In this document: positions 1 through 34,096 of the stretch, piece after piece
Layout of the letters: the number at the start of each line of letters is the position of its first letter
Numbering within the stretch: position 1 is the stretch's first letter
From: a virus
Length of the DNA: 34,096 nucleotides
Virus record (IMG/VR): IMGVR_UViG_3300032104_000068
Strand: one strand, 5' to 3'
Notes under the pieces: generated by a model
The model's database searches: none
What the model saw: only the letters and a program-made list of their open reading frames with translations
Told to the model about the DNA's origin: nothing
Program-made: the position numbers and the translations under genes

Positions 1-56
1 TGGGCTTGGGGCGTCCTTTGAATTTGGGCTTGGGGCGTCCTTTGAATTTGGGCTTT
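1..56. repeat. 24-bp tandem repeat (2 copies at this end), same array as 33957..34096
   Basis: The unit gggcttggggcgtcctttgaattt is repeated. Positions 1-52 are identical to 34045-34096. Confidence 0.95.
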
Positions 57-91
57 CCTTTCGGTGCCTGCTTTGCGGACGGCTTGGTCAT
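1..91 (-). CDS. terS: terminase small subunit, 5' end (gene wraps across the window junction and continues at 34096..33500)
   Basis: The ATG is at 91..89 with AAGG 9 nt upstream. It reads MTKPSAKQAPKG followed by KPKFKGRP repeats down to position 1. The frame joins the 33500..34096 ORF only when the terminal overlap (1-52 = 34045-34096) is collapsed. Confidence 0.8.
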   Translation of the reverse strand, partial: MTKPSAKQAPKGKPKFKGRPKPKFKGRPKP

Positions 92-99
92 GTTAGACC

Positions 100-474
100 T
101 TAAATGCGGTCGTGTGACTTCGGCAACTGGAACGCACCAACGGTGACGCCGACATCGGCGCTATAGGTAACAAGCACATCGCCATTGCCATCGTTCCATT
201 CGCCCGGCTCAAACGGGCCGAACATAAAAAGTTTGTCAATCGACACAGATTTTGCCACGGCGGGTTTGGTCATCTTGCCCTTACCGGCAACAGATTGTGT
301 GGCATTTTGCGGGGCGATGTTGACGGTCCTGGCGGCGGCATTAATATTCTTGACAATCAAAACCGTGTTGCCATCGTTTTTGAATTTATCGCCCGCCGCT
401 GTCGCGGCCACCAATCCGGCGCTATCCAGTTCAATGCCATCTTCCAGGCTTTTGTTAATGCTCAATTGGGTCAT
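100..474 (-). CDS. conserved small phage protein immediately upstream of terS, function unknown
   Basis: ORF 100..579 was trimmed to the ATG at 474, which is preceded by GAAAGAAGGA, giving 124 aa (MTQLSINKSLEDG...). The stop lies 8 nt before the terS ATG. Composition (FKNDGNTVLIVKN...VLVTYSADVGVTVGAF) resembles small beta-rich proteins often found beside terminase genes. Confidence 0.7.
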   Translation of the reverse strand: MTQLSINKSLEDGIELDSAGLVAATAAGDKFKNDGNTVLIVKNINAAARTVNIAPQNATQSVAGKGKMTKPAVAKSVSIDKLFMFGPFEPGEWNDGNGDVLVTYSADVGVTVGAFQLPKSHDRI

Positions 475-546
475 GGCCAATCCTTCTTTCGGTTCAGGTT
501 GACCCAACCTTATACCGGAAAGGCTGGAATTGCAAAAGGGGGAAAG

Positions 547-762
547 AAAAACTGTCGTTTCCCGACAAATCTTTTTCAAAAAGTTATGGCCGGTGCCAAC
601 ACATGGGCGGCGAAAGATGCCAAATCCTCCAAATTAAAACTGTCATTTTCTGACACTTTTTTTTCAGAAAGTTTCGGGCCTTGCCCAAGGTATGTGAATT
701 GAGGGACCTCTAACTTTTCAAATTAAAACTGTCGTTTTCTGACATTTATTTTTAGAAAAGTT
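547..762. promoter_or_regulatory. three ~45-bp direct repeats (547-585, 629-673, 718-762), each with a 5-5-5 dyad
   Basis: The dyads are TGTCG-TTTCC-CGACA (553-567), TGTCA-TTTTC-TGACA (641-655) and TGTCG-TTTTC-TGACA (730-744). Each is flanked by aaaac on one side and a T-run plus (a/g)aaagtt on the other. Dyad centres are 88 and 89 bp apart. Confidence 0.8.
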
Positions 763-1054
763 ACGCACTACCATTTAATAATTTCCTGACAATCTTTTGG
801 GGGAAGGGTACGCCCAGGCGTCTATAGATTTTGGCCTTCTTTTTAATCATGGTCATCACCTTGGGCGGGACCGACCCTTCTGAAATAAGATTGCGGTTAT
901 AGTTCTGGCGCGTCATCCTGACCACCGTCAGGGTTGACCAGTAAAGCAACCGCACCAGTTTCTTTCCGCGTGTTGGCAACAGAATAAAAGTTTTAAAACC
1001 AGTCCCGACACGGGGACATTCATCCTGAAGCTGAAGCCTTGCCATCATTGTCAT
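761..1054 (-). CDS. hypothetical protein (97 aa)
   Basis: ORF 761..1225 was trimmed to the ATG at 1054, preceded by GAAAGGAAATGGG. It reads MTMMARLQLQDECPRVGTGFKTF... with no family recognised. Confidence 0.6.
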   Translation of the reverse strand: MTMMARLQLQDECPRVGTGFKTFILLPTRGKKLVRLLYWSTLTVVRMTRQNYNRNLISEGSVPPKVMTMIKKKAKIYRRLGVPFPQKIVRKLLNGSA

Positions 1055-1079
1055 CCCATTTCCTTTCGCTGTGGTTAGC

Positions 1080-1118
1080 AGTATAAGGTAGTATGACATA
1101 TTTTGAAAGGTTTTGCAA
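1080..1118 (-). promoter_or_regulatory. candidate sigma70-type promoter for the 1054->100 genes
   Basis: On the minus strand there are two options. One is TTGCAA (1118-1113), a 17-nt spacer, then CATACT. The other is TTCAAA (1107-1102), a 16-nt spacer, then TATACT (1085-1080). The site lies in a 200-bp gap after the gene ending at 1256. Confidence 0.35.
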
Positions 1119-1255
1119 ATCGGGTTTTTAACCAAACCCTTATCCACCCTTGTTTTCAGGGGTTTTTGGTTCTGTAGCCCGCAAGATTGCGTGGCCAGAA
1201 AAAAAATAAAAAAAGTTTTAACCAAATTATAAAGCCTTAAACCAAATAGGTTTAA

Positions 1256-1417
1256 TCAATGATTGTGGGGGGGTTCAATTATGCCACCCTTTGTTATACG
1301 ATTTTCTTTTTTCCCTTCACCGCCGGGGCCACCGCGTTTGGTGGTTGTGTTTAGTTTTTTTTTGGTGCCCTTGCCTGTTTTGGGCCGGTCTTTTTTCCTG
1401 TATTTGGTGAACATCAT
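1256..1417 (-). CDS. very basic small protein (53 aa)
   Basis: The ATG at 1417 overlaps the upstream TAA (TAATG). The product is MMFTKYRKKDRPKTGKGTKKKLNTTTKRGGPGGEGKKENRITKGGIIEPPHNH, with 16 K/R against 4 D/E by my count. Confidence 0.5.
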   Translation of the reverse strand: MMFTKYRKKDRPKTGKGTKKKLNTTTKRGGPGGEGKKENRITKGGIIEPPHNH

Positions 1418-1656
1418 TATGCCCCTTCCGTTAGTTGTCTCAATGCCCATTCAAAACTTTTGCGCTCAGTAAAATAAAAATAGCTGGAATGACCAAAGCT
1501 GTAAACCACTTCAAAGGCATGCCATTTTTGCTTGCGAGCCGGGGACAGCATTTGAAGTTTGCGGACCTCACAAATATTCCTGGTGTTGACCAGCCGGGTT
1601 TTAAGTCTGGTGTTTAAATGCCCGGATATTCTGAAGTCCTCAATTTTTATTAACAT
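1417..1656 (-). CDS. hypothetical protein (79 aa)
   Basis: This is an ORF-track ORF whose start overlaps the end of the Ref-like gene by 17 nt, within the co-directional gene series. Confidence 0.55.
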   Translation of the reverse strand: MLIKIEDFRISGHLNTRLKTRLVNTRNICEVRKLQMLSPARKQKWHAFEVVYSFGHSSYFYFTERKSFEWALRQLTEGA

Positions 1657-1945
1657 GATAATTTCCTTTCAATATAGCCAGGGTTTCGTCCCATGCTTCC
1701 GCCGGCCAGGTCTCGGCATTGATGCCGTGGCGGTCAAAGAACCGTCTTTCATTGCCATCCTGATGCACACTATCGCGGGAGTTGCGATGGTGTTCATGAC
1801 AAAGCGGAAATGTTCTATCGTTACGGCGCGGCAAATACAAAAGAGAATGATGTATTTCAGCCGGACGGCCACAAATCAAGCAACCATCTTCGACAATCCT
1901 GGCATAGTGTTTGCGCTCCTGGGTATTAGGCCGTTTTGGCATCAT
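1640..1945 (-). CDS. Ref-like HNH nuclease (DUF968-type)
   Basis: The ATG at 1945 overlaps the upstream TGA (ATGA). Motifs CLICGRPAEIHH ... PLCHEHHR ... VH are arranged as I recall for the P1 Ref / DUF968 family. Confidence 0.6.
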   Translation of the reverse strand: MMPKRPNTQERKHYARIVEDGCLICGRPAEIHHSLLYLPRRNDRTFPLCHEHHRNSRDSVHQDGNERRFFDRHGINAETWPAEAWDETLAILKGNYHVNKN

Positions 1946-2184
1946 GGGGCTACCATAACGCTTGGTGGTCTGGGAATTTTCTGACCCAACGGACGCCACA
2001 AATGAAGACAATAGGGGTGGCAATTATTGTGGTCGCCGGGTGGAACGTGCAATTGCATTACCGTGTCATTAGGTCCCCAAAGTTTTCTTTTTACCCATTC
2101 CATTTCATCCCATGTTGGGCAACGGCTTTCAATGCTAACAAAAGCGTGTTCCCAACCCTCACCATTGCTGACCACAATAATCAT
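1942..2184 (-). CDS. conserved phage protein, function unknown (80 aa)
   Basis: The ATG at 2184 follows CAGGAAA. The product reads MIIVVSNGEGWEHAFVSIESRCPTWDEMEWVKRKLWG...QLHVPP...CLHLW, a pattern I recognise from many prophage proteins of unknown function. Confidence 0.7.
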   Translation of the reverse strand: MIIVVSNGEGWEHAFVSIESRCPTWDEMEWVKRKLWGPNDTVMQLHVPPGDHNNCHPYCLHLWRPLGQKIPRPPSVMVAP

Positions 2185-2281
2185 TTTCCTGACTGGAATA
2201 TTAAAGCATCCGTTCCCCCGGTCCAATTGGTCAGCCGGTGCTTACGCCGGTAACATTCAAAATCTAAAGGAATTTTTAACA

Positions 2282-2542
2282 TCAGACTTCCTTCAGGATT
2301 TCCTTTTCCACTATCAAGGCCACGGCTGGCTGTGAATTGTCCCCCTGGCAAACATGAAGCCACACCCTGCCGTATATCAAAAACTTCAGCCGGTCCCGCC
2401 ATGACCCCTTCCAACAGGACCAGACGGTCCCCCGTTGCGTGATAAAGACGGGCAGGTCCACACATGGCCCCTGTTCTTTTTCATCCCAACTCGGTGGTTT
2501 TTTTAACACACGGGTTTGATGTTTGAATGAAATCGGCAACAT
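2282..2542 (-). CDS. hypothetical protein (86 aa)
   Basis: The ATG at 2542 is preceded by GAAAGGAAA at 9-nt spacing, within the co-directional series. Confidence 0.6.
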   Translation of the reverse strand: MLPISFKHQTRVLKKPPSWDEKEQGPCVDLPVFITQRGTVWSCWKGSWRDRLKFLIYGRVWLHVCQGDNSQPAVALIVEKEILKEV

Positions 2543-2560
2543 CGCGGCATTTCCTTTCCT

Positions 2561-2902
2561 TCAATGTTTTTTATCACTCAGGCTGGTCGTGCCCATGCCT
2601 ACTGTTTCAATGCTTTCAACGCCAAGAAAATCCTTTATATCCAGTTGTTCAGCCATCGTTTCAGCCTGGACCATGACGGTCATCATCAGCAAATTAAGAT
2701 AAGCCGCTTGTCGCTGTTCTGGTTTGATATAAGCCAAATGCAAGCCGGTGAAAAAAGTGCCTGCATTTGCAATCATTTCCAGATAGGCCAGATGGTTTCC
2801 TGTCGCCAGTTCAAACATCTTGCGCCCAATATCATTGAAGCATGATTGTGCCCCGGTGATTTGCTCAGGGGTTAGCCTGACCGATGTTTCAAGTTCTGTC
2901 AT
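2561..2902 (-). CDS. hypothetical protein (113 aa)
   Basis: The ATG at 2902 overlaps the upstream stop (ATGA). The composition looks helical. Confidence 0.65.
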   Translation of the reverse strand: MTELETSVRLTPEQITGAQSCFNDIGRKMFELATGNHLAYLEMIANAGTFFTGLHLAYIKPEQRQAAYLNLLMMTVMVQAETMAEQLDIKDFLGVESIETVGMGTTSLSDKKH

Positions 2903-3384
2903 TTCCCATCACTCCGCCAGCCGCAATCCGGGCAAATGGCAATCGCTACCTGGCCACCCGTTCCCGGCATGGACGGGCATGTCAGGCGTCCTGCACCACA
3001 TTCCGGGCACAAGGCGTCCAGCCATTCCTTCAACGTAGCGTCAGCAAGGTCCTGGTCATTGAAATACCGCCATTCTTCTTTGAGCGGGTCATAAATCGCA
3101 AAAATATTAGCGTCATATTCTTCCACCACAGCAAGCTGAAGTACTTTATCCCGTTCCGCATTATCGGTCAAAAGAAACAAATCTTCCGTGGTGTATTCCC
3201 ATTCTTCCGGGTCGTAAAAATATAGCCCGTTGGGCGGGGTGATTTCACCCGGTTCAAGTTCAGCATCAAGAATTTCCCTGATGCCATCCGCCAATTGATT
3301 TGTCGGCGGATTGTCGATGTCATCGAAGGGAAAAGTTTCCAATAAATCCCTGATTGCTTTTTCTTTTTCCGCGAATGTTTTCAT
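2899..3384 (-). CDS. strongly acidic protein with C-terminal zinc-ribbon (161 aa)
   Basis: The ATG at 3384 follows GAAAGGAAAAACATC. I count 36 D/E against about 13 K/R. The C-terminus has CPECG...CPDCG. Confidence 0.7.
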   Translation of the reverse strand: MKTFAEKEKAIRDLLETFPFDDIDNPPTNQLADGIREILDAELEPGEITPPNGLYFYDPEEWEYTTEDLFLLTDNAERDKVLQLAVVEEYDANIFAIYDPLKEEWRYFNDQDLADATLKEWLDALCPECGAGRLTCPSMPGTGGQVAIAICPDCGWRSDGK

Positions 3385-3546
3385 GATGTTTTTCCTTTCA
3401 AATAAATGGCGGCGCGTCATCCTTAGACCAGATACAATGCGCCTTTCGGCTCCCCGCCCCGGTCATGTTTAACCCCGCATCAAAAGGGCAGGATGACTTG
3501 TGTGCGGACCGCCGCCGTGGCCCGGCAGGAGATTGGCGGGGCATAT

Positions 3547-3729
3547 TCATCGGCGTTCCAACTGTCCGGCAATCACTACCAGCAATGCCGCCCACAGGGC
3601 CAACCCGACCCTGAAACCCAATGGTCCGGTCAGGTCTTCCAGCCAGAACGGGAAATAATAAAATGCAACCAGGCTGAGGCCAGCGGCAACCAAGTAAAAA
3701 ACTGAGGACAAAAATGATTTCATTTTCAT
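3547..3729 (-). CDS. small membrane protein, two predicted TM helices (60 aa)
   Basis: MKMKSFLSSVFYLVAAGLSLVAFYYFPFW...VGLALWAALLVVIAGQLERR. The start overlaps the upstream stop. Confidence 0.6.
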   Translation of the reverse strand: MKMKSFLSSVFYLVAAGLSLVAFYYFPFWLEDLTGPLGFRVGLALWAALLVVIAGQLERR

Positions 3730-3935
3730 TCCCCCAAGAAAAAAGCATTTCCAGCCGGGGACCACCGCCAATTTTTATCTTTGAAATTCAACAACGTCCG
3801 TTCATTCCCTGCATAAAAAATGCAAAATCGGGTCTTGCGCCCGTGACCAACTAAGCCAGCTATAATTTCCCCGGTTGTTATATTCTCCATAACAATCCAG
3901 TCACCATCTTCCGACATTTTTTCTGATAGTTTCAT
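3726..3935 (-). CDS. hypothetical protein (69 aa)
   Basis: The ATG at 3935 follows AAGGA and lies 2 nt after the upstream stop. Confidence 0.55.
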   Translation of the reverse strand: MKLSEKMSEDGDWIVMENITTGEIIAGLVGHGRKTRFCIFYAGNERTLLNFKDKNWRWSPAGNAFFLGE

Positions 3936-3936
3936 G

Positions 3937-4266
3937 TCAAATATCCTTGTTGATTTGCTGTTGCTCATTGAAGGTCATGGCCCCTTTGGCAATCATCCAG
4001 CCCTGGATTGTGGCCAGCATCCGATGTGCTTCCGGGCCAAAGATGACCCCGTCCTTCAAGCCCTTCATCATGACCATCAGGGTTAAATATGTTGGGGTGA
4101 GGCTACTATATTTTTTTGCTTTTCTGCCCGCAATAAATTTTATCTGGGTGCTTATAATCGCCAACGCCCAGGCTTCATCAATCAGCGGATTGTCGGTATT
4201 CATCATATCCCTGCCGGGATGCCGTGATTTAAGAAAACCTGTAAAGTCTATGAAAGGTTTTTTCAT
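3937..4266 (-). CDS. hypothetical protein (109 aa)
   Basis: The ATG at 4266 overlaps the upstream stop (ATGA). Confidence 0.6.
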   Translation of the reverse strand: MKKPFIDFTGFLKSRHPGRDMMNTDNPLIDEAWALAIISTQIKFIAGRKAKKYSSLTPTYLTLMVMMKGLKDGVIFGPEAHRMLATIQGWMIAKGAMTFNEQQQINKDI

Positions 4267-4814
4267 GTCAATCTAATCCATTTTAAAAGCTGAGCATCAG
4301 CCGGGACACGATTATTACCACGGGCCAGCGGATGCCGTGGGGAAAGGTCATTGTTTGTCCCCAGACACCAAAGGTCATGACCGGCCAGGTTCAATTTGCG
4401 GGCCACTTCCAAGCCGCGCGGGTCATGAAATTCAGCGCCCCAGGCAATTACCACCTTGGCCACATTCCCGGCTTCCTCAAGAATAAAGCCGTCATTCAAT
4501 TCAATCAACCTGGCCCGTGACCGTTCCGAAAGATTGCTGATGTGGTCCTTCATGATGCGCGGGTCCGGGTTGATGAACGGCCAAAGGTTCATTGCTACGT
4601 GCGCGGCAAAGCCATGATGGTTCCAGATGCGTTTGCATTTTTCGGTAGTCATGTCGGTTTCCTTGACGGACCCGGCCAGGCTTGGGTTCATCATGATACA
4701 CAGCACAGCCGGACCTTCGCCCCAACGATGTTCCAGGCGGAAGCGATAGCGGCCACGGGCTGAAAATATATTTAGGCGGCGCTGGATTAAATCAGATGTT
4801 TTGACCAGTTTCAT
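4263..4814 (-). CDS. DUF1643-like protein (183 aa)
   Basis: RYRFRLEHRWGEGPAVLCIMMNPSLA ... VIAWGA ... LGTNNDLSPRHPL matches my recollection of the DUF1643 pattern. The ATGA overlap links it to the upstream gene. Confidence 0.6.
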   Translation of the reverse strand: MKLVKTSDLIQRRLNIFSARGRYRFRLEHRWGEGPAVLCIMMNPSLAGSVKETDMTTEKCKRIWNHHGFAAHVAMNLWPFINPDPRIMKDHISNLSERSRARLIELNDGFILEEAGNVAKVVIAWGAEFHDPRGLEVARKLNLAGHDLWCLGTNNDLSPRHPLARGNNRVPADAQLLKWIRLT

Positions 4815-5152
4815 TTTTCCTTACCATCACCAGTTGCCTTGATGACCGTGGGCAAAGCGACCGCTCCCTTCAATCCCTTTATCGCCAGGAAATATGCGCT
4901 GGCCGCTTCCTGAAGTTTCTTGTGCAGGGCATCAGCAATAAACATTCTTTTCATCGGGTTGATTTTAATTTGCCCGGCCTCATAGCGCCTGACCGTCCTG
5001 GCCGCTTGCATGCCTTTCAATTCAAGCACCCTGGCGAATTTGTCAGCGGAAAGTCCAAGCGCCTTGCGGCAAGCCTTGATATCATCCCCGCTCAAGTCCG
5101 GTAAAGATGAAAGGTGACCGATGATTTTTTGCAGGTCTTTTTTTTCAGACAC
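4811..5152 (-). CDS. XRE-family helix-turn-helix regulator (113 aa)
   Basis: It starts with GTG at 5152. LSGDDIKACRKALGLSADKFARVLELKGMQAARTVRRYEAGQ is a typical HTH_3-like segment. Confidence 0.65.
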   Translation of the reverse strand: MSEKKDLQKIIGHLSSLPDLSGDDIKACRKALGLSADKFARVLELKGMQAARTVRRYEAGQIKINPMKRMFIADALHKKLQEAASAYFLAIKGLKGAVALPTVIKATGDGKEK

Positions 5153-5206
5153 TTGAATATCCCATGTTTTCTTTTGACCCTAAACTGCGGGCGCTCGCGT
5201 TGTCAA

Positions 5207-5235
5207 TATATATTTTCAGTTTTTGTCATGGTCAA
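5207..5235 (-). promoter_or_regulatory. near-consensus sigma70-type promoter upstream of the XRE gene
   Basis: On the minus strand: TTGACC (5235-5230), a 17-nt spacer, then TATATA (5212-5207). It lies about 55 nt upstream of the GTG at 5152. Confidence 0.5.
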
Positions 5236-5341
5236 ATTCACATGGCACGATATTGGTTTTTTTGATAGAGTTCTCCTGCCGGGCTTTCGGGTGGGGACCT
5301 GGGGAATAGATTTCCCTCGCCGCATTTCCGAGCGCGGACCC

Positions 5342-5372
5342 GGGGGACTGTGCTAGCGGCTCACAGTCCCCC
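5342..5372 (-). terminator. 11-bp perfect hairpin at the 3' end of gene 5361..5615 (no U-tract)
   Basis: Arms gggggactgtg (5342-5352) and cacagtccccc (5362-5372) flank a 9-nt loop. The hairpin overlaps the stop codon and is followed by GC-rich sequence rather than Ts. Confidence 0.35.
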
Positions 5373-5615
5373 CTGCTTTCCACCCATTCCATCATCGGGA
5401 AGTTTCTTTTCCGGGCGTTTGACATAGTGACCATATTTTTCCAGCCCCGCTTTCATTTCCTGGGCCATATCTTTCCCCAAATTCTCAAAAGCCTCAGCTA
5501 GTTTTTCTGGCGGCGTGTCCGCTGGAAATTGCTTGTCGCACCTGAAGCAAAGTTTCTGGGCCTTGGCTTCCAGTTTCACTGTCATGGTGATAAAATCATC
5601 ATCGCGTTCTGTCAT
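5361..5615 (-). CDS. hypothetical protein (84 aa)
   Basis: The ATG at 5615 lies 1 nt after the upstream TAA. It reads MTERDDDFITMTVKLEAKAQKLCFRCDKQF... Confidence 0.6.
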   Translation of the reverse strand: MTERDDDFITMTVKLEAKAQKLCFRCDKQFPADTPPEKLAEAFENLGKDMAQEMKAGLEKYGHYVKRPEKKLPDDGMGGKQGGL

Positions 5616-5616
5616 T

Positions 5617-5862
5617 TTAAAGTTCCCTTGGTCCAAGATAAAATTGATGTTCCGAAATCCGCCACTTGTCATTCTTCAATTCCAGCGTCAGGCGTCTTCC
5701 TGTTTCGGTCGGGATGCCGAAAGCATTTTCCAGCAAACGCACAAAAAGCCGTGGTACGGGTTTCAAGGAAATCTGGCCAATCACCAGAACCTTGGTTGGT
5801 GCGCCATAAATGTCGGCTTCAAAACTGTACCCGTTGACATAAATACTTGCCAATTTTCCCAT
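5617..5862 (-). CDS. hypothetical protein (81 aa; the frame also stays open upstream to ATG 6135)
   Basis: The ATG at 5862 is preceded by GGAAAGGAAAGACG. It reads MGKLASIYVNGYSFEADIYG... Confidence 0.65.
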   Translation of the reverse strand: MGKLASIYVNGYSFEADIYGAPTKVLVIGQISLKPVPRLFVRLLENAFGIPTETGRRLTLELKNDKWRISEHQFYLGPREL

Positions 5863-6144
5863 CGTCTTTCCTTTCCGGTTTTCCCCATGTTCATCTATAT
5901 TACTATTTATATTTAAAAGATTGTTGTTGTTGGTCCTGTGGACAACTGGCACAACACCCGGTGTAGCGCAAGCCGTTGCAACGCTTTCTCTTGTGTATAA
6001 CCCTGTGGATTGTTTAGCGGTGAACGGGGATGCTTTATCGAAAGGAACCATCCCGTCAGTTAATCCACGACCGGCGCACAGGTTTTTCACAAACCGAAAA
6101 AAATTTAAATCCGTCATTTCAAAGATGCTGTTCATGGTCTTTCC
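5863..6144 (-). repeat. copy B of a ~270-bp module with degenerate DnaA-box-like motifs plus an AT-rich tract (paralog of 29909..30183)
   Basis: The 13-nt tcatggtctttcc is identical at 6132-6144 and 30171-30183. A 43-nt block (5905-5947) matches 29945-29987 at 37/43, and a 37-nt block matches at 27/37. Minus-strand boxes are TTGTCCACA (5937-5945) and CAATCCACA (6004-6012). Plus-strand boxes are TTAATCCAC (6060-6068) and TTTTTCACA (6083-6091). Confidence 0.8.
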
Positions 6145-6320
6145 GCCAATCTTGCGTTCAATATCATCCAGGCCAGCGCCGCTTCTTTTATTGGACCGGC
6201 ATCTTCCCCAATCAGGGTGTGAATTGACACCCCGTCTTTTTTGGCTTGGGCCAATTTTTGTTGTGCTTCTTTGGCGCAAACATGCACCAGCCCCTGCAAC
6301 CCCACAACCATGTCACACAC
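6132..6320 (-). CDS. hypothetical protein (59-62 aa)
   Basis: The start is either GTG 6320 or ATG 6311, just after the HTH gene stop. Its stop overlaps ATG 6135 (ATGA). Confidence 0.5.
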   Translation of the reverse strand: MCDMVVGLQGLVHVCAKEAQQKLAQAKKDGVSIHTLIGEDAGPIKEAALAWMILNARLAERP

Positions 6321-6501
6321 TCAGGATGTCATCGGCGGTGACTTTACCCCCGGTGGCGTCCACAAGCCGCCTGAGCGCGTTGCGGGACAGCGGGCCACCG
6401 TTCACGGCACGGCTGACTTGCTGGTCACTGAAATCGTGCTTCCGGGCAAATGCGGCCTGGTTCCCGTTAAAATTCTTTTCAATAAATTCTTTCATTTTCA
6501 T
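6313..6501 (-). CDS. Cro/YdaS-like HTH DNA-binding protein (62 aa)
   Basis: GNQAAFARKHDFSDQQVSRAVNGG...ATGGKVTADDIL matches the Cro/YdaS-type pattern. The RBS is AAAGGAAAA. Confidence 0.65.
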   Translation of the reverse strand: MKMKEFIEKNFNGNQAAFARKHDFSDQQVSRAVNGGPLSRNALRRLVDATGGKVTADDILSV

Positions 6502-6512
6502 GCGCTTTTCCT

Positions 6513-6704
6513 TTAATAGTCTTCCAGGTTTTTAAATTCATATGACCTTAGTTTTCGGGTTTTATTTTTTTCATTTTCAATTCCCCAATCCGGGTCAAAT
6601 CTTTTTCTGATATTCTTGGCGGCATTGCCGAAACTCTTAAGCTGTGCCAGACGCTTAAGTTGTCTAATGGTTGGCTGGCCCGCTTTGGTTTTACCTGTTG
6701 ACAT
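6513..6704 (-). CDS. basic small protein, first gene of the leftward arm (63 aa)
   Basis: The ATG is at 6704 (MSTGKTKAGQPTIRQLKRLAQLK...). I preferred it over the overlapping ORF 6548..6751 on composition and on coupling to the next gene. Confidence 0.5.
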   Translation of the reverse strand: MSTGKTKAGQPTIRQLKRLAQLKSFGNAAKNIRKRFDPDWGIENEKNKTRKLRSYEFKNLEDY

Positions 6705-6745
6705 AATCTGGAAATCGGTTTATTCCATATTCCAGAAACTGTCAA
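6698..6745. promoter_or_regulatory. 48-bp nested dyad in the 54-bp divergent intergenic region (candidate operator and overlapping promoters)
   Basis: TTGACA(6698-6703)-N4-CTGGAA(6708-6713)-N16-TTCCAG(6730-6735)-N4-TGTCAA(6740-6745). Each TTGACA is a perfect -35 hexamer pointing inward. The hexamers 17 nt downstream are poor -10 matches (TATTCC and TAAACC). Confidence 0.5.
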
Positions 6746-6758
6746 CCGCAAACATGGG

Positions 6759-7823
6759 ATGTTAAAAATGACTGAGCCACTTTTTGATATGGGTGTTGCG
6801 CCTGGAATTTATTTCAACCAATCCTTTGAGGATTATCTTGCGGTGCCCGCGCTATCAGCATCAGGCGTCAAAAAACTGATGGGCAACCCGCTTTTATTTT
6901 GGGCGGAAAGCTGGCTGAACATTGACCGCTCGGAACAAGAGGACCGTGAACATCAGCGCATCGGCAAGGCATATCACTGTTTGATTTTGGAAGGCCGTGA
7001 TGAATTTAACCGGCGCTTCCCGGTGAACTTCAACCCGGACGATTTCCCCGAGGCCCTGAACACCCAGGAAGATTATAAAGAGCGGTGCCGAGAATTGGAC
7101 CTTGCGGTCAGCGGCACCAAGCCGGTCCTGAAGCAACGCATCCTTGAGGCTGATGTTGAATGTCGGTTTGTTGAAGATGCCAAGGCTGAATTTTACCGGG
7201 CGAATGAAAATGCTGAAGGCTTTATGGAGCCGGATGAAATTGAAGAACTGGACTTCGCCGCCAGCCTGATTGAAATTCATGAGGATGTATCCAAATGCTT
7301 CCGGGGCGGGTTTTCAGAAGTCAGTGCCTTCTGGTATGACCCGGATGCCGGCATCCCGTTTAAGGTGCGCTTTGATTATCTCAAGCCCATGATGATTGCT
7401 GAACTGAAGACAATGGCCGCAACCGAGCGTCCTATGGAAAATGCTGTTTACACTGAAATGGCCAAACGCCGGTATCATATCCAAGGCACACTTTATTTGC
7501 GGGCCATCAATGAACTCAGGAAACTAGGGCCACTTTCAACGGACGGCACCAAAGAACAACAGGAATTTACTGATAAAATTTTTGGTGACGACCATGAAAT
7601 GAAGTTCATTTTTATCTTCCAGCAAAAGGGTCCGGCCCCGCTGGTATTGCCCCGGATTTTTCCACAGCAATCAATGTTCAACTGCGGGGAAACCAGCATT
7701 GATGCCGCCATGACCCGCTTTGATAATTATTGGCGGACTTTCAGAACCGCGCCCTGGGTCCAGCATGAGCCGATTGAATATTTTGATGATGCCATGTTCC
7801 CGCCCTGGGCAACCGAGATTTAA
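6759..7823 (+). CDS. RecE-like PD-(D/E)XK exonuclease (354 aa)
   Basis: SEVSAFWYDPDAGIPFKVRFDYLKPMMIAELKT ... YHIQGTLY fits the D...ExK plus Q..Y arrangement of exonuclease VIII-type nucleases. An annealing-protein gene lies downstream. Confidence 0.65.
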   Translation: MLKMTEPLFDMGVAPGIYFNQSFEDYLAVPALSASGVKKLMGNPLLFWAESWLNIDRSEQEDREHQRIGKAYHCLILEGRDEFNRRFPVNFNPDDFPEALNTQEDYKERCRELDLAVSGTKPVLKQRILEADVECRFVEDAKAEFYRANENAEGFMEPDEIEELDFAASLIEIHEDVSKCFRGGFSEVSAFWYDPDAGIPFKVRFDYLKPMMIAELKTMAATERPMENAVYTEMAKRRYHIQGTLYLRAINELRKLGPLSTDGTKEQQEFTDKIFGDDHEMKFIFIFQQKGPAPLVLPRIFPQQSMFNCGETSIDAAMTRFDNYWRTFRTAPWVQHEPIEYFDDAMFPPWATEI

Positions 7824-7830
7824 AAAGAAT

Positions 7831-7860
7831 TAGAAAGGAATAGAAAGGAATAGAAAGGAA
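7831..7860 (+). repeat. 3 x tagaaaggaa tandem repeat (triplicated Shine-Dalgarno)
   Basis: Three perfect copies sit at 7831-7840, 7841-7850 and 7851-7860. Only the last is correctly spaced from the ATG at 7866. Confidence 0.95.
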
Positions 7861-7865
7861 AACCG

Positions 7866-8168
7866 ATGATTAATATTTTCCATGAAATCGAAAAAGAACG
7901 GGACCGCCAGGACCAGCAATGGGGCGGGCCTGAACATGATGACGGGCACATTTTTACAGATTGGTTTCAATATATCACAGACCAGATGCACAAAGGATTT
8001 CACGATTACATCAAGAAAATGGTATTATTGAGTGACACTTCAGAAAATGTCATGCGTGAAAGGTTTATTAAAATTGCGGCGCTGGCTGTGGCCGGGATTG
8101 AAAGCATTGACCGCCTGAAAAAACAAACAGAAAAAAACCAAGAAAATGACCGGACGTTACACCGTTAA
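7866..8168 (+). CDS. hypothetical protein (100 aa)
   Basis: It has a strong RBS (above) and reads EIEKERDRQDQQWGGPEHDD...W. No family was assigned with confidence. Confidence 0.7.
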   Translation: MINIFHEIEKERDRQDQQWGGPEHDDGHIFTDWFQYITDQMHKGFHDYIKKMVLLSDTSENVMRERFIKIAALAVAGIESIDRLKKQTEKNQENDRTLHR

Positions 8169-8364
8169 GACTACCCCATCCCTGAAGGCCATCACCAAGA
8201 AACTTGATGCCATGCTTGGTTTATATGGCACGGATGTCACGGCTCACGCTGTCAGGCATTGGCTGACCACACTGGCCGAACGGCAACGGCTTCTCAAGGA
8301 CAAGGCGCGGCTGGAAAAAGAACTTGCTGACCTTGATATGCAAATTAAAAAAGAACGGAAATGA
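8146..8364 (+). CDS. hypothetical coiled-coil protein (72 aa)
   Basis: This is an ORF-track ORF with a 23-nt overlap on the upstream gene. The C-terminus is charged and helical. Confidence 0.5.
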   Translation: MTGRYTVKTTPSLKAITKKLDAMLGLYGTDVTAHAVRHWLTTLAERQRLLKDKARLEKELADLDMQIKKERK

Positions 8365-8540
8365 ACAATCAATTAACCAATGAACCATTGCGTCCAAATT
8401 TTGACCCGGATTTTTTGCGGGCCAGTTTGCGGCACGATTGAACGGACTGAGACTGAAATCAAGGAAATGAAAAAATTAATTGCTGGCTTGAAAAGGCTCT
8501 GACCTTGTGCTAATCTTTCCATAATTTGAAATAACATGGG

Positions 8541-9380
8541 ATGAATAAGATGAACACCACACCTGAAAAAGTTGATGCCCCCGCACCGGCTGAAGCCCCC
8601 GGTACCAAGAAAGAAAACCTGAAGAAAGGAAAGCCCCAGGCCAGGTTGAAAGCCGGGGGGAAAGTTGAAGCTATTGTTCCACACACCATTGAACAGGTTT
8701 ACCGATTTGCGGATGCTGTTATAACCGCCTGCCTTGCCCCTGATAGTTTTGAGAATGACCGGAACAAAGTTGCAATGGCCATCCTGAAGGGCTTGGAAGT
8801 TGGGCTGATGCCGATGACTGCCCTGGCCAATATTTATATTGTCAAAGCACGGCCAACAATTTGGGGGGACGCGGCAATGGCCCTAGTTCATGATACCGGC
8901 GAGTTGGAATTTATGAATGACCACTATGAAGGGTCATTTGAAAAGGGGGATTTGATGTGTTCCGTCACCATGAAGCGGCGCACGGTTGACAACTCAATCA
9001 CCCGGACCTTTTCAATGGCGGACGCAACCCACGCCGGATTGATTAACCGGGACGGCACTCCCAAGGCTGGCAAGTTTGCCTGGAATTATATCAACCGGAT
9101 GCTATTCAACCGTGCCCGCGCCTGGTGCGTCCGTGACCTTTTTGCTGATGTGCTTTGCGGGCTGGCTATCAGGGAAGAACTGGAAGGCATCCCTGAAAAG
9201 AAAACCGTCAAGGACACAAAATTTCTTGGTGATGTTATCGAGGGTGAGGCTAATGAAATTCCCGCTGGCGATGCTGAGACCAAAACATCCGAAGGTGACA
9301 CCTGGGTATCACCTGAACCCGAAAAGGACCTGATTGAGGAAGTCCTTGAGGATGATGAATTGCCAGAAAAAAGAGGATGA
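8541..9380 (+). CDS. Redbeta/RecT-type single-strand annealing protein (279 aa)
   Basis: GLEVGLMPMTALANIYIV...IWGDAAMALV and NRMLFNRARAWCVRDLFADVLCGL resemble the conserved RecT/Redbeta blocks. It is paired with an exonuclease gene. The start may be ATG 8541 or 8550. Confidence 0.6.
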   Translation: MNKMNTTPEKVDAPAPAEAPGTKKENLKKGKPQARLKAGGKVEAIVPHTIEQVYRFADAVITACLAPDSFENDRNKVAMAILKGLEVGLMPMTALANIYIVKARPTIWGDAAMALVHDTGELEFMNDHYEGSFEKGDLMCSVTMKRRTVDNSITRTFSMADATHAGLINRDGTPKAGKFAWNYINRMLFNRARAWCVRDLFADVLCGLAIREELEGIPEKKTVKDTKFLGDVIEGEANEIPAGDAETKTSEGDTWVSPEPEKDLIEEVLEDDELPEKRG

Positions 9381-9727
9381 AAAACATGGACCGGAAAAAA
9401 ACTGCACAGGTCAGGAAGCACTTGTCTGAAGGCTATGCCCTGACCCCGCTTGAAGCCGCCAGCCAATTTCATACCATGCGGCTGTCAGCCATTGTGGAAG
9501 ACCTGCGCTTGAAGGGTTTGAAAATTTATGCGACCAAGGCCAGGTTTCCAGTAACCGGGGCTTATTTTGCGGTGTATTATATCCCGGCGCACTTCATGGA
9601 CAGACACATGGAATATTTCAAGGGCCGGTTTGGCACGGGCCACGTGCCGGAATTGACGCAATGGCTGAAAGATAAGGGTTTGGATTATGCTGGCCATTAT
9701 CCCAACAGCTTTGGTTTGACACCGTAA
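9377..9727 (+). CDS. winged-helix/HTH DNA-binding protein (116 aa)
   Basis: HLSEGYALTPLEAASQFHTMRLSAIVEDLRLKGLKI matches the short HTH-domain family (L..G..lT..eA...f...RL.arI.dLr..G..I). The start overlaps the upstream stop (ATGA). Confidence 0.55.
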   Translation: MKNMDRKKTAQVRKHLSEGYALTPLEAASQFHTMRLSAIVEDLRLKGLKIYATKARFPVTGAYFAVYYIPAHFMDRHMEYFKGRFGTGHVPELTQWLKDKGLDYAGHYPNSFGLTP

Positions 9728-9847
9728 GGGACAGCCCCTCAATCGTCCTGTAAGCGCCACCAGCAAGCATCCTTGTTCCGGGTCGCATGGATAACCTCCC
9801 AACGTAACGACCCAATTCATGCCCCGAACCCTGCACAACAAGGGGCA

Positions 9848-9897
9848 TCCCCCCGGTCAGGTTAGGTCGTCAGGCTTGTCCGGGGGGAATTTATTTC
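9848..9897 (+). terminator. rho-independent terminator candidate ending the 6759-9727 unit
   Basis: A perfect 9-bp stem, tccccccgg (9848-9856) with ccgggggga (9880-9888), encloses a 23-nt loop. The T-rich atttatttc follows. Confidence 0.5.
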
Positions 9898-9916
9898 AGA
9901 TTTTGGAAAGAAAGCG

Positions 9917-9945
9917 ATTGACTTTTCAATATACGCCCTATATTA
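9917..9945 (+). promoter_or_regulatory. sigma70-type promoter candidate for genes 9978-10983
   Basis: TTGACT (9917-9922), a 17-nt spacer, then TATTAA (9940-9945). An AGGAG RBS precedes the ATG at 9978. Confidence 0.5.
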
Positions 9946-9977
9946 AGGGTCTAATATAACAACAGGAGTAAATCACC

Positions 9978-10118
9978 ATGAAATTAACACACCGAGATAA
10001 GGCGCTTATTGTTAACGCACTCCGTGCGCTCAAAGGACAGGTAAAAGACAGACACGTCGGGGCGCTTGAAATGAGAACTGAGATTGACATATTAATCGAC
10101 AAACTAGGAAGGATTTAA
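9978..10118 (+). CDS. small hypothetical protein (46 aa)
   Basis: The RBS is AACAGGAGTAAATCACC-ATG and the product reads MKLTHRDKALIVNALRALKGQ... The stop lies 1 nt before the next ATG. It is below the ORF-track length cutoff. Confidence 0.55.
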   Translation: MKLTHRDKALIVNALRALKGQVKDRHVGALEMRTEIDILIDKLGRI

Positions 10119-10119
10119 C

Positions 10120-10647
10120 ATGCCCCGCGTCACTCACGTTAAAAAAGCCCGGAAAGACAATGACCGTTATGGCATCAAAAAAGGGGATAGCTACTATTGG
10201 TGGAAGTTTCCATATGGTTCAAAAATTTGTTCCTTAAACCCGCCGTGCCGGTCACAGTTAACACAGTCAGCTTTCCTTGGTGGCCTGTACGATTTGCAGG
10301 ATGATATTGAAGCAATCACCCCGGATAATTTCAAAGCCTATGAAGGGGATTACAGCGAGATTTCGGACCGCATCCGTGAACTTGGCGAACAGTGTCAGGA
10401 AAGCCTGGATAACATGCCCGAAAGCCTTCAGGAAAGCCCGACCGGGGAACTGCTTCAGGAACGCATTGATGCAATGGATGAATGGGCTGAGGAAGTTGAT
10501 TGCGTTAATACCCCGGAAGAAAATCCTGACCACATGGAACAGGCGGACGGCGAAAGCGAGGAAGATTTTATTGAGCGCCGTGATGAAGTTGAACCTGAAT
10601 GGGAAGACGCCCTTGCCGAATTGCAGAGGTTGGAACCATCCATTTAA
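10120..10647 (+). CDS. conserved phage protein with basic N-terminus and very acidic C-terminal half (175 aa)
   Basis: MPRVTHVKKARKDNDRYGIKKGDSYYWWKF... is an N-terminal pattern I have seen in other phages. The function is unknown. Confidence 0.7.
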   Translation: MPRVTHVKKARKDNDRYGIKKGDSYYWWKFPYGSKICSLNPPCRSQLTQSAFLGGLYDLQDDIEAITPDNFKAYEGDYSEISDRIRELGEQCQESLDNMPESLQESPTGELLQERIDAMDEWAEEVDCVNTPEENPDHMEQADGESEEDFIERRDEVEPEWEDALAELQRLEPSI

Positions 10648-10662
10648 GGGGGGGTTATTATC

Positions 10663-10752
10663 ATGACATGGGAAGATGAAAAGGGCCTGAAGCTGATGCC
10701 GTCAACTCGCAAAACACTAGTCAGGTTTTTGCAATATAACGCGGATGGTTGA
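10663..10752 (+). CDS. 29-codon ORF ending in a TGA that is in frame with the next ORF
   Basis: The RBS is AAGGGGGGG and the ATG is at 10663. The product is MTWEDEKGLKLMPSTRKTLVRFLQYNADG*, in the same frame as 10783..10983. Confidence 0.4.
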   Translation: MTWEDEKGLKLMPSTRKTLVRFLQYNADG

Positions 10753-10782
10753 CGGTCCCACAATACCGCTGTCGCAAATGCT

Positions 10783-10983
10783 TTGGTTGCCCGCCTTGAA
10801 ACAATTGCTGGCCGGATTAATTCTCACCAATGGACCCCTGTGGCCGTCACTTTTATTTTTAGAAAACAGGACCTTCAACACATTGAAGATGCCCTTGAAC
10901 ATGCCGGGGATACTGCCAGCGGACGGGCAGGAAAGCATGTGCGGAAAGCCCTGGACCAAACAAGGCGCTTGCTTGCCGAATGA
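10783..10983 (+). CDS. hypothetical protein (66 aa from TTG; the frame is open back to 10753)
   Basis: It looks helical and plausible (IEDALEHAGDTASGRAGKHVRKALDQTRRLLAE). A terminator hairpin follows 50 nt downstream. Confidence 0.45.
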   Translation: MVARLETIAGRINSHQWTPVAVTFIFRKQDLQHIEDALEHAGDTASGRAGKHVRKALDQTRRLLAE

Positions 10984-11032
10984 AAACCGGATAAAAGCGG
11001 GGTGTTCATCACTGAACATCCCATCACGACTT

Positions 11033-11068
11033 GAAGGGGCTGGCGGTAAAGCCAGCCCCTTCTTCTTG
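11033..11068 (+). terminator. rho-independent terminator of the plus-strand arm
   Basis: Arms gaaggggctggc (11033-11044) and gccagccccttc (11051-11062) enclose a 6-nt loop. The sequence ttcttgtg follows. Confidence 0.6.
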
Positions 11069-11284
11069 TGACCTAACATCTGGAGAGCATCCAGGGAATT
11101 GAGCCGACAAGAAACGCTGTCTTGCATCCCCGACTTATTTCATTATGCCCATATCAAAAAGCGGTTCATTTTTTGAGGCCGTTTTTCGCGTTTGTCCCTG
11201 CGTCTGCGTTTGCCGCGATTGGCACGCTTGGCCGGGCCGGGCCGGTCGGCGGGTCGCTTGGGCGTCTTTGGACCTGACGGGAAC

Positions 11285-11734
11285 TTATTCTGGTTCATTC
11301 GTCGCGCCCGTGGTCTTCACCCGTTCCCCAAATCCAACGCCGAGTTTAAAAGCGGCGGCACCAACGCTGAAGAAATTCCCCAATGAAACTCCAGAATTTT
11401 TAGCCTTGACATTGTATTGGCCAAGCACGCTGATTGCGTCTTCCTCACAGGCAAATTCATAGTCCCCGTTGGCGTTGGGGGCCGGTGCCCAGGTGCAGTC
11501 ATGGGTCGATGTAATCAGGTCACGGCCACCTTCGGCATTAGCAACGGTCAAGGGAACAATCGCCAGGTCGGTAATTTTCGACCCGAATGTGAAGCCCGGT
11601 GCCCCGCCGACCGGGGCCGGGTCAACGGATATGCCCAGGGTTTTCAGGCTGAAATAAAGGGCGGGCAATTCCTGTTTGGTTGAACATGCCCCAAGTATCA
11701 GGGCCATGATTGCAGTCATCAAGATTATTTTCAT
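11285..11734 (-). CDS. lipoprotein (149 aa), last gene of the minus-strand series
   Basis: It has a signal peptide with lipobox ILGAC. A C-terminal hydrophobic stretch reads NFFSVGAAAFKLGVGFG. The ATGA overlap links it to the upstream gene. Confidence 0.65.
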   Translation of the reverse strand: MKIILMTAIMALILGACSTKQELPALYFSLKTLGISVDPAPVGGAPGFTFGSKITDLAIVPLTVANAEGGRDLITSTHDCTWAPAPNANGDYEFACEEDAISVLGQYNVKAKNSGVSLGNFFSVGAAAFKLGVGFGERVKTTGATNEPE

Positions 11735-12066
11735 TTGAACGGTTCCTCAAAGCAAATGTTGGCGGCATCAATTTTGCCAAAGACTTCAGCCCACGCTTCC
11801 GGACTGGCATTGTTAAAAATCATAATCCGGCAATCATCAAAAGGCAAGATTGTAAATCTGGCGCTGGTCCAGCCCGCATAAAACCCGCCAAAAAAAGAAA
11901 ATATCCCGACCCCTTTGGTATCAATTGTAACAGGTCCGGTGCCTGGTGCGGCTTCGATGCGGACCATGCCAAACCCGCGTGTCACGGTGATGGTCCCATC
12001 CGGGCTGTGAATGTTGACCGTGGTGCAAGCTGACAACAGGAACAGGGCGGCGGCAAGCCCCTTCAT
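11731..12066 (-). CDS. lipoprotein (111 aa)
   Basis: MKGLAAALFLLSAC carries a lipobox. The start overlaps the holin stop (TAATG). Confidence 0.65.
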   Translation of the reverse strand: MKGLAAALFLLSACTTVNIHSPDGTITVTRGFGMVRIEAAPGTGPVTIDTKGVGIFSFFGGFYAGWTSARFTILPFDDCRIMIFNNASPEAWAEVFGKIDAANICFEEPFK

Positions 12067-12254
12067 TATTCCGCTTTCTTGATGCCGGCGCGTAGGGCCA
12101 TGATGCCCAGGCCGGTACCAATCAACGTGGTGGCGTCTTCAATCCCTAAAAACGCAATCAGGTTGGGCGCAAAAAATGTCAGTATCCCCAGGATAACCAT
12201 CAGCCCGCCAGCCAGATAGGATTTTTTTCCCTTCAGGATTTCCAAGATGTTCAT
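12066..12254 (-). CDS. putative holin (62 aa, 2 hydrophobic segments, charged C-terminus)
   Basis: SYLAGGLMVILGILTFFAPNLIAFLG and TTLIGTGLGIMAL are the hydrophobic segments, and the protein ends KKAE. It lies 45 nt downstream of the endolysin gene. The RBS is GAAGGAAAAG. Confidence 0.55.
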   Translation of the reverse strand: MNILEILKGKKSYLAGGLMVILGILTFFAPNLIAFLGIEDATTLIGTGLGIMALRAGIKKAE

Positions 12255-12299
12255 GACTTTTCCTTCAAATAATTACTGGCGGACCTTCCGCTATTTTTA

Positions 12300-12767
12300 T
12301 TATGGTGTCAAGCCAGTGCTGAAATTCTTGAAATTTTTCCCGTCAAAACTTAAAGCCTGGTGCCAGTTGTATTTAATCTTGAAGGAACAATGGACCCAGG
12401 TTTTTGCGAGTTTGCCTTTCTTGCCAGGCCGGACTTCATAAATCACCTGGTCATATTCCAAGGCATCGCGGATGAACAAAAACAGGGTCAATGTGGCCAC
12501 ACCAGGGATAGTAAAATCAACCGCTTCGGCCTTGACATGCTGGCTGGTATCCTTGGATTTCAAGGCCCGGTTCAATGCCAACGACCGGAACCAGGATGAT
12601 GGGGAAAACGGCACACCAAAATGAGTCCGGCACGGTTCAAGGATATTGTAAGCGGTATGGATTAAGCAAATAATTTCAGTCGGCGTGGGCAGGTTGATGA
12701 TGCCTTCGGCCTTGGCCCGGCGGCTGGCCGTAGCTTCCTTCAGGGTGAAATGCGGGGACAAACGCAT
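12300..12767 (-). CDS. endolysin, peptidase M15 (D-Ala-D-Ala / L-Ala-D-Glu peptidase type), 155 aa
   Basis: ORF 12300..12836 was trimmed to ATG 12767, which overlaps the upstream TGA. FTLKEATAS...INLPTP...NILEPCRTHFGVPFSPSSWFRSLALNRA...SQHVKAEAVDF is the M15-type pattern. Confidence 0.75.
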   Translation of the reverse strand: MRLSPHFTLKEATASRRAKAEGIINLPTPTEIICLIHTAYNILEPCRTHFGVPFSPSSWFRSLALNRALKSKDTSQHVKAEAVDFTIPGVATLTLFLFIRDALEYDQVIYEVRPGKKGKLAKTWVHCSFKIKYNWHQALSFDGKNFKNFSTGLTP

Positions 12768-13201
12768 CAGCCGCCTTCCAGCCAGTCGGCATGGGCCAGG
12801 TTCGCATTTTCTTTGCCGTGGTGCCAGTTGACACATTTTTTCACCAGCTTGGCGGCTTCAAGCTGAAGGTCTTCCCCTGGGTCCGCCGCCTCAGAAAGTT
12901 CCGTCAGCGGGATAACAACCTGGTACGGGAAAATGACCAGTTTGCCATCTTCGGTTTTCAACGCCTGGCCATCCTGGTCTGCAATCACGGCGGTTAAAAT
13001 AAACTTGATTGCGGCAGGGGTGATGACCCCGGCAATGGTTTTATCTTCCGTTTCTCGCCTGATTGTGATTTTGACGTATTCATTTTTAAATTCAAAAAGC
13101 TGGTCCGCAGGCTCCATGTCCAGTCCGGCCTTGGGCATTTGCGTTACACCCGTTTTGATTGCATCGCGCATGGCTCGAATTTGTTCAGGTGTTTTTACCA
13201 T
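12767..13201 (-). CDS. hypothetical protein (144 aa)
   Basis: This is an ORF-track ORF with RBS AAGGA. It sits between the tail tip and the endolysin. Confidence 0.6.
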   Translation of the reverse strand: MVKTPEQIRAMRDAIKTGVTQMPKAGLDMEPADQLFEFKNEYVKITIRRETEDKTIAGVITPAAIKFILTAVIADQDGQALKTEDGKLVIFPYQVVIPLTELSEAADPGEDLQLEAAKLVKKCVNWHHGKENANLAHADWLEGG

Positions 13202-13210
13202 CTTAAATCC

Positions 13211-15166
13211 TTAGATTAATTCTGCTGTGCCGAGGCCGCTGCCAGTACCGCCAGTACCGCCAACACTACCACCGCCACTTCCGCTGGTGTCCCCGGCACC
13301 GTCAGCCGGGGTGACAATTGACCCGACATAATAGCGATGGTTGCCTTGGCCCAGGATAGCTGAATTGGTTGTTACTATATAGGTGCCACCGCCATCAAGG
13401 CCCGGGTCATCCATATAAATAAAGTATCTTATATTAAAACTCAAGCCGGTCAGGGACCCTGACGGATAAGCAATCGTCTTGGCTCCGATTTCAACATTAT
13501 GGGCGGCGATACTGATGGTGGCCGTGGCTCCGGCATCTGTGGCGGTTAACAGGATCGCCATGTCCCGGATGCTGATGACGCCGATGGTTGAAAGGACCGG
13601 GTCTTTGCGGCTGTCAATAATTGCGTCATTGCGGTTCAATTTGGCACCGGCGACCAATGCCTGTTCATCGGTGGCCGGGGTCCAGTCAAAAATGCTGTCC
13701 GGCCACAACTCAAGTTTTTCCCTGATTAAGAACCCAAGGTTGCCGTCTTCATCGGCATCAACCGACATCACCCAATCGGCAATAAGCCATTTCGATGTCA
13801 CGATATTCAAGCGGTCATAACTGAAATTGATGCTGTCCATTGCTTCATCTTGAAGCGCAATCGGGCTGAAGGTCAGGTCAAGATTTTCTTCCACCCGGTT
13901 GGATTTCAAGGCAATCTGAAGGATGCGCTGGCCCCGGATATGGTTGGTAGTGAACAGCAAATCAATGTTGCCGATTAAAGCCTGGTTGTAATCTTCCGTG
14001 ACCGCTGCCGTGTCTTCAATCAGCGGCAGGTTTTTCGCATTGAACTGGTCATCTTCATCAGCGAAAACACCCGTGACGGTGTTGAATTTTTGGCCCAGGC
14101 CGGTATTCAGCCGATAGGAAATAGGACTTAGGACATCATTGATGCCGCGAGTCTTGGTGGCCACCCGCGGGGCACCAGCGAACACCCGCCACAGGCCGTT
14201 TTGCAATGTCACCCGGCCCGCGCATGAAGTCATCAGGTTTTCAAGATTGACCCGGTGCTGATTGCGCGGGTCAACATATCCGTCACAGGTGTACCTGGTT
14301 TGGTTGCCGCCCGCCTTCAGGTCAACGGTTTCATCACAGACATCCGCTTCCGCCCGGATATGCGCCCAATCAAAACGGTCATCGGCGATGCCAACCCCGA
14401 TGACCCTAGTGCCGTCATAGGATGTGGTGGTGGAATTGGCCACCAGGAAGCCACGCATATAATGGACGATGCACAGAATGGGATTGTTGGACCAGACCCA
14501 GGTTGACTGGTCGGTCAGCCGTTGCGGGCCGCTGCCGCCGTTGGTGGTATCAAGGCGCGGGTCATAAATTTTGGCCCCCTTGTTGACAATGATGAATTGT
14601 TGAACGCCGTTGGGAAATTTGTCCCGGTCAAAAGTCAGCTTCAAATGAATGGCAGGCAATCCCCTGAGCCGGTGCGCCGTGGTCCATTTGCTTGAGGCAC
14701 TGGTCAATTCGGCAAAATCGGTTTGGGCATCGATGCCGGTTTTCTTGAACAACGACATGACCCCGCTGAAGGGCGCGTTCGCATTGTCCCCGGTGAATGT
14801 CACCAGGTCATTGGCCCAATAAAATTTTTCCGCAACCGTATCAAATTCATGACCGCCGACCACCACCACCAGCGAAAGAAATTTGTTGTCTTCGCCATAG
14901 GTATCGCGGAACACCAGCAACCCGCCGGTGGCATTGCGCCCTAATAATGCCGCCCGTGGTTCAACCGGCGAAATCCGCAGCCGCAAGCGTTGGCCGTCTT
15001 CAAGCGGATTGCTCAGGCTTGGCGAAGGGGACAGCAAAGTTGAAATTCCCGACAGCACAAAAACGGCCCCCAATTTCCACAGGAATGAAATACCAGTAAC
15101 AATGCCGACCATAATCAAGGTTATCCCGACAACCACCTGAATGAAGCCTGTGAGGGTTTTGCCCAT
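13211..15166 (-). CDS. host-specificity / central tail-tip protein (lambda J-like, RcGTA g15-like) with gpI-like hydrophobic N-terminus
   Basis: WVWSNNPILCIVHYMRGFL is the hallmark of the J-type tail-tip domain. The N-terminal 50 aa form two hydrophobic helices followed by LSPSP. The C-terminus is Gly-rich. Confidence 0.75.
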   Translation of the reverse strand: MGKTLTGFIQVVVGITLIMVGIVTGISFLWKLGAVFVLSGISTLLSPSPSLSNPLEDGQRLRLRISPVEPRAALLGRNATGGLLVFRDTYGEDNKFLSLVVVVGGHEFDTVAEKFYWANDLVTFTGDNANAPFSGVMSLFKKTGIDAQTDFAELTSASSKWTTAHRLRGLPAIHLKLTFDRDKFPNGVQQFIIVNKGAKIYDPRLDTTNGGSGPQRLTDQSTWVWSNNPILCIVHYMRGFLVANSTTTSYDGTRVIGVGIADDRFDWAHIRAEADVCDETVDLKAGGNQTRYTCDGYVDPRNQHRVNLENLMTSCAGRVTLQNGLWRVFAGAPRVATKTRGINDVLSPISYRLNTGLGQKFNTVTGVFADEDDQFNAKNLPLIEDTAAVTEDYNQALIGNIDLLFTTNHIRGQRILQIALKSNRVEENLDLTFSPIALQDEAMDSINFSYDRLNIVTSKWLIADWVMSVDADEDGNLGFLIREKLELWPDSIFDWTPATDEQALVAGAKLNRNDAIIDSRKDPVLSTIGVISIRDMAILLTATDAGATATISIAAHNVEIGAKTIAYPSGSLTGLSFNIRYFIYMDDPGLDGGGTYIVTTNSAILGQGNHRYYVGSIVTPADGAGDTSGSGGGSVGGTGGTGSGLGTAELI

Positions 15167-15597
15167 CAGATTTTAAAGACCTTTCCGCATGTGCTGGTTT
15201 CAACGTAAATCAGCCCGTCATCGGGACTGATGAAAAGACTGTCCACCCCGACACACAGGCCAATCGCCGGGTTCTTTTTATCACAGTTCAGGACAATATC
15301 GCCCGCTGCCGCTTTGCTGACGTGCAGGGGAACACCCAATACCGCCACAAGGGTTGTCGGCAGGGTTCCCCTCCCTTTGGCTTTCAGCGTCTTCAGCGCG
15401 CCCTGGCGGTCGTTATATCCGGCAAAAGGGGTGAACGGGTTGTTGCCCGTCATGGCCTTAATACATTCCCCGCAAAATACACAGCAATCGGTAATTCCCC
15501 AGGCAAACTTTTTTTCTGACCAGGACCGGATGACAGCTTCCAGGTCCGGCATCCAGTTGGGTTTGCGGGTGCTCAAGGTATTATAAAAGCCGGTCAT
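15166..15597 (-). CDS. NlpC/P60-type tail peptidase (lambda K / RcGTA g14-like), 143 aa
   Basis: FAWGITDCCVF carries the catalytic Cys context. It sits between the L-like and J-like genes, with ATGA overlaps on both sides. Confidence 0.65.
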   Translation of the reverse strand: MTGFYNTLSTRKPNWMPDLEAVIRSWSEKKFAWGITDCCVFCGECIKAMTGNNPFTPFAGYNDRQGALKTLKAKGRGTLPTTLVAVLGVPLHVSKAAAGDIVLNCDKKNPAIGLCVGVDSLFISPDDGLIYVETSTCGKVFKI

Positions 15598-16244
15598 TTT
15601 ATTTGTATATTAATTCCTTTTTGTGGATTGGGATTGAACGGCGTGCCTGACCCGGTGCCGATGGTTTGCTTGCTGGCGATGCCCCAAAGCAGTTCTTCAT
15701 CCAGGTCATTGAGATATTCAAGCCCCTTGTCGCCGCTGAAAAGTTTCTGTTGCATGGTATTGTTGACGTTCCAGAAATGGGTGCGCGTCAACAGCGTTGC
15801 TTCGGTCGCCAGTTCAAGCGTGATGATTGCAAAATCCGGGCCATCAAACATGGATACGCCGTTGATGAAACCGACCGACATGGTTTTGATGGTGCCGCCC
15901 AACAGGTTCAGGTCATCATCAAAAAACCCGACATAGATTTTATAGCCCCGCCCGGTTTGTTTGTTATTTTTAAACAAGGCAATGAAATCCTTAACGGCAT
16001 CTTCAGGGATAAGGTTGAGGGTCGCCTGGATGGTTTGTTCAGTTAAATCCGTTGGTTCTCCGAAACCGGAAAGCTGGCCAAATTCCCCCACTCCAAGCCA
16101 GCTTTGCGAAATCGCGCTGATGGTACCGATGCCGGACCATAACCGGGTGAAATCGCCAATCAAATCCAGTTCAAAAAACAACGCATAATTTATATCGCGT
16201 TGGGCGACATGGGTAGCAACGGCGGCGGCAAGGTTTCTTGACAT
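15594..16244 (-). CDS. tail-tip protein occupying the lambda-L / RcGTA g13 position (216 aa)
   Basis: The call rests on synteny, since it lies directly upstream of the P60 and J-like genes. The N-terminal pattern is AAAVATHVAQRDINYALFFELDL...LWSGIGTI...WLGVGEFG. Confidence 0.5.
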   Translation of the reverse strand: MSRNLAAAVATHVAQRDINYALFFELDLIGDFTRLWSGIGTISAISQSWLGVGEFGQLSGFGEPTDLTEQTIQATLNLIPEDAVKDFIALFKNNKQTGRGYKIYVGFFDDDLNLLGGTIKTMSVGFINGVSMFDGPDFAIITLELATEATLLTRTHFWNVNNTMQQKLFSGDKGLEYLNDLDEELLWGIASKQTIGTGSGTPFNPNPQKGINIQIK

Positions 16245-16247
16245 GGC

Positions 16248-16550
16248 TCACCCCCTGCATCTTTCCACTTCCCAACCAAGAATTTCAGCCTTGGTGCAAA
16301 GTTCATCCTGTTCTTGCCCGGTTAAAACTCCCTGTTGCACATCGCGCTTTTCTAAAAGTTCAAGTACCCGGTCAATATATTGCATCCGTTCAACCTTGCC
16401 CAATCGGTCATCAATTTGAGCGACAGCGGCATTAAACTGGTCTAGCGTTACCCACATTATCCCGGACCAAACCCCGAACCCGTAAAGGCTGGTCAAAATA
16501 GCAATCGTAGCAACAATGTTACCCAGGGACCATTTTATTTCACGGTTCAT
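16248..16550 (-). CDS. N-terminally membrane-anchored coiled-coil protein (100 aa)
   Basis: The TM segment WSLGNIVATIAILTSLYGFGVWSGIMWV is followed by a charged helical region. Confidence 0.6.
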   Translation of the reverse strand: MNREIKWSLGNIVATIAILTSLYGFGVWSGIMWVTLDQFNAAVAQIDDRLGKVERMQYIDRVLELLEKRDVQQGVLTGQEQDELCTKAEILGWEVERCRG

Positions 16551-16669
16551 TTTTTCTTTGTCCTTTTTTTCAATTTTCGTTTTTCAGCATAATGCTGGCT
16601 TTTTTTAAACTGGTTCCAGGCAAAAAAACCGTAGCCAATCAAGCCCACCAGTCCGGCGATTATGGTCAT
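16547..16669 (-). CDS. small single-TM protein with highly basic tail (40 aa from ATG 16669)
   Basis: MTIIAGLVGLIGYGFFAWNQFKKSQHYAEKRKLKKRTKKK. Its stop overlaps the next ATG (ATGA). The frame stays open upstream to the TAA at 16715-16717. It is below the ORF-track cutoff. Confidence 0.45.
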   Translation of the reverse strand: MTIIAGLVGLIGYGFFAWNQFKKSQHYAEKRKLKKRTKKK

Positions 16670-16714
16670 GACATCGCCGATGGTGCCCGACACGGACGCC
16701 GCCTGGATTTGCTG

Positions 16715-16807
16715 TTACAATTCCACCTGGGTCTGTTCCGCGATAGTCACGGAAACCGCTGTTCCCAATCCCAGGATGCCAGTTAAACTGTTTAAACTTT
16801 TAATCAT
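16715..16807 (-). CDS. 30-codon hydrophobic ORF ending in a TAA that is in frame with the next ORF
   Basis: MIKSLNSLTGILGLGTAVSVTIAEQTQVEL*. The RBS is weak, and it is in the same frame as 16547..16714. Confidence 0.3.
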   Translation of the reverse strand: MIKSLNSLTGILGLGTAVSVTIAEQTQVEL

Positions 16808-16839
16808 AATAAATTTCTTTTTTGTTCAACTTTCTATGG

Positions 16840-17127
16840 CTAGGCTCCGGTTAAATTCGGTTCATCAGGCTCCCAATCTAGTGCATAAATATCTGCCTGT
16901 ACTTTAGCGATGTGTTCTGCCCCGGGAGTTGCCCGATTTATAATAACTCCTGGGAACATTGCCGCCAAGCCGGTATCATCTTCCAGTTTTGCCCAGGCCA
17001 CGGTTCCGTCCATTTTGATATTCACCGAAAGGATATTTTCAGGATGGGTCTGCGCAAATCTATTTATCATTTCTTGGTTGGCAGCAGGCCAATCAGGATG
17101 CGCCATATTTATTTTGAGATAAATCAT
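16840..17127 (-). CDS. hypothetical protein (95 aa)
   Basis: This is an ORF-track ORF whose ATG lies 1 nt after the upstream stop. Confidence 0.55.
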   Translation of the reverse strand: MIYLKINMAHPDWPAANQEMINRFAQTHPENILSVNIKMDGTVAWAKLEDDTGLAAMFPGVIINRATPGAEHIAKVQADIYALDWEPDEPNLTGA

Positions 17128-17128
17128 A

Positions 17129-17863
17129 TCAGTCGCTCGCCGAAGTTGAACAGGTGGTTAAAGCGCCTGTAATAGTGAAGTTTCCGCCGGTCCCTTTATT
17201 ATTGCTTGGGTCGCCATCAGGAGCATATATTAGCGGGGTTGTCCCAGTTACAAGTTCGCCATTAGCACCTAAATCAACTGGTTTAAGAGTGGCAGTTATT
17301 AATTTGCGTCTGTTCGCTAAAACTGATACATCGAAAAAAACATTATCAAACCAAAGTTCTTGAAGGCAACCATTTAATTTTAAACCTCCAGTAACCCATG
17401 CACCGATACCCCAATCCGCTTTGGTATAATCAATTGTATCATCTATTTCAGTTGACCCCGCGGCTTCATCATCAACATCATCAATGAAAAAATGAGTGAC
17501 TGGCACAGCCAAATCCCACGTTCCACAAAGATGAATATGACTGGCCGATGCTAAATAAGTTGAAGCTGATACCATTCGCATAATAAGACTACCAATAGCG
17601 TTTTCACCTCTTATTTCAAGTGTATTTGCACTGGCTCTTAATACCTCAAATCCACGACTAGTATTCTCTATTAATACTTGATTAGCGCCATCTCCGCCAT
17701 CTAATCTTAGCCAAGCGGAGAAAGTCCCGGTTTTGGCATCAGCGTTGCCGGTTAAATCTGCTCCTCTTAAGGCAAAATCATTGGTGCCGTCATAATCATT
17801 GGCGGTAGTGGTGTAGCCAGGTGGAACGCCACCACTGAAAAGTGCAAATGGAAAAGTAAACAT
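17129..17863 (-). CDS. LamG / concanavalin-A-like lectin-fold protein (244 aa), probable receptor-binding accessory
   Basis: FDGTNDFALRGADLTGNADAKTGTFSAWLRLDGG...QVLIEN is the typical LamG-type pattern. The gene is markedly AT-rich, with 20/60 and 21/60 G+C in two hand-counted samples. Confidence 0.55.
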   Translation of the reverse strand: MFTFPFALFSGGVPPGYTTTANDYDGTNDFALRGADLTGNADAKTGTFSAWLRLDGGDGANQVLIENTSRGFEVLRASANTLEIRGENAIGSLIMRMVSASTYLASASHIHLCGTWDLAVPVTHFFIDDVDDEAAGSTEIDDTIDYTKADWGIGAWVTGGLKLNGCLQELWFDNVFFDVSVLANRRKLITATLKPVDLGANGELVTGTTPLIYAPDGDPSNNKGTGGNFTITGALTTCSTSASD

Positions 17864-18846
17864 TAGCTAAACGCCAAGCGTGAGTCGCCATGCATACTTG
17901 TTCCATCTGAAATAAACGTCAGATAATCAACGGCATTGGCCGCTGTGGAAAGTGTTGGCGCTGTCCCGCCCGGCCATTTATAGGCAGTCCCGTAGGCCAG
18001 CGTCCGGCTTCCGGTTGCATCCTGTATTACCTTGAGGATATAGGTCGCGCCGTCCTTCATGTTGGTTGGATTGACAAGAGTTCGATTACCAGCAAGGGTA
18101 ACTTTGGCAACTTGATTTGTGTTCAAATTCCACGCAATACTCGCCCCATCAGTTAAAGTGGTGGCATTGAAATTCTGTTGTGCCGTGTATTCCTGCGCAA
18201 CATTTTTAACTGCATTATTGGCATTAAAAGCCTGAACATTAACTCCGATAGCGAGGCCAAGATTGGTGCGTGCCACGCTTGCGGTCGAGGCTCCGGTGCC
18301 ACCGGCTATAATTGGTATATCTGTTGCGTTCCAGACGCCGGTTGTAATTGTTCCAACAGTGACAATGGCGGCTTGCAAAAAATGTTCGCCAGCGACAAAG
18401 CCAAGTAAATTGTCATGGTTCAGGACACCCTGAACCACCAAATCAAAACCATCGACATTATTACCAGCCAGCAGCACCGTATCGTGTTGGTCGTCCAAGA
18501 CAATCGTGCCATCAACGGTGCCGTTCATTTTCTCCCCGGCCTGGACCGCGATGGTCACGGTGTTGGCATCGCCGGTGGTTTTTTTGATGCCGAGACAGAA
18601 ATTCTGGTCGGCGGCGGCGGCAGGAAATGTCAGGACCACATTGCCAGTGGAAGTATCCACCAGCAAAAACACGCCCCGGTCGGTATTGGCCAATGCACGG
18701 GTGGCCGTAACTGCCGCCGTTTTCCTGATTGTCCGTTCATCCAGTTCATCAAAATTGGTATTGATGGTTTGACCGCCTGAGCGCAATTTGTCGCCGGTGC
18801 CGTCATTGGCGACAGCGCCGACATTAATGTCGATAATTGCACTCAT
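17863..18846 (-). CDS. tail fibre protein (327 aa)
   Basis: The N-terminal VANDGTGDKLRSGGQTINTNFDEL motif and the internal GGTGASTASVARTNLGL motif are both common in phage tail fibres. Confidence 0.7.
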   Translation of the reverse strand: MSAIIDINVGAVANDGTGDKLRSGGQTINTNFDELDERTIRKTAAVTATRALANTDRGVFLLVDTSTGNVVLTFPAAAADQNFCLGIKKTTGDANTVTIAVQAGEKMNGTVDGTIVLDDQHDTVLLAGNNVDGFDLVVQGVLNHDNLLGFVAGEHFLQAAIVTVGTITTGVWNATDIPIIAGGTGASTASVARTNLGLAIGVNVQAFNANNAVKNVAQEYTAQQNFNATTLTDGASIAWNLNTNQVAKVTLAGNRTLVNPTNMKDGATYILKVIQDATGSRTLAYGTAYKWPGGTAPTLSTAANAVDYLTFISDGTSMHGDSRLAFS

Positions 18847-19535
18847 AGTGTTAGGTCCTCAATAAATCCCAAGGTCATTGGGATGGTTTGCACGTTGTCA
18901 CTCTGCCACAAAAGTTTTTGTTTGGTAAGTTTGGCGATGAAAAAAGTCTGTTCGGTGGTAACTGCCGCACCGTCAGCCGGGGCCGTTTTGATGCGCGGCT
19001 GATGTGTAATGGTGGCCTTGCCGGCGCCATCCGTGTTGACATTTTCGACACAAATCAACAGCCGGTTTTCAACCATAAAATAATCCCCTGCCTTCAGCAC
19101 CAAGGCGCTGGCCGGGGCTTCCCTGATGTTCAGCGTATTGCCTTGCTGGTTGGCCCCATCGACCACAAAAACCTTCGGGAAACTGTCATTATCCCAGGTA
19201 AAAAGTTCACTGTCCCAACTGACAATGCCACTATCAAGCGTGACTTTACCGGCGACAAATGTGGACGGCAACCGCTTGTCCGGGTCATATGCCTTGAAGG
19301 TGCCGACCCGTCCGCGCAGGCTTAAAATCCAAGCCGTCAGGGTCCGGGTTTCCGCAATCGTCAGCGGCGTGGTGGTGAACTCGCCCTCCCATCGGTCGGT
19401 TGTGCCACCGGCATGACGTTGCAAGCTGACCTTGCGGGTCAAGACTCCTTCAAAAATTGCCCGATTGAAATTCAGTTCAATCCGCGACCTGAAAAGACGG
19501 ATGCTGGTGGGGAATGTCAAGGGATATGTGACCAT
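18843..19535 (-). CDS. tail structural protein, paralog 2 (230 aa)
   Basis: It is homologous to the upstream neighbour: DRWEGE..TTPLT...W..SL.G...FKA.D.D..LPST ... GDYF ... TDGAG ... PAD.AA..TE..FF.A.L ... EDL. Confidence 0.65.
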   Translation of the reverse strand: MVTYPLTFPTSIRLFRSRIELNFNRAIFEGVLTRKVSLQRHAGGTTDRWEGEFTTTPLTIAETRTLTAWILSLRGRVGTFKAYDPDKRLPSTFVAGKVTLDSGIVSWDSELFTWDNDSFPKVFVVDGANQQGNTLNIREAPASALVLKAGDYFMVENRLLICVENVNTDGAGKATITHQPRIKTAPADGAAVTTEQTFFIAKLTKQKLLWQSDNVQTIPMTLGFIEDLTL

Positions 19536-20155
19536 CACAAATCCTCCACAAAGCGCAGGCGGACCGGCAACCCCTTCACGTTGTCGCTAACCGCAAAAGG
19601 CACATCAATCAATCGCGCCAGGAAAAAAAATCCTTCCGTCAGGATAGCGGCGTTGTCGGCTGGCGACGATTTCAGCGGCGGCTCAAATTCAAGCGTGACT
19701 TCACCGGCCCCATTGGTGTCGGCCTGAACCGTGACCATGTGCGTAAAATTTCCCCATCCAAAATAATCGCCGGGGTTCAGGATGGTGCTGTTGATGGGAA
19801 AGCCGTCAACATTCAATAGCGTCCCGGTTTGGCTGGCCCCCATCACCAGGCCGTTGCCGGGAAAAGACCCGTTCTTTGTGGACGGCAACAGCCGGTCCAA
19901 ATCTTGTGCCTTGAACAGCTTCAGGCCCCCTTCCAGGGAAATCATCCAGGCCAGCAATTCGGCGCGCTGGTCAAAGGTCAAGGGCGTGGTTTCCCATTCC
20001 CCCTCCCAACGGTCGCCCAAGCCGTCATTGACCCGTCCGGTGCTGATTGCCCTGGCCATATCAGAAAAAAAAACAGTGTTCAGAAAAGCCAATCCAAGGG
20101 CGGATTTCGCAATTTCTATACCTGACGGAAAGACCCTGGGAAAAGTGATTGCCAT
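19535..20155 (-). CDS. tail structural protein, paralog 1 (206 aa; distal-tail position after the tape measure)
   Basis: It was trimmed to ATG 20155, which follows GGTGAGG and lies 4 nt after the tape-measure stop. See paralog 2 for the shared motifs. Confidence 0.65.
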   Translation of the reverse strand: MAITFPRVFPSGIEIAKSALGLAFLNTVFFSDMARAISTGRVNDGLGDRWEGEWETTPLTFDQRAELLAWMISLEGGLKLFKAQDLDRLLPSTKNGSFPGNGLVMGASQTGTLLNVDGFPINSTILNPGDYFGWGNFTHMVTVQADTNGAGEVTLEFEPPLKSSPADNAAILTEGFFFLARLIDVPFAVSDNVKGLPVRLRFVEDL

Positions 20156-20159
20156 GACC

Positions 20160-22877
20160 TCACCGTTTCCGGTTGTTCCGGTTTTCGATTGCAACCGTGG
20201 TGGCCTGGACAATCAACGGTAACAGGTTCAGGATTTCTTCCCGTGTGCTTTTTTTCACATCGCTGGTGAAGTTCATTTCAAGGTTCTGTGTAAACCCGCC
20301 ACCACCACCGCCGATAGCGGCGATGCCCAGGTTGCCCGCGCTGTCGCGCTTCAGCGGGACAATCGCTTCCGGTCCTTTTTCAGCTATGCTTGCCAACGGG
20401 AAAACCGTGGGGCCGGTAACAATCCCGCCCTTGGCGAACGGCACCGGCTTGCCGCCGCTGAAGACATTGCCTTGCGCTGACCCGAACAGACCAGGGAAAG
20501 CAAATGTAAGCCCTGCGTCAATCAGGGCAAAAATGATGCGTTGCAGAATAAAATCAGCAATCGACTTGGCCAAATCCTTCAAGCCCTCAAGCACGCCCTT
20601 GACGCCGGTGGCGATGTCCACAATGGTCCGGCCCACAAGCCGTGACACACCAAGGATAGTTTGTTTCAAGGCTTTCTGTGCGTCCGTCAGGATGCCTTTT
20701 GTCGCGCCCGCCAAAGTTTCCCGCAAACCCCCCAGGGCGCGTTGAAAAGTTTCCGCGTTGATGATTTCAGGAAACTCTTTGGCCAGCGCTATCAGTTCGG
20801 CAAAAGCAATATTGAACTGTTCCAGCGGGGTTCGGGTGGCGGTGAAAACCGCCTTCGCCTGGGCCATCCGCGTGTTGAACCCGGACGCTTCTTTTTCACC
20901 CTCAATAAATTCGGCAACCAAAAGTTGAAGCTGTTCGGTATATTCGGGAAGCCCGTTTACTGCTAGCACTTCTTTCAACAATGCCACTTCCGCTTTGAAG
21001 GTTTTCATCCGCGCTTCAGCAGGATTGAGCCGCTCCAGTAATTCCACCAAGTCATCGGATAATTCAATTACACCATCACCAAGGTCATCAATTTTATCAA
21101 CGGCATCCTTTGTCGTTTCCGCCATCACCGCCATTTTCGCCATGATTGACCCAATGGCAATTGCCCCCTCCGCAAGGTTCAAATCGGCAAGCGCCCGGAC
21201 CAGCCCTTCAATCCGCCGTTCCAGCCGCGCTGCTTCCGACTGTGCCGCTATCAAACCGGCAGTAACACCAAGCGGCCCGGCCCTGCCGCTCTCCCTTTTT
21301 TCCCTGGCCCGCACCGCCGCCAGTTCGCTTTCCAGCCTGACTTTTTCCCGCAAAACTTCAGCGCGGGTTTCAGCAATCACGGCTTGAGTTAATTTTTCTT
21401 CCTCAGTTTTAAGTTCTCCGGTCAAGGTTTTTATTTTTTCCAGCCGGGCATTTACTTCATCAAGAATGTCCCGATATCTTTCGTATGCCTCGGTTGCCAA
21501 ATCAGTTTTTTCACGCAGGGTTGCCATCACCGTGAAGACCCCGATAAGAATACCCGCCACAAGTAAAAGCGGATGCGCCGCTAAAGCCACCCGTAAAAAA
21601 CCGAAGACGGCCACCAAGCGGACTACAATCCCAAGCAAACTGCCGACCACCAAAAGCAACGGGCCGATTGCCGCCGTCAGCGCCAACATTTTAAACGTGG
21701 ATTGTTTTGCTTCATCGTTCATTTCGGCCCAAGAGCGTGATGCGTCCCGCAACACCTGGCCAAGCGATTTTATGCCTTCAAGCACAATCGGCAAGACATC
21801 CTTGCCAATCTGGTTCATCAGGGTTTGCATTTCCGCCATCCGGGCATTGAATTTGAACTCAGCGGTTTGCGCGGCCACGGCAAAAGCATCATTCAGGTCA
21901 ACCGCCGTGGCATTGGCCAGGCTCTTGAAAACTGTCTCAGTCTCAGCCGCCCGGTCGCCCACTAATTGCAACAGGCCGCGCAACGCCCGGACATTGGGGA
22001 AGACCTTGCCCAGGGCAATTTCATTCCCCTTGAACGCCTCAGCCAAGAGTTGTAATACGCCCAGGGTGCCTTCCGGCCCCTTGATGACATCCCGCAATTG
22101 TTCAAAAGATAACCCGACTTCATCAAGGGCGTCAGCCTGGTCGCTACCCTCCTTGGCCCCCTGGACAAGCGTGTTGAAAAATGCGCCAATGGTGGTGCCA
22201 GCTTCCTCAGCCGTGGAGCCGGTACGGGTTAGCAGGGCGATAATGGCCCCAATATCATTGAAGGTAGCCCCCAGGGCGGCGGCAATGCCCGTGACGCGCC
22301 CAATCGCCGCACCGATACTGTCGGCCGCCGCCTTGCCTTCCCGTACCGTGGCGACCAAGATACCAGCCGCATCACTGGCGGATAGCATCTGGCCTTGGAA
22401 CGCATTGACCGCTGACGTGACCGCATCGGCTACGGATACCACCGACCCCAATCCGGCTGATGCGGCCTTTGCTGACGCTTCCAGGGCTTCCAGGGCCGCC
22501 GCCCCTTCCAGGCCAGCGGACGTGATGAAGAACATCGCTTCCGCCAGCACGTTTGGTCCCTGGGCGACCGCCGGGCCAAGGGCGATGATTGCCTGTTCAT
22601 AGCCCCGGACTTCCTCAGCGGACCGACCAACAAGCCCCTGGATACGGGACAATGATGTTTCAAATTTTGTCGCTGATTTAACAAAGGCAAATCCCGCCGC
22701 GATGATGGGCGCGGTCAGGGCGATTGACATGGCCCGTCCCGCCGCTTTCATCCTGGTGGAAATTTGTTTGACGCTGGTGCTGAAAATGCCCCTGGCTTTT
22801 TTCATGTCGGCGCGCATCAGGGCCAAGTCGGCCCGGATTTCAACCAGTGCGTCACCAAGATTTGTATCAACCGGCAT
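20160..22877 (-). CDS. tape measure protein (905 aa)
   Basis: It is the largest ORF, Ala/Leu/Gly-rich and helical with internal TM-like segments. It lies directly after the tail chaperone pair. Confidence 0.85.
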   Translation of the reverse strand: MPVDTNLGDALVEIRADLALMRADMKKARGIFSTSVKQISTRMKAAGRAMSIALTAPIIAAGFAFVKSATKFETSLSRIQGLVGRSAEEVRGYEQAIIALGPAVAQGPNVLAEAMFFITSAGLEGAAALEALEASAKAASAGLGSVVSVADAVTSAVNAFQGQMLSASDAAGILVATVREGKAAADSIGAAIGRVTGIAAALGATFNDIGAIIALLTRTGSTAEEAGTTIGAFFNTLVQGAKEGSDQADALDEVGLSFEQLRDVIKGPEGTLGVLQLLAEAFKGNEIALGKVFPNVRALRGLLQLVGDRAAETETVFKSLANATAVDLNDAFAVAAQTAEFKFNARMAEMQTLMNQIGKDVLPIVLEGIKSLGQVLRDASRSWAEMNDEAKQSTFKMLALTAAIGPLLLVVGSLLGIVVRLVAVFGFLRVALAAHPLLLVAGILIGVFTVMATLREKTDLATEAYERYRDILDEVNARLEKIKTLTGELKTEEEKLTQAVIAETRAEVLREKVRLESELAAVRAREKRESGRAGPLGVTAGLIAAQSEAARLERRIEGLVRALADLNLAEGAIAIGSIMAKMAVMAETTKDAVDKIDDLGDGVIELSDDLVELLERLNPAEARMKTFKAEVALLKEVLAVNGLPEYTEQLQLLVAEFIEGEKEASGFNTRMAQAKAVFTATRTPLEQFNIAFAELIALAKEFPEIINAETFQRALGGLRETLAGATKGILTDAQKALKQTILGVSRLVGRTIVDIATGVKGVLEGLKDLAKSIADFILQRIIFALIDAGLTFAFPGLFGSAQGNVFSGGKPVPFAKGGIVTGPTVFPLASIAEKGPEAIVPLKRDSAGNLGIAAIGGGGGGFTQNLEMNFTSDVKKSTREEILNLLPLIVQATTVAIENRNNRKR

Positions 22878-23280
22878 GTTTTTCCTTTTCCCGTTTTATA
22901 TATGCTTTCATTGCGGCTTCATCCTGGGCTTTGCTGGTGGTGCCATCGCCTAATCTTTTTACGATTTCCTCGTAATCTTTTTTCTTTTGCGCCGCATCCG
23001 CCTTGATATGTTCTTCCAGCAGTTCACCGCTGAGCACATCTAAAAACCTTGCCAGCGGCGGCAAGCCTTTTTTGCTGAAGCCAGCCATCACCAGTGAGGA
23101 TGTCCACCATGCCTGGACAATAACAATTCTTTGAAGATGTTCGGCCTGGCCATAGACCATTTTGACAAACTGGCGCGGCGTCAGTTTCCAGAACTCCCAG
23201 GGCCTTAAGCCCAATGCGCCGTAAGCGATTGCTTCCCATTCAAGCCAAGGAAAAATTCCAGGTGGTGCAGCTTTTTTCAA
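22867..23280 (-). CDS. second tail-assembly chaperone ORF (RcGTA rcc01693-like), made by a -1 frameshift or TTG-coupled restart
   Basis: PWLEWEAIAYGALGLRPWEFWKLTPRQF matches the GTA-type motif (GL.P.eFW.lTP.e). The frame is -1 relative to the upstream chaperone. A GGGGAAAAAAG run sits at 23285-23295, and a TTG at 23280 overlaps the TGA. Confidence 0.6.
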   Translation of the reverse strand: MKKAAPPGIFPWLEWEAIAYGALGLRPWEFWKLTPRQFVKMVYGQAEHLQRIVIVQAWWTSSLVMAGFSKKGLPPLARFLDVLSGELLEEHIKADAAQKKKDYEEIVKRLGDGTTSKAQDEAAMKAYIKREKEKHAG

Positions 23281-23633
23281 GCCGCTTTTTTCCCCTTCTG
23301 GTTCTCCTTGGCTTTGGTAAAAGCTGGCACATCGGCGGTCTGGGGCATTGCTTCGTAGATTGCTTTCGTGCAGACAACCAATGCGCCCAACAAGGCACCA
23401 ATCTCGGCCCTCCCGACATCGGTTTCCGTGATGTCGGGTTGGTGATGCAAAGCCCCGGCCCAAACCAAGGTTATGATTGTTTTCATGGAAACCTTTTTTT
23501 TACCAAGAAGGGTCAGGAAATCATCAAAACTTTTGCATCCAAATCGGTCTTCAAGTTCACAGAAAGCATTTCCGTCATAGTACAGCTTCAAAGTTTTATC
23601 ATCCAACTTCAGGATGGTTGGTTGGGTTGTCAT
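23277..23633 (-). CDS. tail assembly chaperone (118 aa)
   Basis: It was trimmed to ATG 23633, preceded by GAAAGGAACG. It sits between the major tail and tape measure genes and reads LKLDDKTLKLYYDGNAFCELEDRFG. Confidence 0.65.
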   Translation of the reverse strand: MTTQPTILKLDDKTLKLYYDGNAFCELEDRFGCKSFDDFLTLLGKKKVSMKTIITLVWAGALHHQPDITETDVGRAEIGALLGALVVCTKAIYEAMPQTADVPAFTKAKENQKGKKAA

Positions 23634-23653
23634 GGCGGCGTTCCTTTCAACTA

Positions 23654-24055
23654 TCAGACAATTGCGCCCCAAGGACCATCAATGGTGCCGGCAATCGACA
23701 CAACTGAATTATCCTGGTCAGGATGATTTTCTGAAATGCTGGTCAAATAACCGTCAGCCTGTTCAATATCCGATCCCGCATCGCTACGCCTGATGCGGAT
23801 TTTTGTGCCCGCGCGGATTGCACTCTGAAGGGTGGTGAAAGCCGTTTCACTCCGCAAATAAGAAGCGTCAAGCTGGAAAGTTTGCTTGCGCCGTCCTGGA
23901 AGCATCTTGAAATCAGCACCATCAATTTTGTTGCTGATGTCAATTTCATCCACATTTTCATCAAAACTGATGCCACGCTGACCACCAACATCGGTGTAAA
24001 CATCCGGGCCGGTTCCTGTCCGAACAGCAAGTAAAATAACCGTTCCGTTAATCAT
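23654..24055 (-). CDS. major tail protein (TP901-1 / RcGTA g9-like), 133 aa
   Basis: The call rests on size, position and the pattern ILLAV..G......VGGQRGISFDENVDEIDISNK. The RBS is AAAGGAAC. Confidence 0.7.
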   Translation of the reverse strand: MINGTVILLAVRTGTGPDVYTDVGGQRGISFDENVDEIDISNKIDGADFKMLPGRRKQTFQLDASYLRSETAFTTLQSAIRAGTKIRIRRSDAGSDIEQADGYLTSISENHPDQDNSVVSIAGTIDGPWGAIV

Positions 24056-24078
24056 TTTCAGGTTCCTTTTTTGTCAAA

Positions 24079-24384
24079 TTAAAAAATAAGTCCAACAAGG
24101 ATTTCTTTGCCGGTAGCACAATGCAAACACAGTTGACCAGTCCCTTTATTGAAAATTGGCGGGGGAAACTTCCCGGCCACCACTACCGTCCCTGGCGGCA
24201 ATTTGATTTCAACAGTCTTCGGGTCCCGCTGGATTTTAACGGTCGCGGTTTTTTTTCCGGTGTTGTGGAACACCAGCACGCCGTGTCCATTATTGGCGAA
24301 TTTGGCAAAGCCAGCCCTGTCGAAGGGACTGGCGATGTCTTTCAAAAACATCCCGCCCGGCTCAAGTTTTACCATTCCAAACAT
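24079..24384 (-). CDS. hypothetical protein (101 aa)
   Basis: It was trimmed to ATG 24384, preceded by AAGAAAGGAC. Confidence 0.55.
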   Translation of the reverse strand: MFGMVKLEPGGMFLKDIASPFDRAGFAKFANNGHGVLVFHNTGKKTATVKIQRDPKTVEIKLPPGTVVVAGKFPPPIFNKGTGQLCLHCATGKEILVGLIF

Positions 24385-24400
24385 TTTAAAAAGTCCTTTC

Positions 24401-24811
24401 TTAAAGTTTATCAAGCATGAAAGTGACGGTCACAACCCGGCCATAATAACCATCACCATCGTTTACATGCGGTCCGCGAACACGGGTGATGACGTTGGTA
24501 AAATTGGCAATCGTCATCATCTTCCTGTGGAACAGCGCCCGGACCTTTTCCGCAATATCCTCCACAGTTCTGGCGTCCCCGTCAGCATCGGCATAACATT
24601 CAATGTCGCGGTCAACCTCACGCCCCTCTTGGGTCTTGTCATCAAAGGGAAGCTGGTTGATTTCACCGATGCTGACCAGGTAAGGGAACACGGCATTGCC
24701 GGGGACGTCCGAAGTGAAGATTGAAGGTGCCCCTTCGGTAGTGCCAAGTAAAGCCGTCAGGGGACCGTCCCCGTTCAGCACATCAAACACCGCTTTGGTC
24801 ATGTCGCTCAT
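24401..24811 (-). CDS. tail completion / terminator-like protein (DUF3168-like), 136 aa
   Basis: VFDVLNGDGPLTALLG...IFTSDVPGNAVFPYLVSIGE has the typical DUF3168-type N-terminus. The position fits. Confidence 0.5.
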   Translation of the reverse strand: MSDMTKAVFDVLNGDGPLTALLGTTEGAPSIFTSDVPGNAVFPYLVSIGEINQLPFDDKTQEGREVDRDIECYADADGDARTVEDIAEKVRALFHRKMMTIANFTNVITRVRGPHVNDGDGYYGRVVTVTFMLDKL

Positions 24812-25233
24812 CGTCTTCTGGCCCCAAAGATTTTCCTGATGACCGGAATGTTTTGCTTCAGGGCCGGACGCAAGAACGGCCTCTTGGTCCTTTGCTGATT
24901 TCCTTTCGTGCCCAATTCCAGCCTGCGGGCGTATATCACATTGGTCCCAACTTGGCCGGTGATGGTGGTGCCGCTATCAACAACCCGCGCGGCAATGCTG
25001 TTGAACAACCGCCCTTCCACTTTCTTGGGGGGTTCGCCGGGCTTGGATGGGTCCAGGCCAAATCGCCGACCCGCTGTTTTTCCTGATTTTACCACACCAA
25101 GCGGCTGACCCCTGGAAATCAAGGTCCGCGCGGTGCCCTTGACAAGTTCGACCGCCAGCGCCATCCGTTTAGAGACTTCACGTTTCAGTTTTGCTTCAAA
25201 CCGCTTTTGATGCCATCTAATCCGTGCCGCCAT
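24808..25233 (-). CDS. HK97 gp10-like head-tail joining protein (141 aa)
   Basis: RFEAKLKREVSKRMALAVELVKGTARTLI... together with its position indicates the gp10-type family. Confidence 0.55.
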   Translation of the reverse strand: MAARIRWHQKRFEAKLKREVSKRMALAVELVKGTARTLISRGQPLGVVKSGKTAGRRFGLDPSKPGEPPKKVEGRLFNSIAARVVDSGTTITGQVGTNVIYARRLELGTKGNQQRTKRPFLRPALKQNIPVIRKIFGARRR

Positions 25234-25234
25234 A

Positions 25235-25564
25235 TCATCCGCCTTCCTGGATTTCTTCCAGCAAAACCTTCAGGTGATGCGCCTTGCTAGGGGGTAACAG
25301 GGCCACCACGCTGAAGGTCGTGCCGTTGATGACAACAGTGTCCTTGCGCTTCACATCAATTCCGGCGTTCCAGTATGACGCATGGGTCACGGCGCGATTG
25401 TCCTTCACGGCAATTTGCCGGTCGGCAGAAGACGCGGCATGAACCCGGCAGGGGATATTCGTTTCAACGTCCGCCAAGGCCTCAGCAAAGCCCCCCTGGC
25501 CGGTGGCAGTACGTCCCACGCGTTTGATGGTGCCGGTATCCTTTAAAAGACCGCTCAGGGACAT
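25235..25564 (-). CDS. head-tail adaptor / head-closure protein (109 aa)
   Basis: L.DTGTIKRVGRTATGQGGFAE....ETNIPCRV ... HLKVLLEE is the typical head-tail joining pattern. Confidence 0.6.
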   Translation of the reverse strand: MSLSGLLKDTGTIKRVGRTATGQGGFAEALADVETNIPCRVHAASSADRQIAVKDNRAVTHASYWNAGIDVKRKDTVVINGTTFSVVALLPPSKAHHLKVLLEEIQEGG

Positions 25565-25567
25565 ACC

Positions 25568-26428
25568 TCACCCAATCCTTACCCAATGACGCAATGATGG
25601 GATTGACCCGAAAATGTCACCAACGCCCTGGTCAAAAAGTGTGCGGGCATAGTCCCCGATTTTTTCAGATTTGATTGCCGGGTCAGCGGCGCGGCTTTCA
25701 TGAAAATGAACCACCGCCTTGATGATTGCCAGTTCAATATCTTCAGGCAGATTGTTGACAGCCAGGGTGACGCTTGGCCCGGCGGCTTCCGTGACCAGGG
25801 CTTCCGCCACGGTGATTTTTGCGCTCGCTCGCGTGACCACGGTGAAGGTTCCGTTGTTGGCCCCATCAACAAACCCGGCCACCACAAAAGTATCACCGGC
25901 CACCAGCAAGGGAAACGTCCCGCTGGACAGATTGAAACTGTCATCCGTGCTGGACGCGCTGATGCTGGTACTGGCAATGTCATCATCCGGGACAAAATAA
26001 CCGGCTGAATAATCAATGTCATAATCGGGCAAGGACTGGTGCGGGTTGATGTCGCCGCCGATGGTCGCGGCATCCCGTGTGAAGGTATTGTTCCAAAGAT
26101 TGCGGTTCAATAAAATCCCGGCGTTAGCATCCTGAATTGAAATCTGTGACAGGTCTGTCACGGTTTCGGTTTTGTAGCGGACCGCTTCCAGCAACACCAC
26201 TGGCGTCAAATCCAGCAACAATTCCAGTTCACCAACGGACGATAAGGTTTCAGTTACAAAGCCCCGCACAAATGTCCGTCCGGTGAAGGTGCGGAAGACG
26301 CTGGATGCCTGGACAATCATCCGTTTCAGGATGGTATCACTGGCGCTTCCTGTAATGCTCAGGGCTTCCTTGACCGCTACCAGGCTGGTCAGGTTGGTGA
26401 ACAGGGGCTTTGTTCTGAATGTCAGCAC
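25568..26428 (-). CDS. gp6-like head-tail connector with a long C-terminal extension (286 aa)
   Basis: It starts with GTG immediately after the upstream TAG. The N-terminal LVAVKEALSITGSASDTILKRMIVQASSVFRTFTGRTF is the connector motif, and about 180 extra residues follow. Confidence 0.6.
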   Translation of the reverse strand: MLTFRTKPLFTNLTSLVAVKEALSITGSASDTILKRMIVQASSVFRTFTGRTFVRGFVTETLSSVGELELLLDLTPVVLLEAVRYKTETVTDLSQISIQDANAGILLNRNLWNNTFTRDAATIGGDINPHQSLPDYDIDYSAGYFVPDDDIASTSISASSTDDSFNLSSGTFPLLVAGDTFVVAGFVDGANNGTFTVVTRASAKITVAEALVTEAAGPSVTLAVNNLPEDIELAIIKAVVHFHESRAADPAIKSEKIGDYARTLFDQGVGDIFGSIPSLRHWVRIG

Positions 26429-26812
26429 CTATTTTGCCTGGGCCTTGGCCTCAGCTTCCTCTTTGGCCTTGGCTTCATCCAGGGCTTTCTGTGCGGCGGC
26501 ACCTTTCAACCTGGCCTTCCGGTCAGCCTCATTCTGCTTTTGTTTGGCCTTGGCCTCAGCGGCATTCTTGGCCGCATCTGCCTTGACATGCTTCTCATGG
26601 TTGGCCAGGGTTTCCCCCCATCCGCGCTTTGCAAAAGCCTGGCATTGTTCCTTGCTGAACCCGGCCACGTCACCGGGCATGTAATTCATGGCGGAACGTG
26701 AAAAACGGAATGATACCAAGTCCGGCCTGGTCGGGGCACTGTAATCCTTATGAAAGCGGTCACGGCGCTCCATTATACCGGGGCCTTCTTTTGGTGTTTT
26801 GTCTTCAGGCAT
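26429..26812 (-). CDS. hypothetical protein with Ala/Lys/Glu-rich C-terminal tail (127 aa)
   Basis: The RBS is GAAAGGAAG. The C-terminus reads KAKQKQNEADRKARLKGAAAQKALDEAKAKEEAEAKAQAK. Confidence 0.65.
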   Translation of the reverse strand: MPEDKTPKEGPGIMERRDRFHKDYSAPTRPDLVSFRFSRSAMNYMPGDVAGFSKEQCQAFAKRGWGETLANHEKHVKADAAKNAAEAKAKQKQNEADRKARLKGAAAQKALDEAKAKEEAEAKAQAK

Positions 26813-26893
26813 AGGTCTTCCTTTCGGTTTTAAACAAAAGGGGAAGGGGCAACGTCATGCCGACCCTTCCCCCTTTCGGTTTATTCCTTAGCT

Positions 26894-27304
26894 TTAAGCG
26901 GCTGGCAATACGTCAGCACCACCAAGGATGACAACCGCCGCGACATCCACTGTCGGCGCTGTGCCCCCGACAAAGGCAGTTATGACAACCGCCCGGATAA
27001 ACTCGTCAATCGCACCAAGGTCAACATTCTTGTTGCCGATGGTATCAATTGCGGTCAAGGCCGTGATTGCCGCTCCGGTAATGTCGGCGTAGGTGCCACC
27101 AACCGCATCGCTTGATTGCAGTTTACCATCAACCGTGAAGCTGGTTGGTGCGCCGGTTGTCGCGCCAGCGGCCACTACCAGGACGCAACTGTCAAACCCG
27201 TCACGGGAAAATCCCGTGCCATTGATGGTGGCACCGGCGCTGTTCTGTGGTGAAATCCCAATCAGGCTTTTCAGCAGGGCACCAATGTCATGTTTCACTT
27301 CCAT
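26894..27304 (-). CDS. putative capsid-associated / decoration protein (136 aa)
   Basis: It lies directly after the major capsid gene. It is Gly/Ala/Thr-rich and beta-like. The RBS is GAAAGGAACGG. Confidence 0.45.
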   Translation of the reverse strand: MEVKHDIGALLKSLIGISPQNSAGATINGTGFSRDGFDSCVLVVAAGATTGAPTSFTVDGKLQSSDAVGGTYADITGAAITALTAIDTIGNKNVDLGAIDEFIRAVVITAFVGGTAPTVDVAAVVILGGADVLPAA

Positions 27305-27347
27305 TTTTCCGTTCCTTTCTTGAGGTTTTTGTCAAACCGTTGTGCCC

Positions 27348-28766
27348 TTAATAGGTCACGCCGGTCATGACGCTGATGCTTTCGCTGTGCAAAGTGGCAA
27401 AATCAACGTGCAGGACCATGCGGATGACAGTTTCATTCCGGCTGAACCCGGACAGCAATGTTCCGGTGCTGTCGAGATAAGCGGCACCATCCACCACGGC
27501 AAGCGTGATTTCATCAACATTCGCAATCAACTGGTCTTCCATATCGGCCAGCAAGATTTCGGTTTCATTGGACCCGCCCCCAAGATTTGAGGGGATGTTG
27601 TTGGTGCTCCACCAGGGATGTCCTTCAAGCAACGGGGTTGACCCGCGCATTTCGGGGAAGACCCGGTTGCCGCCAGCGGCCTCACGCAAGGCACCGATGT
27701 TGCCACGCGAACGGGGCACGCCAAACCAGGCGGGTTTGACCATCCCGATGTCTTTGCCTTCCAGATTGGTAATCATGATGTTGACATCACTTTCAACATT
27801 GGCGGCAGTTGCGCCAGCCGTGGCGAATACGTTGCCAGCAAGCGCATGGTTCCGCATCCCCTTGGGCTGTGACAGCGTGCCAGAGCCGCGCAGGAACGCC
27901 ACATCTTCTGTCGTGCCCATGATGCGAAGTGCGTCATTCTGAGCCAACTGCATGGCCTTGCCAGAGGTATAGCGCAACAGTTCATTGGTGACAGGGATGA
28001 TGACCGTCAGCTTGTGCGCCACCAGTTTGATTTGACCAGTTTTTTGCTGTGACGCATTGGTGTTAGTGCCTTCCTCACCCCAAGTCGCGGTCGCACCGGC
28101 GGTCAGCTTGTCCATGCCGAAATTGCCGCGCGGAATTGTAACCATGCGCGGACCGGCACGCCGGACAACACTGGCCGGACGCAACAGGTCAATGATTTCT
28201 TCCGCCATATCTTCACGGACTGTTGACCCGCCGGCATCAAAGACAGTGGACAACAAAGATTTTTCCAGGCTGTCCTTCAGCTTTTCATCGCTGATATTTT
28301 CAATGAAATAAGATGCGCCATAGGGATTGAATTTGTGCATGACATGAACCGCCAGCAATTTGCCAAAGCGTGTTTTTGCCTGGTCTTCCTCACTTTCCTT
28401 CCCGATGTCATTGAACTTTTCAACCTCGGCCTTGGAAACACCGCCCTTGAGAACGGCAATGTTTTTGTCGGTGAAGCCTTTTTCTTTTACGGCATCATCA
28501 ACCGTGTCCTTGACGGTTTTCTTCAGGTCCGTCATGAACTTTTCGGCGTCAAAATCATCGGCCGGAGTTGTTTTGACCATTGGTTTTTTCTTGCCATCGG
28601 CTTCATCGGTCTTAGGTTTGGCCGCTGAGATTGCCTCAAGTTCGGTGATGTCCGCCTTAAGACCCTTCAGTTTTTCGGTTTGTTCATCCGTTGCCGCATC
28701 ACCAAGCTTGTCAACGTCCGCCTGTAATTTGGCAAGTACGGCTTTAAGCCTTTCCAGAATTTTCAT
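27348..28766 (-). CDS. major capsid protein, HK97 fold, with N-terminal delta-like coiled-coil region (472 aa)
   Basis: It follows the prohead protease. The N-terminus is coiled-coil for about 150 aa, followed by typical HK97-family blocks (…LRPASVVRRAG…TIP…, …AFLRGSG…QPKG…). Confidence 0.9.
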   Translation of the reverse strand: MKILERLKAVLAKLQADVDKLGDAATDEQTEKLKGLKADITELEAISAAKPKTDEADGKKKPMVKTTPADDFDAEKFMTDLKKTVKDTVDDAVKEKGFTDKNIAVLKGGVSKAEVEKFNDIGKESEEDQAKTRFGKLLAVHVMHKFNPYGASYFIENISDEKLKDSLEKSLLSTVFDAGGSTVREDMAEEIIDLLRPASVVRRAGPRMVTIPRGNFGMDKLTAGATATWGEEGTNTNASQQKTGQIKLVAHKLTVIIPVTNELLRYTSGKAMQLAQNDALRIMGTTEDVAFLRGSGTLSQPKGMRNHALAGNVFATAGATAANVESDVNIMITNLEGKDIGMVKPAWFGVPRSRGNIGALREAAGGNRVFPEMRGSTPLLEGHPWWSTNNIPSNLGGGSNETEILLADMEDQLIANVDEITLAVVDGAAYLDSTGTLLSGFSRNETVIRMVLHVDFATLHSESISVMTGVTY

Positions 28767-28798
28767 TTGATTTTTCCTTTCAAAATCAATCGGTTAGA

Positions 28799-29908
28799 TT
28801 ATGCTTTCTTCATGGCGTCTTTCACAGCGTTTAAAACAACGGTTGTGATTTCCGCCTGAGTTGGCATCTGTACGCTCTTGGATTTTGCGGCACCGTGCGG
28901 CACCTTGAGATTTGCCATAGCACGGGCGACCAAATCTTGCAACTCCTCTTGCCCCTCATTGCTTTCCCTGACTTCCAGCATCACGGCGTCGAGTTGTTTT
29001 TTAAACCCCCGGACTTCAGCCATCAGGTCAGCAAGTGTCGGGGCTTTTTTCGGCTTTGTTTTTTTCTCAGGCATAGGGAAAAAAGGCAACGGTCCGCCTT
29101 CGTCAGCAATGATGCCGCGCTGTGACTTGACTACTTCCAGCACCTTGGTTTTCAATTTTTCAAGCCATTCATCCTCAAAGCTGTCCAGGTCTTTTTTCAC
29201 ATGGTCCATGACTTCACCGGCCAGTTTTTTGGTGCCAAAGGTGTAGGTGACTTCGCCTTCCAGGGTGTTTTTCCGTACCAGTTCAACCTGATGCCGGGAA
29301 ATGGGCAGGTCATTTTTCACGGTCTTCCATTCATCCAGCGTGCGCCGCGCCCATTCATTCATCGGCTTCAGGTCAATGCCCTTGGCCCGCGCCTGGATTA
29401 AGGCTTCCGGGTTCGACGGTACGTTGACCAGGGAAAATTCCAGCAGTTCCTGCTCAATGAAATCAATCCCGCCCCGGTCATTATTGTGCTCATGGCGCCT
29501 GGAAACAAATCCAACCGATGTGGTGTTCAGAAAACCGCCAGCCAGCAATTTAAACGTCATGAAGCCAAATTCATGTTCATCCTTTTCAGTGAATTTCGTG
29601 GCCAGGCTGACCAGTTTGCCGCCCTGGACCTTGACCTGCCGGGCCTGGGCGATTGCCGGGATGCGATGGTCATGCGCCCATAACACCACCGGGTTCTTTT
29701 TGAAGTGGGTCAACTCCCAACCCTTGACACTGATGGTATCGCCATCCCGGTCAACATCGCCAGTGGAAATAATGAAGTCAACGGTCCGCTTGTCCTGGTC
29801 AATGCCCCGAATATAACCGGGTTCAGCATATTGCTTGATAAGCATTGCCCCCTTGGGCGTCATGATGGTGTCGCTTTTCAGGTCGCTTGAATAAAGAAAT
29901 TTTGTCAT
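28799..29908 (-). CDS. prohead serine protease (HK97 / S78 type) with C-terminal scaffold-like region (369 aa)
   Basis: DFIISTGDVDRDGDTISVKGW...NPVVLWAHD...TSVGF...LLEFSLVNVPSNPEAL carries the S78 motifs. The C-terminal half is helical and charged. Confidence 0.85.
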   Translation of the reverse strand: MTKFLYSSDLKSDTIMTPKGAMLIKQYAEPGYIRGIDQDKRTVDFIISTGDVDRDGDTISVKGWELTHFKKNPVVLWAHDHRIPAIAQARQVKVQGGKLVSLATKFTEKDEHEFGFMTFKLLAGGFLNTTSVGFVSRRHEHNNDRGGIDFIEQELLEFSLVNVPSNPEALIQARAKGIDLKPMNEWARRTLDEWKTVKNDLPISRHQVELVRKNTLEGEVTYTFGTKKLAGEVMDHVKKDLDSFEDEWLEKLKTKVLEVVKSQRGIIADEGGPLPFFPMPEKKTKPKKAPTLADLMAEVRGFKKQLDAVMLEVRESNEGQEELQDLVARAMANLKVPHGAAKSKSVQMPTQAEITTVVLNAVKDAMKKA

Positions 29909-30183
29909 GGCCTTTCCTTTGTTATTACTCTCATCATCTTCATAATTTATATTTAAAGGGTTGATGATGTTGGTGCTGTGGATAACTAATGTCGCAGTAC
30001 GGCCAGCTACAACATTTTGCGTCCAAACTTTAAACGCACCACTATATTTAGGTGTTTCAAACCAAACACGCCAGGTTGATAACTCTGTGAATTGTTTGTG
30101 ATTAACCGGGATAATTTTTTAAAAATCAATTTATCCACAGCCAATACACAGGTTTTCCACAGGGTTATGCTCATGGTCTTTCC
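29909..30183 (-). repeat. copy A of the ~270-bp module: DnaA-box cluster plus AT-rich tract (paralog of 5863..6144)
   Basis: TTATCCACA is at 30131-30139 (+) and 29977-29985 (-). TTTTCCACA is at 30153-30161 (+). CACAG cores sit at 30136, 30147 and 30158, an 11-bp phasing. An AT-rich tract spans about 29925-29960. Only a 55-codon ORF (30007..30174) is present. Confidence 0.8.
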
Positions 30184-30200
30184 TTATCTTGATTTGCAAA

Positions 30201-30218
30201 ATGTTTCACGTGAAACAT
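30201..30218. other. 18-bp perfect palindrome atgtttcacgtgaaacat
   Basis: Read directly from the sequence. It lies 39 nt downstream of the portal-MuF stop. On the minus strand it is followed by TTTG. Confidence 0.9.
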
Positions 30219-30256
30219 CCCGCCTTTCTTTAATGTTTTCAATGTCTTATCCTTTA

Positions 30257-32278
30257 TCAGCCCTGCACAATCGCCAGCACATCAGCGTGCATGGCCCGGA
30301 AGGACCGCCTGAAGGCGCGGCGCAACTGGCGTTCAAACTGTTGCCGCCTGTTTTCAAACACCCGCCACACTTCAGCACGCTTTTCTTCTGTATCCAGACG
30401 GGCAAGATTGGCCGGGACCACAGGGACCACGCCGCACTGGCAGTTAATGTCCTCCCCGGGCACCCCGAATTGTCCCGGCCCTGGGGCGCTGGCCCCCCCG
30501 GCACTGACAAAATTGTTTTCAACCGGAATGGTCACGCCGGATAATGCAACATGCGTGTCCCGCACCGGCGACCCGCCGACCGTAATCAGCCACATTTTCT
30601 TTTTCACCCCGGCCTTGACCATCCCTTCCTGCACCCCAAAGCTGGACGCTCTGACGGTTTCGGTCCGGGCGATGGTGCCCGCCCGTGAAATGCTGGCGTC
30701 AAAGACCTGTGTGACCCGTGTTGAAAGCGCCGGAAGACTGTCCCCCGCCGCCAGTCCTTCAGCCAGGGTGCGCCGCAAACCTTCCTTGATGGTGCCGTTG
30801 ACGCCGACCACACGGGTGCTGGAATAGTCCCGCAAGAACCGCACCACAGCCGGGTCATTCAAATCAAAAACAATATCCAGGTTCAAGGACCGGAACAGGT
30901 CATCCCCGAACGCGGCCACGGTATCGGATACAATCCCGACCGTTGCCGGGCCTGGGCTGTTAGCGTCAATCGCGGCAAGAATATCATCAATGTCATCGGG
31001 TGCCTTGGTGATTTCCTTGAACGTGCCATCTATCAGCACCGGGCCATTTTTGCTTTCCCTGAAAAATAACTGTGGCGCACGCAATCCAGCAAGTTCTTCC
31101 AGCCCAGGGGTTGCCGGATTGCCTGTGATGTTCAGATTGAACGGCACCGGGAACACGTTCAGCCCCTCAAGCACTTCCTCACCGGCGGCCTTGCGGACCT
31201 CATTCAGCCTGAAGGCTTCTGGCCGTGATTTCATCAACTCAATTTTGGTCTTCATGTCTTCCTTGACCGGGCTGATGAACCCCAATTTGGCGCGTGGGTC
31301 CTGCTCGTGCAATTCACGTTCAAAGACCGCACGCATTACAATCAGTTTGGGCAGGACCACATGCTTGGATAAAAAGAACTCGGCGGCTTCGATCGTGGCC
31401 CGGTTGCTGTTCTCAAGGATGCCCAGGGCTTCGGGCGGGAAGCCATAGACCTGAAGCACCGCGTCCCGTGACATCCCCCTGATGTCCTTCATCGCCATCT
31501 TGCGGAAGTCCTTGGCAAATTCCTTCACGTCAATCTTGCCGCCAGTGACAAAGAACGGCACCGATGCCCGCGCCACGCCATGCAGTTTTTGAAGCCATTT
31601 TTTCTCAAGCCGTTCAGCCTGGTCCTTGCCAAACCCGCTTTCACTGTCCGCCGCTGAAATCAGCAAATCAGGCCGGGCGCTGTTGCGGAAAAAGTTCTTG
31701 ATATAGCGTGTGGCATAGCTATCAGTTTCAAGGTCATCCGCCAGCGCCGCGCCGCGTCCCTTGCCTGGGCCGTAGGGATTGGCCGGGTCTGGATTGACAA
31801 CCGCAATGATGTCTTCAGGCTCAAAGCTGAACATGGTGGCCCCGATACGGACCTGCCAGGTGCCCTTGCCAAGTATCGGCCGCTTCAGGATTTCGTGGGT
31901 CGGAATAGGCCAGAAGGAAATTGTGTCGCCCCGGAAATTGCGTTCCTTCAGGAAATGAAATTCATCCAAAATACAAAAATATTTCCACGCCAGCAACCAG
32001 TTTTGAAGGCCAGGAAAAACTTCATTGCCGTTATTCATGGCATTGGCAAAGGGATGGTCCTCAATTTCCTCACCATCGACTGTCACTAACCAGGGAACCG
32101 CCGCACCGATTTCAGCGGTCTTGTTGACCACGGCGTTGAGCCATTTGTATCGGTGATAACCCAGGACAAGTTGACGTTGGGTGAAAATTGTCGGGGTGGT
32201 GTTATCGCCGACTGGCGAAAAAAAGAAGTTGCCTTGCGCTTCACTCCCAAAAAGTCCGCCGAATATTTTTTTCAACAT
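30257..32278 (-). CDS. portal protein fused to a MuF / SPP1-gp7-like minor head protein domain (673 aa)
   Basis: ATG 32278 overlaps the terL TGA, and the ORF-track TTG at 32293 is an alternative start. The first ~400 aa are portal-like. The C-terminal ARTETVRASSFG...W..T.....VRDTH..L.G......F......PG....INCQC is the Phage_Mu_F signature. Confidence 0.85.
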   Translation of the reverse strand: MLKKIFGGLFGSEAQGNFFFSPVGDNTTPTIFTQRQLVLGYHRYKWLNAVVNKTAEIGAAVPWLVTVDGEEIEDHPFANAMNNGNEVFPGLQNWLLAWKYFCILDEFHFLKERNFRGDTISFWPIPTHEILKRPILGKGTWQVRIGATMFSFEPEDIIAVVNPDPANPYGPGKGRGAALADDLETDSYATRYIKNFFRNSARPDLLISAADSESGFGKDQAERLEKKWLQKLHGVARASVPFFVTGGKIDVKEFAKDFRKMAMKDIRGMSRDAVLQVYGFPPEALGILENSNRATIEAAEFFLSKHVVLPKLIVMRAVFERELHEQDPRAKLGFISPVKEDMKTKIELMKSRPEAFRLNEVRKAAGEEVLEGLNVFPVPFNLNITGNPATPGLEELAGLRAPQLFFRESKNGPVLIDGTFKEITKAPDDIDDILAAIDANSPGPATVGIVSDTVAAFGDDLFRSLNLDIVFDLNDPAVVRFLRDYSSTRVVGVNGTIKEGLRRTLAEGLAAGDSLPALSTRVTQVFDASISRAGTIARTETVRASSFGVQEGMVKAGVKKKMWLITVGGSPVRDTHVALSGVTIPVENNFVSAGGASAPGPGQFGVPGEDINCQCGVVPVVPANLARLDTEEKRAEVWRVFENRRQQFERQLRRAFRRSFRAMHADVLAIVQG

Positions 32279-33549
32279 CAGATTAAATCCCAATCGCCTT
32301 GTTTGCCACTAAGGACCAATTCAGTGATTGCCCACACCAGCGCATCCATTCTGTCCGGGCTTTTTTTCGTGACCCCAGGGACATATGAAATAAGCTGGTC
32401 TTCAAGCCCTGACAAGGTGCCGATATGGTGGACCCTGCCCAATTCATACAAGGCGGCGACTGGTTCAGCGCGGGTCATTTTCCCTTTTGTGGCATGAACG
32501 GATTTATAACTAACATTATTTTGAATGTTCCGCAAATTGGTTTCCACCAGGTCGCCCCCCTGGTTGACCTCAGCCACCACCCGGTCAGCCAGAAAAATAT
32601 TGTAGGCCCTAAGCACCTTATTGCCCCATGTCAAGGGTGAACCCTGCAAGGAACAATCCTGCAAAATGAACGCATGGCGTCCGGTGCCCTGGCCATGTGC
32701 CCCGGCCACAATGATGCCGCACTCGTCAGCATCCGGGCCGGACGTGACCGGCGGGTCAACCGCCACAACAATCCGGTCCATTTCCTTGGGCGGGTTCAGC
32801 ATCCGGGCCTTGTCAATATCCTCCCAGGTCCACAATGCACCTTCAACAATCCGCTGGAACTCACCGGCAAAGAACCGGGCGCGGGCGGCACGCGGCAGGC
32901 TTTTTAGAATTTCAATAAATTCGGGGGTCAGGTTTGCCAGATTATCAGGCGGGTTAATCTGCATTTTCCCATATAGATGCGGGTTCCTTAAGGGTTCTTT
33001 TGTCCCTGGTAAAAGGCCCTCAAAGAAAATTGAATAAATCCAGTGTTTAATTGACGGCGGATTGCAGTCAAACAGCATTTTCAAATCCAAGCCAACATTT
33101 TCCGCCAGCCTGGTCATAACAATTTCAGCCGCCATCCAGGTGATTTCGGAAACCTCGTTCAGAAAAATCGTGCTGTATTCATTGCCCAATATTTTTTCAA
33201 CCCGCTCTTTATCGTCCAGGCCCATGAACCAAATTTGCGACCCGTTGGACAGTTCGGCAAACCAGTCCGTCTTATTGACGTGATAGGGCACGCCAGGAAA
33301 GCACAGCGTCATCACTTTGGGAAAGGTATCATAAACGATTGATTGCTTGATATGGTTGAAATGATGCCGTGCCACCAGGTGCCGGGACTTGACGGCGGCG
33401 GCGCGGATTACAATGTCCCGCAAATGAAGGAAAGTTTTACCGGACCGTGACCCGCCGTAAAGCAGGATGAACATATACCTGGCAATCAAGCGGGTGGCAT
33501 CAGTCTGCTTTATAGTTTTTTGAAATCGTGGCGGCATCATCGGCATCAA
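32278..33549 (-). CDS. terL: terminase large subunit (423 aa)
   Basis: It has Walker A YGGSRSGKT, an ATPase block IFLNEVSE, and a C-terminal nuclease-like region VAVDPP...ECGIIVAG...AEVNQGGD. It lies between terS and the portal gene. Confidence 0.9.
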   Translation of the reverse strand: MMPMMPPRFQKTIKQTDATRLIARYMFILLYGGSRSGKTFLHLRDIVIRAAAVKSRHLVARHHFNHIKQSIVYDTFPKVMTLCFPGVPYHVNKTDWFAELSNGSQIWFMGLDDKERVEKILGNEYSTIFLNEVSEITWMAAEIVMTRLAENVGLDLKMLFDCNPPSIKHWIYSIFFEGLLPGTKEPLRNPHLYGKMQINPPDNLANLTPEFIEILKSLPRAARARFFAGEFQRIVEGALWTWEDIDKARMLNPPKEMDRIVVAVDPPVTSGPDADECGIIVAGAHGQGTGRHAFILQDCSLQGSPLTWGNKVLRAYNIFLADRVVAEVNQGGDLVETNLRNIQNNVSYKSVHATKGKMTRAEPVAALYELGRVHHIGTLSGLEDQLISYVPGVTKKSPDRMDALVWAITELVLSGKQGDWDLI

Positions 33550-34096
33550 TCACCATTTTGATTTCCAGTTGACCATCCAAATCAATTTTGTCGCCAAAAA
33601 TTTTGGGCAGGATTTTGGATGTCAACCATTTCCGGGCATCAATTCGCAACCTGGACCGCTGGACACGCTCTTGGTCAAACCGGATTATTGTTTTGCCGCT
33701 GGCGGTTTTAAAAATAGCATAATCCTGCCGCCCGTCATCGGCAATTTCATTAATTTCATCAGCCATCGCATGTGCCCCCAACTCGCGCGCGTGTGCGTAT
33801 CGGACGTAAAAGCCCTTTGGCCGGTCATCAATATACCATCCCCTGATTGTTGTTGCAGGTGGAAGTTTCGTGTCATCCCGGCAAATAGTTTTAAGCCCGT
33901 GACCATCAGCAAGGCGGGCCAGTATCTTCCGTGCAATCGCCGGGGTGTACTTGGTCGGGCGTCCTTTGGATTTGGGCTTGGGGCGTCCTTTGGATTTGGG
34001 CTTGGGGCGTCCTTTGGATTTGGGCTTGGGGCGTCCTTTGAATTTGGGCTTGGGGCGTCCTTTGAATTTGGGCTTGGGGCGTCCTTTGAATTTGGG
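33500..34096 (-). CDS. terS: terminase small subunit, 3' portion (5' end at 91..1 after the wrap)
   Basis: ...KSKGRPTKYTPAIARKILARLADGHGLKTICRDDTKLPPATTIRGW...YAHARELGAHAMADEI...RLRIDARKWLTSKILPKIFGDK is a classical small-terminase pattern. The frame is open to the window end. Confidence 0.85.
   Translation of the reverse strand, partial: PKFKGRPKPKFKGRPKPKFKGRPKPKSKGRPKPKSKGRPKPKSKGRPTKYTPAIARKILARLADGHGLKTICRDDTKLPPATTIRGWYIDDRPKGFYVRYAHARELGAHAMADEINEIADDGRQDYAIFKTASGKTIIRFDQERVQRSRLRIDARKWLTSKILPKIFGDKIDLDGQLEIKMVIDADDAATISKNYKAD
33957..34096. repeat. 24-bp tandem repeat, 6 copies (3 'ggattt' type then 3 'gaattt' type)
   Basis: The gggcgtcc core recurs at 33957, 33981, 34005, 34029, 34053 and 34077. 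On the minus strand it encodes KPKSKGRP and KPKFKGRP. Confidence 0.95.

Follow-up and report, generated by a model that had tools for sequence, protein, structure and literature searches.

A non-coding gap at the head of the packaging genes of a virus holds three copies of a dyad-bearing unit, and the question raised by this locus is what kind of factor acts on them. The DNA that was analyzed, hereafter the window, is the 34,096-nt IMG/VR record IMGVR_UViG_3300032104_000068, a contig that is circular via a 52-nt assembly overlap. Our analysis supports a view in which the units, judging by their sequence, are most likely ordinary control sites that a protein binds. We tentatively favor, with a probability of roughly 0.4, a model whereby a dimeric regulator would bind these sites, bend the DNA, and gate transcription into the late operon.

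Three repeat units under selection

A repeat search returned one family of three 55-nt units on the minus strand: unit C at 543–597, the promoter-proximal copy and copy 1 of the original prediction; unit B at 631–685, the middle copy (75% identical); and unit A at 720–774, the distal copy (67%). The prediction of three direct repeats was correct in number and orientation, but the unit measures about 55 rather than 45 nt, reaching GGCC-rich bases past the AAAGTT sequence. The dyads read exactly as proposed, TGTCG-TTTCC-CGACA in unit C (553–567, center 560), TGTCA-TTTTC-TGACA in unit B (641–655, center 648), and TGTCG-TTTTC-TGACA in unit A (730–744, center 737); each is followed by the expected T-run (572–576, 657–664, and 749–753) and then by AAAGTT (580–585, 668–673, and 757–762), and the start-to-start spacing is 88 and 89 bp, as claimed for the dyad centers. 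The non-coding gap, 475–760, is also present and extends from the stop codon of a 97-aa ORF (761–763) to the ATG of a 124-aa ORF (474); AACTTT of unit A overlaps this TAA stop codon. The unit is directional and on the sense (minus) strand reads AACTTT-N12-TGTC-R-GRAAA-Y-GACAGTTTT-NN-TTT. Its flanks are asymmetric, the C before TGTC being conserved and its mirror partner not, with AACTTT on one side only. A sequence-level test located A/T tracts of at least 4 nt at −10.5, 0, +12.5 to +14, and +20 from every dyad center, in agreement with the suggestion that each dyad comes with an A/T tract; the tracts are phased about each dyad at −10.5, 0, and about +13.

The motif CTGTCNTTTYCYGACA has three exact matches, all inside the gap at 475–760; with up to two mismatches allowed, 0.19 matches are expected per shuffled genome, and the observed count was reached in 0 of 100 shuffles. 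In the whole 34-kb circular genome, 553, 641, and 730 are the only places with an exact TGTC-N7-GACA, and the sole near-match to the dyad (7/8) lies at 6736–6754 in the early promoter region. Across the three units 34 of the 55 core columns are invariant, while the 33–34-nt spacers between them are no more similar to one another than shuffled sequence (p = 0.16–0.78), which together place the cores under selection in all three copies. The three repeats are real and under selection, and the array, as read from these patterns, appears to be a triplicated ~88-bp module of which selection has kept the 45–55-bp cores only. Neutral remnants of a tandem duplication would not keep 34/55 core columns while their spacers randomize. 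As for origin iterons or a partition site, repeated dyads in A/T-rich DNA would suit these as well as remnants, and so would the finding that the window has no recognizable replication initiator or integrase, but no initiator gene is adjacent to the array and a far better origin/partition candidate lies at 29909–30256. That spacer, with two perfect DnaA boxes, one 8/9 box, and a perfect parS palindrome, looks oriC-like and is more striking than the array. We regard all three of these explanations, taken together, as very doubtful.

The array is flanked on one side by a separately promoted 97-aa gene and on the other by the late operon (p124, Sf6-type terS, terL, portal, and onward to endolysin), a gene order that bears out its predicted position at the head of the packaging/late operon. 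The 97-aa ORF (761–1054, minus strand), which adjoins the array upstream and is preceded by promoter-like TTCAAA-16-TATACT at 1107–1080, encodes a predicted SH3-like barrel with two helices, and remote homologs of this protein are located within early gene clusters. Identifying the 97-aa protein as a known regulator was considered and rejected, as Pfam and PHROG gave no match and its PDB neighbors were non-significant. The 124-aa ORF p124 (100–474, minus strand) is the first gene of the late operon and encodes an all-beta virion-type protein; a role as a DNA-binding packaging accessory was rejected as well, p124 being confidently all-beta with its usual place in structural modules. The terS ORF (minus strand) spans the junction of the circular genome, with its 5′ end at 1–91 and the remainder at 33500–34044, and encodes an Sf6-type small terminase of 211 aa in total.

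The conserved box and the hairpins

The original prediction placed a possible promoter, TTGCAA-N15-TATAAG, on the minus strand at 535–509. This sequence is present, but TTGCAA (530–535, minus strand, with a 15-nt spacer to TATAAG) is absent from the output of a sigma-70 scan and is not conserved in L027, the only syntenic relative, which has a homolog of the 97-aa gene, a spacer, and a p124 homolog in the same order. What the two share is the 16-nt box CGGTATAAGGTTGGGT (502–517, minus strand), which holds the −10-like TATAAG (514–509) without a conserved −35. The box occurs once in the window and is found as an identical 16-mer at 2632–2647 of L027, though the flanking proteins are only 39–68% identical. 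Because TATAAG stands in this identical box without a conserved −35, a late promoter that depends on an activator and has the proximal dyad near −58 was a reasonable proposal, the dyad center lying at −57/−58 from a start that is predicted and unmapped. Inside the units themselves, no sigma-70 promoter passed the scan. A leader stem-loop (464–508, minus strand), in which GGUUGGGUCA (508–499) pairs with UGACCCAAUU (473–464), encloses the Shine–Dalgarno sequence and AUG of the 124-aa gene (−16.4 kcal/mol, z = −2.4), and the L027 leader has the same fold (−16.7 kcal/mol, z = −3.8).

Upstream of the box, no sequence homology to L027 was detectable (p = 0.28). Absence of the repeats from close relatives with the same gene order had been named as evidence against the original prediction, and in this one instance they are indeed absent: where the proximal unit C sits, L027 has a strong intrinsic terminator, one GC-rich hairpin of −20.5 kcal/mol, in addition to which there is a short GGCC hairpin that carries a T9 run. 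The L027 terminator ends 36–37 nt upstream of TATAAG and the unit C hairpin 37–38 nt. A strong terminator at the same place would fit a reading of the units as tandem plain intrinsic, possibly bidirectional, terminators that insulate the late operon from the 97-aa transcript in a factor-free manner. Each unit has the layout of A-tract, hairpin, and T-tract in both orientations, and a simple terminator scan flagged unit C, with a score just above zero. However, the sense-strand hairpins of units A, B, and C have only −2.5, −4.6, and −6.6 kcal/mol, and their terminator scores are −66, −52, and +2.4, so that unit C alone reaches a borderline value. In contrast, stems of −8 to −26 kcal/mol and scores of +11 to +29 were obtained for the reference terminators, which lie at 11033–11062 and 12277–12293 of this phage and in L027. 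U-tracts are present in the units, but a stable G+C-rich hairpin is not; moreover, a terminator has no need for conservation of the primary sequence of stem, loop, and AACTTT. The unit hairpins are too weak for plain terminators, and we consider this explanation very improbable.

The same hairpins might instead be recognized by a protein on the sense transcript, in nut-like antitermination or in attenuation of entry into the late operon, which we judge to be rather unlikely. Each unit would then be boxB-like, comprising a 5-bp stem, a G-N-R-N-A pentaloop, and a U-run. The boxB loop of lambda nutR is GAAAA, and the loops on the transcribed strand here are GAAAA, GAAAA, and GGAAA (GAAAA in unit B). 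Each hairpin has an A-rich spacer upstream and GUUUU(A/U)(A/C)UUU downstream, the closing pair shows a compensatory A-U to G-C change between units B and C, the unit has a direction, and the L027 terminator lies at an equivalent distance from the box. Tandem RNA elements are additive and position-independent, a property that would account for the retention of three cores despite the decay of the copied boxes. The SH3/KOW-like 97-aa protein is conceivably a candidate factor; its model is good (pLDDT 81), and the weak structural neighbors of the predicted barrel include KOW-type ribosomal proteins, OapB, and MazF, but its structural matches in the PDB are all non-significant (E ≥ 0.07). The hairpins themselves also argue against recognition as RNA: units B and C form the 5-bp stem with a GNRA-like pentaloop, but in unit A an A.C mismatch disrupts the closing pair, leaving a stem of 4 bp. 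RNAalifold on the three units gave no covariation support (covariation term +1.33), folding of the whole spacer yielded only modest z-scores, Rfam had no match, the boxA-like CGCTCTTTA is absent, and no genuine ORF with an arginine-rich, N-like motif was found. A more specific version, in which a triple boxB-like loading/attenuation site serves a nut-/Nun-like late switch with the 97-aa protein as one candidate factor, is improbable. If true, it would place a nut-/Nun-like late-gene switch in a phage that is unrelated to lambdoids and whose nearest cultured TerL relatives are cyanophages.

Candidate proteins for the dyads

The half-site bases TGTC and GACA are invariant while position 5 is R/Y and mixed within unit A, with G on one side and A on the other, a pattern that fits half-site recognition better than base-pairing. 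In our model of the array, each core would be a double-stranded DNA site for a sequence-specific, two-fold symmetric (dimeric) protein that would recognize TGTCR and YGACA through consecutive major grooves, 10 bp center to center, with bending of the DNA across the narrow minor grooves that the A/T tracts form at 0 and about ±11–13 bp. With the sites placed where the 97-aa gene gives way to the late operon, and with the conserved −35-less box as the presumed start signal of that operon, the bound protein would act as a gate on the amount of transcription reaching the late genes. At about −58 from the predicted start, the proximal site would be positioned for recruitment of RNA polymerase, while the two distal sites may support cooperative occupancy and/or block read-through from upstream. 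Here, we infer the binding of a protein, its action on the DNA, and the direction of its effect.

In agreement with a dimeric regulator, exact dyads occur in this gap only and the phage encodes small helix-turn-helix proteins (HTH_3 at 4811–5152, a Cro/YdaS-like ORF at 6313–6501, and a winged HTH at 9377–9727). Against it, no second promoter in the genome has the dyad, and L027 has a terminator in place of such sites. For an activator, sites at about −146 and −235 would be unusual, and a spacing of 88–89 bp corresponds to about 8.4 helical turns, which puts neighboring sites on different faces of the DNA. The GNRA-like pentaloop and the sense-strand U-run are found in 3/3 copies, and a DNA site needs neither. 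LexA (CTGT-N8-ACAG), CRP, NtcA, sigma-54, and Bacteroidota promoter motifs were compared by eye and rejected because spacing or bases misfit.

Database searches returned few relatives, and diverged close relatives able to show conservation of the repeats were not among them. The phage collection gave no DNA match and the plasmid collection no match, p124 and the 97-aa ORF are both absent from IMG/VR, and a protein search with p124 returned only itself; in two other contigs with p124, the spacer is identical. TerL relatives in viral and metagenome collections (≤48% identity) are without the motif or a comparable array, and in the cultured cyanophage Ssp-JY42 (TerL 49.5% identity) the spacer is G+C-rich and without repeats. 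The pattern AACTTT-N11-13-TGTC-N7-GACAGTTTT gave single, coding, or scattered matches only in viral and genome collections, and none of the 52 matches to a 15-mer of the conserved box lies beside homologs of these genes. For AAAACTGTCNTTTYCYGACA, public collections contain 10 single matches representing four distinct sequences, which by a rough estimate is about what chance would give. Among these matches is one in L002 that precedes a terS, itself unrelated, by 40 bp.

If the units are sites for a regulator, they would show where an uncultured phage lineage with almost no sequenced relatives switches from early to late, and the 16-bp dyad would serve as a handle to fish out the regulator. The array belongs to a routine class of phage cis-elements and involves no new principle.

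A sigma-E-type promoter has the form GGAACTT-N16-TCAAA, making it possible to read the sense strand of the units, AACTT-N15-TCAGA, as three tandem ECF/sigma-E-type promoters. Both matching blocks are among the invariant blocks of the unit, and tandem promoters would be additive and position-independent. Yet the spacer falls short by one base, there is no GG, TCGGG replaces TCAGA in unit C, Pfam and PHROG scans detected no sigma factor, and the invariant GACAGTTTT is left unexplained. Because this motif is one among many tried by eye, chance resemblance is a real risk, and we give tandem promoters of this type hardly any credence.

Alternatively, the array may function in packaging. An Sf6-type TerS would bind the three bent units via its helix-turn-helix and six AT-hook-like arms, forming a complex that would start headful packaging and, by analogy to SPP1 TerS, may repress or gate late transcription. 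TerS matches Sf6 gp1 (Pfam PF20901, Sf6_terminase, E = 6e-30; PDB 3HEF/4DYC, E about 1e-12), and its N-terminus, which had been described as AT-hook-like, contains six KGRPKPK[F/S] repeats where its relatives have a single GRP. TerL has Terminase_3/6C domains and the contig is circular, as expected of circularly permuted DNA; the array lies in phased A/T-tract DNA 450–680 bp upstream of terS, and SPP1 provides a precedent (PMC6316719). Since pac sites co-vary with TerS, absence of the repeats from L027 would be unsurprising. By contrast, inverted half-sites 10 bp apart suit a dimer, whereas a ring-shaped TerS would read direct repeats or an asymmetric site. In addition, known pac sites are within terS or immediately next to it, but here a structural gene, p124 (474–100), intervenes; an IHF consensus is absent, distant TerL/TerS relatives have no comparable array, and A/T tracts are frequent in all spacers of the phage. 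Binding by TerS is in our estimation unlikely. Should the units be bound by TerS, this would be one of the rare instances where the DNA target of an Sf6-type small terminase is readable from sequence, linking a tandem AT-hook arm to phased A/T tracts.

Comparison with known systems

In the late promoters of P2, 186, and P4, sites for the activators Ogr/Delta/B, TGT-N12-ACA, lie near −55. Similarly, a TGT...ACA dyad lies upstream of a putative −35-less late promoter here, its proximal copy at about −58 from the predicted start; but P2-type systems have one copy at each of several late promoters, whereas here three copies 88–89 bp apart share a single spacer. The analogy to P2 Ogr drawn in the original prediction does not hold, as the dyad is TGT-N9-ACA rather than N12 and is absent from other promoters, and no Ogr/Delta zinc-finger protein was detected among the ORFs scanned with Pfam and PHROG; the sole Cys4 protein (2899–3420) matches DUF5795, under the family cut-off.

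The sense RNA resembles lambda nut in its 5-bp stem, GAAAA/GGAAA pentaloop, preceding A-rich spacer, and directionality. However, the upstream block is AACTTTYY rather than boxA CGCTCTTTA, there is no N-like arginine-rich protein, one of the three copies has a broken closing pair, and lambda nut is present in one copy near an early promoter, whereas here three copies stand where the late operon begins.

The two packaging precedents that had been proposed, lambda cosB and SPP1 pac, fail on the TerS family or on position. Lambda cosB (R3, R2, and R1 with the IHF site I1) likewise has three repeats upstream of the terminase genes, but its R sites are 16 bp long and lie within about 120 bp, whereas the units here are 55 nt long and 88 bp apart, and the IHF motif WATCAANNNNTTR is absent from 475–800. 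Moreover, cosB directly abuts terS while the 124-aa ORF separates array and terS here, TerS is of the Sf6 type (PF20901, 3HEF/4DYC) and not Nu1-like, and the terminase appears to be of the headful type, not the cos type. In SPP1, pac overlaps late promoters, and TerS binds pacL and pacR and represses its own synthesis (PMC6316719); the minor-groove drug distamycin interferes with this binding (PMC6316719), a parallel to the AT-hook-like arm of TerS here. Like SPP1 pacL/pacC/pacR, the array is an A-tract-rich region of about 270–290 bp with repeated boxes that is located at the head of the packaging operon and overlaps late-promoter signals, and at the sequence level repeated boxes in bent A-tract DNA are found in both. 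The boxes of SPP1 are short, directly repeated, and extend into the coding sequence of terS, whereas inverted-repeat dyads lie 450–680 bp upstream here; with the array at 543–774 and the terS start at 91, there is no overlap with the ribosome-binding site or 5′ end of terS, and TerS belongs to the Sf6 family.

Finally, we note that the corresponding boundary in L027 has the same gene order, the identical 16-nt box, and a hairpin with a T-rich tail 36–38 nt upstream of TATAAG. Where L027 has one strong terminator, three weak units whose sequence is conserved are found in the window.

The repeat array at the entry to the late operon

Inspection of positions 1-1500 and a repeat search reveal one family of three 55-nt direct repeats, units C (543-597), B (631-685) and A (720-774), of which C is proximal and A distal to the late genes. 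The repeats start 88 and 89 bp apart, and units B and A are 75% and 67% identical to unit C. At the heart of each lies an inverted repeat, TGTCG-TTTCC-CGACA in C (553-567), TGTCA-TTTTC-TGACA in B (641-655) and TGTCG-TTTTC-TGACA in A (730-744), and in 3/3 units the dyad is followed by a T-run and then AAAGTT; on re-reading the sequence, the dyads, T-runs and AAAGTT motifs of the original prediction are all present exactly as described. The repeats are real, and they are sited at the entry to the late operon.

All three exact matches to the core pattern CTGTCNTTTYCYGACA in the window fall inside the array; when <=2 mismatches are allowed, a shuffled genome is expected to contain 0.19 matches, and the observed count was reached in 0/100 shuffles. 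Exact TGTC-N7-GACA is absent from the window outside the three units. When the three 88-89-nt periods are aligned, 34 of the 55 core columns are invariant, whereas the 33-34-nt spacers between cores resemble one another no better than shuffled sequence does (p = 0.16, 0.51 and 0.78), so the cores are held by selection or by another homogenising force that spares the spacers.

The window ends overlap by 52 nt, giving a circular genome of 34,044 bp. Its minus strand carries, in order, an early block of small genes (among them those for an HTH_3 protein at 4811-5152, DUF1643, DUF7694 and a DUF968/HNH-like protein), a spacer of 201 bp (1055-1255) with a sigma-70-like site TTCAAA-16-TATACT at 1107-1080, a 97-aa ORF (1054-761), the 286-bp repeat-bearing spacer, the 124-aa ORF p124 (474-100), terS (start at 91, running across the circle junction), terL (33549-32278) and, downstream of it, a portal/MuF fusion followed by head and tail genes and an endolysin (12836-12300). 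A plus-strand operon encodes a RecE-like protein, a RecT-like protein and a winged HTH protein. The 1055-1255 spacer also contains three direct copies of TTTGGTTWAA (about 1243, 1215 and 1133), long T-runs, a hairpin at 1146-1163 and a DnaA-box-like TTATCCACC at 1140-1148. At 7831-7860, in the gap that separates the RecE-like gene from the plus-strand gene after it, (TAGAAAGGAA) x 3 forms a perfect tandem repeat and creates three consecutive Shine-Dalgarno-like AGGAA motifs.

Relatives and the conserved box

Relatives of this phage are very scarce. The spacer is identical in two further p124-bearing contigs, and DNA searches of phage and plasmid collections gave no match. By TerL (window 32278-33549), the best relatives reach 48-49.5% identity, and neither the motif nor a comparable array is present in those examined. 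Among cultured phages, the closest TerL proteins come from two cyanophages, Synechococcus phage Ssp-JY42 and Yong-M4-211 (49.5%), and from Pseudanabaena phages, which hints at a cyanobacterial or similarly aquatic host. Pattern scans of viral and genome collections returned single matches only, roughly at our rough estimate of chance. In an unrelated IMG/VR phage (L002, 9560-9640), AAAACTGACAAAAACTGTCATTTTCTGACAATTTTTT lies ~40 bp upstream of that phage's own non-homologous small-terminase-like gene; though similarly positioned, this match is probably due to chance.

Six remote homologues of the 97-aa protein emerged from an exhaustive HMMER search, and one of them, on contig L027 and its identical copies L028 and L029, stands in the same gene order: HNH, a 126-aa p124 paralogue, a 178-bp spacer in which TTGACA-17-TAAATT makes a good promoter, the 93-aa counterpart of the 97-aa protein (39% identity), a second spacer of 168 bp and a homologue of p124 (68% identity over 62 residues, up to the contig end). 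These three independent assemblies all terminate at the same base. Within L027 1220-2863 the 93-aa gene sits between two p124 paralogues with a similar leader on each, and an uncalled HNH endonuclease ORF (about 1220-1570) lies ahead of it. Conservation of the repeats in relatives, named as a check in the original prediction, does not extend to L027: its 168-bp spacer contains no TGTC-N7-GACA unit. In that spacer, CCCCCGGCTTCTGGCCGGGGG-TTCTTCTT instead forms a strong hairpin (-20.5 kcal/mol) ending in a T-rich tail, after which come a short GGCC hairpin, T9 and a 16-nt box. Sequence upstream of the box is not significantly similar between the two phages (p = 0.28), yet the distance from hairpin end to TATAAG is 36-37 nt in L027 versus 37-38 nt in the window (unit C).

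The box itself, CGGTATAAGGTTGGGT, contains the -10-like TATAAG and is identical in L027 and at window 517-502 (minus strand), in two otherwise diverged phages; it occurs once in the window. Its GGUUGGGU(CA) pairs with the p124 coding start UGACCCAA, enclosing the Shine-Dalgarno sequence and AUG. The resulting leader fold (window 464-517; L027 2632-2700) has energies of -16.4 and -16.7 kcal/mol (z = -2.4 and -3.8, respectively), survives a synonymous UUG/CUG difference between the two phages and may serve translational or mRNA-stability control.

Reading in the sense direction, a weakly resembling stretch that might be a degenerate copy of the box region precedes each core: ATTATTAAATGGTAGTGCGTAAC before unit A, at the 3' end of the 97-aa ORF, CACATACCTTGGGCAAGGCCCGAAAC before B and CCCATGTGTTGGCACCGGCCATAAC before C, with the intact CGGTATAAGGTTGGGTCAACCTGAAC before p124. 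The simplest history from these alignments would be a tandem triplication of a core-plus-box segment, after which all three cores but only the last box were kept. Because cores were kept and boxes lost, the core function would be one that is useful in several copies and independent of the exact distance to the gene.

An oriC-like spacer behind the portal gene

Between the portal/MuF gene and the late gene that follows, a 348-bp spacer (29909-30256) looks like a bacterial oriC with a partition site. Two of its DnaA boxes, TTATCCACA (29977-29985, minus; 30131-30139, plus), are perfect, where by our own estimate about 0.26 perfect boxes would be expected in the whole window; a third, at 30153-30161, matches at 8/9 positions. 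The spacer also contains an A/T-rich stretch and the 16-bp sequence TGTTTCACGTGAAACA (30202-30217), a perfect palindrome identical to the chromosomal ParB/Spo0J parS consensus, with a degenerate copy at 30053-30068. That the repeats themselves act in replication or partition is unlikely given this better candidate. Since no integrase or replication initiator was detected in the window, the phage could be a DnaA-dependent, ParB-segregated phage-plasmid, or the spacer a decoy for host factors. A sigma factor and an Ogr/Delta protein were likewise not detected. A search of the plasmid collection returned no DNA match to this region. In Ssp-JY42, too, the portal gene is followed by a long spacer, and that phage encodes a DnaA C-terminal-domain protein.

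DNA sites, RNA hairpins or packaging signals

The reading with the most support, at a probability of roughly 40%, is that the units are three DNA sites for a putative dimeric, DNA-bending regulator that gates late-gene transcription. The half-site bases TGTC/GACA are identical in all units (the fifth position is R/Y, and mixed within unit A), half-site centres are 10 bp apart, and A/T tracts are centred -10.5, 0 and +12.5 to +14 from each dyad centre in all three units, a geometry that points to a dimeric helix-turn-helix protein bending DNA towards itself. Bound at the three sites, such a regulator would control whether transcription enters the late operon; the start signal belonging to the late genes themselves would be the TATAAG box, which is conserved and has no -35.

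The window encodes small HTH proteins, none linkable to the dyad. The sole dyad look-alike in the window, AAACTGTCAACCGCAAACA (6736-6754), matches 7/8 dyad bases of the units and overlaps a TTGACA in the early divergent promoter region. This region (6697-6754) contains an inverted repeat of 17 nt, GTTGACATAATCTGGAA / TTCCAGAAACTGTCAAC, with TTGACA in each arm, the right arm running on as AAACTGTCAACCGCAAACA; the 8-mer AAACTGTC has 8 occurrences in the window where 0.82 would be expected. Both array-flanking genes (100-474 and 761-1054) belong to unannotated families with confident, new-looking folds. The 97-aa protein is modelled (pLDDT 81) as an SH3-like five-stranded barrel with two C-terminal helices, its structural neighbours, including Tudor, SH3, KOW-type ribosomal proteins, OapB and MazF, all being non-significant (E at least 0.07); its remote homologues lie within early gene clusters, with no spacer after the gene. 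The p124 protein is predicted with confidence (pLDDT 92.7) to be an all-beta sandwich, has no significant PDB neighbour and belongs to a family of >400 unannotated phage proteins, usually amid head and tail genes; fold and family context led us to reject it as a packaging accessory.

Read on the transcript, the units could be hairpins recognised by a protein, a reading that we rate as less probable than DNA sites. The unit is directional, every transcribed-strand stem carries a G-N-R-N-A pentaloop (GAAAA, GAAAA and GGAAA) and is followed by GUUUU(A/U)(A/C)UUU, and in L027 a terminator occupies the corresponding position; the hairpins, however, are very weak, at -2.5 (A, with an A.C mismatch), -4.6 (B) and -6.6 (C) kcal/mol. 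Scores of d'Aubenton-Carafa type, from our own re-implementation, are -66 (A), -52 (B) and +2.4 (C) versus +11 to +29 for the L027 hairpins and two terminators of the window phage. RNAalifold gives four invariant pairs plus one pair once compensated and once broken, with an unfavourable covariation term. Weak hairpins and scores rule out plain intrinsic termination as the common function of the three units, so an RNA role would need a hairpin-recognising protein; no arginine-rich N-like ORF was found in the window.

Recognition of the units by TerS for packaging, which is compatible with a transcriptional role, is in our estimate likewise less probable than DNA sites for a regulator, and marginally ahead of the RNA reading. 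TerS is a clear Sf6 gp1 homologue (PF20901, E = 6e-30; PDB 3HEF/4DYC, E about 1e-12) with six AT-hook-like KGRPKPK[F/S] copies at its N-terminus (window 1-91 and 33957-34096), for which the DNA is a tandem 24-bp repeat with 99-100% identity between copies; in Sf6-type homologues just one GRP stands ahead of the first helix. The contig break of every assembly sits in this 24-bp repeat. In SPP1, where pac and the late promoters overlap, pacL and pacR lie in bent A-tract DNA and are bound by TerS; this binding can be blocked with a minor-groove drug, and TerS also represses its own synthesis (PMC6316719). This precedent is good and the sixfold arm is striking, yet each site has two-fold symmetry, the distance to terS is 450-680 bp with a structural gene between, and the array carries no IHF consensus and has no parallel in any relative.

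The remaining readings, namely plain terminators, tandem promoters of ECF type, a replication origin and neutral relics, were rated unlikely, below the TerS and RNA readings. Of the precedents offered by the original prediction, P2 Ogr sites, lambda cosB and SPP1 pac, none has the array as a member by its membership test, and the same holds for lambda nut. The array is a new instance of a familiar type of phage cis-regulatory array.

Follow-up and report, generated by a model that had tools for sequence, protein, structure and literature searches.

A module of about 275 bases is present twice in a 34-kb phage genome, and the signal that its two copies share is not protein coding. The genome (IMG/VR record IMGVR_UViG_3300032104_000068; the window analysed is the whole stretch of 34,096 nucleotides) carries one copy in the leftward early operon, here called copy B, and the other at the junction of the portal and protease genes, here called copy A (Table 1). 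Given its non-coding evolution and its arrays of DnaA-like boxes beside an AT-rich tract, the module may be a replication or control element. Our tentative preference, held at well under even confidence, is for a DNA cassette that acts in cis, bound by an initiator or by DnaA, as an origin-like unwinding element. Which protein occupies the boxes is inferred, as is the choice among replication, titration of DnaA and control of transcription as the output.

The module is a pair of collinear paralogs

A sequence-only reading of this DNA had proposed that the two regions are paralogous and in the same orientation, and had made similarity beyond shuffled controls a condition of its nucleotide-level interpretation. 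Both points hold. The copies are collinear over five conserved blocks, far above shuffled controls: local alignment of 5851-5947 with 29897-29987 scores 67, against 20.3 ± 2.4 and a maximum of 33 for dinucleotide shuffles (n = 500). The ATG-proximal half (5948-6150 against 29988-30190) scores 35, against 17.5 ± 2.3 for shuffles, none of 1,000 of which reached 35, and the best score obtained with other genomic segments in this comparison was 26. Identity is uneven, with blocks of 75-89% alternating with stretches that cannot be aligned, and the homology ends 8 nt past the 3' ATG. Most of the local matches described earlier were recovered as claimed, namely the identical 13-mer over the ribosome-binding site and ATG, which lies within a 15/16 block, the 43-nt block at 37/43, the CAC cores at 6066, 6077 and 6088 in 11-bp phase, and the Shine-Dalgarno sequence and ATG of the next gene with which both copies finish. 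Two counts came out slightly differently: the block given as 27/37 has its 27 identities but measures 36 nt ungapped, and the conserved block given as 19/26 reaches 20/26 in its best 26-nt window. We found no third copy in the window (blastn-short, both modules as query) and no homolog of the module in viral, metagenome and genome collections by exact-pattern scans for the core, in which all eight matches were chance matches with dissimilar flanks.

Both copies lie inside transcription units, in sense orientation and directly upstream of a start codon, and the module donates its second Shine-Dalgarno sequence and ATG to the downstream gene. Copy A has been inserted at a portal-protease junction that is tight elsewhere, since the gap between these genes is 348 nt here, while in seven of seven relatives it is at most 12 nt or the genes overlap. 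Like a moron, copy A stands between genes that are adjacent in relatives and deviates in base composition (36.5% GC, against 50.8% for the genome). The closest protease homolog, which is 49% identical, comes without the module, and the other relatives contain neither the module nor DnaA-box clusters. When the C-terminal end of the portal protein was used to look for a copy A ortholog, only proteins of 41-44% identity came up, and the RecE-like exonuclease adjoining copy B gave no matches when used as a query for related phages. The leader specific to copy A includes a perfect 18-nt palindrome, ATGTTTCACGTGAAACAT, at 30201-30218.

Table 1. Coordinates of the two module copies and of the features within and around them.
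Feature	Position	Strand	Description
Copy B	5863-6144	-	Between 62-aa gene (6132-6320) and 81-aa gene (5617-5862), leftward early operon
Copy A	29909-30183	-	Between portal/MuF gene (30257-32293) and prohead protease/scaffold gene (28799-29908)
Copy A-specific leader	30184-30256	-	After portal stop codon; no counterpart in copy B
5' Shine-Dalgarno and ATG, copy B	6132-6144	-	GGAAAGACCATGA; ATG overlaps stop codon of 62-aa gene
5' Shine-Dalgarno and ATG, copy A	30171-30183	-	Identical 13-mer; start of 55-codon ORF
3' end, copy B	5852-5874	-	AAAGGAAAGACG ATG GGAAAATT; Shine-Dalgarno and start of 81-aa gene
3' end, copy A	29898-29920	-	AAAGGAAAGGCC ATG ACAAAATT; Shine-Dalgarno and start of prohead protease/scaffold gene
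172-codon ORF	5617-6135	-	Gene-like only in last 81 codons (5617-5862)
55-codon ORF in copy A	30007-30174	-	No homolog; frame closed in copy B
Ungapped block 1	6144-6129 / 30183-30168		15/16, including identical 13-mer GGAAAGACCATGA
Ungapped block 2	6091-6056 / 30161-30126		27/36
Ungapped block 3	6015-5997 / 30097-30079		17/19; best 26-nt window 20/26
Ungapped block 4 (core)	5947-5905 / 29987-29945		37/43
Ungapped block 5	5874-5852 / 29920-29898		19/23
Copy B core	5905-5947	-	AGTTGTCCACAG GAC (CAA)4 TC TTTAAATATAAAT; box 5937-5945, CA-trinucleotide repeat 5921-5932, AT tract 5905-5917
Copy A core	29945-29987	-	AGTTATCCACAG CAC CAACATCATCAA CCC TTTAAATATAAAT; box 29977-29985, repeat 29961-29972, AT tract 29945-29957
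Copy A box array, plus-strand boxes	30074-30161	+	TTATCCACA (30131-30139), AATACACAG (30143-30151), TTTTCCACA (30153-30161); 11-bp phase
Copy A mirrored boxes, same array		-	TTATCCCGG (30106-30114), TTAATCACA (30097-30105), CAATTCACA (30086-30094), TTATCAACC (30074-30082)
Copy B box array, degenerate, plus-strand boxes	5992-6091	+	TAATCCACG (6061-6069), GGCGCACAG (6073-6081), TTTTTCACA (6083-6091)
Copy B mirrored boxes, same array		-	CAATCCACA (6004-6012), TTATACACA (5992-6000)

DnaA-like boxes lie beside an AT-rich tract

Read along the minus strand, the module starts with a Shine-Dalgarno sequence and ATG, continues with three 9-mers in 11-bp phase and mirrored boxes of the opposite orientation, and ends with a final box, a 4-nt G+C spacer, a 12-nt CA-trinucleotide repeat, TTTAAATATAAAT, and the second Shine-Dalgarno sequence and ATG. 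Each block conserved between the copies is centred on a 9-mer resembling a DnaA box, for which the published consensus is TT(A/T)TNCACA (PMC4674748). This consensus (TTWTNCACA), which comes from the literature and may not be that of the host, is matched at 8 places in the window, where composition-matched shuffles give 2.0 ± 1.4 (P = 0.0005). Copy A holds three of these matches inside a stretch of about 180 nt, and a density of three per 300 nt was reached in 0 of 2,000 shuffles. Both perfect TTATCCACA 9-mers of the genome are in copy A, and for boxes with at most two mismatches no 300-nt windows of the genome are denser than the two modules. Over the whole genome, near-matches to this 9-mer are not enriched, with 10 sites against 7.1 at no more than one mismatch to TTATCCACA and 88 against 87 at no more than two, and a window holding seven two-mismatch boxes occurred in at least 1 of 200 shuffles. 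For copy A, the statistics bear out the DnaA-type boxes that the sequence-only reading had pointed out.

The phased and mirrored boxes of copy A together make up an imperfect palindrome, about 85 nt long, around TTTTTAAAAA, and a perfect 11-nt inverted repeat with TG...CA termini (29975-29985 / 30131-30141) is also present in this copy. As in iteron origins, three sites at 11-bp spacing (30131/30143/30153 and 6061/6073/6083) adjoin AT-rich DNA. A cognate initiator gene was not found in Pfam and PHROGs scans of 39 ORFs, which comprised the early ORFs (minus a few small ones), the head and packaging genes and the endolysin, a novel small initiator being possible. None of the early ORFs scanned was recognisable as an initiator, helicase, primase, polymerase or integrase gene, and the window contains no homolog of the Synechococcus phage Ssp-JY42 protein with a DnaA C-terminal domain (DnaA domain IV).

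The core box is a perfect DnaA box in copy A (TTATCCACA) and lies within two mismatches of one in copy B (TTGTCCACA). The AT tract TTTAAATATAAAT is present in both copies, in the place beyond the triplets where a basal unwinding system has its AT-rich region, and only one 30-mer of the genome is richer in A+T than the copy B core. On the plus strand, the order is AT-rich tract, trinucleotide repeat, 4-nt G+C spacer and TGTGGATAA, the same order and box orientation as in the oriC unwinding module of B. subtilis, 5'-TAGTAGAAGTAATAGTAG GGCC TGTGGATTTGTGGATAAGT (PMC8287927 supplement). The module thus resembles the basal unwinding system of oriC (PMC8287927, PMC6669920) in its consensus box, its 4-nt G+C spacer, its trinucleotide tract of 12-15 nt and its AT-rich tract, in the orientation of the box to the AT-rich side as in B. 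subtilis, and in having extra distal boxes. Its triplets, however, are TTG/ATG (GTT/GAT) on the canonical strand and not NAN. The DnaA-trio rule asks for at least three NAN triplets in a row, no more than 16 nt from the box and on the strand that gives the box as TGTGGATAA (PMC8287927), whereas copy A reads TTG ATG ATG TTG, with only two NAN triplets in any phase (TAG TAG read 3' to 5'), and the (TTG)4 of copy B contains no such triplet. The module also differs from oriC in being phage-borne, present in two copies, placed inside operons away from dnaA/dnaN, and known from sequence alone.

A second copy with decaying boxes and the proposed origin-like reading

An ortholog fragment of 783 nt (L015, in the sample ENA ERZ25043466), 95%-identical and carrying the 81-aa protein, shows how copy B has evolved. 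In this comparison, which rests on a single lineage, the module differs by 30 substitutions in 273 nt (11%), a divergence close to the third-position rate of the neighbouring genes. Two boxes of copy B have weakened, one in each lineage. The third plus-strand box is TTTTCCACA in the ortholog and TTTTTCACA in the window, whose lineage changed after the split, and the core box TTGTCCACA of the window has become TTGTCTACA in the ortholog. Copy B retains its core while its boxes decay: positions 5934-5898 are unchanged, followed by a hypervariable patch (5897-5888, 8 of 10 nt) and then by the conserved Shine-Dalgarno region. The 5' Shine-Dalgarno sequence and ATG are conserved as well. The earlier argument for selection on DNA or RNA features rather than on a protein is upheld as regards the non-coding signal, but selection on copy B is weak and an RNA structure shared by the copies is not supported.

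In the origin-like reading that we prefer, a box-binding initiator would load cooperatively on the phased sites and would then melt or mark the neighbouring AT-rich tract, the cassette acting as an origin-like unwinding or initiator-loading element. Host DnaA would be the simplest candidate for this initiator, because the phage has no recognisable initiator gene of its own. Copy A, between portal and protease, would represent the intact version and copy B, in the early-left operon, a degenerating second copy, and their pairing may be analogous to SPP1 oriL/oriR or P4 ori/crr. In SPP1, one origin copy lies within early coding sequence and the other elsewhere, a placement to which that of the module's copies can be likened, and P4 has a two-site origin system, ori/crr, with the P4 alpha protein as its initiator. 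Both SPP1 origins, oriL and oriR, are bound by the initiator G38P (PMC5615212), which makes SPP1 a precedent in part. The two phages resemble the present case in having two diverged arrays of initiator repeats with AT-rich DNA, kilobases apart in a small phage genome. Unlike it, they encode an initiator (G38P or the alpha protein) and use repeat motifs of their own, whereas the module comes without a recognisable initiator and its repeats match a host-type DnaA box.

Chromosomes offer a second comparison. The datA and DARS1/DARS2 loci of E. coli and the clusters of B. subtilis are non-coding, contain three to five boxes, and titrate or remodel DnaA or control an adjacent promoter. Non-origin DnaA-box clusters and DnaA-regulated promoters have been reviewed (PMC8203912). 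Like these, the module is a short non-coding box cluster with more than one diverged copy per genome; unlike them, it is carried by a phage and not a chromosome, and its binding of DnaA is only putative. To our knowledge, there is no example of a phage-borne DnaA-box cluster of the datA/DARS kind. If the boxes load host DnaA, the module would be a compact case of a phage borrowing the chromosomal initiation code in place of an initiator of its own, and it would also show how a module can be copied within a genome by bringing along a ribosome-binding site and start codon of its own. We consider it unlikely that this tailed phage, in which no initiator, helicase or primase is recognisable, carries host-type modules for DnaA loading and unwinding that resemble oriC, one of them inserted among the head genes, and that it either starts its replication directly with host DnaA or, in the manner of datA or DARS, uses the box clusters to retune the host DnaA cycle while it infects.

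An internal promoter and translation start as the main rival

Sense orientation just upstream of a start codon is not needed by an origin and is needed by an expression element, and it counts against an origin. The boxes of copy B, which are unprotected in a copy evolving at about the third-position rate of its neighbours, count in the same direction. The main rival, which we regard as possible but doubtful, is an expression cassette in which an internal, activator-dependent middle or late promoter is joined to a 5' leader and a region for starting translation. On this view, DnaA or an early protein of the phage would activate from the box at about -42 and from the boxes upstream of it, the AT tract with its CA-repeat would serve as promoter core or as an unstructured AU/CA-rich enhancer of translation, and expression of the following gene (protease/scaffold or 81-aa protein) would be driven by the Shine-Dalgarno sequence and ATG together with an AAA codon downstream. 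Consistent with such a role, both copies run with transcription and stop precisely at a start codon, which lies 36-42 nt past the AT tract, the island unchanged between copy B and its ortholog (5934-5898) would cover about -36 to +1, and copy B keeps its core despite the decaying boxes. The leftward strand is one gene array of about 30 kb that needs internal control points, and expression should have to rise at the portal to scaffold/capsid junction. Nevertheless, we found no sigma-70-type promoter, with -35 and -10 hexamers 16-18 nt apart, on the sense strand of either core; the best candidate, CCAACA-N16-TATAAA, matches at 8 of 12 positions and is without the conserved final T, although the promoter type of the host may differ and the promoter may be activator-dependent or of a non-sigma-70 kind. 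The module is also long for a promoter at 275 nt, and a promoter leaves both the 5' Shine-Dalgarno sequence and ATG and the mirrored three-plus-three array unexplained. IHF-site and Bacteroidetes-promoter readings were dropped on inspection by eye.

Inserted or repeated intergenic modules of phages include the morons of HK97 and lambda, the RNase III sites of T7, and the C-dependent and Ogr-dependent late promoters of Mu and P2, respectively. The module shares with them a low-GC insertion between genes that abut in relatives and a repeated, sense-oriented placement just upstream of genes. It seems to have no conserved cargo ORF and no recognisable promoter/terminator pair, and it differs in having a hairpin in one copy only and in its DnaA-box-like motifs.

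Neither copy shows the signature of a protein gene

Mismatches between copies A and B in the conserved blocks are spread over the codon positions in all three frames (5/8/6, 8/5/5 and 5/5/8), and the codon changes comprise 3-4 synonymous against 10-13 non-synonymous ones, so that no frame has an excess at third positions or of synonymous changes. Stops are present in every frame common to the two copies. The same pattern separates copy B from its ortholog: the substitutions in the module fall on codon positions as 11/7/12, without periodicity, compared with 16/1/18 for the three flanking genes together, which diverge by about 7% (second-position substitutions, module against flanking genes, Fisher test p = 0.02). 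The sequence-only reading held that no single frame is conserved across the module and that the open frame of copy B corresponds to the -1 frame of copy A only from the middle block onward. Its quoted translations, LWKTCVLAVDKL for copy A and L*KTCAPVVD*L for copy B, were both reproduced. The indels between blocks 2 to 5 are 12, 42 and 6 nt, however, and the open frame of copy B therefore maps to one copy A frame throughout, that of the protease ATG at 29908. A single frame correspondence thus spans blocks 2 to 5, contrary to the earlier description, yet no frame is open in both copies, the matching frame of copy A having two stops and no start codon.

Database searches agree. Exhaustive HMMER searching with the 172-aa product across 1.84 billion representative proteins turned up only an 81-aa protein, matching residues 92-172 and starting at the internal ATG (5862) of the ORF. 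A word-indexed search with the 172-aa ORF likewise found the 81-aa C-terminal gene only, and Pfam and PHROGs had no match for the 172-aa, 55-aa and 81-aa products. Conservation of the 172-codon ORF as a protein, on which the nucleotide-level interpretation had been said to stand or fall, was not seen, the 81-aa protein alone being matched, and the ortholog has an in-frame TAG stop at codon 10 of the long ORF. The 55-codon ORF of copy A, lacking a homolog and closed in copy B, is probably not a conserved feature. A -1 frameshift at T_TTA_AAG (30028-30034), which would fuse this ORF to the protease frame, was judged unlikely because the slip site is missing in copy B and there is no well-placed stimulatory structure.

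These data weigh against the improbable explanation that a small protein gene or moron cargo (the 55-aa ORF of copy A, or an ancestor of about 90 aa in the frame open in copy B) was duplicated and that the module is its remnant, one or both copies now being decaying pseudogenes without a cis function. Such a relic would account for the strong Shine-Dalgarno sequence and ATG at the 5' end of both copies, for the three interblock indels all being multiples of three, for a frame in phase with the downstream ATG that stays open over 91 codons of copy B and 70 of copy A, for the low GC and gene-junction insertion typical of morons, and for the nearly neutral rate of copy B. It does not fit the lack of codon-position or synonymous bias in any frame, whether between A and B or between B and the ortholog, the stops in all shared frames with a new one in the ortholog, or the lack of a homolog in the protein collection, Pfam or PHROGs. 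The 55-aa ORF has already reached its stop codon upstream of the best conserved block (86%), and identity as heterogeneous as this is not what uniform decay predicts.

RNA structure and mobility

Folding offers a further explanation, to which we assign a small probability: the module would be an RNA element of the polycistronic transcript, in which the long imperfect hairpin of copy A serves for processing or stabilisation of the RNase III type or for antitermination in the manner of nut/put, and copy B would be a weaker version. The fold of positions 30076-30166 in copy A has an energy of -27.4 kcal/mol (z = -4.2), where shuffles give -14.1 ± 3.2, both copies are sense oriented, and an alignment fold contains two adjacent compensatory pairs between A and B. 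The corresponding hairpin nevertheless has z = +0.5 in copy B and -0.3 in the ortholog, and over the whole module z is -2.4 for copy A and +1.5 for copy B. The fold analysis recommended in the sequence-only reading supported no structure common to both copies. Rfam returned no match at gathering or relaxed thresholds other than RF03993, a hairpin-type microRNA family, seen only at the relaxed setting with E = 0.08, far below the family threshold. A hairpin does not require the 11-nt direct periodicity found in each arm, and the core, where conservation is best, is predicted to stay unpaired.

A small, non-autonomous, MITE-like mobile element that targets gene starts and ends in inverted TGTGGATAA / TTATCCACA repeats is very unlikely, for although copy A is inserted and has a perfect 11-nt inverted repeat with TG...CA termini, and near-identical Shine-Dalgarno and ATG direct repeats flank each copy, the A/B homology runs well past the inverted repeats on both sides and so encloses them, the two copies share the same flanking direct repeats, which are hence part of the unit rather than target duplications, and there is no transposase and no copy beyond these two in the genome or collections.

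The 172-codon ORF has a strong ribosome-binding site and is annotated as a gene in one public assembly; for annotation, the ortholog fragment shows that this ORF is non-coding upstream of its internal start. The remaining assemblies of this phage are identical in sequence.

Paralogy of the two copies and insertion of copy A

Copies A (29909-30183) and B (5863-6144) of the module, a duplicated stretch of ~275 nt read from the minus strand at both loci, had been described from sequence alone as paralogs conserved at the nucleotide rather than the protein level. Formal alignment bears out the paralogy. The 3' part aligns with a score of 67 (20.3 +/- 2.4 in shuffles), and the 5' half by itself scores 35 (17.5 +/- 2.3), a value reached in 0 of 1000 shuffles. 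This signal is carried by five ungapped, collinear blocks. The identical 13-mer GGAAAGACCATGA, the 37/43 match of the core (5905-5947 in B, 29945-29987 in A), the 11-bp phasing and the translations quoted in the sequence-only reading likewise proved correct. The copied unit is bounded at both ends by near-identical Shine-Dalgarno plus ATG, the second of which is donated to the downstream gene.

In 7/7 relatives examined, the portal gene directly adjoins or overlaps the protease gene, with a gap of at most 12 nt. In the window the two are separated by 348 nt, and the GC content of this spacer is 36.5%, compared with 50.8% for the genome. The tight junction in relatives and the low-GC spacer here indicate that copy A is an insertion.

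Putative DnaA-box arrays and the possible function of the module

Each conserved block is centered on 9-mers that resemble the literature consensus for the DnaA box, TT(A/T)TNCACA (PMC4674748). In copy A, the plus- and minus-strand boxes jointly form an ~85-nt imperfect palindrome around TTTTTAAAAA. The second perfect box is followed by the spacer GCAC, CAACATCATCAA and TTTAAATATAAAT, and 36 nt later by the AAAGGAAAGGCC-ATG of the protease gene. Copy B shares this arrangement and the AT tract, but its boxes are weaker and its repeat is a perfect (CAA)4. Genome-wide totals of one-mismatch and two-mismatch boxes are not enriched, so the box evidence lies in clustering, not overall abundance; the DnaA-box content of copy A is statistically supported.

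The best-supported description of the module is a duplicated, non-coding, cis-acting DNA cassette with an array of putative protein-binding sites matching the DnaA box. We tentatively favor the view that it would act as an initiator-loading or unwinding (origin-like) element, because of its Bacillus subtilis-like order and orientation, its phased boxes set in opposed arrays, and the lack of a recognizable phage initiator. The plus-strand order of AT-rich tract, trinucleotide repeat, 4-nt G+C spacer and TGTGGATAA parallels the B. subtilis oriC unwinding module, 5'-(TAG...)6 GGCC TGTGGATTTGTGGATAA, but departs from the published DnaA-trio rule (PMC8287927). Among the window ORFs scanned, none was recognized as an initiator, helicase, primase, polymerase, integrase or partition gene; a RecE-like exonuclease and a RecT-like annealing protein account for all DNA-metabolism functions identified. 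Of cultured phages, Synechococcus phage Ssp-JY42 (PP438432.1) has the closest large terminase (49.5% identity); its annotation includes a 138-aa protein that consists of the box-binding C-terminal domain of DnaA, and no homolog of this protein is detectable in the window. Phage P4 carries two diverged origin-type arrays, ori and crr. Together with oriL and oriR of SPP1, these are precedents for two such arrays in one small phage. The SPP1 initiator binds both oriL and oriR (PMC5615212).

An activator-dependent promoter or translation-start cassette is possible, if somewhat less probable. Both copies are sense-oriented, with a start codon 36-42 nt downstream, which fits this alternative at least as naturally. 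For copy B, the comparison with its ortholog on a 783-nt contig from another sample (ENA ERZ25043466) leans the same way, as the core is kept while the boxes drift. With copy A as the outgroup, TTTTCCACA has become TTTTTCACA in the window strain and TTGTCCACA has become TTGTCTACA on the contig, while the CA repeat plus AT tract (5934-5898) is identical in both. Beyond it, a hypervariable 10-nt patch precedes the conserved Shine-Dalgarno region of an 81-aa gene. This patch (5888-5897, contig 431-440) differs at 8/10 nt between strains otherwise 95% identical and looks like a replaced or hypermutable segment. Contig changes are somewhat rarer in the A/B-conserved blocks (8/110 positions) than in the rest of the module (22/163; p = 0.12). 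The origin-like and promoter readings are not exclusive, and a DnaA-controlled internal promoter would satisfy both. As the module is known from a single lineage with one partial ortholog, its function can be assigned only provisionally.

Coding potential and RNA structure

Three independent tests speak against a protein, and the nucleotide-level reading holds up. Counted by codon position, mismatches between A and B in the conserved blocks are distributed 5/8/6, 8/5/5 and 5/5/8 for the three frames, with 3-4 synonymous versus 10-13 non-synonymous codon differences. The 172-codon ORF 6135->5617, which might have been a conserved protein, matches nothing in Pfam or PHROGs and lacks a word-indexed homolog. 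When 1.84 billion representatives were searched exhaustively with HMMER, the sole match was an 81-aa protein sharing 93% identity with residues 92-172, leaving only the C-terminal 81 aa matched. This protein is encoded on the 783-nt contig, which aligns to the copy B locus without indels at 95% identity and interrupts the long ORF with a TAG at codon 10. The module differs at 30/273 positions (11.0%; codon positions 11/7/12), and the three flanking genes diverge by 6.5-7.8% (6/0/6, 8/1/8 and 2/0/4); second-position differences distinguish the two (Fisher test, p = 0.02). From the HMMER match, the divergence pattern and the TAG, we infer that the actual gene is the 81-aa product starting at ATG 5862. 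Judged by these comparisons, the 273 nt upstream do not encode a protein, or at any rate evolve free of protein-level constraint.

The remaining, less likely readings are a relic gene or moron, an RNA element, a MITE and a frameshift fusion. We consider a relic gene or moron unlikely. Indels of 12, 42 and 6 nt separate blocks 2 to 5, so that the open frame of B matches throughout the A frame entering the protease ATG; the chance of all three keeping frame is about 1 in 27, which would weakly favor coding ancestry. The claim that no frame is conserved thus stands in part: one correspondence spans blocks 2-5, but the A frame contains two stops and no start codon. A -1 shift at the slippery heptamer of copy A would enter the protease/scaffold frame, which stays open over the 70 codons preceding the ATG of that gene; a fusion of this kind was judged unlikely.

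An RNA element is less probable still. In copy A, one hairpin exceeds the expected stability (z = -4.2), copy B and its ortholog contain none of unexpected stability, the alignment fold has two compensatory pairs only, and the module has no Rfam match. Together, these results do not support a structured RNA common to both copies, although a processing hairpin specific to copy A is conceivable. A MITE is very improbable for a module present in exactly two copies in the genome.

Genomic setting and other elements

The window comes from a metagenome (ENA ERZ650194 NODE_149) and represents a phage genome of ~34 kb that is complete or nearly so. The same 24-nt tandem repeat occurs at both ends, so the assembly closes on itself, and this self-overlap points to a genome that is circular or terminally redundant. 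The length of the repeat unit is divisible by three, and the repeat probably lies inside a gene upstream of the terminase. Nearly all genes run leftward. The endolysin is ~40% identical to Pelagibacter phage endolysins, and the capsid protein is ~36% identical to proteobacterial phage capsids.

Features of the phage genome and of the cultured relative Ssp-JY42
Feature	Position	Strand	Remark
Tandem repeat GGGCGTCCTTTGGATTTGGGCTTG, 24 nt	9-76 and 33933-34096		
Small early genes	from ~6704 downward	-	include HTH proteins and a DUF1643 protein
HNH gene		-	after early genes, before large terminase in leftward order
Large terminase	32278-33549	-	
Portal+MuF fusion	30257-32293	-	
Prohead protease/scaffold	28799-29908	-	
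HK97-type capsid protein	27348-28766	-	
Tail genes and M15 endolysin		-	after capsid gene in leftward order
RecE-like exonuclease	6759-7823	+	short rightward operon
RecT-like annealing protein	8541-9380	+	short rightward operon
Copy A phased boxes	TTATCCACA 30131, AATACACAG 30143, TTTTCCACA 30153	+	11-bp phase
Copy A mirrored boxes		-	TTATCCCGG, TTAATCACA, CAATTCACA, then TTATCAACC
Copy A second perfect box TTATCCACA	29977-29985		~90 nt beyond palindrome array
Copy B boxes			TAATCCACG, GGCGCACAG, TTTTTCACA, CAATCCACA, TTATACACA, TTGTCCACA
Slippery heptamer T_TTA_AAG (-1)	30028-30034	-	frame of 55-codon ORF, 18 nt before stop
47-nt repeat, three copies	542-765		spaced 88-89 nt
26-nt element GTCAAnnGnAAACATGGGATnTTnAA	5153-5178 and 6741-6766		copies 81% identical
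Perfect 18-nt palindrome ATGTTTCACGTGAAACAT	30201-30218		just after portal stop codon
12-bp G+C-rich hairpin	11033-11062		strong, with T runs
DnaA C-terminal domain protein	Ssp-JY42 3193-3609		annotation of that phage

Each 47-nt repeat holds the dyad AAAACTGTC-N-TTTTCTGACA. The three copies occupy the interval separating ORFs 761-1225 and 100-579, a short way upstream of the packaging genes, and might act as binding sites for the terminase (cos or pac) or as iterons. The two copies of GTCAAnnGnAAACATGGGATnTTnAA are immediately upstream of the starts of an HTH gene (4811-5152, minus strand) and the RecE-like gene, in identical orientation relative to their own gene, and may represent a shared operator or translational control site. 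The palindrome ATGTTTCACGTGAAACAT is unique in the genome and sits in the part of the spacer that has no counterpart in copy B. The G+C-rich hairpin lies where the rightward recombination operon converges with the end of the leftward late operon and probably acts as a bidirectional terminator.

Follow-up and report, generated by a model that had tools for sequence, protein, structure and literature searches.

Many small tailed phages carry no recognizable initiator, and the start of their DNA synthesis is mostly unexplained. In the virus record IMGVR_UViG_3300032104_000068 (34,096 nt; this whole stretch is referred to as the window), a gap between the portal-MuF and protease genes of the late operon had been read in an initial annotation as resembling a DnaA-dependent origin. 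The question raised by this locus is what the gap DNA is, where it came from and whether replication initiation is its most likely role.

Setting and box content of the gap

The gap was 348 bp long (29909-30256), and the coordinates and sequences given for it in the initial annotation all checked out: it is bounded by the end of the portal-MuF ORF at 30257 and by the protease ATG at 29906-29908. The late genes are otherwise tightly packed, as had been stated (a 16-bp overlap of TerL and portal, 32 bp between the protease and capsid genes, and 43 bp between the capsid gene and the next). GC content was 0.37-0.41 in the gap versus 0.55-0.63 in the adjoining genes. Of 11 relatives, 10 had a protease start that was at most 12 bp from the upstream ORF or overlapped it, and the nearest relative was without the gap region; judged against these sequences, the gap is an insertion specific to this lineage. 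The protease had one match at 100% and the next at 49%, while the capsid protein was 35%-37% identical to capsids of Proteobacteria phages. Scans of viral and genome contigs returned no closer phage relatives, only ones at 39%-49%.

Boxes were scored against the E. coli-type consensus, from which that of the host may differ. The two perfect TTATCCACA boxes, the one-mismatch box TTTTCCACA and the weaker CAATTCACA named in the initial annotation were all present (Table 1), the first two being the sole perfect copies in the window and CAATTCACA, with three mismatches, being weak alone. The three CACAG cores described as phased start at 30136, 30147 and 30158 on the plus strand, exactly 11 bp apart. 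The chance rarity claimed for a perfect box was upheld, the expected number being 0.25 for the window and 0.004 for the gap. The probability of at least two perfect boxes in the gap was ~8e-6, and that of at least three TTWTNCACA sites was ~1.6e-5; the late copy of the element defined below has three exact TTWTNCACA within 185 bp. The weighted cluster score over 300 bp was 13 for the gap; in 200 composition-preserving shuffles it averaged 5.2 and never exceeded 9. Sites with at most one mismatch were not enriched over the whole window (10 versus 7.1 expected); the box signal consists of local clustering. The late-copy box cluster is real, non-random and non-coding.

Read from the portal side, two opposed box arrays (L and R) come first, followed by a lone strong box (box D), and beyond it lie a GC cluster, triplet repeats and an AT tract. 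Spacers in array R were 0, 2 and 3 bp, the 3-bp spacer GAG separating CAATTCACA and TTATCAACC. The perfect boxes have the flanks G-TTATCCACA-G, which are R1/R4-like, and an IHF core match, ATCAANNNNTTR, was read by eye in the late copy only. The AT-rich stretch, which had been placed within about 20 bp of box D, begins after a 19-nt linker. Within this tract, TTTAAATATAAAT is the longest invariant block and contains a -10-like TATAAAT, and 29922-29951 ranks sixth in the 34 kb for low duplex stability among 30-bp windows.

Table 1. Positions of sequence features in the late and early copies of the element
Feature	Position	Strand	Details
Late copy of duplicated element	29906-30202	-	Homologous to early 5860-6164
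Array L	30131-30161	+	Three DnaA-type 9-mers in one orientation; 2-bp spacers, 11-bp period
Array L, TTATCCACA	30131-30139	+	Perfect
Array L, CAATACACA	30142-30150	+	Weak
Array L, TTTTCCACA	30153-30161	+	One mismatch
AT-only spacer between opposed arrays	30115-30130		16 nt (27 nt in early copy)
Array R	30074-30114	-	Opposite orientation; weak boxes with 2-3 mismatches
Array R, TTATCCCGG	30106-30114	-	
Array R, TTAATCACA	30097-30105	-	
Array R, CAATTCACA	30086-30094	-	
Array R, TTATCAACC	30074-30082	-	
Box D, TTATCCACA	29977-29985	-	Perfect; nearest the AT tract and directed at it
Linker	29958-29976	-	19 nt: GC cluster GCACC, period-3 run AACATCATCAAC, CC
AT-rich tract, candidate unwinding element	29922-29957		TTTAAATATAAAT invariant in all copies
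ORF55 (55 aa)	30007-30174	-	Judged not a gene
AAGGAAAGACCATGA	30171-30185	-	Resembles ORF55 ribosome-binding site and ATG
Perfect 18-bp palindrome ATGTTTCACGTGAAACAT	30201-30218		Just past portal stop, outside duplicated segment; hairpin z = -5.0
Second TGTTT-N6-AAACA site	30053-30068		Inside 24-nt insertion of late copy only
Early copy	5863-6164	-	Between stop of ORF 6132-6320 and ATG (5860-5862) of 81-aa gene
Early box TTTTTCACA	6083-6091	+	
Early box TAATCCACG	6061-6069	+	
Early box CAATCCACA	6004-6012	-	
Early box TTATACACA	5992-6000	-	
Early box TTGTCCACA	5937-5945	-	Counterpart of box D
Early AT tract	5892-5921		Least stable 30-bp duplex window in genome

A diverged copy in the early region

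About 300 bp of the gap are a diverged paralogue of non-coding DNA in the early region (identity 64%-73%). The blastn HSPs were collinear and paired 29912-29987 with 5866-5947 (73%, E 4e-9), 30079-30161 with 5997-6091 (67%, E 3e-5) and 30168-30202 with 6129-6164 (76%). The two copies are in direct orientation, one in an early and one in a late operon, and both occupy exactly what lies between the stop codon of one gene and the ribosome-binding site and ATG of the next, the ribosome-binding regions being homologous. GGAAAGACCATG occurs at both 30183 and 6144, and AAGGAAAGACCATGA is left over from the early gene 6132-6320, whose 3′ end (...AERP-stop) was copied with the element.

The paralogue shares all box positions, the spacings of 2 and 3 bp and, between box and AT tract, the distance of 19 nt, all without indels and including the positions and spacing of array L (6061-6091), and the indels between copies (11, 24 and ~18 nt) are confined to spacers. 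CAATCCACA-GGG-TTATACACA (5992-6012) is the early counterpart of CAATTCACA-GAG-TTATCAACC and is invariant between the two strains in which the early copy was available. The linker is 19 nt in all three copies (late and two early strains), consisting in the early ones of GGACC or GCACC, AACAACAACAAT and CT. Boxes of the early copy are weaker: it has two exact TTWTNCACA plus TTGTCCACA with one mismatch and no perfect box, and its cluster score, 9, matches the highest one among the shuffles.

The sole informative variant was a 783-bp contig of a sister strain (L016) over the early copy, which was 88.8% identical to that of this phage, with flanking genes at 93%-94%. The two early-copy strains agreed throughout the 40-nt blocks that cover arrays, box pair and triplet-plus-AT segment, and 2 of 30 strain differences fell in the 81 box, triplet and AT positions, where 9 were expected (P ~0.03). 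Each strain has one box-weakening change in the early copy, and the constraint on early-copy boxes is weak.

ORF55 has a good Shine-Dalgarno sequence 6 nt before its ATG and is called by gene callers. It is an orphan, with no homologue except itself among 5.8e9 proteins, its codon score was -0.08 with no frame preference (real genes, +0.15 to +0.45), its start region is a copied gene end and the paralogous DNA is read in another frame, with stops; by these sequence measures ORF55 is almost certainly not a gene. A 172-aa ORF running through the early copy was also rejected, its sole homologue matching residues 92-172 alone; in L016 it is interrupted by a stop at codon 10, and the codon changes comprise 6 synonymous and 16 non-synonymous ones. 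The initial annotation had asked whether relatives keep the region as a protein-coding gene. A non-coding element is favored, because the nearest relative is without the region, ORF55 is an orphan without coding signal, and the paralogous copy uses another frame, with a stop in the sister strain.

The suggestion of a cis-acting RNA fared less well. An 88-nt hairpin in the gap (30080-30168) had z = -4.4, and the mRNA-sense strand folds better through G-U pairs, but this hairpin comes about as a side effect of the opposed arrays and has no conserved counterpart in the early copy, which had no significant fold (z = -0.3 and -1.2). Rfam gave no match at gathering score (best E-value 0.11, to a miRNA hairpin model), and the RNAalifold covariation term was positive (+3.3), with 1 of 24 pairs kept by changes on both sides.

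No true homologues of the element outside this phage were found in viral, phage, plasmid, E. coli or metagenome scans: blastn with the gap and the early copy gave no match in phages, plasmids and E. coli genomes, and a pattern scan did not find the invariant block in viral and metagenome contigs. The sole viral match to one conserved block (L014) was attributed to chance, and that to another block (L015) had nothing in common with the element beyond the GCACCAACAACAA context, one lone box and one tandem pair. A looser block matched 32 loci in metagenome contigs, which were generic tandem DnaA-box sites rather than homologues and included a chromosomal origin-type region and a region upstream of a phage terS.

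Comparison with known DnaA-binding regions

E. coli oriC has opposed arrays, a T-rich strand lying 5′ of TGTGGATAA and a strict spacing between DUE and R1 (PMC5716108). The element resembles oriC in combining strong boxes with closely spaced weak ones (2-3 bp spacers) in two opposed arrays, in having a strong box at a fixed distance from an AT-rich tract, and in the T-rich strand lying 5′ of TGTGGATAA. At the level of sequence, an oriC-type organization is suggested by the cluster of at least three boxes, the opposed arrays, many of whose boxes are weak (2-3 mismatches), and the fixed-distance AT tract, the cluster criterion being at least three TTWTNCACA with at most one mismatch and a mean spacing below 100 bp (quoted in PMC7561715). 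Differences from oriC are that this is a phage element of only ~230 bp in two diverged copies, each between two operon genes, and that no GATC cluster was seen and there are no 13-mer repeats, canonical trios or dnaA/dnaN neighbor.

The basal unwinding system (BUS) of bacterial origins consists of one or more DnaA boxes, a GC cluster, DnaA-trios and an AT-rich region (PMC8287927, PMC7561715). The element has the same order and polarity, with GCACC comparable to CACC in C. difficile and a period-3 repeat of 4-5 units followed by the AT tract. It differs in that its triplets are CAA/CAT on the box strand rather than the canonical CTA, the middle adenine of the trio being missing. Trios were defined as at least three consecutive NAN triplets on the complement of 5′-TTATCCACA-3′, at most 16 bp from the box (consensus 3′-GAT-5′; the strand rule was taken from PMC8235120, PMC7561715 and the E. 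coli oriC sequence). By this rule, (.A.){3,}, canonical DnaA-trios were absent in every frame, with at most two consecutive middle-A triplets; the trio strand reads 3′-TTG TAG TAG TTG-5′ in the late copy and 3′-TTG TTG TTG TTA-5′ in the early copy (middle base T or G). The origin architecture proposed initially was strengthened in its opposed arrays, in the strong box 19 nt from a low-stability AT tract and in the side of the T-rich strand, and weakened by the absence of canonical trios and by the region not being unique, since it duplicates an early element with weaker boxes. The anatomy is more oriC-like than the initial annotation had recognized.

In DnaA-assisted iteron origins, such as P1 oriR, pSC101, F and RK2, boxes lie beside an AT-rich region. 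The likeness is that of a mobile element with host DnaA boxes adjoining an AT-rich region, but the scans turned up no gene for Rep or another initiator, and iterons of 17-22 bp are lacking within and around both copies, where the only repeats are box-based ones of 11 and 22 bp. The clusters datA and DARS are short, are not origins, contain 3-5 boxes in mixed orientation and act on DnaA rather than on forks; no match to their box geometry and IHF dependence could be made, and the AT tract that is fixed here is unneeded there.

The iss modules of T5 lie in untranslated regions and contain consensus and variant boxes (TTATCAAC-, TTATCCC-) in pairs 3 bp apart; they are found, mutually inverted, in the terminal repeat of first-step-transfer DNA, with a function that is hypothesized only (bioRxiv 10.1101/866236). 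The element is similarly non-coding, with a 3-bp box pair in both copies, inverted repeats and a module present twice, kilobases apart. Unlike iss, its copies are direct and belong to the early and late operons, an AT tract lies beside each, and there was no sign of terminal repeats.

Possible replication initiation and alternative roles

With this origin-like layout in both copies, the phage probably recruits host DnaA, whether for replication or for gene control. Functional binding by DnaA, or by a protein of the same specificity, is the side on which the sequence evidence comes down, if not heavily, whereas replication initiation as the function of the element is a tentative assignment. Our preferred reading, held with corresponding reserve, is that of a duplicated module that would assemble host DnaA and would most likely be an origin, with DnaA-dependent gene control as the main rival. 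Counted in favor of an origin were box clustering far beyond chance, an extended box context that recurs in viral contigs, conserved spacings, the instability of the AT tract, oriC-like orientation, non-coding status, insertion relative to relatives, the failure to find an initiator, helicase or primase in a genome with RecE/RecT-like genes, the frequent position of viral tandem boxes beside initiator genes and the strain-invariant blocks. Counted against it were the lack of canonical trios, an early copy without a perfect box and the point that two origins in a 34-kb genome, one in a head-gene operon, would be unusual. Placement from stop codon to ribosome-binding site is as compatible with a regulatory or leader cassette as it is with an origin.

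The earlier statement that the phage has no initiator of its own was consistent with Pfam and PHROGs scans of ~40 ORFs, although many of these are orphans, which could conceal an initiator, so that this is absence of evidence only. The same scans detected no helicase or primase genes; RecE/RecT-like genes are present. GC skew was uninformative as an origin locator because it follows transcription direction only. At the contig ends there are 24-bp tandem repeats, which were rejected as origin iterons since they encode the KPKFKGRP repeats of the TerS N-terminus (at least eight, AT-hook-like).

In the proposed mechanism, host DnaA would first bind the strong boxes and then spread cooperatively across the weak array boxes, and bound DnaA would help to melt the adjoining AT tract. 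Host helicase and replisome would then be loaded onto a phage without recognizable initiator, helicase or primase, and the RecE/RecT-like pair would later support recombination-dependent replication. The early copy would be the ancestral origin and the late copy a kept duplicate, now with better boxes. The genome offers a compact candidate module of ~230 bp with DnaA boxes and an AT tract, in two natural variants of different box strengths. A bolder version, which we consider unlikely, is that an initiator-less tailed phage mimics the host origin through two oriC-like modules of this size in which CAA/CAT triplets replace DnaA-trios; the host DnaA-DnaB(-DnaC) pathway would fire on phage DNA, with the RecE/RecT-like genes then taking over. 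If so, origin mimicry may underlie hundreds of uncharacterized tandem DnaA-box clusters in viral contigs.

The main rival is a DnaA-responsive expression cassette, a leader or regulatory module upstream of the 81-aa early gene and of the protease-scaffold and capsid genes. Here DnaA on box D, ~42 bp upstream of the start inferred from the invariant TATAAAT, would activate or repress together with the arrays; in a variant, an AT-rich leader with a strong ribosome-binding site would uncouple protease and capsid translation from portal. The shared reach of both copies from upstream stop to homologous downstream ribosome-binding site is in its favor, as are the independent start region that the insert gives a protease gene coupled to or overlapping portal in relatives, the -10-like motif in TTTAAATATAAAT and the palindrome/hairpin past the portal stop. 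So are the operator-like TGTTT-N6-AAACA sites, found only in the late copy, of which the window has 2 versus 0.13 expected; one is within ATGTTTCACGTGAAACAT, and the two bracket both box arrays. Such a cassette would, however, leave two opposed multi-box arrays 90-150 bp upstream unexplained. In a scan that covered E. coli-type signals only, no sigma-70-like promoter was found on the gene strand of either copy (-35 match at most 3/6), the sole promoter match being on the antisense strand at 29919-29946, and no intrinsic terminator was called; the TATAAAT context was absent from other intergenic regions. We regard the cassette as a minority possibility, itself unlikely. If the element did control capsid genes through DnaA, late output would be tied to the replication state of the host, which would be new.

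A DnaA sink or modulator, of the kind represented by datA, DARS and the proposal for T5 iss, is improbable. Its arrays would titrate or re-charge host DnaA without being an origin, and, as phage DNA amplifies, initiation in the host would be shut down or deregulated, or the phage DNA would be tethered to membrane-bound DnaA. Strong and weak boxes do occur together, twice per genome; T5-like phages have two paired-box modules far from origins (bioRxiv 10.1101/866236); and tandem boxes turn up in many viral contigs and in diverse settings, beside terminase genes among others. Titration, however, needs no fixed-distance AT tract and GC cluster, the IHF core match is confined to the late copy, and the genome has no sign of T5-like biology.

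About as improbable is a passenger or relic, with boxes decaying and no present function; the late copy would have arisen by illegitimate or homology-assisted duplication of the early intergenic region, or both copies would derive from a captured origin fragment. Retention of a useless 3′-end fragment of the upstream early gene, the low identity between copies, the faster evolution of the early copy than of its flanks and the box-weakening change in each strain all fit such a relic. Decay, however, would not yield the best boxes, two of them perfect, in the late copy; spacings are kept, with indels only in spacers; substitutions avoid boxes and AT tract; and compact phages seldom retain 300 bp of junk through ~30% divergence.

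That the 9-mers are iterons or operators of a phage protein (an HTH or orphan early protein, or TerS) rather than DnaA sites is quite improbable. The CTGTGGA cores with 11-bp period are iteron-like, several small HTH proteins are encoded beside the early copy and the TerS repeats could bind AT tracts, but two exact DnaA consensus 9-mers with G-TTATCCACA-G flanks would then be a coincidence of ~1e-4 or less, and the extended motif is common to more than 100 unrelated viral contigs and a chromosomal origin-type region. Least probable, to the point of being nearly negligible, are a moron encoding ORF55 and a structured RNA: like phage morons, which are AT-rich inserts between late genes, the gap has a low GC content, is restricted to this lineage and is lodged between two conserved head genes, but it has no credible cargo gene and no promoter/terminator pair and derives from the phage's own early region.

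Tandem consensus DnaA boxes were found in at least 120 viral contigs versus 3 for a shuffled control, and these contigs and the gap have in common the extended box context AGTTATCCACAG. The viral-contig tandem boxes often flank replication-initiator genes, and a dnaA-dnaN-type intergenic region (L164) has arrays of the same style. The few phage cases studied are P1 oriR, lambda pR and T5 iss, and the counts suggest that phage use of host DnaA is far commoner than these imply. The viral tandem boxes were at least 40-fold enriched and mostly intergenic, beside initiator or terminase genes, and also occurred in microvirus-like contigs.

DnaA-type boxes in the late-operon gap

The initial annotation had described an oriC-like cluster of DnaA boxes (9-mers resembling the E. 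coli consensus) in the gap between the portal-MuF and protease genes (29909-30256), and all of its features were recovered at the positions it had assigned. The two perfect TTATCCACA boxes, at 30131-30139 (+) and 29977-29985 (-), are the only perfect copies in the window, against expectations of about 0.25 per window and 0.004 in the gap (P for two or more in the gap about 8e-6), and the three CACAG cores (30136, 30147 and 30158) are spaced exactly 11 bp apart. With the relaxed pattern TTWTNCACA, 3 of 8 window matches fall in the gap (P about 1.6e-5). The weighted 300-bp cluster score of the gap was 13, compared with a mean of 5.2 and a maximum of 9 in 200 locally shuffled genomes. The cluster cannot be explained by chance. 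The GC content of the gap is 37-41%, versus 55-63% in the adjoining genes.

The late operon, on the minus strand, is siphovirus-like and encodes TerS, TerL, portal-MuF, protease/scaffold, capsid and tail genes. In the closest protease relative (L013, 49% identity), 12 bp separate the portal stop from the protease start. The protease start lies at most 12 bp from the upstream ORF, or overlaps it, in 10 of 11 relatives; compared with these, the gap is an insertion. A 55-aa ORF in the gap (ORF55, 30007-30174) is predicted by gene finders. It was rejected as a gene because it has no homologue but itself among 5.8 billion proteins, its codon-usage score is -0.08 with two frames tied (real genes of this phage range from +0.15 to +0.45 and clearly favour one frame), and its putative Shine-Dalgarno sequence and ATG (AAGGAAAGACCATGA) are the copied end of another gene. 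No tRNA or Rfam family was found in the gap.

Early-region copy and modular anatomy

A second box cluster, at 5880-6090, emerged from a scan of the whole window; its score of 9 equals the null maximum. This cluster belongs to a homologue (early copy, 5863-6164) of the element in the gap (late copy), and the two align in three collinear blastn HSPs; nhmmer detected these two copies and no further ones. The early copy extends from the stop codon of ORF 6132-6320 (TGA within GGAAAGACCATGA) to the ATG (5860-5862) of an 81-aa gene. A 172-aa ORF crosses it, and the sole match of this ORF among 1.8 billion representatives is an 81-aa protein that aligns with residues 92-172. In a sister strain (L016; flanking genes 93% identical), the 172-aa ORF is interrupted by a stop at codon 10, and gene callers predict nothing over 269 bp at the position of the early copy. 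Strain differences affect 6 synonymous versus 16 non-synonymous codons in the 172-aa frame and 9 versus 6 in the 81-aa gene, and in the same homologous DNA the frame of ORF55 differs from that of the early-copy ORF. From these comparisons the early copy is judged to be non-coding. Some 20-30 nt of the late copy correspond to the 3′ end of the gene upstream of the early copy, which points to probable copying from early to late, or to a common source that included that gene end.

Genes, homologous segments and element modules (modules in minus-strand order, 5′ to 3′)
Feature	Window or late copy	Early copy	Strand	Detail
TerL	32278-33549		minus	
Portal-MuF fusion	30257-32293		minus	
S78-like prohead protease/scaffold	28799-29908		minus	
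HK97-fold capsid protein	27348-28766		minus	
RecE-like exonuclease	6759-7823			
RecT-like annealase	8541-9380			
HSP	29912-29987	5866-5947		73%, E 4e-9
HSP	30079-30161	5997-6091		67%, E 3e-5
HSP	30168-30202	6129-6164		76%
Array L	TTTTCCACA, CAATACACA, TTATCCACA (+ strand)	TTTTTCACA, CGGCGCACA, TAATCCACG		three 9-mers, reverse orientation, exact 2-bp spacers
AT-only spacer	16 nt	27 nt		
Array R				forward orientation, terminal pair with 3-bp separation
Array R terminal pair	CAATTCACA-GAG-TTATCAACC	CAATCCACA-GGG-TTATACACA		
Variable spacer	88 nt	46 nt		
Box D (lone box beside AT tract)	TTATCCACA	TTGTCCACA		
Linker				19 nt, invariant length; GC cluster GCACC or GGACC; period-3 run AACATCATCAAC or AACAACAACAAT
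AT tract				starts with invariant TTTAAATATAAAT
Element end				ribosome-binding site and ATG of downstream gene

All indels between the late and early copies lie in spacers, and box positions and intra-module spacings are kept. The two early-copy strains share three invariant blocks of about 40 nt, which correspond to array L, the box pair and the triplet-plus-AT segment, and 2 of their 30 differences fall at 81 predicted functional positions, where 9 were expected (P about 0.03, by permutation keeping clusters of differences intact). When the 30-bp windows of the genome are ranked by duplex stability, the lowest is the early AT tract (5892-5921), and the late one (29922-29951) is sixth lowest. 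The distribution of conserved positions indicates modular constraint on the boxes, on the distances between them and on the AT tract. In the gap a single sigma-70-like match was called (29919-29946, +; TTGTTA-16-CATAAT, 9/12), within the AT tract and antisense to the operon; the same scan called none in the early copy.

The motif TGTTT-N6-AAACA occurs only twice in the window (30201-30218 and 30053-30068; expected 0.13), in both cases in late-copy-specific DNA, 149 bp apart and flanking both box arrays; 30201-30218 is a perfect 18-bp palindrome immediately past the portal stop. A dimeric regulator could use these sites as operators, or they could form small hairpins. The boxes of the late copy are better than those of the early copy, which, with the bracketing sites, suggests separate selection on the late copy and perhaps separate regulation of it.

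Predicted function

The two exact 9-mers have R1/R4-like flanks, so a site for another protein that matches the DnaA consensus by coincidence is unlikely. Because of this, the cluster beyond chance and the modular constraint, functional DnaA binding by the element is predicted and held to be likely. Searches of about 40 ORFs, many of them orphans, against Pfam and PHROGs found no integrase, replication initiator, helicase, primase or polymerase. Replication initiation would best fit the full anatomy and this apparent lack of phage replication genes, and is preferred tentatively. All evidence is computational, from one genome and a 783-bp strain variant. The capsid shares no more than 35-37% identity with capsids of Proteobacteria phages, and the box consensus of the host may differ from the E. 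coli type.

E. coli oriC contains two opposed arrays in which strong boxes nucleate closely spaced boxes of low affinity, the distance from the DUE-proximal box R1 to the duplex-unwinding element (DUE) is critical, and the T-rich DUE strand is captured by DnaA (PMC5716108); at the sequence level each of these three features recurs in the element, with the T-rich strand 5′ of TGTGGATAA. The basal unwinding system (BUS) of bacterial origins comprises one or more boxes, a GC cluster, at least three DnaA-trios (3′-GAT-5′, middle A invariant) and an AT-rich region (PMC8287927, PMC7561715, PMC8235120). The element matches the BUS in order and polarity and has a period-3 run, but its trio strand reads TTG/TAG (late) or TTG (early), and the BUS assignment was dropped because the (.A.){3,} rule fails. 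A P1- or plasmid-type iteron origin was ruled out, as no Rep gene or long iterons were found. Phage and plasmid DNA is already known to carry DnaA boxes, and the T5 'iss' region, with paired boxes in non-coding DNA present twice and a function that is only hypothesised (bioRxiv 10.1101/866236), is a published precedent. What is new is an oriC-like two-array-plus-unwinding module in a phage with no detected initiator gene, and its duplication within one small genome and insertion into a head-gene operon.

Both copies reach exactly from the stop codon of one gene to the ribosome-binding site of the next, and translation of portal and protease is coupled in relatives; for these reasons a DnaA-responsive expression or leader cassette stays a serious rival to replication initiation, if a rather unlikely one. 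Titration or modulation of DnaA is doubtful, a functionless relic slightly more so, and a site for a phage protein, against which the box flanks argue, is improbable. A cis-acting RNA, also proposed initially, was set aside. The late copy can form an 88-nt hairpin (30080-30168, minus; -29.7 kcal/mol, z = -4.4), which folds better on the minus than on the opposite strand because of G-U pairs. The early copy has no significant fold (z = -0.3 and -1.2), and RNAalifold of three sequences gave a positive covariation term (+3.3), with two-sided changes keeping 1 of 24 pairs. The most reasonable view is thus that the hairpin arises incidentally, because the same motif is present in two opposed arrays.

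Boxes in other contigs and further features of the genome

The arrangement TTATCCACA-N3-TTATCCACA was found in at least 120 viral contigs (loci L017-L136), versus 3 for a composition-matched shuffled 9-mer in the same arrangement. Among the matches listed, 86 of 120 sites are intergenic; at many of the loci, 4-8 perfect boxes are packed into 600 bp, and the extended context AG-TTATCCACA-G is common to these loci and the element. One recurrent subfamily adds AGTGGAG-type iterons. The flanking genes are diverse, the commonest annotated being replication-initiation proteins (about 15 of 150) and terminases. A phage-like TARA scaffold (L156, 300-700) illustrates the association with terminases: its DnaA-box pair lies about 350 bp upstream of a putative terminase small subunit ORF.

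A looser pattern from the element's box pair matched 32 metagenome contigs, and these loci are analogues of the element, not homologues. One of them (L164, Ga0079225_10001981, 6200-6520) is a 650-bp intergenic region between 506-aa and 376-aa ORFs, an arrangement typical, by ORF sizes and layout, of a putative dnaA-oriC-dnaN locus. It has many DnaA boxes, and its closely spaced three-box array CCCTGTGGAAAACTCTGTGGATACTTGTGGATTG resembles CCCTGTGGAAAACCTGTGTATTGGCTGTGGATAA in array L of the late copy. A 5.7-kb contig (L015, IMGVR_UViG_3300033463_004318) has three perfect boxes at 1209-1335, upstream of a 343-aa ORF (1400-2431), arranged as TTATCCACA-AAG-TTATCCACA, about 75 nt, then TTATCCACA-GCACCAACAACAA; the box-plus-GCACC-plus-AAC-repeat context is the same as at box D. 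This contig is judged microvirus-like from its size and the ORF sequence, read as a putative rolling-circle Rep. Several other 4-7-kb contigs also have tandem boxes, and in these small contigs the boxes might serve DnaA-dependent priming of complementary-strand synthesis.

The window spans an entire metagenome contig (ENA ERZ25043467, NODE_134; 34,096 bp), and the same phage is present in two more contigs. A 24-bp tandem repeat at both contig ends (1-71 and 33782-34096, minus) is coding: it encodes at least eight KPK(F/S)KGRP copies (AT-hook-like GRP motif) in the N-terminus of TerS, which starts at an ATG near 71, wraps around the contig ends and runs on into 33500-33781. The 52-bp terminal overlap falls within this repeat, which makes circular closure and repeat number uncertain. 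In the early region, operons diverge around 6.5-6.8 kb, and the genes there include small HTH regulators, the RecE-like exonuclease, the RecT-like annealase, DUF1643 and an M15 endolysin. In the tail-fibre region, a 244-aa ORF (17129-17863, minus) without a PHROG match has a GC3 of 0.29 (43% GC), versus about 0.6 in its neighbours, and is probably a recent acquisition with a host-range or accessory role. At 7831-7860, in the interval that separates the RecE-like gene from the following ORF, TAGAAAGGAA is present in three perfect tandem copies, which resemble a Shine-Dalgarno-like motif in repeated form.
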